A DNA stretch of 64,000 bases from Candidatus Eiseniibacteriota bacterium (GCA_963762255.1 CAVXKA010000003.1:512001-576000), one strand, 5' to 3'. Positions 1 to 64,000 are shown, numbered from the stretch's first letter. The notes: generated by a model not told the origin, from the letters alone. Numbers and translations: made by a program.

Positions 1-263
1 GAGTTGATGAGCACCGAGAGCACCGTCACCGACACCGTGATGATCGCGCTGTTGAGGAAGTACCGCGCGAGGTCGAGCCGCGTGAAGAGCACGACGTAGT
101 GCTCGAAGGTGGCGCGGCTGGGGAAGAAGCGCGGCGGGAATGCGTTGGCCTCTCCCGAGGGCATGAGCGATGCCGAGACCATCCAGACGAGCGGGGTCAG
201 GGTGGCGGCAGCGCCGAGCGCCAGCGCCGCGTGCAGCAGTATCGTTGGCCCGACCCGGCGCAT
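1..263 (-). CDS. Carbohydrate ABC transporter permease (MalG-like), partial; runs off the window start
   Basis: Reads MRRVGPTILLHAALALGAAATLTPLVWMVSASLMP...PPRFFP...YFLNSAIIT, typical of the second CUT1 permease. Its ATG overlaps the stop of the preceding permease. Confidence 0.85.
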   Translation of the reverse strand, partial: MRRVGPTILLHAALALGAAATLTPLVWMVSASLMPSGEANAFPPRFFPSRATFEHYVVLFTRLDLARYFLNSAIITVSVTVLSVLIN

Positions 264-1152
264 CAGCGTTCCCTCCGCTGCAGGCGCAGCTGCAGCAGGG
301 TGCCGCCCAAGGTGATCAGGAAGAGAAGGAACGCGATCGCCGAGGCCATCCCCATCCGCCACCAGCGGAAGCCCTCTTCGTACATGAGGAGCACGAGGCT
401 GGTCGTGCTGCGCAGCGGTCCTCCCTGGGTCATCACGTACGGTTCCGCGAAGAGCTGGAAGTAGCCGATCATGGTGGTCACGCCGACGAACAGAAAGACG
501 GGGGCCAGACCGGGAAGCGTGATGTGCAGGAAGCGCCGCCAGGGGCTCGCCCCGTCGATGGCCGCCGCCTCGTAGAGCTCCTCCGAGATGCTCTGCAGCC
601 CGGCGATGAAGATGAGCATGTTGTATCCGAAGTTCTTCCAGACCGCGAGGAGGATGATGGCGGGCATCGCCCAGTGCGGATCGCCGAGCCAGTCGATGGG
701 GCCGAGCCCGATCGCCCCCAGCACGTGGTTCAGGAACCCGTAGCGGGGGTGATAGAGGTAGCGCCAGACGATGGCCACCGCCACCAGCGTCGTGACCACC
801 GGCGCGAAGTAGATCGTGCGAAAGAGGCTCTTGAATCGCGCGAGCGGCGCGCTGAGGAGGAGCGCGGCGCCGAGGGAGACCAGGACCGAGAGCGGCCCGC
901 CCACCACCACGAAGTAGAGCGTGTTCTTGAGCGCGGTCCAGAAGAGCGGGTTCGCCAGCGCCTGTTCGTAGTTGCGAGCCCCACGAAGCGGGCGGTGTCC
1001 GGGACGCCGATGGCGTAGAGATCGAAGTCGGTGAAGCTAAGGAGAAGCCCGGCCACCACCGGCAGCACGAAGAAGACCGCGAAGAGGGTGAGCGCCGGGG
1101 TCAGGAAGAACCAGGCCGCGCGTGCCTGCCGGCGCTCGAGAAGCCCGCTCAT
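263..1152 (-). CDS. Carbohydrate ABC transporter permease (MalF/UgpA-like), one frameshift near 975
   Basis: The N-terminal part AAWFFLTPAL...SFTDFDLY...RFVGL continues in another frame as NYEQALANPLFWTALKNTLYF. It has the EAA loop ELYEAAAIDGASPWRRFLHITLP. Confidence 0.85.
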
Positions 1153-2447
1153 CGCGCCCCCGCCCGCAGGTGCGGCCTCGGTCCGTGCGCGCACGAGCAG
1201 CCAGCGACGCTTCTCCAGGATGCGGTCCACGTCCCGGTCCAGCATGGCGAGCGCCGAATCGGGCGCCGCGCCGCCGCAGAACCATCGCCTCCACGGTGCT
1301 CTGCAGCTTCGTCGAGATCTGCTCCCACTCCGGGATCTTCGGCGTGGAGACCACGCGCGTCAGCTGCGCTTCGAAGGTGCGCAGGTTGGAGTCGTTGGTG
1401 AGAGCGGTGTCGCGCCACGCCTCGCGGCGCGCCGGCAGATCGCCGGTGAGCCGGAAGAAACGGATCTGCGATTCGGGGGTGGAGAGAAACGTGATGAGCT
1501 TCCACGCCTCGTCCGGGTGGCGCGAGCCGCGGAAGAGAACCAGGCTCGATCCGCCCGCCGTCGAGATGCCGGTTGCCGCGCCGTCGGGACCGGGAAGGGG
1601 CGCGGTCGCCCACTTCGACTGCATGCGCGGGTGAGAGCCGACGCCGAAACTCGCCCAGGTTCCATGGACCGGTGATGTACATCGCGATCGAGCCGCGCTC
1701 GAACTCCTGGTAGAGGTTGGCGATCGACGCCCCCTGCACCGCCGGAGCGAGGCCCTCGCTGGAAGAGGTCCAGGTAGAACGCGACGGCGCGTCGGTAGGC
1801 CGCGCTCGCTGAACGCTCCTCGCGTATCGTGATCTTCGAGGAGCGGCGAGCCGCGTCTGCAGCCCGAACACGATCCAAGGCGTGTACTCGTTGGTGGGCA
1901 GGAAGATGGGATAGTGGTCGGCGCCCCCCTCCCTCTTCATCTTCTGCATCGCGTCCCGCCACCCGTCCCAGTCGCCCGGCACCGAGTCGTAGCCGGCCTC
2001 GGCCAGGAGATCGCTGCGGTAGAAGAGCACGCGGGTGTCCACGTACCACGGCACCCCGTAGGGGACGCCGTCGATCACGTTGGTGTCCCAGATACCGGCG
2101 AAGAAAGCGTCGGGCGAGATCTCGGGCGACGCGGCGAGCCGGCGGTCGAGCGGTTCGATAGCTCGAAGCGCGACGAACTCCGAGACCCAGGTGTTGCCGA
2201 GCTGGGCGAGATCGGGCGTGGAGCGACCGACGTAGGCGGTGAGGAGCTTTTCGTGGGCCGCGGCCCAGGGGATCTGCTGGACGATCACGCGGACGCCGGG
2301 GTTCTCCCGCTCGAAGTCGTCGATGAGTTCCTGGACCACCTCGCCCTCGCGGCCCATCGCCCAGAAACGCAGGGTCACGGGCGCCGAGCCGTCGGCGCGC
2401 ACGCACCCCGCCAGCAGCACCGCGGCGGCCAGCAGGAGGCGACGCAT
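1149..2447 (-). CDS. Sugar ABC transporter substrate-binding lipoprotein, several apparent frameshifts
   Basis: Lipobox LAGC and motifs YGVPWYVDTRVLFYRSDLL and MYITGPW. The C-terminal part WATAPLPGPDG...PKIPEWEQI lies in another frame. Indels are near 1275, 1635 and 1750-1860. Confidence 0.8.
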   Translation of the reverse strand: MRRLLLAAAVLLAGCVRADGSAPVTLRFWAMGREGEVVQELIDDFERENPGVRVIVQQIPWAAAHEKLLTAYVGRSTPDLAQLGNTWVSEFVALRAIEPLDRRLAASPEISPDAFFAGIWDTNVIDGVPYGVPWYVDTRVLFYRSDLLAEAGYDSVPGDWDGWRDAMQKMKREGGADHYPIFLPTNEYTPWIVFGLQTRLAAPRRSRYARSVQRARPTDAPSRSTWTSSSEGLAPAVQGASIANLYQEFERGSIAMYITGPWNLGEFRRRLSPAHAVEVGDRAPSRSRRRGNRHLDGGRIEPGSLPRLAPPGRGVEAHHVSLHPRIADPFLPAHRRSAGAPRGVARHRSHQRLQPAHLRSAADARGLHAEDPGVGADLDEAAEHRGGDGSAAARRPIRRSPCWTGTWTASWRSVAGCSCAHGPRPHLRAGAR

Positions 2448-2451
2448 CGTC

Positions 2452-3891
2452 TCAGCGAGCCTCGTCCAGCCATCCCCCGGAGAAACCGGCAGCTCTGAGC
2501 CCCCGCACGATGTGCGGGTTCGTACGCATGGTCCGCCAGATCAGCCCGCTGCGGTAGTTCTCGATCATGGCCAGGATCGGACCCTGATCGATGCCGAGGT
2601 AGTCGGAGTCGAACCACCCCACTCCGGGTTCCACCCGGCCGTGTTGGGTAGGAACGCCGGTCTTGATCGTCGGGTTCATCGCGTCGAGGAATCCGTACGT
2701 CGAGAAGAGTCGCTCGCCGTACGTCTCCCGCATCGCCATCAGGGTGGGGATCACGATCTCGGGGGCGAAGGCGATGGATCCGCCGGCGGCGGAGGGCGAA
2801 ACCGTCCCGTCATCGTTGATCCAAGTGAAGGAGGCGCCGCGGTCCCAATAGGTGTGGAACTGTCGCGTGCGCCCGTCGATCTCCATCCGACCCTCCAGCG
2901 GACCGTCGCACGCGGTCAGGCCCCAGAAGAGCGGGCCGTAGCCCGCCCACCCGGCCGGGTTGGCCACCGCGTAGGCCTGCTGTGAGAGGGCTGCGCGCCG
3001 GGAGTTCTCGAAGTAGTCGATCCCCCGTTCCCGCATGGCGGCGTCACGGATGCCGCGAAAGTCGATCCAGACGTGCGTGTATTGGTGGCCGAAGAGCGCT
3101 GCGAAACCGAGGTGCTCCTGTCCGTAGAAGGTCCCCCACGTGTACCCGGCAAGCCACGCGTCCCACGCGGCGGCGTCAACGGGGTGGCTGGGCGAACCGA
3201 GGGCGAGAATGTAGAGGATCATCACCTCGTTGTAGCCCCGCCAGTCGTAGGGGAGGAAGCCCGACTCGGGCACCCACCCGTGTCCGATGGTGGGCGGCCG
3301 CACCTGGGCCCACCGCCAATCCACGCGGGCATAGAGGGAATCGGCCAGGGCACGGATGCTGTCCTCCTGCGCCTGGACGCGGCCGAAGTACGACTGGCAG
3401 AAGAGAGCGCCGGCCAGAAGGAGCGCCGTGTCCTGCGTGGACAGCTCGACGTCCCTGAATCGCAGGCCGGTTTGCGGATCGAGAAAGTGGTAGTAGAACC
3501 CCTTGTAGCCGGTCGCGCCGGCCACGCTGGTGTCCTGGGGGGCCGTCCAGAAGAAGCGCAACGTGTCGAGCACGCGTCGTCTCGCCGCCTCCCGCGTGAC
3601 GTAGCCGCGCTCCACACCGATGGGGTACGCGGTCAGCGCGAAGCCGGTGGCGCTGACGCTGACGAACGACTTCGTGGGGAACCGATCCGGAGTGAGCCCC
3701 GTTCGGGGGTCGGAGAGATCCCAGAAGTAGCCGAAAGTGCGCGCCTCCAGGGTGTCGATGAAAGCGGTTTCACCGGGGCCCGACGAAAGCCCCCCGGCCG
3801 AAACGGAAGCACCCCGGCAGCAGCCGACGACCGACATGCCGACGAGGAGAGCGACGCAAGCGGCTGAGAGAAGGAGATCCCGGCGCACCAT
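2452..3891 (-). CDS. Glucoamylase-like/DUF3131 glycoside hydrolase, GH144 (endo-beta-1,2-glucanase)-like, exported
   Basis: Motifs SVSATGF, GFYYHF, ELSTQDT, GYNE, LFGHQYTHVWIDFRG and YLGIDQGP. The N-terminal RRDLL is a Tat-like signal. Confidence 0.8.
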   Translation of the reverse strand: MVRRDLLLSAACVALLVGMSVVGCCRGASVSAGGLSSGPGETAFIDTLEARTFGYFWDLSDPRTGLTPDRFPTKSFVSVSATGFALTAYPIGVERGYVTREAARRRVLDTLRFFWTAPQDTSVAGATGYKGFYYHFLDPQTGLRFRDVELSTQDTALLLAGALFCQSYFGRVQAQEDSIRALADSLYARVDWRWAQVRPPTIGHGWVPESGFLPYDWRGYNEVMILYILALGSPSHPVDAAAWDAWLAGYTWGTFYGQEHLGFAALFGHQYTHVWIDFRGIRDAAMRERGIDYFENSRRAALSQQAYAVANPAGWAGYGPLFWGLTACDGPLEGRMEIDGRTRQFHTYWDRGASFTWINDDGTVSPSAAGGSIAFAPEIVIPTLMAMRETYGERLFSTYGFLDAMNPTIKTGVPTQHGRVEPGVGWFDSDYLGIDQGPILAMIENYRSGLIWRTMRTNPHIVRGLRAAGFSGGWLDEAR

Positions 3892-3975
3892 CGCACACCA
3901 TCCTTATTCCTGCGGTGAGAGAGCGCAACCGGATTCTGCCCGCGGGCCGGCCTGCCGAGGGTGGAGAGTTGGACA

Positions 3976-4004
3976 TTGAACCCCCGCGAGAGCCCGCCTA
4001 TAGT
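3976..4004 (+). promoter_or_regulatory. Sigma70-type promoter of the PstS-like/TonB operon
   Basis: TTGAAC-17 bp-TATAGT, 62 bp upstream of the ATG at 4067. Confidence 0.6.
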
Positions 4005-4066
4005 CCGGGGGGAGCGGGGAGAGCGGTTCCCGCAGCGAGGCACGATTCTTTCCGGGGAGTCCTACG

Positions 4067-5020
4067 ATGGCTCGATGGCGGTTTCACGGGTTGGGTCTAC
4101 ACGCCCGGGTAACCGTTTACATCGTGGTTTTGGCCGTTCTCTTCCTTCTGCGCGGGCCGCTGGGCGTGAACCGTCTGCTGTCTCGCCTCCCCGGCGAAGC
4201 GGTTTCGGCGCGGACCCTCACCGTGGCCGGCGCCGACCTCGCGCCTTCGCTCGTCCCCTCGATCCTCTCCGCGTATCGACACGACTACCCCAAGCTCGAC
4301 ATTCGCTCGACGGGAGGTGGAACCGCGCAGGCACTCGAAGCGCTCATCAATCGGCGGGCCGACGTCGCATTCCTGAGCCGCTCCCCTTCACGTGACGAGC
4401 AGGCGCTCTTCCGCGCGGCGGACGACGACACGGCGCTCTGGTTTCCCGTCGCGCTCGGCGGGATCGTGATCCTTTCGCACGTCGGCTCGGCGACGGAATC
4501 GCTGTCGGTCGACGCGGTACGCGGCCTTGTGGCCGGAGCGGCGGGAGCCTCCTTCGACCGCCTGTACGTTCCCGACCCCAACGCGGGCACATGGGATGCT
4601 CTGAGGAGCGGGCTGGGTATCCCCGCCAGCGAACCGGCGACGGGGGTGGTGTTCCTGAGGGACGAGGCCGCGGTGATCGAAGCGGTCGCGGCGGATCCAC
4701 GGGGCGCGGGTCTGGCCAGCTCGTTCAGCCTCCCCATGGATCTCGCCCCGCTGGGTGTCCGCGCGCTGGCGGTGCGGCCGGATGACGGTCGGCCGGCGGC
4801 GACGCCCGGATACGAAGAGATCGCCTACGGCGAGTACCCGTTCATCCATCATCTGATCGCGGCGTGTCGCACCGGAGGGAGCATCGAAGGCGCCATGTTC
4901 GTGACCTATCTGACGAGCGACCGCGGTCAGCGGCAAATCGAGCGGGCGGGGATCCTCCCCGCTCGGCAGACGCTGCGCGAAGTCGTCATCACCCGGGGGC
5001 CGATCGGAGGGACAAGTTGA
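4067..5020 (+). CDS. PstS-like (PBP superfamily) substrate-binding protein, membrane-anchored
   Basis: N-terminal TM helix; STGGGTAQALEALINRRADVAFLSR, VALGGIVI and GEYPF...FVTYLTSDRGQRQIERAG match the PstS-like fold. Confidence 0.75.
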   Translation: MARWRFHGLGLHARVTVYIVVLAVLFLLRGPLGVNRLLSRLPGEAVSARTLTVAGADLAPSLVPSILSAYRHDYPKLDIRSTGGGTAQALEALINRRADVAFLSRSPSRDEQALFRAADDDTALWFPVALGGIVILSHVGSATESLSVDAVRGLVAGAAGASFDRLYVPDPNAGTWDALRSGLGIPASEPATGVVFLRDEAAVIEAVAADPRGAGLASSFSLPMDLAPLGVRALAVRPDDGRPAATPGYEEIAYGEYPFIHHLIAACRTGGSIEGAMFVTYLTSDRGQRQIERAGILPARQTLREVVITRGPIGGTS

Positions 5021-5034
5021 GAGGAAGACCGGCG

Positions 5035-6885
5035 ATGTCCCTCGTGCAAGAGCGGCTGGGCATGGCGGCGCTGCTGACGACGATGCTGGCGGTACTGCTG
5101 GCGGCGACCGCCACCTCCTCCGCCGCGCAAACTCGCAGCTACACCTTCGACGTGGACCCCATTCGTCTTGGCATGAAGGCGCTGGAGGAAGGGCGGCTCG
5201 GCGACGCCAAGGCCAGGTTCGGCGAGGCGATCGACGCGGGCTACCAGGCCTACAAGGCGCGGTACGGTCTCGCCGAGATCGCGGTGCGCGAAGGGCGCCT
5301 CGACGAGGCCGAACCGCTGTACCGCGCCGCGCTGGCCGGGCGCGTCGAGGAGACCGGCAAGGCCGATTACCCCGAGGCTCACGCCGGGCTGGGGCTCCTG
5401 CTCCTGCGCGAGGAACGCGATCTCGAAGCGTCGCAGGAGTTCATTCAGGCGACTGCGGAGAAGCCGGGACTCTGGCCCGCCCTCTACGGGCAAGCGAGGA
5501 TCTTTCTCAAGCAGGGACAGGTCAAAGAGGCCAAGACGCTCCTCGATCGCGGCGCGAAGCTCGACGGAGCCAAGGACGGCGAGGATCGTTACCGGTTCGG
5601 CATGGCCCTCTACGACATGGCCGTCGGGGATACCGCTGCGGCGGAGAACGAGGCGCTGGTCGCGCTGGCGCTCAACCCCACGGAACCCGAGTACGGTACG
5701 TTGCTGGCGAGGATCTACGAACAGCGCAACGTGCCCGCGCTGGCCATCGATGCCTACGAGAGGGCGCTGGCCGCGCCGGGAATGACGCCGACCGCTCCCC
5801 TTCTCCACGATCTCGGTTTGCTCTACCAGAAGGTCGAGCGCTACAACGAGGCCCGCGACCGCTACCAGCAAGCGGTCGAGATCGACTCCACCTACGCCCC
5901 CGCCCTGAAGGATCTCGCCCATCTCTATCTCCTGGCCAAGCAATACGACCGGTCGGCTCAGGTCTACCTGCGCTACGTCCTTCTGGCCCCCACAGACGTG
6001 GATGCCCTTGTGGAGTTGTCTCAGGCCTGTGGCGAGATCCGCATGACCGCGCAGGCGCTGGAGGCGGCGCGCGCCGCCTGCGCCATCGACAGCACGCGCA
6101 CCGACGCGCGCCTCGCCTACGCCCGCGCCGCGGTCCAGGGAAGAGACAAGGAGGCGAAGAGCCGTGCGGCGGTCATCTACGCCGAGTTCCCCGATACGTC
6201 GTTCTGGAGAGCGGCGGACCACGTTCTCTTCGCCGCGGTCGCGATCGAGACCAAGGACTTCCCGTCCGCCCAGAGCAGTCTCGATCGAGCGCTCGCGCTC
6301 GATCCGAACCTCCCCGAAGCGTACTTCCAGCTCGGCATGCTCGACCTCAATACCGATCGCCCGGATTCGGCCGCGGTCAACCTGGAGCGGGCGGTGGCCC
6401 TGGACCCCACCTCCGCTCTCTACCATCTGAACCTCGGCATCGCCGCCTTCCAGGCACGGCGCACCCGAGACGCGATCGCTCCGTTCCGCAAGGCGCTGGA
6501 GCTGAACGGAGAACTCACGGTGGCTCGGGTGCTGCTCGGGCAGGCCCTGGCCATGAGCGACTCCCTCGGCGCGGCGGAGGTGGAGTACCGGAAGGTCCTC
6601 GAAGTCGAACCGGCCAACGCCAAAGCCCTGCGCGGTCTCGGATTCTGCGCCATCCGCAAGGCGCGCTACGCCGAGGCGGCCCGGATGTACGAGGCGGCCG
6701 CTCAGGCCGAACCCGGCAACGCCGACGGCTGGGCGGGACTCGGCAACGCCAACCTGGGTCTTCAGAACTGGGAGGCGGCGGAAGCCGCTTTCGTGAAGGC
6801 CCGTGCCATCGATCCCAACAATCCCACGATGAAGAAGGGCTGGGAGCTACTCCAGAACGCCAAGCAGGCGGGTGGAAGCAACTAG
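5035..6885 (+). CDS. Exported tetratricopeptide repeat protein
   Basis: Signal peptide followed by many tandem TPR units such as ALALDPNLPEAYFQLG. GAGGA RBS precedes ATG 5035. Confidence 0.85.
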   Translation: MSLVQERLGMAALLTTMLAVLLAATATSSAAQTRSYTFDVDPIRLGMKALEEGRLGDAKARFGEAIDAGYQAYKARYGLAEIAVREGRLDEAEPLYRAALAGRVEETGKADYPEAHAGLGLLLLREERDLEASQEFIQATAEKPGLWPALYGQARIFLKQGQVKEAKTLLDRGAKLDGAKDGEDRYRFGMALYDMAVGDTAAAENEALVALALNPTEPEYGTLLARIYEQRNVPALAIDAYERALAAPGMTPTAPLLHDLGLLYQKVERYNEARDRYQQAVEIDSTYAPALKDLAHLYLLAKQYDRSAQVYLRYVLLAPTDVDALVELSQACGEIRMTAQALEAARAACAIDSTRTDARLAYARAAVQGRDKEAKSRAAVIYAEFPDTSFWRAADHVLFAAVAIETKDFPSAQSSLDRALALDPNLPEAYFQLGMLDLNTDRPDSAAVNLERAVALDPTSALYHLNLGIAAFQARRTRDAIAPFRKALELNGELTVARVLLGQALAMSDSLGAAEVEYRKVLEVEPANAKALRGLGFCAIRKARYAEAARMYEAAAQAEPGNADGWAGLGNANLGLQNWEAAEAAFVKARAIDPNNPTMKKGWELLQNAKQAGGSN

Positions 6886-6901
6886 TCACAGCGGAGGAAT
6901 C

Positions 6902-7618
6902 GTGAAGAACACCATCTTCATTCCCATCTTGGCGGTCTCGGTGCTCGTGTCCTGGTTCATCTGGAGCCAGTCCCCCGAGTACATCAGGCAGGGCGGGCCG
7001 CTGCTCGTCATCGGTCTCACCTGCCTCTTCCTCGTCTTCACCTACTGCATCGAGCGCTTCATCGTCCTCTGGCGCGCGGGCGGGCGCGGCAACGTTCCCA
7101 CGTTCGTGCGCAACCTCAAGAAGTCCCTGGAAGGGGGCGACGTCGGGCAGGCCATCGAGTCCTGCAAACGTCAGGGGGGTTCGCTGGGCAACGTGATCGG
7201 GGCGGGATTGCAGCGCTACCAGGTCCTGCGGACGGCGCGTGCCGACCGCAAGGAGACCATCGAGGAGACCCGGCGAGCCATCGACGAGGCGAGCGCGTTG
7301 GAGAGTCCCATCCTCGAGCGCAACCTGAGCGCGCTTTCCACCATCGCCTCCATCGCCACCATGATCGGGCTCCTGGGGACGACGATCGGCATGATCCGCT
7401 CGTTCCGCGCGATGTCCCGGGCGGGCGCCCCCGACGCCACCCAGCTCGCGCTGGGCATCTCGGAGGCCCTCGTCAACACCGCGCTCGGGCTCATGACCGC
7501 GATCGTCGCCATCGTGCTCTACAACTACTTCACCACCAAGGTGGACACGGTGAGCAACGCGATGGAAGAAACCTCCTACGAGATGCTGCAGCTCCTCCAG
7601 GAAAAGAAGGAGGGTTAG
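6902..7618 (+). CDS. exbB: MotA/TolQ/ExbB proton channel protein
   Basis: LSTIASIATMIGLLGTTIGMIRSF and GISEALVNTALGL. GTG start follows a GGAGG RBS. Confidence 0.9.
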   Translation: MKNTIFIPILAVSVLVSWFIWSQSPEYIRQGGPLLVIGLTCLFLVFTYCIERFIVLWRAGGRGNVPTFVRNLKKSLEGGDVGQAIESCKRQGGSLGNVIGAGLQRYQVLRTARADRKETIEETRRAIDEASALESPILERNLSALSTIASIATMIGLLGTTIGMIRSFRAMSRAGAPDATQLALGISEALVNTALGLMTAIVAIVLYNYFTTKVDTVSNAMEETSYEMLQLLQEKKEG

Positions 7619-7621
7619 GCG

Positions 7622-8068
7622 GTGGGCCGCGTCAAGCGAAGGCTAGGGATCCGCATCGACATGACGCCCATGGTCGATGTGGCCTTCCTCCTTCTCATCT
7701 TCTTCATGTCCACGACGCAGTTCAAGCCGCCCGAACAGGTCTCGGTGGTCCTCCCCACGTCCCGCTCGGAGATCCACGTACCCGAGACCAACACCATCAT
7801 CCTCACCGTGAACGACACGGGACAGGTGTTCATCTCGACGGAGAACGTCGCCGAGACCCAGGAGGTCGCCCGGGACGATCTGCTCGCCGCGATCACCGCC
7901 TGGCGGAGCCAGAATCCCGGGGCGGTGGTGATCTTGAGGGGCGACCGCAACGCCGATTTCGGCACGGTGGCCGATCTCATGGACGCGCTCGCCGAATCGA
8001 AGACCCTGCGCTTCAACCTCATGACCGACCTGAAGCAGAGGAAGCCGCCCGCCGAGGGCGCGCGCTAG
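7622..8068 (+). CDS. exbD: ExbD/TolR family protein 1
   Basis: IDMTPMVDVAFLLLIFFM with the conserved TM Asp; periplasmic motif ILRGDRNADFG. Confidence 0.9.
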   Translation: MGRVKRRLGIRIDMTPMVDVAFLLLIFFMSTTQFKPPEQVSVVLPTSRSEIHVPETNTIILTVNDTGQVFISTENVAETQEVARDDLLAAITAWRSQNPGAVVILRGDRNADFGTVADLMDALAESKTLRFNLMTDLKQRKPPAEGAR

Positions 8069-8224
8069 AGGAGCTCCCTCATGGCCGGAACAGAAATCAC
8101 CCAAGGCGCCCGCGGCCCGCAGAAGAAGGGGCCCGGAGGACGCCGGCCGAAACGGAGGGTTGGGATCCGCATCGACATGACGCCCATGGTCGACGTGGCC
8201 TTCCTCCTGCTCATCTTCTTCATG
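7646..8224 (+). repeat. 63-bp direct repeat shared by the two exbD TM segments (7646-7708 and 8162-8224)
   Basis: GGGATCCGCATCGACATGACGCCCATGGTCGA(T/C)GTGGCCTTCCTCCT(T/G)CTCATCTTCTTCATG, with two mismatches. Confidence 0.8.
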
Positions 8225-8581
8225 GTCACCACCGTGTTCCGCCGGCCCCTGGCCATGGAGGTCAACATGCCGGAGCCGGGAGCCAAAGTCGAGGTTCCCG
8301 AATCGAACGTGATGACCGTGTTCGTGCGCGAGGACGGCTCGATGGCGTTCAAGCTCGGCCGGGGAGGGCTCACTCCCGTCACCTGGGATGCACTCCAGGG
8401 AACATTCGAGGAGAACGTGCGCGCCAACCCGGAGCTCATCGTCCTGGCGAAGATCGACCCGCAGGCCCGCTATGAGAGCATGGTCGACATGATGGACACG
8501 CTGGAGGACGCCCATCTGGAGCGGTTCAGCGTGGTCCGCATGAGTCCTGTCGACTTGGAGCTGCTGGAGGGAAAGCCATGA
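8081..8581 (+). CDS. exbD: ExbD/TolR family protein 2
   Basis: IDMTPMVDVAFLLLIFFMVTT and ARYESMVDMMD. Confidence 0.9.
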   Translation: MAGTEITQGARGPQKKGPGGRRPKRRVGIRIDMTPMVDVAFLLLIFFMVTTVFRRPLAMEVNMPEPGAKVEVPESNVMTVFVREDGSMAFKLGRGGLTPVTWDALQGTFEENVRANPELIVLAKIDPQARYESMVDMMDTLEDAHLERFSVVRMSPVDLELLEGKP

Positions 8582-9348
8582 GCGGCAAGGACACCCTGCA
8601 CATTCCGTGGGCGTTCTCGCTGAGCGAGGCCCCCAGCCTTCCCCTGATCGGCGAGCGCCATCCTCTGCGGCGCGAGTCCGCCAAGTGGCTCCTCTGGGCC
8701 AACGGCGCCGCGCTCCTTGTGGGAGTCCTCGCCTTCGCCGCATGGTCGGCGGCGAGCCATCGCGAGGCGACGGCGCCCGTGATGCGCGAGGTCAAGATCG
8801 TTCGCTATACCGAGCTCGGCGTGCCCCCCTCCATCGCCAAGGCCTCGGTACCCCAGATGGCCATCGCGCAGGCCGTGGCTCCGCCCTCGATCGGCGTCCC
8901 CGAGCCGGTCCCCGACGTGCAGGCCCCCACATCCACCATCGCCACCCAGACCGAGATGTCGGAATCGCTGACCCCGATCAGCATGGACGACTTGGGCGGA
9001 GGCACCGGCGACTCGATCGTCGTGCAGATGGACATGTCGACGGACCGCAGTCCATCCCCGGAAGAGTTCGTGGCAGTGGAGGAGGAGCCGGTGCGCCTGC
9101 GCATCGCTCCCCCGGTCTACCCCGAGGTCGCCACGCAGGCCGGTGTGGAGGGGACCGTGCTGGTCCGGGCGCTGGTGGGAAAAGACGGAAAGGTGAAGGA
9201 CTGCATCGTGCTCGACGGCCCCGATATGCTCAAGGCGGCGGCGATCACCTGCGCCAAGACCGCAGTGTTCAAGCCCGCGCTCCTGCAGCACAAGCCGGTC
9301 GAGGTTTGGGTGATGATCCCGGTGACCTTCAAGCTCCACCAACGCTAG
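8578..9348 (+). CDS. tonB: Energy transducer TonB
   Basis: TM helix, Pro-rich linker, and C-terminal PVYPEVATQAGVEGTVLVRALVGKDGKV...FKPA...IPVTFKL. Confidence 0.9.
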   Translation: MSGKDTLHIPWAFSLSEAPSLPLIGERHPLRRESAKWLLWANGAALLVGVLAFAAWSAASHREATAPVMREVKIVRYTELGVPPSIAKASVPQMAIAQAVAPPSIGVPEPVPDVQAPTSTIATQTEMSESLTPISMDDLGGGTGDSIVVQMDMSTDRSPSPEEFVAVEEEPVRLRIAPPVYPEVATQAGVEGTVLVRALVGKDGKVKDCIVLDGPDMLKAAAITCAKTAVFKPALLQHKPVEVWVMIPVTFKLHQR

Positions 9349-9390
9349 GGGCGGGGGCCGCGGGCCGCATGCCGGCGGGCCCGTTCCACC

Positions 9391-9888
9391 TCATCGCGAC
9401 GGGGGTTCGAGTCCTCCCTCGCGGATGAAGCCCTCCAGTTCCAGGCGTTCCGCGTTGTCGGGGTTCACCTCGAGGGCCCGCCGAAAGTGCTGCGCCGCCT
9501 CGGCCTTGCGCCCCAGATAGTAGAGCGTCGCTCCCAGGTTGATGAGCGCCGGGGCGAAGGTGGAATCCGCGGCGACGGCGGCCTCGAACGCCGCGATCTC
9601 CTTGTCCTTGTACTGGGAATCGCGCACCGCGTTGTACTTGAACCGATAGGCCATTCCCAGAAGATTCTGGCCCACCGCCGAGCGCGGCTCCAGCGCCAGC
9701 CCCCGCTGATAGGCGGCGATGGCGGCATCGTAGTCCCCGGTCTGGAACTGGCGCGCGCCTTCGTCGAAGTGGGACTGCGCCTTGAGCGCGCTCTTCGCGC
9801 ACGCGGCAAGGGCGAGGGCAAGTAGGAGCGCCGGCAGCCACACGGCAACGCCCGACGCCGCACGGGAGCGTCTGCGATCAGGAAGCAT
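9391..9888 (-). CDS. Small TPR lipoprotein
   Basis: Lipobox LAAC followed by about three TPRs. GGAGG RBS precedes ATG 9888. Confidence 0.75.
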   Translation of the reverse strand: MLPDRRRSRAASGVAVWLPALLLALALAACAKSALKAQSHFDEGARQFQTGDYDAAIAAYQRGLALEPRSAVGQNLLGMAYRFKYNAVRDSQYKDKEIAAFEAAVAADSTFAPALINLGATLYYLGRKAEAAQHFRRALEVNPDNAERLELEGFIREGGLEPPSR

Positions 9889-10819
9889 TTTCACCTCCGG
9901 CGGCGCCCGCCATGCGCCTTCCCAGGAGCACGGCGATCGCGCCGAACAGTATCGTGACCACGAGGGAGCCTTCGGGGCCGAAGTCGCCTCCGCCCAGCAC
10001 GGGGGGGAGATCGCGAATCGACACGTGCAGAAGCGAGGGCAACGAGAACCCGCTCACCTGCGCTCCGAACAGTACCCCCACGACCAGGTTCCACCCCGCG
10101 TGAAGTCCGATCGGCACTTCGAGACCGCCCGAGATCTCGCGCAATTGACCGAGCACGATGCCGATGAGGAGGATATTCACCCAGCCCAGGAAACTGGAAC
10201 CCGGATTCGAGCTGTGCAGAAAGGAAAAGACGATCGCGGTGAGAAAGATGGCCCGCCCGGCGGGATACCCCTCACGCAGGTTCACGAATACATAGCCCCG
10301 CACGAACCACTCTTCCATGAACGCGGCGGCGAGGGTGGCGACGAGCGTGGCTGCGGCCAACTGCCAGCCCAGGCCCTCGAAAAGAACCGGCTTCAGATGG
10401 CGCCCTCCCACCGCGGAGATGAAGAGGATCGAGACCGCGGCGAGGATCGTCCCGAGCATGAGGCCCCAGGCCGCGGATCCCCCTCGGACGCCGCCGGACC
10501 CGCCGAGGCCGAGCGAATTCATCCTCCGTCGGTCCACACCCGCGGTCATGATGAGCACGGTGACGATCCCCATCACCGCCTGCCCCAGCATCATGAACAC
10601 CAGGAAGCGCGGAGACTCCATCACGCGCTTCAACTCGGCCTGGAGCGCGGGATCGGATGGAGTGGTGTTGGCCGCCGTCGCGAGGATCCCCGTGGAGGCA
10701 AGGTAGACCGCGTAGAGAAGGGTGGTGAGCAGGAGGAAGAGCACCATCGCGAGGATGATGCGGCGCCACACTCCCCGGATGCGCGGCGCGGCGGGCGCCG
10801 GCGCCAGAACCTCGCTCAC
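9878..10819 (-). CDS. CPBP (Abi/CAAX protease II) intramembrane metalloprotease
   Basis: Motifs EEWFVRGY, FSFLH and IGLHAGWN; multi-TM. The GTG overlaps the M16 stop. Confidence 0.85.
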   Translation of the reverse strand: MSEVLAPAPAAPRIRGVWRRIILAMVLFLLLTTLLYAVYLASTGILATAANTTPSDPALQAELKRVMESPRFLVFMMLGQAVMGIVTVLIMTAGVDRRRMNSLGLGGSGGVRGGSAAWGLMLGTILAAVSILFISAVGGRHLKPVLFEGLGWQLAAATLVATLAAAFMEEWFVRGYVFVNLREGYPAGRAIFLTAIVFSFLHSSNPGSSFLGWVNILLIGIVLGQLREISGGLEVPIGLHAGWNLVVGVLFGAQVSGFSLPSLLHVSIRDLPPVLGGGDFGPEGSLVVTILFGAIAVLLGRRMAGAAGGENAS

Positions 10820-13470
10820 CTCGACGTCCGCTCCCCGGCTCGCGCTTCCTCCGGGCCTGGGCGCAAGACCGTCACGGTGAGCAGCGCGGGGTCGATGACG
10901 CGCGCCGCCGCCCGCCGCACGTCGTCCGCACCGACCGACCGGATCCCGTCCAGGTAGCGCGCGGTCTCTTCGTAGCCGAGTCCCAGCACTTCGTCGTGCG
11001 CGTAGGTCGCGGCCCAGGCCATGCGTGACTGCATATCGATGAGATGCGAGCCGGCCAGCGTGCTGCGCGCGCGGCGGAGTTCTTCCGGGGCGGGTGCCTC
11101 GCGCGCGGTTAACTCCAATTCGGCGAGAAGCGCGGCGGTCGCTTCGTCCACCTGCTCGGGCCCGGTGCCCACGTACGCCCCTACCGCGCCCCCTCGGCGG
11201 AGCGGCGCCGCGAACGCGCCGGTGAAGTAGCAGAGATGCCGCTCGTCGCGAAGCCGCGTGAAGAGGCGGTTCCCCATGCCGGAGAGGATCGCATCCCAGA
11301 CCTCCAGGGCGTAGCGCTCCGGCGCATCGACACCGGGCCCCGGATAGCCGAGCACCACCACCGCCTGCGCGACGTCCTTGTGCAGCACCACGCGCTCTCC
11401 CGCTCGGGCCGGCGCTTGCGGCGGGACCTCGCCTGGAGAGGGGCCGCGCATGGGGAGCGAGGAAATCGTGTCCGCCAGGCGACGAAGCAGATCGTCCCGA
11501 TCGAAGTCCCCCACGACGCTCAACACGAGCCGTGCGGGGTCGTAGACGCGAGCGTGCCACGCGCGGAGCGCGCCGCCGTCGAGGCGCGCCACCGAGTCCT
11601 CGGTGCCCGCCACCAGACGACCGTAGGGATGGCCGGCAAAGAGGCGGCGATAGAACTCGGAGAGAGTGAACTGCATGGTGTCGTCGCGCAGCGCGGCGAG
11701 TTCCGCAAGGGTGTTCGTGCGCTCGCGCGTCACCGCATCCTCGGGGAAGTCGGGCTGCGTGAGCACGGTGCCGAAGAGATCCAGCGCCACCGGGAGATCG
11801 CGGCTCACCGCGCTCAGGCTGAACCCGCACACATCGCGGCTCGTGAACGGATGGAGTCGGGCGCCCATTCCCTCCAGCGTCTGTGCGATCTCGGCGGCGG
11901 TGCGCCCCCCCGCCCCCTTCATCATGCAGAGCTGGGTCATGCGGGTGATGCCCGCGTCGAGGTCGCCTTCGTTGCCGCTTCCCACCGGGAGATAGGCGGC
12001 AAGCGCGACCAGGGGCAACCGGCCGTCGTGCTGCAGGAGCACGCGCGCACCGCCGGCGAGGGTCAGCGCTTCGACGGCGCTTCGTCCTGCCCCCGATCCG
12101 ACGGGGAGAGCGCTCGGTGGGCAGGAGCCGTTGGTCCGGTGTTCGACCGGGGTCAGCGCGCCGGCCACCGACTCGCGCAGGCGGTCGTAGAGCGCGGGCG
12201 CCGCGGGCGCCGCGGGCCGCGCACCGGCGGGAGCGTGCACGTACACGGTGGCCTGCTCGAGGTTGAAGTAGCGACGCGCCGCATCTTGCACGCGCGGCGA
12301 GTCGACTCGGGCCAGACGCTCCAGAGTGGTGCCGGCCAGACGATAGTCCCCGAGGAGCGCGTAGTGACCGAGGATCGAGGCCTGCCCTTCCATCGTCTCC
12401 AGGCCATGCAGCGTCTCTCCCTGATGCATGCGAAGCATGCGCTCCAACTCGACCGCGGTCGGCGGCTCGACCTGGAAGCGCAGAACCTGCGCCATGACCT
12501 CGGCGAGCGCGGCGTCAGCCTTCGCCGTCTCCGCCGCAAACTCCACGACGAGATAGCCGGGCTCGCGCCCGGTCGTGTCGAGAATGCTGGAGCTCAAGAT
12601 GAGGTCCTTTCCCTCCCGAACACGCTGGTAGAGACGGCTCGACCTCCCGCTGCCGAGCACGCCGGCCAGAACGAGGATGGCGTCGGTATCCGGATGGAGT
12701 TCGGGCGGGATATGGAAGCCGACCTTGACGTAGACCTTCTCCACATCGCCGGCGGTCTCGCGATATCGGAACTCGCTCTGATGCGGCTCGGGCGGGGACT
12801 GATTCGGGGTGAGCGGGCGCGCGGGCCAGCCACCGAGCCGCTCCTCGATCGCCCGGAACGCGCGCTCCGCGCTCACGTCCCCCACCACCACGTACACGAT
12901 ATTGTTGGGGACGTAGTAGGTCTCTTTGTAGGCAACGATCGCGTCCCGCCCCACGCGCAGGAGGTTCTCGTCGGGCCCGCCGATCGGGTTGCGATAGCGA
13001 TGGGTGGTAAACGCCTCGGCGAGGAGATGCTCCCAGGTGAAGCCGTACCCGTTGGGCCGGTCCCGGTACATCTCGTTTTCCTTGATCAGGACCTGCCGTT
13101 CCTTCTCGAGCTCCGAGTCGTCGAAGGTGCTGTGCATGAGCACGTCGGCGTGGATGTCGAGCGCGGTCTCGAAGTTCTCCGCGGGGAGGGTGATGTAGTA
13201 GTTGGTGCTCTCGTAGCTCGTGCCCGCGTTGGTGTCGCCGCCGGCGTCGAGGATCTCCCGGGCGATGTCGCCGGGGCCTCGGCGGGCCGTCCCCTTGAAC
13301 AGCATATGCTCGATGCCGTGGGACCAGCCGGCGATGGCCTCGTCCTCGTTGAGCGATCCCACGCGCACGAAGAAGTTGAGCGCGACCACCGGCGCGCTGC
13401 GGTCCTCGCGGACAAGGATCTCGAGGCCGTTGTCCAGCACCTTGCGCCGGACGTCCTGGAAAAGGGTCAT
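10816..13470 (-). CDS. M16 (pitrilysin/PqqL-like) zinc peptidase
   Basis: Inverted zinc motif HGIEHMLFKGT, NAGTS, ELEKERQVLIKE. The duplicated C-terminal half lacks HxxEH. Confidence 0.92.
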   Translation of the reverse strand: MTLFQDVRRKVLDNGLEILVREDRSAPVVALNFFVRVGSLNEDEAIAGWSHGIEHMLFKGTARRGPGDIAREILDAGGDTNAGTSYESTNYYITLPAENFETALDIHADVLMHSTFDDSELEKERQVLIKENEMYRDRPNGYGFTWEHLLAEAFTTHRYRNPIGGPDENLLRVGRDAIVAYKETYYVPNNIVYVVVGDVSAERAFRAIEERLGGWPARPLTPNQSPPEPHQSEFRYRETAGDVEKVYVKVGFHIPPELHPDTDAILVLAGVLGSGRSSRLYQRVREGKDLILSSSILDTTGREPGYLVVEFAAETAKADAALAEVMAQVLRFQVEPPTAVELERMLRMHQGETLHGLETMEGQASILGHYALLGDYRLAGTTLERLARVDSPRVQDAARRYFNLEQATVYVHAPAGARPAAPAAPALYDRLRESVAGALTPVEHRTNGSCPPSALPVGSGAGRSAVEALTLAGGARVLLQHDGRLPLVALAAYLPVGSGNEGDLDAGITRMTQLCMMKGAGGRTAAEIAQTLEGMGARLHPFTSRDVCGFSLSAVSRDLPVALDLFGTVLTQPDFPEDAVTRERTNTLAELAALRDDTMQFTLSEFYRRLFAGHPYGRLVAGTEDSVARLDGGALRAWHARVYDPARLVLSVVGDFDRDDLLRRLADTISSLPMRGPSPGEVPPQAPARAGERVVLHKDVAQAVVVLGYPGPGVDAPERYALEVWDAILSGMGNRLFTRLRDERHLCYFTGAFAAPLRRGGAVGAYVGTGPEQVDEATAALLAELELTAREAPAPEELRRARSTLAGSHLIDMQSRMAWAATYAHDEVLGLGYEETARYLDGIRSVGADDVRRAAARVIDPALLTVTVLRPGPEEARAGERTSR

Positions 13471-13491
13471 GCGCCTGTCCTGTCTCCGATG

Positions 13492-14010
13492 TTAGAGCGC
13501 CGCGTACACGGCTTTAAGGGTGAAGAACACGATGGCGAGCCCGATGACGAGCTTGAAAGCCGTGGCCGCTACTCGGCCTACGAGGGCTCCCGTTCCAGCC
13601 CGCGCGCTCTCCCGCGCCCGCCTCCCCCGCAGCATCTCGCCGACGAAGGCGCCGGCGAAGGCGCCGACGGTCGCTCCGATCAGCGAACCCACGATCGGGA
13701 ACCACGCGGTGCCGAGCGCCGCTCCCACCAAGCCTCCGATAAAGGTGCCGATCATACCCCATCGCGTCGCGCCGAAGCGGCGCGCCACGACCACCCCGAG
13801 CAGCGTCTCTACGAGCTCGCCGAGCAAGGCCAGGCCGAGCAGCAGAAGCAAGAGACCGAATCCGAGGTGCTCGAACCCGCCGATCCATGCGACGGCAAGC
13901 GCGATCCCGAGGAGAATGAAGTTCCCCGAAAGGCCAAGCACGACCGCGGCCAGGCCGGCGAGCACCGCGAGGTGCAGGAGCACGAGGAGGACGACGGCGA
14001 CGAGGGCCAC
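13492..14010 (-). CDS. DUF456 family membrane protein
   Basis: Gly-rich hydrophobic protein with RRFGATRWGMIGTFIGGLVG and GAFAGAFVGE. Confidence 0.75.
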   Translation of the reverse strand: MALVAVVLLVLLHLAVLAGLAAVVLGLSGNFILLGIALAVAWIGGFEHLGFGLLLLLLGLALLGELVETLLGVVVARRFGATRWGMIGTFIGGLVGAALGTAWFPIVGSLIGATVGAFAGAFVGEMLRGRRARESARAGTGALVGRVAATAFKLVIGLAIVFFTLKAVYAAL

Positions 14011-14025
14011 GCGCGGCGAAGCGGG

Positions 14026-16206
14026 CTAGAGGCCGCTTCGCTCCCCCATGCTGGCGAGAAGGCGTCGCGCCAGCATGCCCATGTTGCCGGTGCTGTCGAT
14101 GGCGGCATAGCTGCGCAGCAGGCGCGCGGCGCCCGTGGTGTCCTTGGCCGCCAGATAGCCCTTGGCCAGGTTGAAGTATGGCTCGGGCCGGCGCGGGTCG
14201 GCGGCGATCGCCCGCTCGAACGCGGTGCGCGCGGCAGCGCCGTTCCCTTCCAGATCGCGCGCTACACCCAGGTTGATCCAGGCCTCCGCGTCGCCCGGTG
14301 CACGCCCGACGACCATTTCGAAATAACGCGAAGCTTCCGCTATGTTCCCTTGTCGCATAAGGAGATAGCCAAGGTTGAACGCGGAGGCCGTGTCGTCCGG
14401 GTTGCCCGCCACGGCGGCCCGGTAGTTCACCGCGGCGGAGGCAGTATCCCCCTTGTCCTCCTGCACGCGGCCGAGATGGGCCTTCAGGTCCGCGCTGTCG
14501 GGAGCGCGCTTCAAGGCTTCGAGCAGGAGTGCCTCGGCGAGGGCCGTGTTTCCCCGCTGGCGTTCCATCGAGGCGTAGTTGAGCGAGGCCTGGAGGAAAT
14601 CGGGGTTCAGCGCGAGGGCCTTCCGGTAGGCGGATGCGGCGGGCACGTGCCGACCCAGGTCGCGGTAGGCATTACCGAGCTGATACTGCGCGAACTCCTG
14701 GCTGGGATCGCGTCGGACGGCCATCTCGAGAATTGCCGCCGCCTCCTCGCGTTTTCCCTGCGCGAGGAGCACCGCGCCCAGGTTGGCGGTCACGCGCGCG
14801 TTTGTGGAGTCGATCATGGCCGCCTCCCGGTAGGCCACGACCGCGCTCTCGCTCTGTCCCCGATCCAGATACCAGGTGCCGATCTCCTCGAACGCGTAGG
14901 AACGAGCGAACCGCGAGGCGCTGCTCCCCGGCCCGTAGAGAGAGGCGAAGTGGGCGAGCGAACGGTCTACGTCGGCGTCGACCGCCACCCAGGGCAACGT
15001 ATGGAAGAAGCTCAGGCCGATGAGGAGTCCCGCGGCCGCGCCCGCCCATCTCGGAAGCGTGACGCGCCAGGGCGCGCGGGCGAGGAGCCTCCCCAGGAGG
15101 ATCAGCCAGGGAAGACTCGCCACCGCGAACAGATCCCAATCCCGCGCCGCGCCGAAGTCGCGCCTGAAGAAGAGCGATGCAAACCACCACGGCCCGCCCG
15201 CCCACAGGAGGAAACGCTCCTCTCGACCCAAGCCCCCGTGGGCGCGAAACGCCAGGAGGATGAGCGCGAGCAGCGCGCCGAAGGGACCGATCAGCCACTG
15301 CTCCTGAAGGACGTCGCCGAGGTGCGCGGGACTGAACAGCGTATAGGGGATGTGGAGCCCGAGCGGGCCGGAGACAGGCAACATGCCGCGCAGGGTCGCG
15401 GCGCCCAGATCGACGAAGGGTCTCATGCCGCCACGCGCGATCACGCCGGCGGCAAGCGCGGCGAGCGGAATCAGCAGGAGGAGAAGCCGCGGGCGGCGAG
15501 CGGATGCGGGCGGCGGCGCCTTGCCCTCGGCGCGTGGTCCCACCCAAAGCACGTAGATCAGGGACGGCCACAGGAACGCGCCGGTGACATGCACGAGCGG
15601 CGCCAGCGCCGCCACCGCCGCCGCGGGCCAGAAGGAACCGCGCCCATCGAGCGCGCGCAAGACGAGCACGAGGTAGAGCATCGCAGCCAACGCCAGGAGC
15701 GGGTAGGTCTCCGCGTGACCGTAGAAGAGGCGCGTGATGCCGGCCAGAGCCAGCAGGCCGAACGCCGGCAATCGCCCACCCAGGTCCGATGCCGCCTGCC
15801 GAGCAACCCAGTAGGCAAGCAGAAGGTAGACCCCACCGCACGCGGCGCTCACCCAGGCAAAGGCGAGGGCGGGATCGGGCGAACCAAGGAGCCGATCTCC
15901 CATGAACGTCGTCCGTTCGCGCCCGAGCCAGAAGAGCGCAGCGCCCGCGGCCGCGATCACGAGGCCGGTAAGGATTGCGGGGATGCGCGATGCCGAATGC
16001 GCGTTCTCGCCGCGGCGGCCTCGCGCGAAAGCCCAGACAAGCCCACCCAGCACGAGCGCCCCCAGCGCGCCGCCCCATAGCCATGCGCCGGGGAGAAACC
16101 CGTAATGGTGCACCCCCCAATTGACCGGTGTCGGCGCGAGAATCCCCGCGACGTGCAGGGTCAACACGAGAAAGGCGTAGAGGAGAACGATCAGGAGTGT
16201 GCGCAC
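14026..16206 (-). CDS. Polytopic membrane protein (GT-C-like) with C-terminal TPR array
   Basis: About 11-12 TM segments with loops LFYGHAETY and RDWDLF, followed by about 7 TPRs. Confidence 0.65.
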   Translation of the reverse strand: MRTLLIVLLYAFLVLTLHVAGILAPTPVNWGVHHYGFLPGAWLWGGALGALVLGGLVWAFARGRRGENAHSASRIPAILTGLVIAAAGAALFWLGRERTTFMGDRLLGSPDPALAFAWVSAACGGVYLLLAYWVARQAASDLGGRLPAFGLLALAGITRLFYGHAETYPLLALAAMLYLVLVLRALDGRGSFWPAAAVAALAPLVHVTGAFLWPSLIYVLWVGPRAEGKAPPPASARRPRLLLLLIPLAALAAGVIARGGMRPFVDLGAATLRGMLPVSGPLGLHIPYTLFSPAHLGDVLQEQWLIGPFGALLALILLAFRAHGGLGREERFLLWAGGPWWFASLFFRRDFGAARDWDLFAVASLPWLILLGRLLARAPWRVTLPRWAGAAAGLLIGLSFFHTLPWVAVDADVDRSLAHFASLYGPGSSASRFARSYAFEEIGTWYLDRGQSESAVVAYREAAMIDSTNARVTANLGAVLLAQGKREEAAAILEMAVRRDPSQEFAQYQLGNAYRDLGRHVPAASAYRKALALNPDFLQASLNYASMERQRGNTALAEALLLEALKRAPDSADLKAHLGRVQEDKGDTASAAVNYRAAVAGNPDDTASAFNLGYLLMRQGNIAEASRYFEMVVGRAPGDAEAWINLGVARDLEGNGAAARTAFERAIAADPRRPEPYFNLAKGYLAAKDTTGAARLLRSYAAIDSTGNMGMLARRLLASMGERSGL

Positions 16207-16264
16207 GGGTCGTCTTCCTTTCCTCGGTGGGGCCCGAAGAGGATACCGGCAGCGGAAACCGCGC

Positions 16265-17593
16265 TCAAGCGCGCGCTCCCCAAGGCCAGACCACTCGCGG
16301 CCGGCCGCGCAGGGCGAGCAAGGTGAGAAGTTCGGCCACGAAGGCCGCACCGAGAAGGATGGCGCCCAGAAGACCGCCGCGCATGCTCATCGCAATCCCG
16401 GCCGCACCGAGCCCGCCGATCGCAACCACCCGGCTCATCCCCGCGAACCCGACCGCCGCGGTGTGGTCGCTACGCGTGAGGATCCCCTGCTGGTACGCGA
16501 TGAACCCGGCCACCAGAGGCTGCAGCGAGAGAAGCGCGAACGGAAGGCGCGCGCGGGCTGCGAGCTCGGGGGAGAGACCGATGACCCGCTCGAGCAGGAA
16601 GCCCGCCGCCGGCGTGAGCGTGACGAGGAATACGGCGGCGCACACGCTTCCGACATAGCGCCACACGAAGCGTTCCAGCCGCCTGAGGTTGGCGCGCGTC
16701 GTGCCGAGCGCGATCGTCACACTCGAGAATCGCAGCACGGAACTCGCCATGAACCAGATGAGCGAGGCGACCACGGAGAAGACGGCCAGCCCCTGTTCCG
16801 GATTGGGGGTGCGCGCGATGAACGCGTTCACCAGCGGATTGGTGAGGCTCCCCAGCACCATGGTCCACGCCAGCGGCGCCAGGAACCGGACCTTGCCGGA
16901 GAGCCGGCGGCCGGCCTCGTGCGCGGGCGAGACGCTCTCCTCCCGCTCCGGAGTGCGCATCGTCACGACGATGACGTAGAGCGTCTCCACCAGCACGGCG
17001 GCGGCGAGAGCGAGCACCGCGGCCACAGGCCCACCCCAAGGAACGCGCGGCACTACGGTGAAGACCATGATGGCCAGGAAAAGGAGCCGCAGGAACGTGC
17101 CCACCGCGATGGGAGCGGAACGCCGCCGGCCGACCAGCACCCCCTGATAGGCGCTGCGCACGGCGACCAGCAGCGGGAACAGGATTCCCGCGCGCAGGGC
17201 GAGCACCGCCGGAGCGGTGAGCTCCTCGCTTGCGCCCAGCAGCCGCCGGAAGATGAACGGGGCGGCCGGGGTGAACACGATGAGGCACTCGACGACGGTC
17301 AGTGCGAGACCGAGCCCGATCGAGAACCGCACGAACGATCGGATGGAGCCCGAGCCGGTGTACCAGGCGATGATGGCCTGCTGGAGCGCAAAGACCGGAC
17401 TCTCCAGAAAAACGCTCAACGTGAACGCGATCCCGAAGACGGCGAGATTGAGTTCGGGATCGGGCATGCGGGCGAGCCCGGCGTTGATGATGGGAGTCGA
17501 GACCGACATCATCGTGCTCGTGGCAGCCAGGGGCAGGAACAGGCCCAGGATATCCCGCGTGGTCAGCACGGGACGCGTCGGCAGGTTCGACAT
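16265..17593 (-). CDS. MATE-like/ANKH-like membrane transporter
   Basis: Two internally repeated halves (FLPLA...IINAGLARMPDP...LAVFGIA and FLAPLA...LVNAFIARTPNP...LAVFSV); about 12 TM. Confidence 0.65.
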   Translation of the reverse strand: MSNLPTRPVLTTRDILGLFLPLAATSTMMSVSTPIINAGLARMPDPELNLAVFGIAFTLSVFLESPVFALQQAIIAWYTGSGSIRSFVRFSIGLGLALTVVECLIVFTPAAPFIFRRLLGASEELTAPAVLALRAGILFPLLVAVRSAYQGVLVGRRRSAPIAVGTFLRLLFLAIMVFTVVPRVPWGGPVAAVLALAAAVLVETLYVIVVTMRTPEREESVSPAHEAGRRLSGKVRFLAPLAWTMVLGSLTNPLVNAFIARTPNPEQGLAVFSVVASLIWFMASSVLRFSSVTIALGTTRANLRRLERFVWRYVGSVCAAVFLVTLTPAAGFLLERVIGLSPELAARARLPFALLSLQPLVAGFIAYQQGILTRSDHTAAVGFAGMSRVVAIGGLGAAGIAMSMRGGLLGAILLGAAFVAELLTLLALRGRPRVVWPWGARA

Positions 17594-17601
17594 CGGCACG
17601 G

Positions 17602-18987
17602 CTACGGCGCCGACCCTCCGAGGAGGCGCAGGAGAGCGGTGGCGAGACCGAAGTAGATCAGGAGGCCGGTGACGTCGTTGGACATCGAGACAAAGGGGCC
17701 GGTCGCGATGGCGGGATCCACGCGGAGACGGTGGAACACGATGGGCAGAACGGATCCCATGGTGGTGGCGACCAGCACCGCCATCATCATCGCCGCTCCC
17801 ACCACGCATCCGTAGAACCAGGTTCCCTTCCACACCAGCGCGACCACAGCCACCACGACGCCGCACATGATCCCCAGCGCGACGCCGACCCGCGCTTCCC
17901 GAAGCACGATGTTCACCACGTCGCGATTCTGAAGCTGCTGCAGCGCGAGCCGGCGGACGGTGGTGACCGCGGCCTGGGTCCCGGAGTTGCCCCCCATGGC
18001 GGTGATGACCGGAACGAACGCGACCAGCATCAGCAGCTCGTGGGTGAGGACGCTGGTGAAGTGATGCAGCACGACACCGGCGAGAAGCCCGCCGAAGAGG
18101 CTCACCACGAGCCAGGGCAGACGCAAGAGCGCCACACGCCGGGCGGAGCTCTCGTCGAAGTCGAAGTCCACCGTCCCCGCCATGCGGGCGATGTCCTCCT
18201 CGGCTTCCTCGCGCATGACGTCCACCACGTCGTCCACCGTGATGCGCCCGAGGAGCACCCCTTCCTCGTTCACGACCGGGACCGCCACCAGGTCGTAGCG
18301 ACGGAAGATGTTGGCGACCTCTTCCTGGTCCATGTCCGGCGGCACCGTGGCGATGTCCGTGTTCATGGCCTCTCGGGCAGGCGTCGCGGAGTGCTGGAGC
18401 ACCAGGTCCTTGACCGAAAGGATGCCCTTCAGTCGCTTCGCTTCATCGACGACGTAGACGTTGAAGAAGGCGCCGACATCCTCATGGCGGGCCCGCACCA
18501 TCTCCCGCGCATCCCCTACCGTGTCGTTCACGTTCACGGTGAGAACCTCGGTGGCCATGATGCCGCCGGCGGTGTCCTCGCGGTGCACGAGGAGCGGGCG
18601 CATGGCCTCCCGCTCCTCCGGCTCGATGCCCTGAAGTACCTGATCGGCCAGCTCCGGCTCGAGCTCCTGCAAGAGGTCGGCGGCGTCGTCCGAATCCATC
18701 TCCTCGACCAGGTCGGACAGCTCGTGGTGGGGGATCTCGGCGATGACGTTTTCGCGGACGGCGGTGGGGAGTTCGGTGAGGACGTCCGAGGCCTGCTCGC
18801 TCTCGCGCACCAGCGCGAAGAGATACCGCTGGTCCTCTTCATCGTGGAGGGTGGAGATGAGGAGAGCGATGTCGGCGGGATGGAGGTTCAGGAGTACGGC
18901 CTGAATGGCACCGTCCCGCCGCTCCTCCACGAGCGGCAGGAGATCTTCTCTCACGCCCTCGATGAGGGGACGCGGAACCCGCTCCAT
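17602..18987 (-). CDS. mgtE: Magnesium transporter MgtE
   Basis: HPADIA, MDSDDAADLL, CBS pair, MGGNSGTQ and DPAIATGPFV. Confidence 0.95.
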   Translation of the reverse strand: MERVPRPLIEGVREDLLPLVEERRDGAIQAVLLNLHPADIALLISTLHDEEDQRYLFALVRESEQASDVLTELPTAVRENVIAEIPHHELSDLVEEMDSDDAADLLQELEPELADQVLQGIEPEEREAMRPLLVHREDTAGGIMATEVLTVNVNDTVGDAREMVRARHEDVGAFFNVYVVDEAKRLKGILSVKDLVLQHSATPAREAMNTDIATVPPDMDQEEVANIFRRYDLVAVPVVNEEGVLLGRITVDDVVDVMREEAEEDIARMAGTVDFDFDESSARRVALLRLPWLVVSLFGGLLAGVVLHHFTSVLTHELLMLVAFVPVITAMGGNSGTQAAVTTVRRLALQQLQNRDVVNIVLREARVGVALGIMCGVVVAVVALVWKGTWFYGCVVGAAMMMAVLVATTMGSVLPIVFHRLRVDPAIATGPFVSMSNDVTGLLIYFGLATALLRLLGGSAP

Positions 18988-19051
18988 AACACCTCCTTCA
19001 TCGTCCGCGACCTGCGGGCGTGTGCGGCTCGTTCGGCCGCGCGGTCGACGG

Positions 19052-20185
19052 CTAGACGAGAGCCTGGCGCAAGTCCTCGACGAGATCTTCGGCGTCCTCG
19101 CACCCCACCGAGAAGCGGATGAGGCCGTCGGTGAGCCCGACCTTGAGCCGCTCGGCTTCCGGCACCGACGCGTGGGTCATGGACGCGGGATGGCTGACCA
19201 GACTCTCGACCCCGCCCAGGCTTTCGGCCAGCGAGAAGAGCTTGAACCTGGGCAGCACGCGACGGGCCTCCTCGATGCCCCCCACGTCCGCCGACACCAT
19301 GCCGCCGAAGCCGCGCATTTGCCGCCGGGCGAGCTCGTGCTGCGGATGCGACGTGAGCCCCGGGTAGATCACGCGCTTCACGCGCGGGTGCGTCTCGAGA
19401 AATCGCGCCGCCTCCATCGCGTTGGCGTTGTGCCGCTCCATGCGCAGGGCCAGCGTCTTGATGCCGCGCAACGCCAGCCAGCAGTCGAAGGGCCCCGGCA
19501 CCGCGCCCGCCGCGTTCTGCAGGAACCGCAGTCGTGCCGCGATCGCCTCGTCGTTGGTGGCCACCACGCCGCCCACCATGTCGCTGTGCCCGTTCAGGTA
19601 CTTGGTGCTGGAGTGCACGACGATCGTCGCCCCCAGGGTCAGCGGGTTCTGAAAGTACGGGCTCATGAACGTGTTGTCGACGGCTAGCGTCACCCCGCGC
19701 GCGCGGCACACTTCCGCCACCGCGGGGATATCGCTCAGGATCATGACCGGGTTGGAGGGCGTCTCGAGGACGAGCAGCTTGGTGTTGGGACGGATCGCCC
19801 TGGCCACCGTGGCCGGGTCTTTGGTGGACACCGTGTCGTAGGCCATGCCCATCGGCTTCATGACCTTGTCCAGAAGCCGGAAGGTGCCGCCGTAGAGGTT
19901 GTCCCCCAGAAGCACGTGGTCGCCTTCGGCCATGAGCTGCACCACGGCGTGCATCGCGGCCATGCCGCTCGAGTACGCGATGCCGTGCCTGGCTTTCTCG
20001 AGAGCGGCCACGTTTCGCTCCCAGGCCTCGCGGGTCGGGTTCTGGGTGCGCGCGTATTCGTAGCCCTTGTGCTTGCCCAGCCCCTCTTGCACGTACGTCG
20101 AGGTCTGGTAGATGGGAACCATCACCGCGCCGGTGGTGGGATCCGGCGACTGCCCGGCGTGGATGGCGTCGGTGGAGAAGCCCAT
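19052..20185 (-). CDS. Cystathionine gamma-lyase/synthase (PLP)
   Basis: PIYQTSTY, YARTQNPTR, VDNTF, HSSTKYLNGHSD and AESLGGVESL. Confidence 0.93.
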   Translation of the reverse strand: MGFSTDAIHAGQSPDPTTGAVMVPIYQTSTYVQEGLGKHKGYEYARTQNPTREAWERNVAALEKARHGIAYSSGMAAMHAVVQLMAEGDHVLLGDNLYGGTFRLLDKVMKPMGMAYDTVSTKDPATVARAIRPNTKLLVLETPSNPVMILSDIPAVAEVCRARGVTLAVDNTFMSPYFQNPLTLGATIVVHSSTKYLNGHSDMVGGVVATNDEAIAARLRFLQNAAGAVPGPFDCWLALRGIKTLALRMERHNANAMEAARFLETHPRVKRVIYPGLTSHPQHELARRQMRGFGGMVSADVGGIEEARRVLPRFKLFSLAESLGGVESLVSHPASMTHASVPEAERLKVGLTDGLIRFSVGCEDAEDLVEDLRQALV

Positions 20186-20212
20186 GGTGCCTCCTGTGGC
20201 GATCGATGCGTG

Positions 20213-21589
20213 TTAGGTGGACACGAAGCTCAAGACGTCGATGCGGGTCAGTATCCCCACCGCATGGTCACCGTCGTAGGCGAGCACGGCCGGGTTGCGG
20301 TCGGCGAGGGCGCGGATCGCGGTTTTCACCGAGTCGCGCACCTCGATCCGGGGCAGCGGCGCCTCCATCACCTCGCCGGTTCGCTTCTCGAGCACCTTGG
20401 GATCCTCGAACACCAGGCGCATGAGCGCGTTCTCGTTGACCGTCCCGACGATCTTTCCCTCGCGCACCACCGGGATCACCGAGATGTCGTGGGCGCGGAT
20501 GAGATCGATCGCCTCCCGCACCGGATGCCCGGCGTCCACGGTCACCAGGGCGGGGATGGTGTGCTTCTTGGCGGAGAGCACTTCGCGCACCGCCACCGCC
20601 TCCGGCTCCAGGAAGCCGTTGTCCCGCATCCAGGCGTCGTTGTACATCTTGGAGAGGTAGCGCTCGCCGGTGTCGGGGAGGAGCACGACCGCTACGTCGG
20701 TGGGCTTCGAGTCTTTCAATGCCTTGTACGCTCCGGCCAGCGCGGAGCCGCAGGAGCCGCCGGCGAGGATGCCCTCTTCGCGCGAGAGACGACGCGCAGC
20801 CAGGAAGCTCTCCTTGTCGCCCACCTCCACGATGTCGTCGATGTACTGAAAGTGGGTGGTGGTGGGGATGATGTCCTCGCCGATGCCCTCGACCTTGTAA
20901 GGACGCGCCTCCCCCATTTGCTTGGAGTAGTAGAACGTGCGCAGTATCGAACCCTCGGGATCCACCCCGATCACCTTGACCCGGGGGTTCTTCTCTTTGA
21001 GATAGCGCCCGATCCCGCTGATCGTGCCCCCGGTGCCGATGCCGGCGATGAAATGGGTGATGTGTCCGGCCGTCTGGCGCCAGATCTCGGGGCCTGTCGT
21101 CTCGTAGTGGGCTTGCGGGTTGGACGGGTTGTGATACTGGTTGGTGTGGCAGGCGCCCGGGGTCTCGCGTACGATCCGCTCGGCCACCTTGTAGAAGGAC
21201 TCGGGGGAGTCGGGGGGGACCGCGGTCGGGGTCACCACCACCTCTGCGCCGAGGGCCTTGAGAAGGTTGATCTTCTCGAGGCTCATCTTGTCCGGCATCG
21301 TGAAGATGCCGCGGTAGCCGAGCACGGCGCAGGCCACTGCCAGCCCCACGCCGGTGTTGCCCGAGGTGCATTCCACCACGGTCCCGCCCGGCTTGAGCTT
21401 CCCATCCGCAACGGCCTGGTTGATCATCGCCACCCCGATGCGGTCCTTCACGCTCCCGCCCGGATTGAACGACTCCACCTTGGCCAGGAGGTCCGCCGCC
21501 ATGCCCTGTTTCACCCGACGCAACCGGACGAGCGGTGTGTTGCCGATCAGATCGAGGATGCTGTCCCTGACGTCCATGTCCGCGTGCAT
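20213..21589 (-). CDS. cbs: Cystathionine beta-synthase with C-terminal CBS domains
   Basis: IGNTPLV, NPGGSVKDRIG, TSGNTG, GTGGT, PYKVEGIG and YLSKMYNDAWM, plus a CBS pair. Confidence 0.9.
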   Translation of the reverse strand: MHADMDVRDSILDLIGNTPLVRLRRVKQGMAADLLAKVESFNPGGSVKDRIGVAMINQAVADGKLKPGGTVVECTSGNTGVGLAVACAVLGYRGIFTMPDKMSLEKINLLKALGAEVVVTPTAVPPDSPESFYKVAERIVRETPGACHTNQYHNPSNPQAHYETTGPEIWRQTAGHITHFIAGIGTGGTISGIGRYLKEKNPRVKVIGVDPEGSILRTFYYSKQMGEARPYKVEGIGEDIIPTTTHFQYIDDIVEVGDKESFLAARRLSREEGILAGGSCGSALAGAYKALKDSKPTDVAVVLLPDTGERYLSKMYNDAWMRDNGFLEPEAVAVREVLSAKKHTIPALVTVDAGHPVREAIDLIRAHDISVIPVVREGKIVGTVNENALMRLVFEDPKVLEKRTGEVMEAPLPRIEVRDSVKTAIRALADRNPAVLAYDGDHAVGILTRIDVLSFVST

Positions 21590-21637
21590 CGGCTCGCTCC
21601 CCCGTTGTCGTTCCCCGGAACGGTCGAAAGCCGGGTT

Positions 21638-21666
21638 ACGTTAAGCGCCCCCCGAGGGCGGGTCAA
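21638..21666 (-). promoter_or_regulatory. Sigma70-type promoter upstream of cbs
   Basis: Minus strand TTGACC-17 bp-TAACGT. Confidence 0.5.
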
Positions 21667-21694
21667 GCACCCCGGCGGCGCGGCCGGGGCCCGG

Positions 21695-21731
21695 AAACAG
21701 GAAGCCCCTCCGACCCAACGGCCGGAAGGGC
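21695..21731 (-). terminator. Intrinsic terminator after the selenoprotein cytochrome gene
   Basis: Minus strand hairpin GCCCTTCCGGCC-GTTG-GGTCGGAGGGGC followed by TTCCTGTTT. Confidence 0.6.
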
Positions 21732-21762
21732 GTCTGTGGCGAATCCACCCGACCGGAGCGGC

Positions 21763-23160
21763 CTAGTGCACCTTCGTGATCGCGGTGGTGTAGTTGAAGT
21801 TCTTGCCGAACTCCCCGGTGTGACAGTTCGCGCAGATGTCCTCGGTCGGCTTCTTCAGCATCGCCGTGGTGCCATGGAAGGTCCCCATACCGTGGCAGCT
21901 CTCGCACTGCACGTTGCGCATGTCCGCCTTGACCGCGTCCTTGGCGCCATCCTTGGCCGCCGAGGCGCCGGCATCCGTCGCGGCTGCCTGCTCGTACCCG
22001 GTGGCCTCGCCCCAGCCGGTGACGTGGCACTCCACGCACTCCTTCTGGTTCTGCTTCTTGTCCTTCACCAGGGTGTCCCACGCGCGGGCGTGCGGTGTCT
22101 GCGACCACTTGGCGAAGATGTCGCTGTGACAGCGGGCGCACATCTCGGAACCCACGTACTTCTCTGTTCCCTGATTGACCGCGGCCTTGGCCGCGTTCTT
22201 ACGCATCTCCGCTGTTTTGCGCGCGTTGAAATCGGACTCCCACTTGGTGATGACCAGATCCAGCGCGGGATCCTTCGCCACGGTCTCGCCCAGGGGCTTG
22301 CCCTCGCCGTTGTAGTCGGCGATCTTCCCGTCCGCGCCAAGGGTCAGCTCGAGCGAACAAAGGTACTGGCCGCGATTGCCGGGACGGATCACCAGAGTCT
22401 GGCCGACACGGTCGGGATTGAACTGATAGCCCGGGTTGTGGCCCACAATCACCACGTCCATGCCGGGGACCTCGTCGACGAAGCGCTTGGCATCGCCGGG
22501 GCCCTCGTGCATGAGCACCACCAGGATGTCGCACTGCCCACGAAGCTTGGGAAGCACCCGCTGGAGCGCCACCTTCGAGTCCTCAAAGGTGAAGTCGTCC
22601 TTCGTCTGCAGACCCCGGGTCACGTTGAAGTTGTAGTAGGAGCCGCCCGTCGTGCCGGTCACGCCGAAGCGCACACCCCCCTTGTCGATCACCACCGACT
22701 CCGGGAAGAGGTGCTTGCCCGACTTGTCCATCACGTTCGCCGAAACCACCTTCACCTGAGGCTGGGTGGCGAGGAGCTTCTTGAGGGCATCGACCCCCTG
22801 CATCAACTCCGCGTCCCCCGGGGTGACGGCGTCGTACTTCATCTCCCCCATCATGTCCCAGATGAACTGGGTCTTGTCCCAGGGGTTGAAGTCCTTGTTG
22901 TCGCCCCAGTTCCCGGCATCGACGACCAGGGTGGGATTCCCTTTTGCCAGATCGCTCTTGATCAAGGCCGCCCTCCGGGCGAGCCCGCCTAGTTGCTTCT
23001 TGTGTCACCCACAGGGGGACGTTTCGCCGTTGTTGGAGGCGGTGGAGAGGATCGTCGCGGTGCGCGCCTTGCTCTCGCTCCGGGCCGCCGGAAGGGCCAG
23101 CAGGAGAGCACCGACGACCGCGGTCAAGGATCCGAGCCACAGGAGTTTGCGCCAGAGCAT
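21763..23160 (-). CDS. Putative selenoprotein: UshA/5'-nucleotidase-like domain fused to a tetraheme cytochrome c (465 aa, Sec at residue 52)
   Basis: ORFs 23005-23202 and 21763-22965 are in one frame, separated only by TGA at 23005-23007 (ETSPCG-U-HKKQLGGLARRAALIK). GAGGAG RBS and a signal peptide at ATG 23160; CARCH, CVECH, CESCH and CANCH motifs. Confidence 0.85.
22963..22992 (-). promoter_or_regulatory. Candidate bacterial SECIS hairpin
   Basis: Downstream of the UGA: AGGC-GGGC-UCGCCC-GGA-GGGCGG-CCU. The G-containing apical loop starts 28 nt after the UGA. Confidence 0.6.
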
Positions 23161-23231
23161 GAAGTTTTCTCCTCGGAGCGGGATCAACGTGTGAAGCCCC
23201 ACCCAAGCCGCATGGCGGGCAGAGACGCGCG

Positions 23232-23240
23232 AGTATAGCA
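23232..23240 (-). promoter_or_regulatory. Extended -10 promoter of the selenoprotein gene
   Basis: Minus strand TGcTATACT, about 70 bp upstream of ATG 23160. Confidence 0.5.
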
Positions 23241-23344
23241 GGGTCCCGAAACCCGATGCACAGGCTATCTACCGAGGCAGTCCGGCGGGGATTCCCCGGG
23301 GAACCGCAACCGGGATCGGCGGTTCGGGCCGGAGACGGGGGAGG

Positions 23345-26300
23345 TCAGGGGAGGGCCGAGGTTATCGCGCCGAATCCGCTGTAGCCCCGCTGCCCCTGCT
23401 CGTACTTGATCTCCTGAAGGGCCTTCACGTTGATCCGGAAGTAGAAGGTCGTCTCGTCCCCCAGCTTGCTCCGGGTGAACATCGCCTCCCAGCAGTGCAG
23501 ATCCCGATGGAGGCTCAAGGATTCCCCCACGACCTTGCGCGCGGTGACGTCCAGATTGGAGTTGTAGCTCACCGACCAGTTCTTCGTGATCTGAACCCCG
23601 AACTGGCCGTTCACCGTCGTCGCCGTCTCGATCCGATCGAGGGACCGCGAACCGTTGGTCGAGAAGGTGAAACCGGCGTTCCAGGACAGGGGCCGGGCGT
23701 CCCCCTGCTGCCCCCCCATCCCGTCGAGAGCGCTCCTTCCCATATCCGCCCCTATCTGACTGTACTCGCTGGTGCTTCGGTCCGGCGCGCCCATCGACAC
23801 CCCACCTCCTCCCTCCTCCCCGCCGGGAAGCGTTCCTGAGAACCCGAACATCGCGCGTCCCTGATAGCTCGAGAACCGGAAGCGCCGGTAGGGGTCGTGG
23901 ACGGAGTTGAAGCTCAGGTCCACCCCCAGAATGCGCGGGAGATCGACACTGGAGTTCACCAGGCTCCATCCTTTCCCACCCTCGTCGGAAGCGAGAAAGT
24001 CGTAGCCGCTCGAGAGCGACCAGTTGATGAGGTCGACCTTGCGGACTTCCTCCCCGACCTTGACCTTCCCCTGGAAGCCGTTTCGCAGGCGCAGGTCGAG
24101 TCGCCGCCGCTCGAAGGAGGAGATGCCGGGGAACCGGTTGCGGCGGACCCCCGCCGTGTCCCGGTACGCGAGCCCGCTGAACTCAGGCGAGTAGGTGAGG
24201 CTTGCCGAGGGCTCCACCGTATGGCGGAGCGCAACCAGCGGACCCACCCCGCCGAAAGTCCCGTAGAACGCCGTCCCCGTCGTCAGCGAAGCCGACCACA
24301 GCGCAGCCCGACGAAAGGCCTTCACGGTGTCATCCGCGCTGAACTCGCGGTCCACCCAGTGCTCGGTGAGGTTGATCGACGGTTGAAGGTTGAATGCGTT
24401 CCAGAACCGGCGCGAGTCGCTCACGTTGAAGGTGTGCTGCGCCAGACTCGATCGCTCCTTGAGGATCTGATAGAGGGTATCGACCGGGGCGGTGAAGAGC
24501 GTGGTCTTCTCGCGTTCGGTGCGCGTGGAGGAACCGCGGGAGCTGAGCGAGTAGCGCACACTGCTCAGGAACGGGAGTCGCCCTCCCACGCCCTTCTCGT
24601 CGGCCTTCCGCCCTATCGTCCGCGAGTTCATCGAGAACGAATAACTGGGAAGGACCTCCTGAAGGAGGATCTCGTCGGTTCCGTCCCCTCGCTCCACCGC
24701 CAGGTTCTGAGTGCGGTTGGCGGTGAGGCTCAAGCTTCCTCCCCAACCGAAGCTACGCGACGCCGAGAGATCGCTCTTCAGGATCCGGTCGAGCCGCTGA
24801 CCAATGTCGGTACCGAGAGGCTCTTCAGAGCGGAAAGCGGCGGTGCGAAACTCGGGGCGGCCGGTGATGCGCCACTCGCCCAGCGTCATTTGATGGTAGC
24901 CGGTCAGGTCGTACCCACTCGAGGTCGAGCCGAGCGTACGCGCGAAGTTGACGTTGCCATCCATGAGATAGCGCTTGGCGTAACGGGCCTGTACGTGCCC
25001 CACGAAGCGCGACGGGCGCTCGGTGTAGTCCATGCTTGCGGTGAAGTCGTAGTACTCGCTCGCCGCCCAGTAGTAGCCGAGGTTGCTGAAAGAGCCCCCG
25101 GCGCTGCCGGTGAGACCGAAGTCGAAGTTGGCGGTCAGGAGACCGGACTGGCGTCCCTTGCGAATCGAGAAGACGTAGAACGGCAGCGCGAGGACCGGGA
25201 TGTCCCGGATGTAGAGAGTCACCGGCTTCGCCACCACCTTGTCCTTGAGGTAGATCCGCATGCGGTGGCTGGTGAAGTGGAAGTGGGGCGCCTTGTCGTG
25301 CTCCACGTTGTCGCAACTCGTGTAGCTCCCCCCGCGGGCAAGGAACTCGTCGTCGCCGACCTTGCGCAACCGCTCCGCATAGATGTAGCCGTCCTCGGCC
25401 TTGGTTCGCCCGCCGCCGATCGTTCCCTCGCGCGAGTCGAGGTTGTAGTCCATGCTCGCGCCCACGATATCGCGCTGCTCGCCGGGGGTCTTTTCGACCA
25501 GTACCGGCTTGTCCTCCGCCTCCAGGTAGCGGCGGTCGGTGAAGAAGCGCACCTTTCCCGCGGTGAGGGTGAGAGCGCCGTAGTCGAGTTTGGTGTTGCC
25601 GAAGAGGTCGACCACGCGGTCGTCCATCGCGTACTCCACCACGTCGGCTTCGTAGATCACCTTCTCCGCGCCGACCGACGCCGTGCGAAGCGTGTCGGAT
25701 TGGGTTGAGTCCGGGGCGCCCGGCTCGATCCCGGCAGGAATCGCGCCCGCCGTGTCGACCTCCGCGGGCAACGCGCCCGCCGTGTCGACCTCCGCGGGTG
25801 GCGCGCCGATCGAGTCGGCCGCTGCGACCGAGTCCGCGCCCTCATCGCGGAAGGCATACACCCCCTTGGCGTGCCCGCTGATTCGCACACGGTCGATGGC
25901 GCCGGCATCGAAGAAGATGGTGATGGTGTCGCCTTGGGCGGCGTTGGTGCCCGCGCCCTTCCCCGCGTCGGATGTCGCCGGGGAGTAGGTGCTGGAGGCG
26001 TTCCCGACGGTGACCACGCGCTCGGTCTCGCCGTCGACGAAGTACATGACGAGCGAGTCGCCACGCACCGTGCTGACCTCACCCACGCGCAGGCTGTCGA
26101 TCGGGGCATGGCGCACGGCCGCATGGCCGTGCACTTCGGCCCGCGTGAGCGCTTCGTCGTCGTCGAAGTGCAGGAGCAGCGTATCGCCGGTCAGCGTGCC
26201 GTCCCGCTCGAGCACGCGCGGCGCTCCGAGCAAGAGCGCGCGATGTTCCGCGCGGCGGTAGCTCGCGGAGTCGGATTGGGCGGTCACCCCGCCGCGCACG

Positions 26301-27250
26301 ACGCGGACGTTTCCCGAAGCCTCCGCGTCGCCCCCCGGCGCCACCCACAGGCGGTCGCCGGTGATGCGGGTGATGGTGCCGGTGCCGCTGGTAAGAACGA
26401 GGGCGGGAACCTCGGTGACGCGGGCGCGATCGGTGCGCAGATCGTAAATGAGACGCTCGCCGCGCAACTGAGACGCGCCGTCTTCCTCGGTGACGTAGAC
26501 GTCTCCGGTGAGAAGCACGTCGTCCCGGTTGCGCCGCCACTCGGCTTCGTTTGCGCGCATCCGCCGGTCGCCGCGCCGCCCGTGCATGTTGCCCGTCATG
26601 GTCATCACGCGTCCGGTGCGATCGTAGCTGGCGCGATCGGACCAGAGGCGAAGCGAATCGGCGGGCGAATCGACCTCGACATCCCCCTCCGCGATCAGCG
26701 TCTCCGAATCGCGCAAGTAGGTCGCGCGCGCGCTGCGCCCTCGGGTTTCGCCTTCGCTGAACGCGACCTCGCCATCGAACTCCGCTCGCCCCTCATCGAC
26801 GAGGTAGCGCGCGGTGGGCGACGTAATGGTCAGCTCGCCGTGGGTGATGACCGGATTCGTGATGTCGATGATCTGACCCTGAGGACCCGTGCTCGAGATG
26901 AGGGGATACCCGGTGATCTCCCAGAGATCGGAACTGGGGGCGGCCGTCTCCGCCGAGGCGCTGGAGTCGGCGGGAGCGGAATCGACGGGAGCGGTGACGC
27001 GGGGAGCCGCGATCGCCGCCGCGATCGAGTCGGCGGTCGCGCTGTCGGCCGGTCCGCGTTGATACGGGATCACATCCAGGTGCGGCTCGCGCTCGGGAGG
27101 CTGAAGCCCCGCGGCCAGCGGCCGCGACTCTGCGGTCGCGCTGGGGGGCGCATCGAGGGCCGAGCCGGGAGGCTCTTGGAACCAGGCGCACCCCGATAGC
27201 GCGAGAAGGCCGAGCGCCGCGGCGCCTAGGCGCGTCCGACCCCAACCCAT
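23345..27250 (-). CDS. lptD: LptD-like LPS assembly protein with extended N-terminal LptA/OstA beta-jellyroll repeats
   Basis: Lipobox LSGC; repeated OstA-like segments; GSYTSC...PHFHF, PVLALPFYVFSIRKGRQSGLL and C-terminal RDLHCWE...FYFRINVK. Confidence 0.85.
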   Translation of the reverse strand: MGWGRTRLGAAALGLLALSGCAWFQEPPGSALDAPPSATAESRPLAAGLQPPEREPHLDVIPYQRGPADSATADSIAAAIAAPRVTAPVDSAPADSSASAETAAPSSDLWEITGYPLISSTGPQGQIIDITNPVITHGELTITSPTARYLVDEGRAEFDGEVAFSEGETRGRSARATYLRDSETLIAEGDVEVDSPADSLRLWSDRASYDRTGRVMTMTGNMHGRRGDRRMRANEAEWRRNRDDVLLTGDVYVTEEDGASQLRGERLIYDLRTDRARVTEVPALVLTSGTGTITRITGDRLWVAPGGDAEASGNVRVVRGGVTAQSDSASYRRAEHRALLLGAPRVLERDGTLTGDTLLLHFDDDEALTRAEVHGHAAVRHAPIDSLRVGEVSTVRGDSLVMYFVDGETERVVTVGNASSTYSPATSDAGKGAGTNAAQGDTITIFFDAGAIDRVRISGHAKGVYAFRDEGADSVAAADSIGAPPAEVDTAGALPAEVDTAGAIPAGIEPGAPDSTQSDTLRTASVGAEKVIYEADVVEYAMDDRVVDLFGNTKLDYGALTLTAGKVRFFTDRRYLEAEDKPVLVEKTPGEQRDIVGASMDYNLDSREGTIGGGRTKAEDGYIYAERLRKVGDDEFLARGGSYTSCDNVEHDKAPHFHFTSHRMRIYLKDKVVAKPVTLYIRDIPVLALPFYVFSIRKGRQSGLLTANFDFGLTGSAGGSFSNLGYYWAASEYYDFTASMDYTERPSRFVGHVQARYAKRYLMDGNVNFARTLGSTSSGYDLTGYHQMTLGEWRITGRPEFRTAAFRSEEPLGTDIGQRLDRILKSDLSASRSFGWGGSLSLTANRTQNLAVERGDGTDEILLQEVLPSYSFSMNSRTIGRKADEKGVGGRLPFLSSVRYSLSSRGSSTRTEREKTTLFTAPVDTLYQILKERSSLAQHTFNVSDSRRFWNAFNLQPSINLTEHWVDREFSADDTVKAFRRAALWSASLTTGTAFYGTFGGVGPLVALRHTVEPSASLTYSPEFSGLAYRDTAGVRRNRFPGISSFERRRLDLRLRNGFQGKVKVGEEVRKVDLINWSLSSGYDFLASDEGGKGWSLVNSSVDLPRILGVDLSFNSVHDPYRRFRFSSYQGRAMFGFSGTLPGGEEGGGGVSMGAPDRSTSEYSQIGADMGRSALDGMGGQQGDARPLSWNAGFTFSTNGSRSLDRIETATTVNGQFGVQITKNWSVSYNSNLDVTARKVVGESLSLHRDLHCWEAMFTRSKLGDETTFYFRINVKALQEIKYEQGQRGYSGFGAITSALP
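25742..25798. repeat. 30-bp-period in-frame tandem duplication within the lptD linker (PAEVDTAGA x2)
   Basis: CGCGCCCGCCGTGTCGACCTCCGCGGG at 25742 and 25772. Confidence 0.85.
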
Positions 27251-27263
27251 GTGCGGGCCTGAT

Positions 27264-28229
27264 TCAACGAGGGGCAGTGGCCGGTTCCTCCAGGAGCAAC
27301 GCGGCCGCTCCCAAGAGCCCCGCCTCGGGGCCGAGCCCCGCCGGAAGCACCAGCGGGGGCGCGAAGCGCGCCACCAACGACCGGGCACCCAGATGCTCGC
27401 GGGCCGGATCGAGGATCCAGCCGCCCGCGAGCGCGACCCCGCCGCCGATGACGATCCGCTCCGGATTGAAGATGTTGACCAGGGTCACCAGAAGACCTCC
27501 GAGCGCGTGCCCGGCGTCGGTGAGAACCTCGCGCGCGACCGCGCTTCCGCGCCCTGCCGCTTCGCTCACCGTCCGCGACGTGAGGGGATCCGCCTGCGCG
27601 AGGAGGGGGTCGGCGGCGAATCCGACGTGCCGGCGTGCGGCCTCCACGATGTCGTTCGTCCCTACGTACCGCTCCGCGCAGCCGCGGTTCCCGCAGGCGC
27701 AGGGAATCCCGTCCAGCACCACCGTGGCGTGGCCGGGTTCGCCGGCGAATCCCTGGGCGCCGCGCACGAGAAGTCCGTCGGCGATGGCGGCGCCGCCGAT
27801 GCCGGTGCCGAGGGTAAGAAACACCGCGTTCTGCGCGCGCTCGCCAGCCCCCCATCGCCATTCGGCCAGCGCGAACGCGTTGACGTCGTTGTCGACGCGG
27901 GCGGGCATGCCGAGGCGCCGCGAGAGCCCTTCGCCGATCCGCGCGCCTTCCCACGCGGGAAGGTTGGGAGAGAATCGGATGGTGCCGGTGCGTCGATCGA
28001 TCAGTCCGGCCGAGCCGACCCCCACCCCTTCCGCCGCGTCCCATCCCGCGGCGGCGGTGAGCCGGCGCAGCGCATCGGCGACTTCGTCCAGCACCGCCTC
28101 CGGATCGCGTCCGGCGTGCCCGTGCAGGACATCGTGCGCGGCCAAGTGCGGCGCGTCGGAGATCTCCACGGCGCCGGTCTTGATCCCGGTGCCGCCGATG
28201 TCGACGGCAAGCAGGCGCCGGGGCTTCAA
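27264..28229 (-). CDS. ROK family sugar kinase (glucokinase-like)
   Basis: AVDIGGT, DNDVNAFALAE, TLGTGIGG and GEPGH...CACGNRGCAE. Confidence 0.9.
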   Translation of the reverse strand: MKPRRLLAVDIGGTGIKTGAVEISDAPHLAAHDVLHGHAGRDPEAVLDEVADALRRLTAAAGWDAAEGVGVGSAGLIDRRTGTIRFSPNLPAWEGARIGEGLSRRLGMPARVDNDVNAFALAEWRWGAGERAQNAVFLTLGTGIGGAAIADGLLVRGAQGFAGEPGHATVVLDGIPCACGNRGCAERYVGTNDIVEAARRHVGFAADPLLAQADPLTSRTVSEAAGRGSAVAREVLTDAGHALGGLLVTLVNIFNPERIVIGGGVALAGGWILDPAREHLGARSLVARFAPPLVLPAGLGPEAGLLGAAALLLEEPATAPR

Positions 28230-28233
28230 GCGC

Positions 28234-29352
28234 TCACGCCCCGACGGCGACGGCCTGCGGCGCCCGCAGGCTGACTCCCGTCTCCCGGTCGAAGAGTTGA
28301 GCGCGCGCGACGTTGATTTGCAGGCGATAGGCCGCGCCGACGCGCGGAACCACTTCCGGTCCGATGCGGGCCAGGAGCGCGCCGCACTCCGCCTGGCCGT
28401 GCAGGAAGATCTCGTTGCCCATCGGCTCCACCACCCGCGCGCGCACGATAAGGGCGTTGGGCCCCGGAGCCGCGGCGTCGGAGACTTCTTCGGCAAGGGT
28501 GAGATCTTCGGGGCGGATGCCCAGAGTGGCCGCGCCGCGGTGCGCGCGAATCGAAACGGCAGCGCCGGCCAGCGACAAGTCCAGCCCCGGCGCGGTGAAG
28601 CCGGCGTCGGCCATCGAACCCTCGATGAAGTTCATGGCCGGCGAGCCGATGAACGAAGCCACGAAGCGGTTCACCGGCTCGTTGTACAGCGTGAGCGGCG
28701 GTGCCACCTGCTGCAGGAGGCCGTCTTTGACCACCGCGATGCGGTCGGCCATGGTCATCGCCTCCACCTGATCGTGGGTGACGTAGACCATGGTGGCGTC
28801 GAGGTCGCGATGCAGCTTGGCGATCTCGGTGCGCATCTGCACGCGAAGCGCGGCATCGAGGTTGGAAAGCGGCTCGTCGAAGAGAAACACCGCCGGCTGG
28901 CGCACGATGGCGCGACCGAGCGCGACGCGCTGGCGCTGCCCGCCGGAGAGCGCCTTGGGCTTGCGGTCGAGATACGGGGTCAGCGCGAGCAGCTCGCCGG
29001 CCTGGTTCACCCGCCGCTCGATCTCCTCCTTCTTGAACTTGCGGAGCTTGAGCCCGAAGCCCATGTTCTCGCGCACGGTCATGTGCGGATAGAGCGCGTA
29101 GGACTGGAACACCATGGCGATGTCGCGATCCTTGGGCGCCACGTCGTTCACGCGCCGGTCGCCGATGTAGAGATCGCCGCTGGTGACTTCCTCGAGCCCG
29201 GCAACCATGCGCAGCAGCGTGGACTTGCCGCAGCCGGAGGGACCGACCAGGACCATCAGCTCCTTGTCGTGAACCTCCAGGGTGGCTTCCTTGACCGCGG
29301 TGACGCCGCCGGGGTAGACCTTGGTGACCTTCTCGAAACGAACCCCTGCCAC
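28234..29352 (-). CDS. Sugar ABC transporter ATP-binding protein (MsmX/UgpC/MalK-like)
   Basis: [37 protein letters not shown] and GIRPE. Confidence 0.93.
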
Positions 29353-29360
29353 ACTGCCTC

Positions 29361-30302
29361 CTATCTGCTTCCGGCCGAAGTCGACCCGTCGGCGGGCGGC
29401 CCCCCGTCGCTGCCGGGAGAAATCGACGGCTTGAGCGCCGCCCCCGGCACGGTCGAGAGCCCGTCGGCGAAAATCCTGAGCACGCGCCCCAGGGTGGGAC
29501 GCATCTGCGCACGCGGCACGATGCGATCGATGAACCCGTGCTTGAGCAGGAACTCGGCGCGCTGGAACCCCTCCGGAAGCTCCTGTGCCACCGTCTCCCG
29601 TATGACCCGCGGGCCGGCGAAGCCGATGAGCGCGCCGGGCTCGGCAAACTGCACATCGCCGAGCTGGGCGAAGCTTGCGGTCGTCCCGCCGGTGGTGGGG
29701 TCGGTGAGCACGCACACGTAGGGGACGCGCTCCTCGATGAGCCGCGCCAGCAGCACGCTGGTCTTGGCGAGCTGCATGAGAGAGAGAATCCCCTCCATCA
29801 TGCGGGCGCCCCCCGAGGAGGAGAGCAGGATGAGCGGCATGCGCTCGTCGAGGGATCGTTGCGCGGCCCGCACGATCTTCTCTCCCACCGCGCTGGCCAT
29901 GCTCCCGCCGATGAACGCGAAGTCCATCGCTCCGAATACCACCGGCATCCCCTCGAGGGCTCCGGTTCCGGTGAGGATGGCGTCGCCGAGGCCGGTCTTC
30001 TCGCGCGCGTCCTTGAGCCGGTCGATGTAGCGCTTGGAGTCGCGGAAGCCGAGAGGATCGAGCGAGACCACGCCTGCGTCGATTTCGACGAAGCTGCCCG
30101 GATCGAGCAGGATCTCCACATAGCGGCGGGCCGTGATCCGGAAATGATGCGTGCACTTGGGGCAGACGTGGAGATTCCGTTCGAGTTCCTTGAAGTAGAG
30201 GATCTCGGCGCAGCCCTCGCATTTGACCCAGAGGCCGTCGGGGAGCTCGCGGCCCGCCTTGCCGCCGGCGGCGGGCGGGTTCTCGCGCTTGAGCCAGGGC
30301 AT
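29361..30302 (-). CDS. accD: Acetyl-CoA carboxylase carboxyltransferase beta subunit
   Basis: Zn ribbon LWVKCEGC...[20 protein letters not shown] and [11 protein letters not shown]. Confidence 0.95.
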
Positions 30303-30802
30303 CAGTCTCGCCCTCCCTCAAACGCCGGAATGCGTCCCGCCTCGTTGAGCGGTTTGACCATCACCAAGGCGTCCTCCCGGTTGTCTCGGTAGTACTCGCG
30401 TCGGATCATCGTCGTGTAGAAGCCGTTCCTGCGATACAGCGTTTGCGCGGCCACGTTGGACCGCCGCACCTCGAGCACGATCATGCGCGCCTGCCGAAGC
30501 TTGCTCTCGGCGATCAGGTCGTCCAGAAACCTCTGGGCCACGCCCCGGCGCCTCTCACCCGGCGCCACCGCCAGGTTCGCCAGGTGCGCCTCGTCCGCCA
30601 CCACCCAGGCCACCATGTAGCCGACCACTTTCTTGGTCGCGCCGTCGACGGCGACCCGCGACCAGCCCTCCCGGCTCCCCTCCGCCTCGCGGCGGAACGC
30701 GTTCTTGTTCCACGGATCCGGAAAGATCAGCTTCTCCAGCTCCGTCACCGCGTCCACGTCGGGCCGGCGAAACCGCCGGATCTCTATCGCGTCTTCGTTC
30801 AC
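30302..30802 (-). CDS. rimI: Ribosomal protein S18-alanine N-acetyltransferase
   Basis: EAHLANLAV...RRRGVA, LEVRRSN and RREYY...EDALVM; directly downstream of tsaB. Confidence 0.88.
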
Positions 30803-31485
30803 CGCACCCTCGGCCGTGCGTCAGCGCCGCGAGCATAGCGCGGCGCCGGGGGTTCGGCCTCCCCCCGGGCCCACGCTGCCAACCCCAGTCGGGCCGCGGC
30901 CACGGCGCGCTGTGCCCCCGTGGGCACCCAGCGCGCAAGCGGGGCCTCGGGCCACAGGAGCGCCGCGCCGTCGCCGGCCAGCGTCGCCCCCTCGGGAGCA
31001 TCACCCGCCCGATCCGTCGCGGTGAGCCGATCCCCATCCAGTCGAACCGGTCCATCGCTCGCGATCCGGAATCCCGCAAGGACGACTTCGCTCCGCCGCA
31101 CGTCCGCGGCGCAAACGATGTAACTTCCTACGGCGGGAGAGGTTGCATCGTAACAGGCTCGGGCGGCGATGTCGAGACAGCCGACACCGGCGGCGGGGGT
31201 GCCGGTCGCGGAATGGATGCCGAGGGCGGCGGCGAGCCCGATCCGGATGCCGGTGAAGGACCCGGGGCCCACGTTCACCGCGATGAGGTCCAGATCCCCC
31301 CACCCGATCCCGGCCTCGGCCATCAGCGCGAGAGCCTCGGGCACGAGCGCCTCGGCGTGGCGCCCGCGCTCGCCGAGTTCGCGCGCCAGAGCGGGACCGG
31401 AGGGGATGAGAAGGGCCACTCCACCCTCGGCGCCCACGGTGTCGAGGCCCAGAACGACAACCTTGGTGGGATCGACGGGCTTCAT
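30799..31485 (-). CDS. tsaB: tRNA t6A biosynthesis protein TsaB
   Basis: LGLDT, GPGSFTGIRIG and DVRRSEV. Confidence 0.9.
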   Translation of the reverse strand: MKPVDPTKVVVLGLDTVGAEGGVALLIPSGPALARELGERGRHAEALVPEALALMAEAGIGWGDLDLIAVNVGPGSFTGIRIGLAAALGIHSATGTPAAGVGCLDIAARACYDATSPAVGSYIVCAADVRRSEVVLAGFRIASDGPVRLDGDRLTATDRAGDAPEGATLAGDGAALLWPEAPLARWVPTGAQRAVAAARLGLAAWARGEAEPPAPRYARGADARPRVR

Positions 31486-31991
31486 GACGACCCCTCGACG
31501 AGCGCGCCGGTCGCTTCGGCCAGCCGGGCCACCGTCGCGCGCGGACCGCGCACCTCGATCGTGCGCGCTTCGGGGCCCGCATCGCTAAGCGTGACGCGCA
31601 CCGCGCCCGCGGGGGCCAGCGCGCCAAGGCGCTCCCCCCATTCCACCACCGTCACCGCTTCGCAACCGAAGAGGTCGTCCAACCCCAATTCCTCCACGTC
31701 GCGCACGTCGGCGAGGCGATAGAGATCCACGTGGTGGAGCGTATACCGGCCCGGGTAGGAGAGCAGGATGGCGAAGGTGGGGCTCTTCACGCCGAAGGCC
31801 ACGCCGAGTCCTCGCGCCAGCCCCCGCACCAGCGTGGTCTTCCCCGCGCCCAGATCGCCGGTCAGGAGCAGCGCCTCGCCGCCCAGCATCGCGCGTCCCC
31901 ACGCCTCACCGATCGCCTCGGTGCGGGCGGGACTCTCGGCGGCCAGCGCGAACAGCGCCTCCTCCTCTAGCGGGGCTTCAGGATCGCGCAC
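31482..31991 (-). CDS. tsaE: tRNA t6A biosynthesis ATPase TsaE
   Basis: GDLGAGKTT, SPTF, HVDLYRL and VEWGE. Confidence 0.93.
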   Translation of the reverse strand: MRDPEAPLEEEALFALAAESPARTEAIGEAWGRAMLGGEALLLTGDLGAGKTTLVRGLARGLGVAFGVKSPTFAILLSYPGRYTLHHVDLYRLADVRDVEELGLDDLFGCEAVTVVEWGERLGALAPAGAVRVTLSDAGPEARTIEVRGPRATVARLAEATGALVEGSS

Positions 31992-33526
31992 GGGAGGATC
32001 ACCTCTTCCATGGCCACGCCGCCGTGCTGGAAGGAGTTCTTATACATCCGCTCGTACTCGTGAAAATTGGTCGGATAAACGAAGTAGTGGTCCTCGCGCG
32101 CGATCAGGTAGTTCTTGTTCAGGAAGTCGTCGGGCAGCCCCCATTCCAGAGGCTTCTTGATCAGGATGGCGTCCTTCTCCTCCCCGCGCAGGTTCGCCCC
32201 GTTCTTGTGGCGGAGGTTCGTGCTGGTGTCGCGGTTTCCATAGACGAGGGTCGAGTGGCGCGTCTGCACCGCCCCGTGGTCGCTGGTGAGGATCACGGTG
32301 GCGTTCTGCTGGGAGATGAGCTTCAGGGCGTCGCCGAGGGCGGAGTGGCTGAACCACGACTCCAGGAGCGAGCGGAAGGCGGCCTCGTCGGGCACCAACT
32401 CCCGAAGCACCGGGTTCTCCGACCGGCCGTGGGTGATCTGATCGAGGAAGTTGAACACGAAGACCACGAGCGGGAGCCCCGCGTAGGTCGAAACCTGCCG
32501 CCGCAGCGCCTGCTCCTCTACCTCGGTGAAGATCCGCTGATACTTGAAGTTCAGGTCGGCCCGCCCGAGCGTGTTTAACTGCTCGCGCAGGAACTCCTCC
32601 TCGAAGCGGTTCTTCCCCTTCCCCGTCTGCCCCCGCTCCTGCCACCAGTCGGGATAGCGCTCGGCCATCTGGGCGGGGAAGAGCCCGGAGAACATCGCGT
32701 TCCGCGAGTAGGGCGTGGCGGTGGGGACGATGGAGTAGTACAGGTTCTCTTCGATGCGAAACGACGGCTCGAGGTGCGACTGCAGGGCCAGCCACTGGTC
32801 GTAGCGCATGCAGTCGAGCACCATGAGATAGACGGTGTGCCCGTCGCGGATCTCGGGCAGCACATAGCGCGGCACGATGTCGGTGGAGAGGACGGGGCGA
32901 TTCCGGGGATCCGCCACCCACCCGGGATAGGCGCCTTCGATGAAGCGGCCGAAATCCCGGTTCAGCTCCAGCTTGAGATCCATATGCGCTTGCCGCAGCC
33001 CCACGTCCTCGATGGCGAACAACTCGCGCTCCAGATGGGTGAGGCGGCGGTAGGTCTCCAGCCAATCGTCGCGATCCATCGGCTCGAGCCGGCGCTGCTG
33101 GAGACGGTTGAACTCCCCGACATAGTCGCGGGTGAAGCGCCCCTCTTGAAGCTTGGTCCCCTCGGTGAGGCGCTTGATGGTCAGCAGCACCTGGCTCGGG
33201 TGCACCGGCTTCACGAGGTAGTCGCGGATGCGGCGCCCGATGGCGTCCTCCATGAGCGACTCCTCCTCGCTCTTGGTCACCAGCACGACGGGGACTGTGG
33301 CGTCGATGTTCTTGATCGCGTCGAGGGTGGCCAGTCCGCCCATGCCCGGCATCATCTCGTCGAGGAGCACGACGTCGAAGCGTCCCTCCTTGAACCGGGC
33401 GAGGGCGTCCTCGCCGCTCGTCACCGCGGTGACTTCGTAGCCCTTTCCCTCCAGAAAGCGGATGTGGGGCTTGAGAAAATCGATTTCATCGTCCGCCCAG
33501 AGGACGCGACGTTTCGCTTCGGACAT
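31967..33526 (-). CDS. porX: PorX-like response regulator (receiver + PglZ/alkaline-phosphatase domain)
   Basis: LWADDEID, LDEMMPGMGG, TKSEEE, DCMRYDQW, PTATPYSRNA, SDHG, TSTNLR and FQHGG. Confidence 0.85.
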   Translation of the reverse strand: MSEAKRRVLWADDEIDFLKPHIRFLEGKGYEVTAVTSGEDALARFKEGRFDVVLLDEMMPGMGGLATLDAIKNIDATVPVVLVTKSEEESLMEDAIGRRIRDYLVKPVHPSQVLLTIKRLTEGTKLQEGRFTRDYVGEFNRLQQRRLEPMDRDDWLETYRRLTHLERELFAIEDVGLRQAHMDLKLELNRDFGRFIEGAYPGWVADPRNRPVLSTDIVPRYVLPEIRDGHTVYLMVLDCMRYDQWLALQSHLEPSFRIEENLYYSIVPTATPYSRNAMFSGLFPAQMAERYPDWWQERGQTGKGKNRFEEEFLREQLNTLGRADLNFKYQRIFTEVEEQALRRQVSTYAGLPLVVFVFNFLDQITHGRSENPVLRELVPDEAAFRSLLESWFSHSALGDALKLISQQNATVILTSDHGAVQTRHSTLVYGNRDTSTNLRHKNGANLRGEEKDAILIKKPLEWGLPDDFLNKNYLIAREDHYFVYPTNFHEYERMYKNSFQHGGVAMEEVILPCAILKPR

Positions 33527-33586
33527 GGGCTCACCACCTGATCGGTTTAGAGGGAGGCGTCGGACTCGTGGATCGTGAATCGCGGT

Positions 33587-34909
33587 CTAGCCAGGGTTCG
33601 TATCATGATACGCGGCGGGGGGCGCGGCGGGGAGCGTCATCGTGAACTCGGCTCCCTCTCCGGGCTCGGTCCAGGTGAGATCGAGGCGGCCTCGGTGGTA
33701 CTCCTCCACGATGCGCCGGGAGAGAGGAAGCCCCAACCCCCAGCCCCGGGCCCGCGTGCTCACCCCGGGCCGGAAGATCTGAGCCTCCATGCCTGCGGCC
33801 ACCCCGCGCCCGTTGTCGCGCACGGCGATGGCGATCCCCTTACCGGCGGGGAGTCCGCGCAGGCGCACCTCGATCCGACCTCTCCCCTCTTCCACCGCGT
33901 TGAGCGCGTTCTTGATCAGGTTCTCCAGCACCCAGCCGAAGAGCTCGTTGTTGAGAAGCACCGGCGGCGTGTCGGGTTCGAGATCCACCGCCAGCTCCAC
34001 TCCCTGGGGGAAGCGGCGGCGGAAGTAGTCGATGGTCTGCTGGAGCACGGGAACCGGCGAGCCGCGCTCGAGCCGCGGCTTCGACCCGATCTGGCTGAAG
34101 CGCGCAGCCACCCGGTTCAGGCGTTCGGCGTCGCGATCGATCTCGCGCACCGCCTCCTCGTAGAGTTCCCTCGGCAGCGTGGCGGTGTCCTCGCGGACTT
34201 GCGCCTCGTCCTTGAGCACCTCCATCCAGCCGACCAGAGAGGAGAGCGGCGTTCCCATCTGGTGCGCGGTCTCCTTGGCCATGCCCGCCCAGATGAAGCC
34301 CTGCTCCGCGCGCTTCATCCCGCGGATCATGAGAAGGCCGACCGCTCCGAAGACCGCCGCCACCGCGATCGTCACCCACGGCGTCCAGCGCAGCTCGTTC
34401 ACCAGTCCCGGCGATCCGTAGTGGAGATAGATCGCGGGGCCTTCCGATCCGCGCCGCAGCATGGGGATGGGATCGTGGCTGCGGTCCATGTGCTCCCGCT
34501 CCGAGAGCACGCGGGCCAGAGCGGGACTCGGGTTGTTGGGATACTCGTCCAGGATCCGCTCGATGCTGAGCGTGTCTACACCTACCAGCCGGTTCCATAC
34601 CAGCGGCAGACCCGCGCTGTCGGCGGTAATGATGACCGGGAAGTCGAGCGAACGGATGATGCGGCGAAATTCGGTTTGCGCGTCGCGCCCCGCCGCCTCG
34701 TCGTCGAGGGAAAACGTCGTGAACGCGATGAGGTGCGCCACGAGCGCGCCCTTGGATTCGGTCTGGTCCTCCACGCGAAGGGCGAGGCGATGGAAGTAGA
34801 GCAGGAGGGCCAACGCCATCGCCACCGCTCCCACCAGGATGTACACGCGGATGAAGGCAGGGGTGGAGAGACGGCCGGTGCGCGCGGGCAACGGCCAGCG
34901 CGGCCTCAT
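33587..34909 (-). CDS. Membrane sensor histidine kinase
   Basis: Two TM helices; H-box WAGMAKETAHQMGTPLSSL, ENLIKNA, DNGRG and GWGLGL. Confidence 0.92.
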   Translation of the reverse strand: MRPRWPLPARTGRLSTPAFIRVYILVGAVAMALALLLYFHRLALRVEDQTESKGALVAHLIAFTTFSLDDEAAGRDAQTEFRRIIRSLDFPVIITADSAGLPLVWNRLVGVDTLSIERILDEYPNNPSPALARVLSEREHMDRSHDPIPMLRRGSEGPAIYLHYGSPGLVNELRWTPWVTIAVAAVFGAVGLLMIRGMKRAEQGFIWAGMAKETAHQMGTPLSSLVGWMEVLKDEAQVREDTATLPRELYEEAVREIDRDAERLNRVAARFSQIGSKPRLERGSPVPVLQQTIDYFRRRFPQGVELAVDLEPDTPPVLLNNELFGWVLENLIKNALNAVEEGRGRIEVRLRGLPAGKGIAIAVRDNGRGVAAGMEAQIFRPGVSTRARGWGLGLPLSRRIVEEYHRGRLDLTWTEPGEGAEFTMTLPAAPPAAYHDTNPG

Positions 34910-36177
34910 GAGAGTTCGGCGACGCCGTCCAGATAGGGCCGCAAAGGCTCGGGGACGAGCACCGTTGCCCGTTCGGTCTGATAGGTCTCGACCAGCGCGA
35001 TGACGGTGCGCGGCAGGGCGAGGCCGGATCCGTTGAGCGTGTGCAGGAACTGGACCTTGCCTCCGCCTCTGGGCTTGAAACGGATGCCGGCGCGGCGAGC
35101 CTGGAAATCCTCGAAGTTGCTGCATGAGGAGACCTCGAGCCAGCGCTGTGCACCCGGCGCCCAGACCTCGATGTCGTAGCACTTGGCGGCGGCGAAAGAG
35201 AGATCGCCGCTGGCCAGGACCAACACCCGATAGGCCAGACCCAGCCGTTTCAGAACGTCCTCCGCGTTGCCGAGCAACGACTCCAGCTCATCGTACGAGC
35301 GATCCGGGTGGACGAAATTGACCATCTCCACCTTGTCGAACTGGTGGACGCGGGTGAGTCCCTTGGTCTCCTTGCCGTAGGACCCGGCCTCGCGGCGGAA
35401 ACAGGGGGAGTAGCCCACGTGACGAATGGGAAGCTGCTCTTCCTCCAGCGTCTCCTGGGCGTAGAGGTTCGTGATGCTCACTTCGGCGGTCGGGATGAGA
35501 TAGAGCCCGTCCACGTCGGTGCGGTACATGTCCTCGGCGAGCTTGGGGAGCTGCCCGGTCCCTCGGGCCGCCTCCGGCTTCACCAGGAACGGGGTGGACA
35601 CCTCCGTGTAGCCGTGTTCCTTCGTATGAAGATCGAGCATGAAGTTGATGAGGGCGCGCTCGAGGCGCGCCCCCATCTTTGTGAACACCGCAAAGCCGGG
35701 GCCGCTCATGCGAGTAGCCCGCTCGAAATCGAAGAGCCCCATGGCCGTGCCCAGATCGTCGTGGGTGCGCGCGGCAAACGCGTGCCGGACCGGCTCGCCC
35801 CAGGTGCGGACAAGCTGGTTATGGCTCTCGTCGCCGCGAGGCACGCTCGCGTGCGGCAGGTTGGGGAACCACTGAGCGAGGTCGTCCAGCGCCGCGTCGG
35901 TCTCGCGCACGCGGTCGTCGAGGGACTTGATCTCGTCCCCCATCCCCCGCACCCGATCCTGCATGGCTCCCGCGTCGCCCCCGGACTTCATGAGCTGCCC
36001 GATCTCACGGCTCATCGCGTTGCGGTCGGCCTTGAGCTGCTCGACCTTGGCCAGCATCTCTCGGCGCTCCTCGTCGAGGGCGAGCCAGCGGTCCACGTCG
36101 GCGTTGGCCTGATTCTTCGACCGGGCGCCTTCCTTGACGCGCTCCGGTTCGCTGCGGATGAGCTTGGGGTCGAGCAT
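34906..36177 (-). CDS. serS: Serine--tRNA ligase
   Basis: LIPTAEV, CFRREAGSYG, RVHQFDKVE, EVSSCSNFEDFQARR and HTLNGSGLA. Confidence 0.97.
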   Translation of the reverse strand: MLDPKLIRSEPERVKEGARSKNQANADVDRWLALDEERREMLAKVEQLKADRNAMSREIGQLMKSGGDAGAMQDRVRGMGDEIKSLDDRVRETDAALDDLAQWFPNLPHASVPRGDESHNQLVRTWGEPVRHAFAARTHDDLGTAMGLFDFERATRMSGPGFAVFTKMGARLERALINFMLDLHTKEHGYTEVSTPFLVKPEAARGTGQLPKLAEDMYRTDVDGLYLIPTAEVSITNLYAQETLEEEQLPIRHVGYSPCFRREAGSYGKETKGLTRVHQFDKVEMVNFVHPDRSYDELESLLGNAEDVLKRLGLAYRVLVLASGDLSFAAAKCYDIEVWAPGAQRWLEVSSCSNFEDFQARRAGIRFKPRGGGKVQFLHTLNGSGLALPRTVIALVETYQTERATVLVPEPLRPYLDGVAELS

Positions 36178-36199
36178 GGGTTCCTCGATGCGGCGGCGC

Positions 36200-37171
36200 C
36201 TAGAAGCCGCCCCTCGGTTCCGGCTTGAAGCGGCCGTAGTCGTCGATGAGCTGGAAGGCGTAGGTGAACCGGATGCGGTTGAGCTTGATGCTGGTCGACG
36301 CCCCGGTCGGGGTGAGGTTCTTCGTGAGATTGGTCACCCGCAGCTTGACCCAGTGCCCGTCGTGCAGGTAGAGGGCGTAGGTGTGGTCGTTGATCACCTT
36401 CACCACCTCGGTGAGGTCGGCCACGTTGGGCGCAATCGAGGTGTTCCACGCAGTAATCCCGGCACCCAGGTCCTTGAACTTGGTGCTGTGGCGCGTGGGA
36501 TAGCCGACTGTGAAGGCGGCCTGGGCAGGGCTGATGAACTGACTGCCGTCATCCGCCGAGTTCAGTTCCTCCATCATGAAGAAGTCGATCAGTGCGCTGT
36601 TCCCGGCGGCGGTCTCATAGGGAAGTCCCACGCCGTTCGCGCGCGTCCAGCCGAAACCGCTCCGGCTGTTCGTGCTGGCGTGGTAGTCCCACATCAGCAA
36701 GTTGGCGTCGGTGTTCTCGTTGTCCCCTTCGGGGCGCGGCGAGGAATTGATCTCGTTGGAGGCGAGGCTGATGCGATCGTCCTCGCGCGCGCTGCGCACG
36801 TGGACGAAGTACTTCTTGCCCTGCTGGAGCGCCGTCCCGTTGCCGGTGCGATCCACGACATAGGTGCGGGCGACCACCGGGTTGTCGTTGATCTTGCGCG
36901 CTTCCAGGAACGCTCCGCCACCGGTGGTGGCGGTGTCGCCGGCCGCGGCGATCGAGACGGTATCGATGTAGACGTAGTACCCGTCGAAGCGGTCCGAGGA
37001 TTCGAACGGGCTCGCTGCCCAGGAGATCACGATCGAGCTGATCTCGGTGGTAAAGGTCACGTTGGTGGGGGGGGCGATCTCGTCGCTCGGACGCACCGGG
37101 CTGTCCTCGCCGCACCCCGCGGCGAACGCACCCGCGACGGCGATGAACGCAAACAATTTCAGAGTTCTCAT
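36200..37171 (-). CDS. Hypothetical lipoprotein with FN3-like N-terminal domain
   Basis: Lipobox AAGC; APPTNV...ISW...DGYYVY...YFVHVRS pattern; beta-rich C-terminal domain. Strong RBS (GAGGAG/AGGAG). Confidence 0.7.
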   Translation of the reverse strand: MRTLKLFAFIAVAGAFAAGCGEDSPVRPSDEIAPPTNVTFTTEISSIVISWAASPFESSDRFDGYYVYIDTVSIAAAGDTATTGGGAFLEARKINDNPVVARTYVVDRTGNGTALQQGKKYFVHVRSAREDDRISLASNEINSSPRPEGDNENTDANLLMWDYHASTNSRSGFGWTRANGVGLPYETAAGNSALIDFFMMEELNSADDGSQFISPAQAAFTVGYPTRHSTKFKDLGAGITAWNTSIAPNVADLTEVVKVINDHTYALYLHDGHWVKLRVTNLTKNLTPTGASTSIKLNRIRFTYAFQLIDDYGRFKPEPRGGF

Positions 37172-37289
37172 GCTCCTACTCCTCTCCATCTGATGAAGTT
37201 GCCCCGTCGGGCGGACCAGTGCCGGGGCGATGATCGAATGGCCTCCGATGAATTGATGCCGTCGGCCCAAACGGCAGGAGGCCTTTGGA

Positions 37290-37318
37290 ACGCTACCAGC
37301 AGGGGCTCAATCGGGCAA
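37290..37318 (-). promoter_or_regulatory. Sigma70-type promoter of the lipoprotein gene
   Basis: Minus strand TTGCCC-17 bp-TAGCGT with a TG extension. Confidence 0.45.
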
Positions 37319-37347
37319 GCGGGGGGGGCTCGCGCCGTCCGCGCGCC

Positions 37348-38448
37348 TTACGCCACTTCGCGCTCGGCGACGGGCTCGTTCTTGAGGAATACCGAGAGGA
37401 ACCGGCGCGAGCGCACAGGAACCCTGGCGAGGACCACACCGAGGCTCGCGTAGAGGGCGATCGCCACCACGACCAGGGACCACGCGACCGGAGCGGGCGC
37501 GTTGAGGGCGCCGAGTCCTGCCACTCCGGAGAGGGCGTTCAGTCCGTACACCGTCCACAGCGCGCGCCGTCCGGGACCGAGAATCGCGTGCAGGCGATGG
37601 GTGGTGTGATCGATACCGCCCACGTAGACCGGCCGCCGCTCGATGATGCGGGTGACGGTGACGAAGGTCACATCGAAGATCGGGTAGGCCAGAACCAGCA
37701 CGATCGCCGCCGCCGGAGAGCCGAAGGTGAGGAACTGCGGGCCGGCGAGTTGCCAGCCCACCGCGGCGAGCAGGAAGCCGATGAAGAACGCGCCCGCGTC
37801 ACCGAGGAAGATCGTGGCCGGCGGAAAGTTGAAGCAGAGGAACCCGAGCGAGGCACCCCCCGCTGCCAGCGCCAGGGCGGCCATGTCGGGCCGGCCCAGC
37901 TTGAGCGCCAAGACACCCATGAAGAGCCCGATCAACGAGCCGATCCCTCCCAGGATCCCATCCATGTTGTCGAGCAGATTGAACGCGTTCATGTGCCCGA
38001 TCATCCACAGGAGCCCGATGGGCCAGAGCAGGAGCGCCCACGACCAGCCAACGGGGACAAGCGGAGCGAGGAAGACGACGGAGAGCACGATCTGTCCGAC
38101 CAGTTTCTGAAGCGGTCTCAGCACGAAGCGGTCGTCGATCAAGCCCAACAGAAGAGCGCCGGTGGCGACGAAGAGCGTGGTGGGGACGGCGGCCCGAGGG
38201 AGCGCACCGCGAGCCCAGGACTCGGTCAGCGCCGGGAGTTGCGGCGCAAGGATTGCGAAGGCGAGCCCGGCGGAGAGGGCCACGGCAAGGCCTCCGAGAA
38301 ACGGCGTGGGACGGCGGTGGACGCGATCGTTGCGGGGGTAATCGATGAACCCGGAAGCGATGGCCAGAAATCGGCTAAGGGGAGTGAAAACGAGCGCGAG
38401 GACGAAGGCCCCGATCAGGGTCGCAACATACGGCAGGGAAAAATCCAC
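37348..38448 (-). CDS. WecA/TagO/MraY-family undecaprenyl-phosphate sugar-1-phosphate transferase
   Basis: HRRPTPFLGG, GLIDD, NAFNLLDNMDG, NFPPATIFLGDAG and DHTTHRL. Confidence 0.9.
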   Translation of the reverse strand: MDFSLPYVATLIGAFVLALVFTPLSRFLAIASGFIDYPRNDRVHRRPTPFLGGLAVALSAGLAFAILAPQLPALTESWARGALPRAAVPTTLFVATGALLLGLIDDRFVLRPLQKLVGQIVLSVVFLAPLVPVGWSWALLLWPIGLLWMIGHMNAFNLLDNMDGILGGIGSLIGLFMGVLALKLGRPDMAALALAAGGASLGFLCFNFPPATIFLGDAGAFFIGFLLAAVGWQLAGPQFLTFGSPAAAIVLVLAYPIFDVTFVTVTRIIERRPVYVGGIDHTTHRLHAILGPGRRALWTVYGLNALSGVAGLGALNAPAPVAWSLVVVAIALYASLGVVLARVPVRSRRFLSVFLKNEPVAEREVA

Positions 38449-38712
38449 CGCGCCTCCACGGTTTGAAACACCCCCGGGCTTTGGACCTCCGCCGGCGACG
38501 CCGGACCGGGATCCGGCTCCGGGAACCGATACCCGCTTCCACGTACTGTGTGCATCGACGGGTCAAGCCCGTCTCAAGTTATCGGTAGCCAGGTTGTCGC
38601 GGTATAGACCCTTCCGGGCTGGCGGTTCAAACCACACGGTGGACCCGTGTTGCACTGACTCTAGGGGGGCGCACCGAAAGCTGTCAAGCGAGTGTGCGGT
38701 CGGGTTTTGCTG

Positions 38713-38741
38713 TTGCCGCCCCTCCGCCCCGGTGATAGCCT
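38713..38741 (+). promoter_or_regulatory. Sigma70-type promoter of the polysaccharide export operon
   Basis: TTGCCG-17 bp-TAGCCT with a TG extension, just before ATG 38753. Confidence 0.45.
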
Positions 38742-38752
38742 TTCGCGTTCTA

Positions 38753-40366
38753 ATGAGAGCCGGCAAGTATTCCCCGAGTCGATCCGCCCTCTTGGTTCTT
38801 GTCCCGGTTGCGCTCGTTCTGGCGTTTGCTTCCGCGGGCGCCCAGCAAATCCCCGGCGACATCCTGCAGCGCCTCGCCGGCGCGCAGGCCGGCCAGCCCG
38901 ATCAACTGTCGAGCGGCGGCGTCGTTCTGGAAGGCTCGGTGGATCCCGCTGCCTATCGCCTCGGCCCCGGAGACCGCCTGCGCATCCAGTCGATCGGTAA
39001 GGCGGCATTCACCCTCGTTTCCATCGTCGATGCGGAGGGATGGCTGAGCCTCGGCGAGTACGGCTCGATCGAGGTGGGGGGCTCCACGCTGGACGAGGGC
39101 CGTCGGCGCATCCGCACCCGCCTCGCCTCGTTCCTTCGCGACGGTCAGGTGGAGGTCCGACTGCAGGAGATCCGCCGGTTCAAGGTGTACGTGCTGGGTG
39201 AGGTCGCTCGACCCGACGCCTACTCGGTCACCGCGGCCACCCGCGCCGCCGAAGCCATCGCGATGGCCGGTGGCACTTCGGACAGCGCCTCGGTGCGCGG
39301 CATCCGGATCCTCCGCAGCGACCCCGCCGGAGAGATCCCCGTGGATCTGGTCGCGTTTCGCATCGCCGGAGCCTTGGAGGGCAACCCGTTCCTGAGCGAC
39401 GGCGACCGCGTCGTCGTGCCGAGGCGCGGGCGTGTGTTCGGCGCGTTTGGAGCGGTGAACCACCCCGGTGTCTGGGATCTGCGCGACGGAGAAACACTCG
39501 ACGATGTTCTCTCGTGGATAGGCCTTGCCCCCGACGCCGACAGCGGGCGCGCGTTCATCGCCCGCTTCCGCGCGCAAGAGGCCGGAGGCGCCGCCGACCG
39601 GTACGACACGCTTGGCGTTGCGCTCGACCGCGTGTTGAGCGGTGAGGATCGCCGGGTGCTCGCCGACGGCGACCGGCTCTACGTGCCTCGCATCCCCCGC
39701 CGGCATGCCGCGGCGTCGGTGCGCGTCGAGGGCGCGGTGAATCACCCCGGCGACTACCCCATCTTCGAGGGCGAGGATCGCGCACAGGACGCCCTGGCCG
39801 CGGCGGGAGGGCTCCTTCCCGACGCGCTCCCGACCCGCGTGACGCTGGTGCGCCGCGCCGCGCCCGATTCCGTATCGATGTTCGAGGCCCTGCGCCAGCC
39901 GGCGCCGGTCTTCGATCTCACCACCACCGAGCAAGCCCGGCTTCATCTCTCGTTCTCCCCCGACGCGGGCCGCATGACGTTTGACGCAAGCGCCGGCGAG
40001 GGCCCGCTCTTGGCGGATGGCGACCGCATCGTGGTGCCGCGCGCCTCCAACCGCATCGAGGTGACCGGCGAGGTGGTCAACGCCGGGTTCTTCGCCTACA
40101 TCGACGGCTGGGAAGCCGACGACTATCTCGACGCCGCCGGAGGGCCGACACGTCAGGCCGACAAGAAGCGAATCCGCCTCCTGCGCGGCGTCGACGGAAC
40201 CGCGACCGAAGCCGACAAGGCGGGAGCGCTCGCTCCCGGCGATATTCTGTACGTGCCCGAGAAGAGCCGGACCGCACGCAGCACCTGGGACATCGTGCGC
40301 GAGGTCTTCGGCATCGCCGCGCAGGTGGCCACGGTCGTGCTGATCATCGATCAGATCAACAAATGA
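38753..40366 (+). CDS. Polysaccharide export protein (Wza/KpsD-like, multiple SLBB domains)
   Basis: Signal peptide; YRLGPGD followed by repeated VxGxVxxPG...LxDGDxxxVP SLBB units. Confidence 0.85.
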   Translation: MRAGKYSPSRSALLVLVPVALVLAFASAGAQQIPGDILQRLAGAQAGQPDQLSSGGVVLEGSVDPAAYRLGPGDRLRIQSIGKAAFTLVSIVDAEGWLSLGEYGSIEVGGSTLDEGRRRIRTRLASFLRDGQVEVRLQEIRRFKVYVLGEVARPDAYSVTAATRAAEAIAMAGGTSDSASVRGIRILRSDPAGEIPVDLVAFRIAGALEGNPFLSDGDRVVVPRRGRVFGAFGAVNHPGVWDLRDGETLDDVLSWIGLAPDADSGRAFIARFRAQEAGGAADRYDTLGVALDRVLSGEDRRVLADGDRLYVPRIPRRHAAASVRVEGAVNHPGDYPIFEGEDRAQDALAAAGGLLPDALPTRVTLVRRAAPDSVSMFEALRQPAPVFDLTTTEQARLHLSFSPDAGRMTFDASAGEGPLLADGDRIVVPRASNRIEVTGEVVNAGFFAYIDGWEADDYLDAAGGPTRQADKKRIRLLRGVDGTATEADKAGALAPGDILYVPEKSRTARSTWDIVREVFGIAAQVATVVLIIDQINK

Positions 40367-40376
40367 CGCGCAAACC

Positions 40377-41545
40377 ATGCCGGAGACCGTGCCCATGACC
40401 GAGCCGCGGAACGATCTCTCCGAGTTCTTCCTCATGCTGCTGCGGCGCCGCCGTTTCCTGGTCTGGAACACGGTGGTGGTGACCCTGCTCGTGCTGGGGA
40501 TCACCTTTGTGCTCACCCCTCGCTTCACCGCGGTAACCACCATCCTTCCTCCGCAGAGCGAGGGCGAGGGGATGCTGGGGCTGAGCAGCCTGCTCCAGCG
40601 CTTCGACATCGCACAGCTGGGCCTGACCGGAGCCACGTCGTCGGCGCAGGTGTACGTGGCGATTCTGAAGAGCCGCACCATCGCGGACACCCTCGTCGCG
40701 GAATATGGCCTCGTGCGATCACTACAAGCTGAAGACCGCGGCTTCGGCGGGGCGCGCCCTGCGCGGGAACACGGACGTGCGGCTCGCCTCCACGGGAGTG
40801 ATTCAGGTCTCGGTCACCGACAAGGATCGCAACCTGGCCGCGACGCTGGCCAACGCCTACGTCGCCAAGCTGGACCGGCTCAATCGCGCGCTGCGCACCG
40901 GCGAGGGGAAGCGGACGCGGATCTTCGTGGAGGAGCGCATCGAGGCCACGCAGCTCCGTTTGAGCGCGGCCGAGGACTCGCTGCTCGTCTTCCAGAAGCA
41001 GCACCCGGGGATGGTGCTGCCCTCCGGACATGGCCGCCTCGGCGGGCGCGGCCGCCGATCTCATGGCGCAGCGCATCGCGATGGGTTACGAACTCGAACT
41101 CATGCGTTCCACCCTCAGCGCCGGGGCGCCCCCTCTCGTGCGCAAGGAGACCGAGGTGGCGGCGCTGGACAGCGAACTGGGAGGCGTGCCGGATCTCGGC
41201 ATGGAGATGGCGCGCCGCTACCGCGACTTCAAAGTTCAGGAGAAGGTGTTCGAACTCCTGAGCGCCCAACTCGAAGCCGCCCGCATCAAGGAGAGCAAGG
41301 ACGTCACCACCGTGGACGTGCTCGACTCGGCGGTGCCGCCCGACCGGCGCAGCTTCCCGAGGCGCGGGCTCATGACCGGGCTGGCGTTCCTGGTCTCCAC
41401 GCTGCTTGGTGTATTGACCGCGGTGGGCCTTGAGATCCTGGGGCACATCCGTCTGGCCGACGATCAGCGATTTCGATCCGCGATCACTCCGGGCGGCTTC
41501 CTGGACCGCGTGCTGTTCGGATCGGGTCGCCGCGAAACAGACTGA
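40377..41545 (+). CDS. Polysaccharide co-polymerase (Wzz/Wzc N-terminal-like), frameshifts near 40716 and 41025
   Basis: TM-PRFTAVTTILPP, ILKSRTI, then ISVTDKD-like and coiled-coil segments, and VLDSAVPPDRRSFPRR-TM, spread over three successive frames. Confidence 0.8.
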
Positions 41546-41559
41546 ACGCTGTGACTCCG

Positions 41560-42704
41560 ATGTCCGTCCCTCGGGGAACCACCACCCCCCTGCGAATCAC
41601 CTTCCTGCTCCCCGGTCCCGGGACGTGAACCCGTCGGCGGGTTCAAGATCGCATACGAGTACGCCAACCGCCTCACCGCCCGCGGACATGCGGTCACTGT
41701 GGTGCACACGAGCCGCGCGGAGCAGAACTTACCTCTGCCGGAGTCGTTGTGGCGCGCCGGTGCCTATGCCGCGCGGAAGTTGACCGGGACCCATGGTCCC
41801 GCGCCCTGGTTCGCGCCTGGACGCGAGGGTGCGCCTGGTTTGGATCCCCTCCTTGAGCGCGGATCATATCCCGGACGGAGACGCGGTGGTGGCCACCGCG
41901 TGGCAGACCGCGGAGTGGGCCACCGCTTATCCCGATTCGAAAGGGAGGAAGTTCTACCTGATCCAGCACGTGGAGACATGGGCCGGCCCCGAGGAGCGGG
42001 TGATGGCTACCTGGAAGCTGCCGCTCGACAAGATCGTTATCTCGCGTTGGCTTCAATCCATCGCGGAATCGCTCGGCGAGCGATCTCACTACATTCCCAA
42101 CGGACTCGACTTCGACGCCTTCGGTCCCGACAACTCGCCGGAATCGCGCCGGCCCGACTCCCTCCTGATGCTCCATCACACCCTCCCATGGAAAGGGACG
42201 CCGGACGGACTCCTCGCTCTGCGGCGGGTCCTCGATCGCCACCCCAAGGCATTGATCCGGCTCTTCGGAACCGGCCCTACGCCGCCGGACCTCCCCAGTG
42301 GGTTTGAGTACCACCGCAGGCCGACTCATCTCCGACTGCGAGCCCTCTACAACGAGGCCGCCATCTTCGTCGCCCCCAGCTTGGCCGAAGGATGGTCGCT
42401 GCCTCCCACCGAAGCCATGATGAGCGGATGCGCGCTGGCCGCCACCGACGTCGGGGGGCACCGCGAGTACGCCGTCCCCGAGGAGACGGCGCTCCTCTCC
42501 CCGCCCTCGGACCCGACGGCCCTGGCCTCGAATCTGCTCCGACTCATGGAGGATGACGCCCTCCGCCTGCGGTTGGCGCGCGCCGGGCTGGAGCATATCC
42601 GGCAATTCACCTGGACCCGGGCGGTGGACGCGTTCGAACAGACCTTATTGACTGGGCGCCCGCGGCCCAATCCTCCATCCACCCGAAATCCGGGGTCGCC
42701 GTGA
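41560..42704 (+). CDS. Glycosyltransferase family 4 (WsaF-like), frameshifts near 41620 and 41812
   Basis: RITFLLPG / PVGGFKIAYEYANRL / DAVVATAWQTA...YLIQHVE...EGWSLPPTEAM over three frames. Confidence 0.8.
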
Positions 42705-43870
42705 CCTCGAATTCACCCTCCTACGACTCCGGCCCCTCGATCCTCGCCAAGAAGTTTGGTGACCGCCCCCGCGTGGCGATTGTGGCCGACTATCTCAATC
42801 AACATGGCGGTGCCGAGTGGCTGGTCGCGGTGCTGCACACGATGTTCCCGAAGGCGCCGGTGTTCACCCCGATCTTCGACCGGGAGAGCCTGTGGCCGGA
42901 GATTGCCGACGCGGATATCCGGGCGTCCTGGATGCAGCGGCTGCCCGGGTTGAAGCACCATTACCGCAAGTACTTCCTGCTCTACCCGCTGGCCATTGAG
43001 GGGTTCGACCTCACGGAATACGATCTTGTGCTCAGCAGCAGCTGCGCATTCGGCAAGGGAGCCAGAGCCCGCCCCGACGCGTTTCACGTCTGCTATTGCC
43101 ACACTCCCGCCCGTTTTGTGTGGGACTACGAGAACTACGTGCGACGAGAGCGACTGGGGCTCGCCTCCCGGTTCTTTCTCCCGCCTCTCGTCCGGATCAT
43201 GAAGGACTGGGACCTCAAGACCGCCACGCGCCCCGATCTATACCTTGCTAACTCGAACACCGTAGCCGCCAGGATCCGTGACTACTATGGGCGTCAAGCC
43301 ACCGTCGTCGGAGGGCCGGTCAACTGCCGCCGTTTCCACGCCGCGGCCCGACTCGAGCCGTACTTCCTGGTGGTTTCCCGGCTGGTCCCATACAAGCGGA
43401 TCGACCTCGCCGTGGAAGCGTTCAACCGGCTGGGACTTCCGCTCCGGATCATCGGGGATGGACCGGACCGGGCCGTCTTGGAGCGAAGCGCCGGTCCGAA
43501 CATCCACTTTCTGGGGCAGGCCGCTGACTCGGAGGTGGAGCGCATGCTGGGAGAGTGCCAAGCGCTGGTCTTCCCGGGGATCGAGGATTATGGGCTGGCC
43601 CCCCTCGAAGCCAACGCTTCCGGCCGGCCGGTGGTGGCCTTCCGCGGCGGCGGCACGCTGGACACAGTGGTGGACGGGGAGACCGGGCTTCTCTTCGAGG
43701 AGCAGACTCCGGAATCGGTGATGGAGGCCGTCGAACGATCCGCCATCGTTCGCTGGGATTCTGACGCGCTGCGACGCCACGCCTGGCGCTTCGATGTCTC
43801 CGCGTTCAGGGAGCGCCTGTTTGGGATCCTCGCCGAGGTCACCGGGCGTTGCTGGAACCCTCCGGCGTAA
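42701..43870 (+). CDS. Glycosyltransferase family 4 (WbaZ-like)
   Basis: DYLNQHGGAE, CYCHTPARFVW, SRLVPYKRID and EDYGLAPLEA. Confidence 0.88.
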   Translation: MTSNSPSYDSGPSILAKKFGDRPRVAIVADYLNQHGGAEWLVAVLHTMFPKAPVFTPIFDRESLWPEIADADIRASWMQRLPGLKHHYRKYFLLYPLAIEGFDLTEYDLVLSSSCAFGKGARARPDAFHVCYCHTPARFVWDYENYVRRERLGLASRFFLPPLVRIMKDWDLKTATRPDLYLANSNTVAARIRDYYGRQATVVGGPVNCRRFHAAARLEPYFLVVSRLVPYKRIDLAVEAFNRLGLPLRIIGDGPDRAVLERSAGPNIHFLGQAADSEVERMLGECQALVFPGIEDYGLAPLEANASGRPVVAFRGGGTLDTVVDGETGLLFEEQTPESVMEAVERSAIVRWDSDALRRHAWRFDVSAFRERLFGILAEVTGRCWNPPA

Positions 43871-45359
43871 AGATCCCCAGCACGCGCCTTAGATCGTCCA
43901 GTCTGATACCGCCGAACAGGAAGAGGAGGCTCAGGTACACGGCGACACTCGCCGCCATGCCGAGCACGAGCGGCGTCACGCCGGCGCCCGGGTCGAAGAG
44001 CCGGGTGAGCACGACGACGAACAGGAGCGTGGCCGGAACGGCAAGAAGAACCCCGCGCACGTCCCGAACGAGAACGGAAAGCCTGGGGAGCATCGGCAAG
44101 CGTCTGTGGATCACCGGGATCCCCAGCACGGCAGGCACGAGAAATCCGATAAGGACTGCCACTGCTGCACCAAGGATCCCCCACCACTCCACCGCGAACC
44201 AGATCACACCGAGGTGGAGCAACGCCCCCAGGGCCAGAAACACGGCCTGGAGTCCCGGTCGCGAGGCCGCATCAGCGGCGACCGAGGGAAGCGTGAAGAA
44301 GGCTCCGGCCGAGTAGGCGAGGAGCAGTATGCGGAACGACCACGTGCTGGCCTCTGCGAATTCCGGCCCCATCCAGACCCTCAGGATTGGGCCTGCCAGT
44401 CCCCCCAGCACTGCCAACGCTCCGCCCGCCGTCACCGCGATCATCCTCGAGCCGTAGCGATACTGCTGTTGGAGAGCCCCCTCGCGATCGCCGACCATGT
44501 GCGAGGCGACGGCCGGATAGATCGGTGAGGCGATGGCCTCCGCCACCTGGGCCACCCTCTGCGACACCTTCAAGGGAACGGCGTAGAACGACACCTGCGC
44601 CACCGGAAGCAGAACGCCCACGACGATGCGGTCGAGTTGCTGAATCAGCGTCACCGAGATCTGGGCCGGGAACTTCATCCTGCCGAATCTCAGGAGGGCA
44701 ACTACCGAACGGGCGTGCCAGCCAGGGAGGATGTTGACCCCCGGCAGGAGCTTCCTGGCGACCAGCATCAGGTAGAGCAGTATCCCAGCGGTTCCGGCGA
44801 CGTAGACCGCGACCACTTCCCGAAGTCCTCCACCCAAGCGGAGCGCAAGGACTACGAAGAGGTACTGCCCGCTCAGGAGGAGAATCGACCGCATGGCCAA
44901 GAGATCGAAGCGGTGCAGCGCGGAGGGCACGGCAGCGTAACTCAGCCCGAGAAAACCGAGAGGAACGGAGAGCGCTGACAGGCGGATCGAGAAGACCGCG
45001 TCCTCCACAAGCCCAGGGGGCACCTGCAACCAATGCCGCGCCAACGGGCTGGCCAGCAACCAGAGCGCTACCGCTCCCACGGACCCCATGAGCATCTGCA
45101 AGGAGACGCCCGATCGAAGGTACCTCTGCAAGGAATCCCGATCGCCACGCTCGTTCTCGGCAGCCAAGAACCGGATGAGGGCGTTTCCCATGCCGAAGTC
45201 CATCGCCGTAAGGTACGTGTTGGACGCGGTGATGATCGCCCAGAGGCCAAAGACCTGCAGGCCCATCCGGTGAACCATGAACGGGGTCATCAAGATGAGG
45301 AGGAGACTTAGCCAGACGAACGATGCCAGGCTCCAGAGGATGTTCCGTCCCAGATTCAT
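43839..45359 (-). CDS. wzx: Oligosaccharide flippase Wzx
   Basis: About 14 TM; FGLWA...DFGMGNALIRF and QLDRIVVG...VSFYAVP. Confidence 0.85.
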   Translation of the reverse strand: MNLGRNILWSLASFVWLSLLLILMTPFMVHRMGLQVFGLWAIITASNTYLTAMDFGMGNALIRFLAAENERGDRDSLQRYLRSGVSLQMLMGSVGAVALWLLASPLARHWLQVPPGLVEDAVFSIRLSALSVPLGFLGLSYAAVPSALHRFDLLAMRSILLLSGQYLFVVLALRLGGGLREVVAVYVAGTAGILLYLMLVARKLLPGVNILPGWHARSVVALLRFGRMKFPAQISVTLIQQLDRIVVGVLLPVAQVSFYAVPLKVSQRVAQVAEAIASPIYPAVASHMVGDREGALQQQYRYGSRMIAVTAGGALAVLGGLAGPILRVWMGPEFAEASTWSFRILLLAYSAGAFFTLPSVAADAASRPGLQAVFLALGALLHLGVIWFAVEWWGILGAAVAVLIGFLVPAVLGIPVIHRRLPMLPRLSVLVRDVRGVLLAVPATLLFVVVLTRLFDPGAGVTPLVLGMAASVAVYLSLLFLFGGIRLDDLRRVLGIFTPEGSSNAR

Positions 45360-45719
45360 GGGTTGGGATCTAGGAATCGATCCGCGGGCGAGGCCGCCGC
45401 TACGATCTCATCAGGTTGGATCACCATCAGCTCCCGGAGACCTCGCGGCGCGGGCGTTCACCACGGCGGGGCCCATCGCGAGGCACTCAAACCTGGATCT
45501 TATTGCTATGACACCAGTTGAGCCGGCGAAGCTACCACGCGGCACTTCGCGCAGCAAGCGAAAAGGGCGCCATGGCCGGCCTGTCCACGAGGGAGTCGTC
45601 GATCCACTCCTGCATGCTAGGATGTCCGCCGCCGGGAGCATCCCGACCATCCGACTCTTGTGGCAGGAGACAATCCGCAGGACCCCCCGGGTCCCCGAGG
45701 AGGTTGCCGAGGCTTGAGC

Positions 45720-47057
45720 ATGTCCCGGGCGGACACTCGAACGGCGTTCTTCGCCGTCGGACTCGTCGCCTTCCAGCTCATCCTCATCCTCGCTGCGGTC
45801 CTCGCCGGCCCGGACAATACCGGTGCAATGCTGGTCCTCTTGGGTGGAGGCGCGTTGATTCTCGCCTGGGCGGCGCTCATCACCCCCGCCGGAATGCTCC
45901 TTCTTGCAGTGCTCTGCATAGTGCTTCCGCTGAGCTTCCTGACTTTCTTCGTGTTCGAGTGGCTGCTCATGGCGGCCCTGGCGGCTTCGGCGCTGCTCCA
46001 TGCGGTTAAGCGGAGGACTTGGCCGGCCCCGTCGGCGATGGAGCTCCTGTGGGTCCTTTACGTGGGCTGGGCCGTAGTCACCGCAACCCATGCCGCCGAC
46101 ACGTACACGGCCCTGCAGGGGTTGAGCCGGATCCTGGTGGCGGGAATGGCTTTCGTAGCCGGTTACCGGATCCTGGGCGACCGTTGGTCGCGGGCGTTGG
46201 TACGCGTCATGTCTGTGCTTGCTTTCGCGGTCGCCGTCCAGCTCGTGGGCACCATCCTTACCCATGGATTCTCGATGGCGCTCATCACCGCCCGAGCTTC
46301 CTCGGTCACCAATCTGGGCTGGGGGGCGTCCAACTATGTGGCCGCAGTGGCGTCCCTGGCCGCGGCTTGCGCAATCACGCTCCTTCTGTTCGGAACGCGC
46401 CACGAGCGCGTGATTGGTGCCCTGGGGGTCCTGGGCGCCTTGATCGTGCAGGTCACCACCTTGTCCCGCGGAGGTGCGGTGGCCTTGCTTGTCGGCCTGG
46501 CCCTGGCAGGGCTCGTGGAAGCGCGCCGGCGGCTCCTCGCCGTCGTCTTGGTCGTCTCGGGGGTGGTCGCCGCTTACCTGTTCTCTCCGCTTGGCGCGGC
46601 GACCCTCGCGCGGTTCACCAGCACTCAAGGGCTGGCATCGATCGGGGCACGCCTTCTCTTCTACCGCGAAGCATGGTCCATATGGAGGTCGCATTGGATC
46701 GCCGGGGTGGGACCCGACCAGATCCCCTACCACACACCGATCTTCATCGGGGCCAACCCCCACAACATCATTCTCAAGCACTTGGCGGATCTGGGGGTGG
46801 TCGGCCTCGCGCTCTATGTCGCCCTGTTCGCGATCATGATCTCAAAGGCGATCCGAGCGCGCCTTCACGCCCGGGACCGCGAGGGCTTGACCCTTGCCAT
46901 AGCCATGATCGTCGCGCTCGGTGTAGGGGTCGCTAACGCTCAATACGAGCCGACCCTTGAAGGGAACGTGTACGGCTTCCTGTTTTGGCTCCTTATGGGA
47001 AGCCTGTCGCGGCAGGCGGAGCGGACGTGCAAGGCGGACAGATCGGCCACCGCATGA
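45720..47057 (+). CDS. O-antigen ligase/Wzy polymerase family protein
   Basis: TLSRGG, RLLFYREAWSIWRSHWIAGVG and PHNIILKHLADLGVVG. Confidence 0.85.
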   Translation: MSRADTRTAFFAVGLVAFQLILILAAVLAGPDNTGAMLVLLGGGALILAWAALITPAGMLLLAVLCIVLPLSFLTFFVFEWLLMAALAASALLHAVKRRTWPAPSAMELLWVLYVGWAVVTATHAADTYTALQGLSRILVAGMAFVAGYRILGDRWSRALVRVMSVLAFAVAVQLVGTILTHGFSMALITARASSVTNLGWGASNYVAAVASLAAACAITLLLFGTRHERVIGALGVLGALIVQVTTLSRGGAVALLVGLALAGLVEARRRLLAVVLVVSGVVAAYLFSPLGAATLARFTSTQGLASIGARLLFYREAWSIWRSHWIAGVGPDQIPYHTPIFIGANPHNIILKHLADLGVVGLALYVALFAIMISKAIRARLHARDREGLTLAIAMIVALGVGVANAQYEPTLEGNVYGFLFWLLMGSLSRQAERTCKADRSATA

Positions 47058-47989
47058 CCACGCCCGAGGTCTCCGTCGTCATCGTCAGCTATGGCACGCG
47101 CGACCTCACCCTGGCCGCTTTGGATTCAGTGCGGGAAGTCTCCGAGTGTGTCGCGCTCGAGGTGGTGGTGGTGGACAACGCTTCGCCGGACGACAGTGCC
47201 GCCCGGATCGCCGAGGCGCACCCATGGGCGACTCTGATCCGCTCCCCGCGAAACCTGGGATTCGCGGGCGGAGCCAACCTCGGTGCGGCCAGGGCCACCA
47301 GCGAATGGCTCCTCTTCCTCAACTCGGACGCCCGGCTCCTGGAGGACAGCCTCCCCCGGCTCCTGGACGCCGCCGGCTCGGTGGCCACGCCGGGGGCGAT
47401 CGGGCCGCTCCTCCTGGGCCCGGACGGCCCCGAATCATCGGTCGGGCACTTCTACGGACTTCGAAGAGATTGGGCTCAGTTCCTGCGACTGGGACGCATC
47501 TTTCCGGGAGTCCGTGCGCTGGACGGGATCTTCTTGGGCAGGCTCCCCGAACGTCGCGCAGCGGTGGAGTGGATCACGGGGGCGTGTCTCCTCGTTCGTC
47601 GCGACACGTTCTTCTCGGTGGGCGGCTTCGACGAGGCGTACTTCATGTACGTCGAGGACATGGATCTATGCTTCCGGCTCCGTCGCGCGGGCTGCACCAA
47701 CCTCTTCGCCCCGGACGCGGTCGTCCGACACGAACTCGGCGCCAGTCCCCGCGAACCGCGTTTCCTTCTGGAGGGTGGAACCAGCCCCGAGTACTTCGTC
47801 CGCAAGTTCGACCTTCCCTATCCGTGGCTACTCCAGCGAAGCCGGCGGGTACTCGGTCTTACCTTACGGATGGCGGTTCTCTGCACGGGGTACTTGGGAA
47901 GACGCCTGCGAGGCGATCCCGCCTCCGACTTGCGCTCACGTATCGCGATGTCCCGCCACACCCTGGTCACACTTCTCAGTCGGCGGTGA
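47054..47989 (+). CDS. Glycosyltransferase family 2 (WbbL-like)
   Basis: SVVIVSY, VVDNASPD, NLGFAGGAN, LNSD and GGFDEAYFMYVEDMDLC. Confidence 0.9.
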   Translation: MTTPEVSVVIVSYGTRDLTLAALDSVREVSECVALEVVVVDNASPDDSAARIAEAHPWATLIRSPRNLGFAGGANLGAARATSEWLLFLNSDARLLEDSLPRLLDAAGSVATPGAIGPLLLGPDGPESSVGHFYGLRRDWAQFLRLGRIFPGVRALDGIFLGRLPERRAAVEWITGACLLVRRDTFFSVGGFDEAYFMYVEDMDLCFRLRRAGCTNLFAPDAVVRHELGASPREPRFLLEGGTSPEYFVRKFDLPYPWLLQRSRRVLGLTLRMAVLCTGYLGRRLRGDPASDLRSRIAMSRHTLVTLLSRR

Positions 47990-49043
47990 GTGGACGGCCG
48001 CGCGCGGACAACTGGGGATACAGCGCCTGAAGTTTCGCGTCGGTGAAGAGCAATAGCACGCCGCCTTCAACCGGATAGGATCTTGAGCACGAAGAACAGA
48101 CGAAGACAGCGCCCTCATCCCTCAATCGGATTTCCTTCCCGACCTCCCTGCACGTAGGACAGCCGAGCGCATCCTGGATGGCACCGTTCGCATGGCGGTC
48201 CCCTCCGCTCTTTCTACAAAGCCCGCTTATGTTGCCGCCCAGAAGATAGGCGGCGGCGTACTTCACGCGGAAGCGCGATCCGTACAGTCCCACTCTCGAC
48301 GACGGCACCCGCGGAATCTCCAGGGTTACGTTCCTCTCGTCGAAGCACTCCAGGGCCCGCCGCCACGTCTTGAGCGTAATGTCGTCATTCTCGATGATTC
48401 CGTAATCTTCTTCGTTGCACCGGACGGAGGAGAAGACGGCGTCGAGCAGCCTTCGTGCGTTTCCGCGGGTCAGCGACTTTCGCGAGTAGGACTTGTCGCG
48501 CCTATACAAGGGCATTCGCAGCCGGCGCATGAACGGCTCCTCGTCGAAGAAGAACCACCCTCCCGGTGCCATGACCCGGTGAATCTCCTTCGTGATGGGA
48601 GCGGGATCGGGGAAGTGATGCAGAGTCTCGTAACAGAAGACGAAGGGCACGGAGTCGCTGAGAAACGGAAGCTGGTTGGCGTCGCAGCACACCCGTAAGG
48701 GAGAGCGGTCTCGCTTGAATACACCGCGGTAGTAATCACAGCTCTTGAGCATGTCGAACGAGATGTCGACTGCCGCACCTTCCGCGACCAAGTCGTTCTC
48801 CATGACCAGCGACCGCTGGCATCTTTCGGCGCCGACCTCAAGATACGGCGATAGGGTGATGCCACTCGCTCGCAGTTCATGCATCCGGTTCAAGGTCTTG
48901 GTCATTCTCTCGTCCAGGATTCGCTCGATGCCCTCCGAGTCGTATTCATCGTCGAAGATCCGCTCCCGCTCGACCTGTTGCCGGTAGAGCCCCCTTCTGA
49001 ACTCGATCTCACCCCGTTGGCTGTCGATGTCTTGCGTGCTCAT
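47976..49043 (-). CDS. Class I SAM-dependent methyltransferase with C-terminal Trm112-like zinc ribbon
   Basis: LEVGAE, VDISFDML, DANQLPF and LHHFPDP...RVMAPGG; C-terminal CPTC...CSSCSRSYPVEGGVLLL. Confidence 0.75.
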   Translation of the reverse strand: MSTQDIDSQRGEIEFRRGLYRQQVERERIFDDEYDSEGIERILDERMTKTLNRMHELRASGITLSPYLEVGAERCQRSLVMENDLVAEGAAVDISFDMLKSCDYYRGVFKRDRSPLRVCCDANQLPFLSDSVPFVFCYETLHHFPDPAPITKEIHRVMAPGGWFFFDEEPFMRRLRMPLYRRDKSYSRKSLTRGNARRLLDAVFSSVRCNEEDYGIIENDDITLKTWRRALECFDERNVTLEIPRVPSSRVGLYGSRFRVKYAAAYLLGGNISGLCRKSGGDRHANGAIQDALGCPTCREVGKEIRLRDEGAVFVCSSCSRSYPVEGGVLLLFTDAKLQALYPQLSARGRPLTAD

Positions 49044-49140
49044 TCGATCTGCGTATCTCCTTCGGCTGTCCGATCGTCCTTGCTCGAATCGAGGAGGCCC
49101 CCATCCCGCCGACCGAGGTCCCCGCCGCGATAGGCCCTGT

Positions 49141-50184
49141 TCAGATGTGGGCGAGAAGCACGTCCCTGGTTCGGGCGGCAACGTCATCGAAGCTGAAGCG
49201 GCGCGCCCGCAGCGGTCCCGCCTCGCTGAGTCGGCTGCGCAATTCCGGGTCGCTCACGAGTCGCTCGAGCCCGGCAGCGATGGACCCGACATCCAGGGGG
49301 TCGACGTAGAGAGCGGCATCTCCCAGTACTTCGGGAATCGAAGCCGCCGAGGAGGCCAGAACCGGCGCCCCGGCCGACAGGGCCTCCAGAGGCGGGGCGC
49401 CGAACCCCTCGTAGAGCGAGACATACGCGAAGACCCGCGCCCCGGTGAGGAGGGCAGGCAGGGCCCGGTCCTCCACTCGTCCCAGCCAGCGCACGCCGGC
49501 GATGTCCGCCGGAAACGTGGCGCTCTGAAACGCACGCTGGTTCGGGCGGTCTCCTGCCAACGCCAGCACGACGTCCGCAGGTAGGCGCGCACGGCAGTAT
49601 TCCCATGCCTTGACGAGCCTATCGATGTTCTTTCGAGGCTCTATAGAGCCCAGGTAGAGCACGTAGCGGTCAGGGGCAAGGCCGTACTGGTTGCAGATGC
49701 GCAGAACTTCTTCCGGGGGACGGGCTTCGAAGCCGATGGGGACCGCACTGGGAATGACGGTGATCTTTGCATCCGGCACTCCGGTGAGCGCGGTGATGCG
49801 GCCCCGGCTGAACTCGGAGACGGTGATGATGTGGCGGACTCGTCGGGCCAATCGCGGGATCAGCCAACCCGCGTAGCCAGCGAACTGGCCCCGGAACCAC
49901 TCCGGGTGATCCAGCGCCGCCATGTCGTGAAGGGTGAGCACTTGGTGCTCTACCGAGAGCGGTCCCGTGTTGGCGGGGCTCCACAGCAGGTTTCTACCGG
50001 CGCGCGCCGGCAGGACGAGTTGTTCCCATGCCTGGTTGAGAACCGGGGCCATGTGGAAGTCCGGTTGCACACGCCGGACCGAATCTCCCAGCCGCGTCAC
50101 GATCTCCCGGGTATAGCGATGGAGTCCGGTAAGCGGGTTGAGCAGGACCCGCGTGTTGACCGCGATCGAGGGAGACTGTCTCAT
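49141..50184 (-). CDS. Glycosyltransferase family 4 (MtfB/WbpX-like)
   Basis: WEQLVLP, TLHD, TVSEFS, GSIEPRKN and SLYEGFGAPPLEA. Confidence 0.88.
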   Translation of the reverse strand: MRQSPSIAVNTRVLLNPLTGLHRYTREIVTRLGDSVRRVQPDFHMAPVLNQAWEQLVLPARAGRNLLWSPANTGPLSVEHQVLTLHDMAALDHPEWFRGQFAGYAGWLIPRLARRVRHIITVSEFSRGRITALTGVPDAKITVIPSAVPIGFEARPPEEVLRICNQYGLAPDRYVLYLGSIEPRKNIDRLVKAWEYCRARLPADVVLALAGDRPNQRAFQSATFPADIAGVRWLGRVEDRALPALLTGARVFAYVSLYEGFGAPPLEALSAGAPVLASSAASIPEVLGDAALYVDPLDVGSIAAGLERLVSDPELRSRLSEAGPLRARRFSFDDVAARTRDVLLAHI

Positions 50185-50348
50185 GCTCCGCCTCACCACC
50201 CCTTCGTGCTTTGAATCCATCGTAGAAAGATAGCCAACGCCGGCCACCGGCGACAACCGACACCTGAGATCGAGATGAAGCTCTCGGTGCGCGTCCGGGC
50301 ATGGGGGTTCGCCTTGACCACCGGAACTCAGGTGTATCTAATACCAGG

Positions 50349-52067
50349 ATGGTCGAGGATGGCGGCGTGGGTTGTGGGAAGTCATCGGGGAGAATTGAGG
50401 AAGGACGGGGCCGCCGTCTTCTTGTCGCTTCATTGGTCCTTCTGAGCGGGTGGATTCTCGTCAACGTCTTGCGGATGCTCTGGCAGCCGCTGATCATGGA
50501 CGAGGTGGACTTCATGGTCGCGACCATGGCTTGGCCCCTCGACGCAGCCGCTGTGCCCCATCCCCCAGGCTACGTCCACCTCTTGCGACTCCTCTTCTCC
50601 GTCTTGGGCCGGGCCGATACGGTCGCCCGGCTTCCCGGAATCGTCTGCGCCCTTGCGACTCTGTGGTGCCTTCCGGCCGTGATACGCAGGGTCTATCCAG
50701 CCTCCCCAGATCGAGGCGTCACGACCCTAATGGCGGTATGGTTCCTGGGGCTGGCTCCCATGACGACGCAGAGCGCGATGCTCGTAGATATCGACAACAC
50801 GGTCATGATGCCGGTCCTTCTGTTCCTCTTCCTGCTCTGGTTTCGGTGCCGGGACGACGGAGGCCGGTGCTCGATAGCCCTGTTCGGAGCCGGGTTCGCC
50901 GCCGCCCTCTGGGTGAAGTTCCCTCCGCCCGCATTGTTCATCATCGGCGTCGGCCTGGAGACCCTCTGGAGCAAGGACTGGAGAGCACTCGGCCGACTAG
51001 TAATGGGGGGCCTACTGGGGGTCGCCCTGTTCGCCCTTACCTTTGCCCTGGAGACGTTAAAGACCGGTTTCGGGATGGCCCAGATGAGCGGGAGCTTCGC
51101 CAAACTCATGCTCCTCACCCAGTGGCATCGCATCCTGATAACTTTTCCTCAGACCATGGGGGTCTTCGTCGTGTGGCTTGGCGTCCCGTTGTCGCTGCTG
51201 GCCGCGGCGGCCATTGCCCGGGTCTTGTCGCGGGGCCGCAGACCCCTGAACCATGCGGAACGTTCGCTGGCCGTGTTCGCTCTCATCTCCTTAACGTTCT
51301 ACGCCTTCGCCAATGCTCCTTCTTACGGGTATCCCAAGTACCAGTCGGTCACAGTTCCCATCCTGGCCGTGCTCGCCGCTCGCCTGGTGGCGAGAGGCTG
51401 GAAGCGCCATCCGCAGATCTCGTGGATTCTGACCTTGTTGGCGGCGGGGGCCACGCTGCTGATTGGACTTCTATCCGGTGATCCGATGCTGAGATTTTTC
51501 CGAGTCACTCAGGAAACAGCGATTGGGGAACTGGCCACGCGCATGACGCGGGCGGGAGAAGCAGTCTGCCTCACTTCCATTCCGAGCTTCGCCGTACTCC
51601 TGGTCGTGGGATGGGTCGCGATCCGGAGGAAGATCCGGTTCAGCGATCTCGCTTGGGTGGGTTTGGCCGCGACCGTGCTCGGGCAGTCCACCGTCACCCT
51701 GATCGCGCAGAGCGGAGCCCAATACAGTACCCGCTATCACTACGGAGCGGACTTCACCACGTACCTGGAGGCGTGCCAGGAACTCGAGTCCCGGCTTCCC
51801 CCGAGGACATTCGTCATCGCACCCAAGGACATCATGCACCATGGGGGATTCCGCGGCAGGTTCGTGACCGAGATCGTCCGGGAAGATCAAGGGCCGGACA
51901 CTCTTCTTGCCGTCATGTCATGCAATGACGTGAGGGCGCTGGTACTCAGTGGGCGTGAGCAAACGCGGGCCCGGGTGACGCTGGACGACCCCCAGGTGGA
52001 CACCCTGTTGAGAGGGCAGTTCATCTCGAGCCGGGTGGGAGAGTATCTCCTCTTACTCCGGCCTTGA
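50349..52067 (+). CDS. GT-C (ArnT/PMT-like) polytopic glycosyltransferase
   Basis: MDE...HPPGY...VARLP and ALWVKFP loops; more than 11 TM. Start uncertain (50301 or 50349). Confidence 0.65.
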   Translation: MVEDGGVGCGKSSGRIEEGRGRRLLVASLVLLSGWILVNVLRMLWQPLIMDEVDFMVATMAWPLDAAAVPHPPGYVHLLRLLFSVLGRADTVARLPGIVCALATLWCLPAVIRRVYPASPDRGVTTLMAVWFLGLAPMTTQSAMLVDIDNTVMMPVLLFLFLLWFRCRDDGGRCSIALFGAGFAAALWVKFPPPALFIIGVGLETLWSKDWRALGRLVMGGLLGVALFALTFALETLKTGFGMAQMSGSFAKLMLLTQWHRILITFPQTMGVFVVWLGVPLSLLAAAAIARVLSRGRRPLNHAERSLAVFALISLTFYAFANAPSYGYPKYQSVTVPILAVLAARLVARGWKRHPQISWILTLLAAGATLLIGLLSGDPMLRFFRVTQETAIGELATRMTRAGEAVCLTSIPSFAVLLVVGWVAIRRKIRFSDLAWVGLAATVLGQSTVTLIAQSGAQYSTRYHYGADFTTYLEACQELESRLPPRTFVIAPKDIMHHGGFRGRFVTEIVREDQGPDTLLAVMSCNDVRALVLSGREQTRARVTLDDPQVDTLLRGQFISSRVGEYLLLLRP

Positions 52068-52168
52068 GAGCACAGAAGCTTCCTGGCTTCCCTCACGTGC
52101 TCCGGAGTCCTGCAGTCCCCCCCAATTCAGTTGACGCCCCCCGCCCTCCCTCCTGAATATTGTCCCCG

Positions 52169-53332
52169 ATGCGCGTCGCCCTCTTCTCCGAAGTCGTCCC
52201 CCCCGTCCACGACGGCGCTTGCCGCGCTGTCACCAACCTCTCCGCTTCGTTGGACGAGGAAGGGATTCCCTACCAGATCATCTCCGGCGTCACGCCGTCG
52301 CCCGAATTGTCCTGGGGACGGTCGGTGCACACCGTCCGCTCGGTGCCATTCATCCTGAACCATCACTATCGCGTCTCACTCCCCTTCGCACCGCACTTGG
52401 ACGCTGCGCTCGATCGATTCCAACCTGACATCCTGCACGCGGCCAACCCCACGTTGCTCGGCCTCTATGCGCTCTCGTACAGCAAGCGCCGCAACATCCC
52501 GGTTGTCGCAAGCTACCATACCAACTACGTGTCTTACTTCCCATACTACCGGGTGGGAAAGATGCAGTGGTTGGGCTGGTCGCTCCTGCGGTGGTTCCAT
52601 TCGCGGTGCCGCGCCACCTACGTTCCTTCGCGCACCACCATGCAGGAGCTGCGCGCGCGCGGAATCCCGAGGATGGAGTTCTGGCAGCGCGGCGTGCATC
52701 GCGACCAGTTCAGCCCGCGTTTTCGCAGCGAGGAACTCCGCCGAGCGATCGGCGCGGAGCACATTCCGCTCCTCCTCTACGTGGGGCGTTTAGTCCGGGA
52801 GAAGGATCTCGACGATCTCGTGGCTGCGGTGAAGATTCTCGGCGCCCGCGGCCTGCGCTTCCGCACGGTGATCGTCGGCGACGGGTTGATGCGGCCGGAG
52901 TTGGAGGCGCGCCTCCCCGAGGCGCACTTCACCGGCTATCAAGTGGGACCGGACCTCGCCGCTTGGTACGCCTCGGCCGACGTGTTCGCCTTTCCATCCA
53001 CCACGGAAACCTTCGGCAACGTCATCCTGGAAGCGTTCGCATCCGCGCTCCCGGTGGTGGCGGTGAACTCGGGGGGATCGAAGGATCTGATCGTGCCCGA
53101 TGAAAACGGTCTCCTCGCCCGCCCCCACGACGCCGAGGACTTCGCCGACAAGATCGCGAGTCTCCTCTGCGATCCCGCGCGCCGCGACACCATGCGGGAG
53201 TGCGCGCTCCGGTCGGCCGAGCGTTTTGACTGGGGCGAGGTCAATCGCCGCCTTATCGCCAACTACCGACAGGTGATCCGCGAGCATCGGGGTTCGATCC
53301 AGGAACCGGCCGTGGAGATGGCGACGGGCTGA
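52169..53332 (+). CDS. Glycosyltransferase family 4 (glycolipid synthase-like)
   Basis: ASYHTNY, RGV...FSP, YVGRLVREKD and FPSTTETFGNVILEA. Confidence 0.88.
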   Translation: MRVALFSEVVPPVHDGACRAVTNLSASLDEEGIPYQIISGVTPSPELSWGRSVHTVRSVPFILNHHYRVSLPFAPHLDAALDRFQPDILHAANPTLLGLYALSYSKRRNIPVVASYHTNYVSYFPYYRVGKMQWLGWSLLRWFHSRCRATYVPSRTTMQELRARGIPRMEFWQRGVHRDQFSPRFRSEELRRAIGAEHIPLLLYVGRLVREKDLDDLVAAVKILGARGLRFRTVIVGDGLMRPELEARLPEAHFTGYQVGPDLAAWYASADVFAFPSTTETFGNVILEAFASALPVVAVNSGGSKDLIVPDENGLLARPHDAEDFADKIASLLCDPARRDTMRECALRSAERFDWGEVNRRLIANYRQVIREHRGSIQEPAVEMATG

Positions 53333-53353
53333 GGCCCGCCTCGCGAACGCACC

Positions 53354-54532
53354 GTGAGAGTCTGCGACATTGCCGACGCGTATCACGCCACGAGCGGCGG
53401 CATTCGGACCTATGTCGATCAGAAGATCCGCTTCCTGAGCGCGACCGCCGATCACGAGCACGTGTTGATCATTCCCGCCGACCGTGACTTCCACGAACAG
53501 GACGGCTGCACGCAGGTGTTCGGTGTTGCTTCCCCTCGCATTCCGGGATGCGGCGACTACCGGGCGTTGTTGAGAGAGCGACGCATCCTCTCCATCCTCG
53601 ACCGGACGCGCCCCGACATCGTCGAGTGGGCCAATCCCTACCTTCACCCGTGGGCGGTGTCGCAATTGCGGCGCCGGGGCGCTGCCGTGACCGCGGGCTT
53701 CTATCACACCGACTTCCCCGTCGCCTACGTGGAGGCATCGTTGCGGACGCGCGTCGGCGCCCGAGTCGCCCGCGCCGCCCGCAGGCTGGCCATGCGATAT
53801 GCCCGCGGCGTGCACACGAACCTGGACCTCACGCTCGTTTCCTCCCCCGCCATGGCGCAAACGCTTTCCGACGCGGGCTTCCCACGCGTGGAAGTGCTGC
53901 CGCTCGGCGTCGACACCGAAATCTTTCATCCCGACCGGCGCGACCCTTCTTGGCGGCGCACAATCGGCGTCGGCGACCGGGATCTCCTGCTCGTCTTCGC
54001 GGGCAGGTTCGATCGCGAGAAGCGCGTCGATGTCCTGCTCGAAATGGCCCACAGGCTTCCACCCTCGCTCCCCTGGAAGCTCCTCTTCGTCGGAGATGGC
54101 CCGCAGCGCCCGATGTTGCGTCGTGCGGCGGCCGAGGACTCGCGGGTGTTCGTGCTGCCGTTCGAGCGGGACCGGCAGCGCTTGGCGCGCTATCTTGCCT
54201 CGGCGGACATCTACGTCTCCGCTGCGCGCTTCGAGACGTTCGGGCTCTCGGTGATCGAAGCCCAGGCCTGCGGGCTTCCGGTGGTCGGCCAGCGCGCTGG
54301 CGCGATGCCGGATCGGGTTCCCCCATCTGTGGGCATCCTGGTCGACAGTCTCGACCCCGAAGCCATGGCGAGCGCGGTGGCCGAGATCGCGGGCAAGGGC
54401 CGCGCAGCATTGGGACAGTCCGCGCGCCGGCTGGTTGTCGAGCACAACACATGGGATCGCACCTTCGAACGGCTCGTCGGGCTCTACGAGGAGGCCTCGC
54501 ATGCCACTCGCCGGAGTGCGCGTGCCAGCTGA
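53354..54532 (+). CDS. Glycosyltransferase family 4
   Basis: SGGIRTY, GFYHTDFP, LGVDTEIFHP and ETFGLSVIEAQACG. Confidence 0.88.
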   Translation: MRVCDIADAYHATSGGIRTYVDQKIRFLSATADHEHVLIIPADRDFHEQDGCTQVFGVASPRIPGCGDYRALLRERRILSILDRTRPDIVEWANPYLHPWAVSQLRRRGAAVTAGFYHTDFPVAYVEASLRTRVGARVARAARRLAMRYARGVHTNLDLTLVSSPAMAQTLSDAGFPRVEVLPLGVDTEIFHPDRRDPSWRRTIGVGDRDLLLVFAGRFDREKRVDVLLEMAHRLPPSLPWKLLFVGDGPQRPMLRRAAAEDSRVFVLPFERDRQRLARYLASADIYVSAARFETFGLSVIEAQACGLPVVGQRAGAMPDRVPPSVGILVDSLDPEAMASAVAEIAGKGRAALGQSARRLVVEHNTWDRTFERLVGLYEEASHATRRSARAS

Positions 54533-55592
54533 ACCGAAGACCGCAGTGGCCCTGTTTCGATCCCGGCGGTGGATGCACGCAGCGGCTGGGATTCTGATCC
54601 TCGCGCTCGCGGGCAACGTCGCTTTCGCCCTCGTCACGACGGACCGCGAAGCCTGGGGGACGATTCGTCACGCCTCACCCGCCTTCCTGATCCTGGCCGT
54701 GGCGCTGGCCCTGGTCCCCTTCTTCACGAACGCGCTGCGGATCCGCACCTGGGCCCGCTTCATGGGCGGGACGATTCGGTACCGGGATGCCTTTCGGATC
54801 GCCGTGGCCAGCGATCTCGGCTCCTCCATCGCCCCGACCGCCGCCGGGAGCGGTGCGGTGCGGCTGGCCATGCTGCGCCAGCACGGTCTTTCCACCGGCC
54901 GTTCCACCGCGCTCATTGCCATGACCGTCATCGAAGATGCGACCTTCTTCGCCGTGTTCCTTCCGCTGGGCTATGCGCTTTCGTCCCGTGCGCTCGTGTC
55001 GGTGATGCCGGGAACGTTGGTCCGGGTCATGGAGCGGGCGGGGCTGGTGCTGGCCTGTGCCGTGCTTGTCGGCATCGCGTTGAGCGTGATCGGCGGGAAG
55101 CTCGCCGGCCGCAAGGGGCGCGCGCCCGGCTCTCGCATCGGCGCCTTCATCGAACGCGTGCGCGGCTGGGCGCGGGATGCCCGAGGCGCCCTCGGCGAAG
55201 TTCTTCGCCGCGGCAAGCTCCGCGCTGCCTGCACCCTCACCCTTGCCGCCGTCCAGTGGTTCTGTCGGTACTCGGCGGCGGCGGCGATCTTTGCCGCGTT
55301 CGGACTCCCGTCCTTCCCCCTCACCCATGTGGTTCTGCAATGGGTGGTGTTTACCGCGGGGACGCTCGTCCCAACCCCGGGAGGCGCAGCGGCGGTGGAG
55401 ACGGCGTTCGCCGTGGTGTATCACCCTCTTGTTCCCGATGCGCTCCTGGGTTCGCTGACCGCGATCTGGCGATTCCTGCTCTTCTACCTGATCGTCGCCT
55501 TCGACATCGTGTTCCTGTCGGTCTTCGCGCTCAACCGCAGGCCCACTTCCGCCACCGCGGAGAACGAGGTTTCGTCCTCCCCCGCGATGTGA
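54501..55592 (+). CDS. Lysylphosphatidylglycerol-synthase TM / flippase-like (UPF0104) protein
   Basis: IAPTAAGSG, PTPGGAAAVE and IWRFLLFYL; multi-TM. Confidence 0.8.
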   Translation: MPLAGVRVPAEPKTAVALFRSRRWMHAAAGILILALAGNVAFALVTTDREAWGTIRHASPAFLILAVALALVPFFTNALRIRTWARFMGGTIRYRDAFRIAVASDLGSSIAPTAAGSGAVRLAMLRQHGLSTGRSTALIAMTVIEDATFFAVFLPLGYALSSRALVSVMPGTLVRVMERAGLVLACAVLVGIALSVIGGKLAGRKGRAPGSRIGAFIERVRGWARDARGALGEVLRRGKLRAACTLTLAAVQWFCRYSAAAAIFAAFGLPSFPLTHVVLQWVVFTAGTLVPTPGGAAAVETAFAVVYHPLVPDALLGSLTAIWRFLLFYLIVAFDIVFLSVFALNRRPTSATAENEVSSSPAM

Positions 55593-57041
55593 TCGCGGTT
55601 GGTGGTGAAATTCGCGCCCGCATCCCACCCGATCCAGCAGATGGCGCGCGGTTGATAGCGACCGCCGAGTCCCACGCGGACCGTTCGTTCGCGCGTGCCC
55701 AGGAACAGGTTCGGGCTGGCTGTGTATTGCGGACCGGCCGGAACGGGGTCCCTGAAGTTCCCCACGCCCTGCCTCTGCAACTGCACGGCCGGCGTCAAGC
55801 GCAGTCCGGGCAGGAGGGCGAGCAGATCCGCCGAGACGGTGAGCCGATCGAAGTCTGAATAGTTCTCGCCGAGTCCCCGGCCGAGGTAGCTATAGCGATC
55901 GACTTCGTTGGGGGTCCGGTACGTCCATGCGCCGACACGCGTGTACTCCACGCCCATCGCGTGGCCAGCGTCGGAGAAGTTCCACCGCCCGCCCAGCGTG
56001 AGCGCGTACCCGGTGGGCTCGCGATCGATCGCCCTCGGGCGGCGTGAGATCGACGTCGTCCAGAAGTCCCTCGCCGTAGGCCTCGAACCGACCCGACCGC
56101 CACCAGAAGCCAAGATCCAGCATGAGGTTTGCGACGTTGTCGTGGGGGGGCGCGTCGGTGTCGGAGTAGAACACCTCGACCGGGTTCAAGTAGCGAAGCC
56201 CCAGGCCCGGACGTTCGGAGGCGAATACGACGCCTTCGCCCAGGGAAAGGACCAAGTTCGGCCACGCCAGATCGACGCGATGAGCGCTCACGTAGCGCTT
56301 GTAGGTCCGCAGCGTGTCGAGTTCGCCTACGAAGGACCGCAGCGTGAACCGGCCGGCGCGGAAGGTGAGCCCGATCTGCGGATAGGGTGTAGCGGCGTCG
56401 CCCACCATGAGACCGCGTGTGCCGGCACGCGACCAGTTGCGGGCGAGACGACCGATCATGAACTCACCGTGCGGAAACGCCAGCGAGAGATAGGCTGTCT
56501 CGGACCGACCGATCCGCCGCTGCGGATCGCGGCCGTCCGGGTCGTCGGCAAGAAATTGGTCTTCCAACAGGACGACTTCCGCCGCGACCGGGCCCTCGTC
56601 AACCCACACGGAACCGCGGGCGTACGGCCATGCATCGCCGTCCTCGCCCAGCGGACGGAGCGGGTCCAGCCTCTCGCTCGTGGACGCGCGAGCGCCACCC
56701 TCGATCCACGCCCCCCATGCCACCGTATCCGGCCCGAGAGTGTCCTCGCTGGCGAACTCCTCCTGGAGCAATCGAGCCCAGTGGGCCAGTCCCGCGGGCA
56801 ACAATGCGGGATCGACGGCGCGAAGCTCGTGGGCGACATCGGCGCGACGATAGGGCTGGACCAAGGGGTTCAACGCCGGGAGGTATCCCGCCTCCTGCAG
56901 CAAGTAGATACCCTCGTAGGACCAATGGTCCAGGGTGAGATACCGTGAGCCGTCAGCCGCCTGCGCCGAATCCGCCGACGCGCCCGCGAGCAGGAGTGCG
57001 GTGAGCACGACTGTGCCCATCGCGGCGAGTCTCATCTTCAT
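55484..57041 (-). CDS. Capsule assembly Wzi-family outer membrane protein, frameshift near 56025
   Basis: Signal peptide; DHWSY...QPYRR, IGR..RNW, SAHRVD, GEGVVF...YLNPV, YGEGLLDD, then EYTRV...TY in a second frame. Confidence 0.65.
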
Positions 57042-58135
57042 GACTCCGCGATTCGATCCAGTATTTCCGCGATCCGCTCCCCGGTGCGTCCGTCCCACAG
57101 CTCGGGCACGCGGCCGTGCTTGGCGCCCTCCCGCAGCACCCGCAGTCCCGCCTCCACGATTCGTTCGGGGTCGATGCCCACCAACTCGTTCGTGCCTTCC
57201 GTCACTGTCACCGGCCGCTCCGTGTTGAGCCGAACGGTGAGACACGGCACGCCCAGAAAGGTCGTCTCTTCCTGAATGCCGCCGGAGTCGGTGACCACGA
57301 GCTTGGCGTTGTCGGTGAGCTTGAGGAAGTCGAGATAGCCCTGGGGGTCCACCAGCTTCAGACCGGGGTTGGCCTCGACGAATTCGCCAAGCCCGAACTC
57401 TCCGATGCGGTTCTGCGTGCGGGGGTGCACCGGGAAAAGCACCGGCATCTCGCGGGAGAGCCGCGCCAGAGCGCCCAAGATCCCGCGGAACGTCTCCGGC
57501 TCGTCTACGTTGCTCGGGCGATGGAGCGTGACGAGGATGTAGCCTCGGCGGGTCACGCCCAGGGTCTCCAGCACGCCGCTCGATGCCGCGCGCTCGCGGT
57601 GGTGCACGAGCGAGTCGATCATCACGTTGCCGACGAAGTGGATCCGTTCCGGGGACACGCCTTCGCGCAGCAGGTTCGGCGCGGCGTCGACGCAGGAGGT
57701 GTAGAGGTCGTCGGCCACCGCATCGGTCACCAGGCGGTTGATCTCCTCCGGCATATCGCGGTCGAAGGACCGCAGGCCCGACTCCACGTGGCCGAGCCGG
57801 ATGCGAAGCTTTGCGGCCACCAGCGCCGCGGCCAGGGTCGAGTTCACGTCCCCCACCACCAGCACGTAGTCGGGATGGTGCTCGATGGCCAGCTCCTCGA
57901 ACGCGGTCATCACCTTGGCGGTCTGGCGCGTGTGGGAGTCCGAACCCACGCCGAGGTATACGTCGGGGCGCGGCAGGCCCAGGTCCTCGAAGAACACGCG
58001 CGACATCGCGTCGTCGTAGTGCTGGCCGGTGTGGACCAGAAAGGGCTGCAAGCGCGGATAGGCTCGCATGGCCTCGATGACCGGCCCGATCTTCATGAAG
58101 TTGGGGCGAGCCCCGACGACGCAGGCGACCTTCAT
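57038..58135 (-). CDS. wecB: UDP-N-acetylglucosamine 2-epimerase (non-hydrolysing)
   Basis: GARPNFMK, HTGQHYD, GDVNST, HVESGLRS, PEEINR and TDSGGIQEE. Confidence 0.95.
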   Translation of the reverse strand: MKVACVVGARPNFMKIGPVIEAMRAYPRLQPFLVHTGQHYDDAMSRVFFEDLGLPRPDVYLGVGSDSHTRQTAKVMTAFEELAIEHHPDYVLVVGDVNSTLAAALVAAKLRIRLGHVESGLRSFDRDMPEEINRLVTDAVADDLYTSCVDAAPNLLREGVSPERIHFVGNVMIDSLVHHRERAASSGVLETLGVTRRGYILVTLHRPSNVDEPETFRGILGALARLSREMPVLFPVHPRTQNRIGEFGLGEFVEANPGLKLVDPQGYLDFLKLTDNAKLVVTDSGGIQEETTFLGVPCLTVRLNTERPVTVTEGTNELVGIDPERIVEAGLRVLREGAKHGRVPELWDGRTGERIAEILDRIAES

Positions 58136-58181
58136 CGCGCGATCCCCCGAGCGCCCAGCGCGCCGCAATTCCGTCGCGGCA

Positions 58182-59219
58182 TCAGCGCTTCCCGTACATT
58201 TTCTCGTAGTAGTCGCGAAAAGCGCCGCTCTTGATCCGTTCCCACCAGGTGCGCCGCTGCACGTACCAGCGGATCGTCTCCGGGAGACCGGCCTCGAAGG
58301 CGATCTCGGGGACGAACCCCGTCCGCTCGCGGAGCTTGGAGGCGTCCAGCGCGTACCGTCGATCGTGGCCGAGGCGATCGGTGACGTGCTGGAGCAGGCT
58401 CGCGGGCTTCTCCAGCGTGCGCAGGATGATGTCGGCGATTTCGAGCACGTCGCGCTCGTTGTCGCCGGCAATGTTGAAGATCTCTCCCTCGACCTTGTCC
58501 GCCGGCGCGGTCAGAAGCGTCTCAAGCGCGCGGCAGTGATCGGCCACATGGATCCAGTCGCGGCGATTCTTGCCGCTGCCGTACACGGGGAGCGGCTTCC
58601 CCTCCATCGCGTTCGTGGTGAAGAGAGGGATCATCTTCTCCGGGTACTGGTACGGCCCGTAGTTGTTGCTGCAACGCGTGATCACCACCGGCAACCCGAA
58701 CGTCGCCCAGTAGGCGTGGGCCATGGCATCGCCCCCCGCCTTGGTCGCGCTGTAGGGATTCCGCGGCTTGAGGGGCGCTTCCTCGGTGACCGGATCGCCC
58801 AGGATCTCGCCATACACCTCGTCGGTGCCCACCTGAATGAACCGCCTGACCGGATGGCGGCGCGCCGCGTTGAGCAGCGTGAGCGGTCCTTCGATATTGG
58901 CGCGGATGAGGGGCGACTGGTCTTCGATGGAACGATCGACGTGGGTCTCCGCGGCGAAGTTCACCACGTAATCCGCTTGCTCGACCAAGGGCTCCACCGC
59001 GCGCGGGTCGGCGATGTCCCCTTTCACGAAACGGAACCGCGTGTCCTTCTCGAAGGCCTGGTGGTTTTCGAGGTTCCCCGCGTACGTGAGGAGGTCGAGA
59101 ACGATCACCTGCACCGTGCGCCCGGGCGCGAGGAGTCGGTGCACGAAGTTGGAGCCGATGAACCCGGCGCCCCCGGCGACGAGGACGGTGGCGCCGTCGA
59201 GCCGCGCGGGTAAGGTCAC
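58182..59219 (-). CDS. rfbB: dTDP-glucose 4,6-dehydratase
   Basis: GGAGFIGSNF, DLLTYAGN, AAETHVDRSI, TDEVYG, YSATK and NNYGPYQYPEK. Confidence 0.93.
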   Translation of the reverse strand: MTLPARLDGATVLVAGGAGFIGSNFVHRLLAPGRTVQVIVLDLLTYAGNLENHQAFEKDTRFRFVKGDIADPRAVEPLVEQADYVVNFAAETHVDRSIEDQSPLIRANIEGPLTLLNAARRHPVRRFIQVGTDEVYGEILGDPVTEEAPLKPRNPYSATKAGGDAMAHAYWATFGLPVVITRCSNNYGPYQYPEKMIPLFTTNAMEGKPLPVYGSGKNRRDWIHVADHCRALETLLTAPADKVEGEIFNIAGDNERDVLEIADIILRTLEKPASLLQHVTDRLGHDRRYALDASKLRERTGFVPEIAFEAGLPETIRWYVQRRTWWERIKSGAFRDYYEKMYGKR

Positions 59220-60544
59220 GCGCGTTCCGGCGCGGCCGGCACGCCGCGGCCGACCGCCACGTGGACGAAGCCCAGTTCCCGCATCTGGTCCGGATCGTAG
59301 ATGTTCTTGAGGTCCACCACGACGTTCCCCTTCAGCACCTCCCGCAGGCGTTTGAGGTTCATGGTGCGGAACTCGTTCCACTCGGTGGCGATGACGATTG
59401 CGTCGGCGCCATCCACCGCTTTCCAGAGATCGCTCGCGTACTCCACGTCGGGAACCTCGAGCTTGGAGTTGGGCATCGCGATGGGATCGAACCCCCTGAC
59501 CTTCGCCCCCTTCTGCTTGAGGAACTTCATGAAGTCGATGCCCACCGAGTAGCGGATGTCGTCGGTCTGGGGCTTGAACGAGAGTCCGAGCACCGCAACG
59601 GTCTTTCCTTCCAGACCGCCCATGATGCGCTCGGTGCGGGCCATCAGGCGGCGGCGCTGCTCGTCGTTCACCTCGATCGTGGCGCGCACGATCTTGAGGG
59701 GATAGCCGAGACTGCGCGCCAGGTGATCCAGCGCCTCCGTATCCTTGGGGAAGCACGACCCGCCGTAGCCCGCGCCCGCGTGGAGGAACTTGTTGCCGAT
59801 GCGCCGGTCGAGCCCCATTCCCCGCTCCACCACCTTGATGTCCGCCCCCACTAACTCGCAGAGATTCGCCATCTCGTTCACGAAGGAGATCTTGGTTGCG
59901 AGGAACGCGTTGGCCGCGTACTTGATCAACTCCGCCGTCTCCACCGTGGTCTTCACCATCGGAGTCTCGTTCAGGTAGAGCGGCTTGTAAATTTCGCTCA
60001 GGGCGTCCTCCGCGCGCTTGCTCCAGGTCCCGATCACCACGCGGTCGGGGCGCATGAAGTCCTCGACCGCGCTCCCCTCGCGAAGGAACTCGGGATTGGA
60101 AGCCACGTCGAAGGGGTGGTCGCCGTTGCGCTGCGAGCGGATGAGATCGCGGATGCGCACGCCCGTCCCCACCGGGACCGTGCTCTTCTGCACCACGACC
60201 TTGTACCCGTTCATGTGCTTGGCGATGTCGCGCGCGACCTGGAAAACGTACTGCAGGTCGGCCTCGCCGTCGGTGCCGCGGGGGGTGCCCACGCAGATGA
60301 AGATGACGTCGCTCTGGCGGATCGCGCCGGGGAGGTCGGTTGAGAACTTGAGCCGCCCCTCGCGCACGTTGCGATCGATGATCTCTTCCAGCCCGAACTC
60401 GTAGAAGGGGACCTTGCCCTGGCGCAGGCTGTCGATCTTCGCGGCGGCCGTGTCTACACAGAGCACCTCGTTGCCGAAATCGGCGAGACAGACTCCGGTG
60501 ACCAACCCGACGTATCCCGCTCCCACCATGCAAATCTGCTGCAT
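59216..60544 (-). CDS. ugd: UDP-glucose 6-dehydrogenase
   Basis: GAGYVG, KSTVPVGT, SNPEFLREG, GYGGSCFPKD and FKPQTDD. Confidence 0.93.
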   Translation of the reverse strand: MQQICMVGAGYVGLVTGVCLADFGNEVLCVDTAAAKIDSLRQGKVPFYEFGLEEIIDRNVREGRLKFSTDLPGAIRQSDVIFICVGTPRGTDGEADLQYVFQVARDIAKHMNGYKVVVQKSTVPVGTGVRIRDLIRSQRNGDHPFDVASNPEFLREGSAVEDFMRPDRVVIGTWSKRAEDALSEIYKPLYLNETPMVKTTVETAELIKYAANAFLATKISFVNEMANLCELVGADIKVVERGMGLDRRIGNKFLHAGAGYGGSCFPKDTEALDHLARSLGYPLKIVRATIEVNDEQRRRLMARTERIMGGLEGKTVAVLGLSFKPQTDDIRYSVGIDFMKFLKQKGAKVRGFDPIAMPNSKLEVPDVEYASDLWKAVDGADAIVIATEWNEFRTMNLKRLREVLKGNVVVDLKNIYDPDQMRELGFVHVAVGRGVPAAPERA

Positions 60545-60558
60545 CCACAACCTCCCCG

Positions 60559-60617
60559 CTTGGTGTCCTGGCAAAGCGACCGAAGAGTCTTGGTGTCCTG
60601 CAAAGCGACCGAAGAGT
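60559..60617. repeat. 30/29-bp tandem direct repeat in the ugd leader
   Basis: CTTGGTGTCCTG(G)CAAAGCGACCGAAGAGT at 60559-60588 and 60589-60617. Confidence 0.9.
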
Positions 60618-60643
60618 ATAGCTGCCTGAGGCCCTGCGGACAA
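60615..60643 (-). promoter_or_regulatory. Sigma70-type promoter of ugd-rfbB-wecB-wzi
   Basis: Minus strand TTGTCC-17 bp-TATACT. Confidence 0.6.
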
Positions 60644-60697
60644 TCGCGGCGCGGAGGGGCAGGCGCCGCCCGGGAACCGGTCGAACGTGCCCCCGGC

Positions 60698-61423
60698 TTA
60701 ACGAACCGCGGCCATCTCTTCCAGCACCGCCCGCGCCGCCCGCGACGGATCCACCCCCCCGGTGATGGCGCGCCCCACCACCAGGTGGGTCGCTCCACCG
60801 CCCAGCGCCGCCGCCGGAGTGGCCACGCGGGCCTGGTCGTGCGAGGCGCCCCCCGCGATGCGGATCCCGGGGATCACCTTGAGGAAATCGTGGGGCGTGA
60901 TCGCGCAGAGAATGGCCAACTCGTGCGTCGACGCCACCGCCCCGTCGACACCGGCGTGGCATGCCGCGTCGGCGAACGCGCGCACGCGGGACCGCACGTC
61001 GCCGGAACGATAGACGTCGGGGAACTCGGTGCCGTCGAGGCTGGTGAGGACGGTCACGCCGAGAAGCTTGAGCCCGTCTGGAGCGATGTCGTCACGCGCT
61101 TCCACCGCGGAGCGCAGCATCGCCGGCCCGCCGCTCGCGTGGATGGTGAGCATGTCGGCGCCAAGCCGGCAGGCCGAGCGCACCGCCCCCGCCACCTGGC
61201 TCGGGATGTCGTGGAGCTTGAGATCGAGGAAGACCCGCTTCCCCGCGCACTTGAAGTCGTCCACCACCGCCGGGCCTTCGGCGGTGAAGAGTTCGAGCCC
61301 GAGCTTGTACCACAGCACTTCGTCACCGAGCCGGTCACGCAGATCCTTCGCCTGCTCTCGCGACGCAACATCCACGGCCACGATGAGCCGGTCCCTGGCC
61401 AGGTCGATCGCACTGGCGGTCAT
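60698..61423 (-). CDS. pyrF: Orotidine-5'-phosphate decarboxylase
   Basis: FLDLKLHDIP, VTVLTS, PGIR and VVGRAIT. Confidence 0.95.
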   Translation of the reverse strand: MTASAIDLARDRLIVAVDVASREQAKDLRDRLGDEVLWYKLGLELFTAEGPAVVDDFKCAGKRVFLDLKLHDIPSQVAGAVRSACRLGADMLTIHASGGPAMLRSAVEARDDIAPDGLKLLGVTVLTSLDGTEFPDVYRSGDVRSRVRAFADAACHAGVDGAVASTHELAILCAITPHDFLKVIPGIRIAGGASHDQARVATPAAALGGGATHLVVGRAITGGVDPSRAARAVLEEMAAVR

Positions 61424-61683
61424 TCTCTCTCCTCCGGCGCCTTCGCAGTCTCCGGCGCTTCCACAACATCAGGCGCGACACCGCGGCGTGCGCGATAGCT
61501 CCGGTAGTCCTTCTGCACCCAGCGCAACGCCAGCGCGGCGAGGGCCGCATCGTCGAGAAAACCCGCAACCCAGAATACGTCGGGGATGAGGTCGAAAGGC
61601 ATGATGAAGTAGATCAAGGCGCCCACGATCGCGACCCCCGATCGCCACGGGATCCAACGCTTCGGCCTCGGTTCCGTCATCAC
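61420..61683 (-). CDS. YkvA/DUF1232 family protein
   Basis: YFIMPFDLIPD...GFLDD. Confidence 0.85.
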   Translation of the reverse strand: MMTEPRPKRWIPWRSGVAIVGALIYFIMPFDLIPDVFWVAGFLDDAALAALALRWVQKDYRSYRARRGVAPDVVEAPETAKAPEERE

Positions 61684-61687
61684 ACAC

Positions 61688-62647
61688 TCATTCCGGCCGG
61701 CGCGGTTCGATCACCCACTCGGGATCGATCCGCAGCGTCCCCACGATGTCGGTCACGCTTGTCGCGCCCTGCGCGCACAGGAAGTCACGCACCCCGGCAG
61801 CGATACGCGCCGGACAATCGGGGTCGGCGTAGACCGCCGTACCCACCTGCACCGCCTTGCACCCCGCGATCAGGAACTCGAGTGCGTCTTCGGCGGTCGC
61901 GATGCCGCCGATGCCGATCACGTCGCACTGGAGCACGCGCACCAATTCCCAGCACTTGGCCAGCGCGACCGGTCGGATCGCCGGACCGCTCAAGCCTCCG
62001 ACGCCGCGCCTCAACGCGGGCACCCGCCGCGCCACATCTACCTTCATGCCGAGAAGCGTATTGATCGCCGAGAGCCCGTCGGCGCCCTCGTCGAGACACG
62101 CCTTGCCCACGCTGGAGATGCTGGTCACGTTGGGGGTGAGCTTCGCCCAGACGGGCTTGCGCGTGACGCGGCGCACCGCGCGCACGACATCGGCCGCGAG
62201 CCGAGGATGGGTGCTCATGTCGAGCCCCCCCTCCTTGACGTTCGGGCAGGAGATGTTGAGTTCGAGCGCGTCGCAGCGGGCCACCGCATCCAGACGCGCG
62301 GCGAGACGCGCGAAGTCCTCGGGGCCGTAGCCCCCGATCGAAACCACCACCCGGGTGTCCACGCCGTCCAGGAGCGGCAACTTCTCCGCGATGAACCGCT
62401 CGATCCCCACTCCCTCCAGGCCGATCGAGTTGAGCATGCCGGCGGAGGTCTCGGCGATGCGCGGCGGTGGGTTGCCCGGCCGCACGTCCTCGAAGATCGT
62501 CTTCGTGACGACGCCGCCGATCGCGGTGAGGTCGAGGAGCGGCATGAGTTCGGCGCCGTAGCCGCCGGTGCCCGACGCCACCAGGACCGGGTTGCGAAGC
62601 GCGAGTCCGCCCGCGGTGATGCGGAGATCCGGCACGACGCTACTCAT
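61688..62647 (-). CDS. pyrD: Dihydroorotate dehydrogenase B catalytic subunit
   Basis: ASGT, GNPPPRIAE, MLNSIGL, ELNISCPNV, KLTPNV and GGLSGPAIRP. Confidence 0.95.
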   Translation of the reverse strand: MSSVVPDLRITAGGLALRNPVLVASGTGGYGAELMPLLDLTAIGGVVTKTIFEDVRPGNPPPRIAETSAGMLNSIGLEGVGIERFIAEKLPLLDGVDTRVVVSIGGYGPEDFARLAARLDAVARCDALELNISCPNVKEGGLDMSTHPRLAADVVRAVRRVTRKPVWAKLTPNVTSISSVGKACLDEGADGLSAINTLLGMKVDVARRVPALRRGVGGLSGPAIRPVALAKCWELVRVLQCDVIGIGGIATAEDALEFLIAGCKAVQVGTAVYADPDCPARIAAGVRDFLCAQGATSVTDIVGTLRIDPEWVIEPRRPE

Positions 62648-63455
62648 GGGCGTAACGCTCCCAGTCCACGCGCGCCGCGTCCACGACCGGACCGTCCGCG
62701 CACTGCATCAGGTAGCGCGACTCGCCGCGCAACGGGACCGCGCACCCGCGGCAGAGACCGAGCCCGCAGCCGTATATCCCCTCGAGGCTCACCTGGCAGG
62801 CCAGTCCGTGCCGCTCGGCCAGCCGCGCCGCCGCCGGCAGGAATCGCTCCGGGCCGCAGGCGTAGATCGCGGGCGCGTCGGCGAGCCACTCCGGCCGCTC
62901 GCGCTCGAGCGCGTCCACCACGGTTCCATGAAAGCCTCGGGTACCGTCGTCGGTGGCGATAAGGAGCCGCTCTGGATCCAACCGGTCGAGGCCGAAGAGA
63001 AGCGACTCGGTGCGCGCCCCGAACGCGAAGCACACCTCGCGAAAACCCCGGTCGCGCAGCGTGCGGTGCAGAAAGAGAAGAGGCGCGGCACCACGACCGC
63101 CTGCAAGGAGGATCGCGGGACGCGAGAGGTCTACGTCGTACGGCGCGCCGAGCGGTCCGAGCGAATCCACGGGATCTCCAACGCGCCAGAGCGCCATCGC
63201 CGACGTGCCGCGGCCGACGACCGCGTAGTACAACTCCACCACCGTCGCGCCCGCCTCGCGACGGAACTCCACCACACCGAACGGGCGTCGAAAAAGTGGA
63301 TCGATGGACGAGCCAGCGCGCAAGTTCAGATACTGGCCGGGCAGGACGTCGGGGAAATCGGGCGGGAATTCAAGTTCGAGGGAAAAGAAGCCCGGTGCGG
63401 TCTCGCGCTGAGCGCGCACCCGCGCGACGGAGAGACGCGGCCGGTCGGGTTTCAT
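62640..63455 (-). CDS. pyrK: Dihydroorotate dehydrogenase electron transfer subunit
   Basis: PGQY, RRPF, GPLG, GGRGAAPL, ACGP and the 2Fe-2S motif CGLGLCRGC...C. Confidence 0.9.
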   Translation of the reverse strand: MKPDRPRLSVARVRAQRETAPGFFSLELEFPPDFPDVLPGQYLNLRAGSSIDPLFRRPFGVVEFRREAGATVVELYYAVVGRGTSAMALWRVGDPVDSLGPLGAPYDVDLSRPAILLAGGRGAAPLLFLHRTLRDRGFREVCFAFGARTESLLFGLDRLDPERLLIATDDGTRGFHGTVVDALERERPEWLADAPAIYACGPERFLPAAARLAERHGLACQVSLEGIYGCGLGLCRGCAVPLRGESRYLMQCADGPVVDAARVDWERYAHE

Positions 63456-63489
63456 GGCCCGCGTATTCTGCCGGGGTTGCGCCCAAAAC

Positions 63490-64000
63490 TCAATCGTCGG
63501 GGCGCTTCTCCTCAGGGGGCGCGGCGACGGTGTCGGCGGGAGCCACCGTCGAATCCGTAAGCGCCGCGCCACCCGACAGCACGCCCGTCGTGTCGGCGGG
63601 TGCTGCCGCCGAGTCCGCGGGCGTCGCGCCGTCGAACGGCGCCGCTGAAGTGTCCGCCGGCACCGGTATCACGATCGGCTCCGGGGTCTCGCTCGGCACC
63701 GCGCCGATGGGGGTTGCCATCACCGAGTCCGCCTGCTCCGGCAAAGGCATCGTGTGCACTACGCGGCGTCCGGTTCCCGCGGCTCGGCGCGCGAGTTCGG
63801 CGGAATCGGGCGGCGCGCCCAGCACCGGAGTCCAACCGCCGGGCGGGATCGCCATCGGATCCAAGAACTTCCCACTCGGTCCACGCGGAAGCGACATCGT
63901 CGCCATCTCGCCCGGCGAGAGCTTGCGCGGCGCGGGCGCGGTCCGCCCCGATGCGCCCATGCCCGGCCCCCCGGGCGGGGTGCCACGCTCCAGCGAACCC
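63490..64000 (-). CDS. Hypothetical protein, C-terminal part (Pro/Ala/Asp-rich tail)
   Basis: Frame is open to the window end; low-complexity tail ADSAAAPADTTG...ADTVAAPP. Confidence 0.55.
   Translation of the reverse strand, partial: GSLERGTPPGGPGMGASGRTAPAPRKLSPGEMATMSLPRGPSGKFLDPMAIPPGGWTPVLGAPPDSAELARRAAGTGRRVVHTMPLPEQADSVMATPIGAVPSETPEPIVIPVPADTSAAPFDGATPADSAAAPADTTGVLSGGAALTDSTVAPADTVAAPPEEKRPDD

Follow-up and report, generated by a model that had tools for sequence, protein, structure and literature searches.

A predicted UshA-like selenoprotein with a C-terminal tetraheme cytochrome, encoded across an in-frame UGA in a Candidatus Eiseniibacteriota genome

The minus-strand segment 23160..21763 of a 64,000-nucleotide stretch of DNA from a Candidatus Eiseniibacteriota bacterium (GCA_963762255.1, CAVXKA010000003.1:512001-576000; the whole stretch is called the window here) is very probably one gene, encoding a selenoprotein of 465 residues that belongs to the catalogued family NF041198, and this identification forms part of the best overall explanation of our observations. 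The gene (21763..23160, minus strand) comprises 465 codons and a TAG stop codon (21763-21765), and its predicted product is a UshA-like PCGU selenoprotein that ends in a tetraheme cytochrome domain. A previous sequence-only reading of the window had claimed that two open reading frames share one frame here and are separated only by the TGA at 23005-23007, and re-examination bore this out. ORF calling gives two minus-strand ORFs in a single frame, 23005..23202 (65 aa) and 21763..22965 (400 aa). Translation from the ATG at 23160, with TGA rendered as U, runs for 465 residues with a single non-standard codon, U52 at 23005-23007, and no other stop or frameshift is found within the 465 codons. The immediate context of U52 is SPCG-U-HKKQLGGLARRA, in which SPCGU represents residues 48-52, and the longer context is ...NNGETSPCG-U-HKKQLGGLARRAALIK... 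On the basis of the frame and the family alignment, the UGA (23005..23007, minus strand) is assigned as selenocysteine codon 52, within an invariant Cys50-Gly51-Sec52.

The part of the gene upstream of the UGA had also been credited with the ribosome-binding site and the signal peptide. Both can be read from the sequence: a Shine-Dalgarno-like GAGGAG (23169..23174, minus strand) lies 8 nt before the ATG, and approximately residues 1-27 (23080..23160, minus strand), which run from MLWRK through a hydrophobic core to PAARS, have by eye the look of a Sec-type signal peptide. The signal-peptide region (residues 1-30) is modelled by AlphaFold2 (AF2) with pLDDT below 60. We infer that the protein is exported via this Sec-type signal peptide. 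Just past the stop codon is a terminator-like hairpin of 12 pairs (9 of them G-C) followed by a T-rich tail (21704..21731, minus strand), which is a consensus match only, two such hairpins having been found in the region against 0.9 expected. No sigma-70-like promoter was found in a scan of 21400-23500, a consensus that is uninformative for this lineage. Elsewhere in the window TGA is an ordinary stop codon, as had been stated: it terminates six of the 13 Pfam-backed genes checked (10.8-33.5 kb), including the directly upstream lptD, and the selenoprotein gene alone has an inner in-frame TGA.

If the TGA were instead a true stop, the locus would produce a 51-residue exported peptide and a separate 400-aa cytochrome initiated from a TTG at 22965. 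Standard ORF calling yields exactly these two ORFs, and the closest public database entries, with names such as 'CXXCH cytochrome family protein' and 'hypothetical protein', are 351-411 aa long and cover 77-88% of the query, as if called from downstream of the UGA. However, heme c attachment needs export, for which the 400-aa product would lack a signal peptide, and the 51 upstream residues with their invariant PCG are kept in frame in 72 distinct genes. The true-stop explanation is further opposed by 14 uninterrupted genes with Cys in the codon-52 column, by a covarying hairpin that follows the UGA and is confined to TGA-bearing genes, and by a complete selenocysteine machinery, all described below; we regard it as extremely unlikely.

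To place codon 52 in its family context, we draw on a scan of species-representative genomes, which identified 575 confirmed relatives, the best 80 of which were kept as loci. All fetched loci together contained 108 matches to the motif, and 91 of these have at least three in-frame CxxCH motifs downstream (nearly all have four). In these 91 full-length genes, the homolog check at residue 52 that the sequence-only reading had put forward returned U in 77 and C in 14; the remaining 17 matches (8 U, 9 C) come from shorter paralogues or from genes that run off a contig. Counted as distinct homologous genes, 72 have TGA in the codon-52 column and 14 have Cys. Eleven full-length database homologues read PCGC here, with Cys opposite U52. 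When 61 genomes of the same class were searched in six frames, 60 gave a family match, often in several copies; one of the 61 (G054) is unpublished, and no conclusion depends on that genome by itself. The best match contains exactly one in-frame TGA in 58 of these 60 genomes, and in the remaining two (G024 and G030) a lower-ranked match has one in-frame TGA. In all 20 loci fetched from same-class genomes, the TGA occurs as PCG-U.

The host genome, assembled in three contigs and 93.6% complete, was searched for the selenocysteine machinery, another check that had been suggested, and selA (541.4 bits), selB (365.9 bits), selD (385.9 bits) and a tRNA-Sec were all found. All four matches exceed their curated cut-offs, and the selD gene itself has one in-frame TGA. 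The tRNA scores 67.5 bits against Rfam RF01852 and is called by ARAGORN as SeC with anticodon tca. A UGA/Cys alignment, a downstream SECIS stem-loop and the full set of selA, selB, selC and selD, the features by which bacterial selenoprotein genes are recognized, are all present here.

The sequence-only reading had also raised the prospect that the TGA is a sequencing error. Contigs from three other sequencing runs span 23005-23007, and among the matches listed there is no difference at this codon; together with the recurrence of the TGA in 58 of the 60 related genomes, each assembled independently, and a frame that is otherwise intact, this argues against a sequencing or assembly error (a true TGC or TGT) and against a pseudogene. 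Nothing specific favors either beyond the incompleteness of the assembly, and we consider this explanation vanishingly unlikely. A contig from a metatranscriptome library also bridges the TGA (22151-23176, with 12 differences in 1026 nt), although contaminating DNA is a possible source of it. Given the recurrence of the TGA, the PCGC homologues and the contigs from other runs, a sequencing error is, like a true stop, very unlikely. From the comparative data, UGA-52 is in all likelihood translated as selenocysteine by means of the SelA, SelB, SelD and tRNA-Sec encoded in this genome.

A candidate recoding signal follows the UGA. Folding of the window sequence, combined with covariation, identifies a SECIS-type hairpin with a 9-bp stem and a GGA loop, 19 nt after the UGA (22965..22986, minus strand), inside the codons for G-L-A-R-R-A-A, where the conserved GLARRA helix begins. 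The window hairpin taken alone does not exceed shuffled sequence in stability (z = 0.31), as expected in such G+C-rich DNA, so the SECIS assignment rests on comparative data. In an alignment of the 57 nt from the UGA onward in 69 distinct Sec genes, the helix corresponds to columns 23-31 and 35-43, and 91.3% of its cells are paired, versus 28-55% in a slid control with the 3' arm moved by one to three columns. Two-sided changes occur in 52 cells, and none of 500 shuffles reaches the observed values. The most variable pair, at columns 27 and 39 (GC 33, CG 19, UG 7, GU 6, UA 2, AU 1), links the third base of a Leu codon with that of an Ala codon; because the variation joins synonymous third positions, it points to selection on the RNA rather than on the protein. 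With the register counted from the GG codons, at least eight of the nine pairs can form in 65 of 72 Sec genes versus none of 13 Cys genes (one further Cys gene, containing an N, was left out), and one of the hairpin-less Cys genes encodes the identical peptide GGLARRAT. The loop starts 28 nt past the UGA and its first bases are GG, a spacing and loop that would fit the published model of the bacterial SECIS element. The 9-bp hairpin is consistent with a bacterial recoding signal.

The sequence-only reading had named UshA-like proteins with a CxU motif as a reported selenoprotein family, and the profile search agrees. With Cys substituted for Sec, the query matches NCBIfam NF041198 ('UshA_like_PCGU') at 276.1 bits against a curated cut-off of 275, a margin of 1.1 bits. 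The match covers both halves of the protein, at profile positions 9-269 for the N-terminal half and 347-519 for the cytochrome; in the six-frame genome search the halves are scored apart, at 137.6 and 127.1 bits, each under the cut-off. Given that the cytochrome half is itself matched by NF041198, the multiheme fusion is part of the curated family and not peculiar to this gene. The gene shares with the family PCG-U, both halves and the alternation of Sec and Cys at the same column, and nothing essential differs; judged by its profile score, it is a divergent branch of NF041198. The family appears as 'COG0737, UshA-like', with the motif CxU and 76 sequences, in the table of selenoprotein families from the GOS data (Zhang & Gladyshev 2008, PMC2398784), and the discussion of that paper counts it with the major families in which Cys-based redox motifs are not conserved. 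A 2022 review (PMC9312934) and a 2026 review (PMC13188914) also include it in their tables, the latter giving the accession NF041198. Neither these table entries nor the 2008 discussion passage mentions a heme domain or a function. Our literature search found NF041198 in the 2026 review only, nothing that combines a nucleotidase with selenocysteine and multiple hemes, and no experiment on any family member.

A related family, NF049981 (UshA-like (seleno)protein family 2), is also a nucleotidase-like selenoprotein, but it is matched weakly, at 55 bits against a cut-off of 140, and its model of 262 positions has no cytochrome half. Its motif is CxxU, versus CxU in NF041198 (table in the 2026 review, PMC13188914).

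Three structural parts can be distinguished downstream of the signal peptide. Approximately residues 31-297 (22270..23070, minus strand) adopt, according to AF2 and Foldseek, a 5'-nucleotidase-type metallophosphoesterase fold with non-canonical metal-ligand positions. A long linker helix follows at residues 298-330 (22171..22269, minus strand; DSSP on the AF2 model), and residues 331-465 (21766..22170, minus strand) form a cytochrome c554-like tetraheme domain according to Pfam PF13435 and the family profile. Four CxxCH motifs had been reported downstream of the UGA, and all four were recovered on the minus strand, at residues 341-345 (22126-22140), 375-379 (22024-22038), 419-423 (21892-21906) and 443-447 (21820-21834). 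In 88 aligned sequences, the Cys and His residues of motifs 1, 3 and 4 never vary, and motif 2 comes close to this (at least 90%). An AF2 model built on the same number of aligned sequences has a mean pLDDT of 89.3. Its top Foldseek matches in the PDB are CD73 and bacterial 5'-nucleotidases (E ~1e-23), then UshA and SoxB, in alignments of about 310-340 residues that correspond to the metallophosphoesterase domain plus the long helix. The cytochrome domain scores 44.1 bits against Pfam PF13435 (Cytochrome_C554; cut-off 20.8), and the family profile matches the PDB entry for Nitrosomonas cytochrome c554, 1bvb, with an E value of 5.6e-17. The tetraheme CxxCH domains are thus alike, but c554 is a free-standing electron carrier, whereas here the domain is fused to a Sec-bearing domain of catalytic type.

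The N-terminal fold and the long interdomain helix are shared with the true 5'-nucleotidases E. coli UshA, human CD73 and E. coli c4898 (3ivd), at a TM score of ~0.5 and an E value of ~1e-23, as are a GG-x-A-R helix start, a 'DAG' strand and an 'AN' motif. Unlike in those proteins, N84, D116-A117 and P243 here replace dimetal or catalytic residues, a Cys-Gly-Sec insertion follows strand 1, and a tetraheme cytochrome replaces the C-terminal domain. No Pfam match to the 5'-nucleotidase C-terminal domain was found at E <= 0.01, residues 331-465 being the cytochrome domain; we infer that the latter stands where genuine 5'-nucleotidases have their nucleotide-binding C-terminal domain. SoxB (TIGR04486; PDB 2wdc and 4uwq) belongs to the same superfamily and is the second-best NCBIfam match (E 2.6e-23). 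It resembles the window protein in being periplasmic and is associated with sulfur chemistry, but it is not known to carry a Cys-x-Sec motif or a heme domain, and its activity depends on a di-manganese site.

The canonical metal-ligand motifs of metallophosphoesterases are DxH, GD, GNHE, H and GHxH. Aligned with the E. coli nucleotidase 3ivd, the window protein has DAGN84 for DAGD, G-D116-A117-E for G-N-H-E, and G-H241-N-P243 for G-H-A-H, and it retains D116, E118, H218 and H241. Across 88 distinct family members, the 3ivd ligand positions are most often occupied by D (51), E (49), R (44), H (54), H (55) and P (25). Motif I was mapped by eye to positions 42 and 44 (S42 and N44 in the window protein), where D42 is present in 52 of 88 members and His is not one of the four commonest residues. 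Around the former metal site, D84 is found in 51 members, H218 in 54, H241 in 55, and E or D at position 118 in all 88. The residues shared by all 88 are C50, G51, U/C52, G58, G59, R62, G83, N142 and D235, and no metal-ligand position is invariant.

These observations bear on whether the protein could be a working periplasmic 5'-nucleotidase or phosphodiesterase, or a SoxB-type thiosulfohydrolase, that has simply acquired an extra cytochrome domain. Its kinship to 5'-nucleotidases and SoxB in fold and sequence would fit such a role. Against it, the window protein lacks the motif I His, both the Asn and the His of GNHE, and the final His of GHxH, and neither His nor Asn is among the four commonest family residues at the positions of these missing ligands. 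The matches to Pfam Metallophos (20.6 bits, under a cut-off of 21.5) and to SoxB TIGR04486 (82.1 bits against 550) also fall short, and the protein does not show the two hallmarks of a functional 5'-nucleotidase or UshA: the metal-ligand motifs are altered, and the search gave no C-terminal substrate-binding domain. A hydrolase of this kind is very improbable.

The poor conservation of the canonical metal ligands of phosphoesterases favors a Cys/Sec redox site connected to hemes. On the simplest reading, a phosphoesterase scaffold has given up its dimetal chemistry and acquired a Cys-Gly-Sec site that is wired to four hemes. Cys50-Gly-Sec52 would sit in the loop after the first strand of the metallophosphoesterase fold, where Cys50 and Sec52 may form a redox-active selenenylsulfide or a chalcogen-transfer site, and the four c-type hemes would carry electrons to or from this site. 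The protein would then be a periplasmic oxidoreductase for a sulfur, selenium or thiol/disulfide substrate, and not a phosphoesterase. The description in the sequence-only reading of a 'self-contained oxidoreductase' is accordingly a reasonable, if predictive, one, and it is strengthened by the loss of the phosphoesterase metal ligands. As for the mechanism itself, a Cys50/Sec52 redox or chalcogen-transfer site coupled to four hemes, we hold the chances to be evenly poised.

A different role for the same two residues has to be weighed. Selenocysteine ligates Ni in [NiFeSe] hydrogenase and Mo or W in formate dehydrogenase, and by analogy Cys50 and Sec52 could be ligands of a metal in a remodelled phosphoesterase pocket, with the heme chain feeding a metal centre and not a selenenylsulfide. 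That most members still have some residues of the former metal site (E/D118 in 88 of 88, H241 in 55 of 88) is consistent with this proposal, as is the retention of D116, E118, H218 and H241 in the window protein, and the Cys-x-Sec appears, from a by-eye reading of the motifs, within the loop that bears the first metal ligands in 5'-nucleotidases. However, Cys-Gly-Sec is invariant, whereas the surviving ligand positions in general vary, and C-x-C or C-x-U spacing is a known redox-active arrangement. We consider metal ligation by Cys50 and Sec52 possible, though rather unlikely.

The genomic neighborhood offers a lead. The next gene upstream, on the same strand, is lptD (23345..27388, minus strand; LptD_2 type, 1347 aa; Pfam PF19838, 185.5 bits), whose TGA stop lies 184 nt before the selenoprotein ATG, and a genome search found no other LptD-type match in this genome. 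In 28 of 70 related loci an LptD_2 gene precedes the family gene in the same orientation; among the 55 loci with at least 3 kb of upstream sequence the count is 24, which leaves 31 of these informative loci without an lptD neighbor. All 28 lptD-adjacent loci are Sec forms, and their records are titled as Candidatus Eisenbacteria, Krumholzibacteriota/-ia, Fibrobacteraceae and others. In 22 LptD proteins longer than 1000 aa, including that of the window, there are just two conserved Cys, about 600 residues apart (692 in 22 of 22 and 1299 in 20 of 22, in window numbering). Searches of this genome, which is 93.6% complete, gave no DsbA, Thioredoxin_4, DsbB or VKOR. Among the 61 same-class genomes, DsbB was found in none and VKOR in 11, as against 60 with the selenoprotein family.

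The adjacency to lptD, the Cys pair of LptD and the lack of matches to Dsb and VKOR proteins hint at a link to envelope thiol/disulfide chemistry, although the relatives compared share ancestry and do not count as independent cases. Based on these three observations and on the presence of the family in 60 of 61 genomes versus DsbB in none and VKOR in 11, the heme-wired Cys/Sec protein might, in bacteria of the Eisenbacteria/Krumholzibacteriota type, be a catalyst that makes or repairs periplasmic disulfides, with LptD as a main client. We regard this specific proposal as a long shot. If it were true, electrons from substrate thiols would exit through the four hemes to the respiratory chain.

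Other features of the neighborhood and of gene content were considered as clues to function. The DsbB/VKOR profile was set aside as a discriminator, since the selenoprotein family is near-universal with or without VKOR and related genomes are not independent cases. In four to five of 70 loci, genes for rhodanese, MauE/DoxX and DUF1573 lie between lptD and the selenoprotein gene. Downstream, past the terminator-like hairpin, are genes for a cystathionine beta-synthase-like protein (20213-21589) and a Cys/Met PLP enzyme (19052-20185), and mgtE. These sulfur-amino-acid genes were given little weight as a functional clue: Cys_Met_Meta_PP is downstream in only six of 70 loci, and the hairpin lies between.

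What the gene offers is a well-founded correction of annotation, and its product does not represent a new kind of protein; the family, cytochrome fusion included, is already curated as NF041198, and it is present in the selenoprotein literature, as far as the entries in those papers go, from 2008 to 2026. Gene callers break the protein at the UGA and so leave both its signal peptide and its Cys-Gly-Sec site out of the annotation. The family is widespread, with 575 confirmed relatives and a presence in nearly every same-class genome, and most of its members use the costly selenocysteine. The degenerate phosphoesterase site, the hairpin within the GLARRA codons and the lptD neighborhood provide handles for a first biochemical study.

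The genome of the window (G000) carries further members of the UshA-like PCGU family. A second full-length paralogue is encoded on the forward strand of contig C1 (G000:C1:732080-733315, locus L046), with its own in-frame TGA in the motif APCGU, an open frame of 481 codons and four CxxCH heme c motifs. A third copy, on the same strand (G000:C1:592912-593884, locus L047), has the PCGU motif and is 67-69% identical to the window protein, but the reading frame of the match changes past '...VVTPGD' and the cytochrome part is absent; this copy is likely to be a frameshifted pseudogene or the product of an assembly error. The selD gene, on the reverse strand of contig C2 (G000:C2:841489-842421), also includes one in-frame TGA, and the selenophosphate synthetase of this genome is, judging from its sequence, probably a selenoprotein as well.

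Another paralogue has no stop codon and ends short of the cytochrome domain (G000:C1:306695-307600, reverse strand; 58% identity over residues 14-315). Its equivalents in four related genomes, G007 (C29:1231770-1232696), G002 (C571:3321-4265), G005 (C263:1907-2842) and G003 (C14:3121149-3122051), each form a tandem copy just 5' of the Sec-containing gene. Unlike these tandem pairs, the stop-free paralogue in G000 lies on a different contig from the window's Sec-containing gene.

The nearest public database homologues (P0002-P0028, at least 50% identity) are 351-411 amino acids long with a query coverage of 77-88%, a short length consistent with gene callers having placed the start after the TGA. 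Where names are given, these entries are called 'CXXCH cytochrome family protein', 'hypothetical protein' or '5'-nucleotidase family'.

On its upstream side, the selenoprotein gene of the window adjoins lptD (LptD_2 type; 23345-27388, reverse strand), the only lptD of the genome. The order lptD, then selenoprotein gene, is common to 28 of the 70 related loci (within L051-L124), which by their record titles represent several lineages. Two cysteines, about 600 residues apart, are conserved across the LptD proteins encoded 5' of these selenoprotein genes. A search of the window's genome for DsbA, DsbB and VKOR found none of them.

Directly 3' of the selenoprotein gene, on the reverse strand, are a cystathionine beta-synthase-like gene (PALP and CBS domains) and a gene for a Cys/Met-metabolism PLP enzyme (together at window positions 19052-21589); a Cys_Met_Meta_PP gene is likewise located 3' of the selenoprotein gene in six of the 70 related loci. 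At loci L065, L068 and L081, genes for MauE/DoxX, rhodanese and DUF1573 proteins are found directly 5' of the selenoprotein gene, and in L065 and L081 they are placed between it and an upstream lptD. Such clusters occur in four to five of the 70 loci, and these neighbors hint at thiol or sulfur chemistry.
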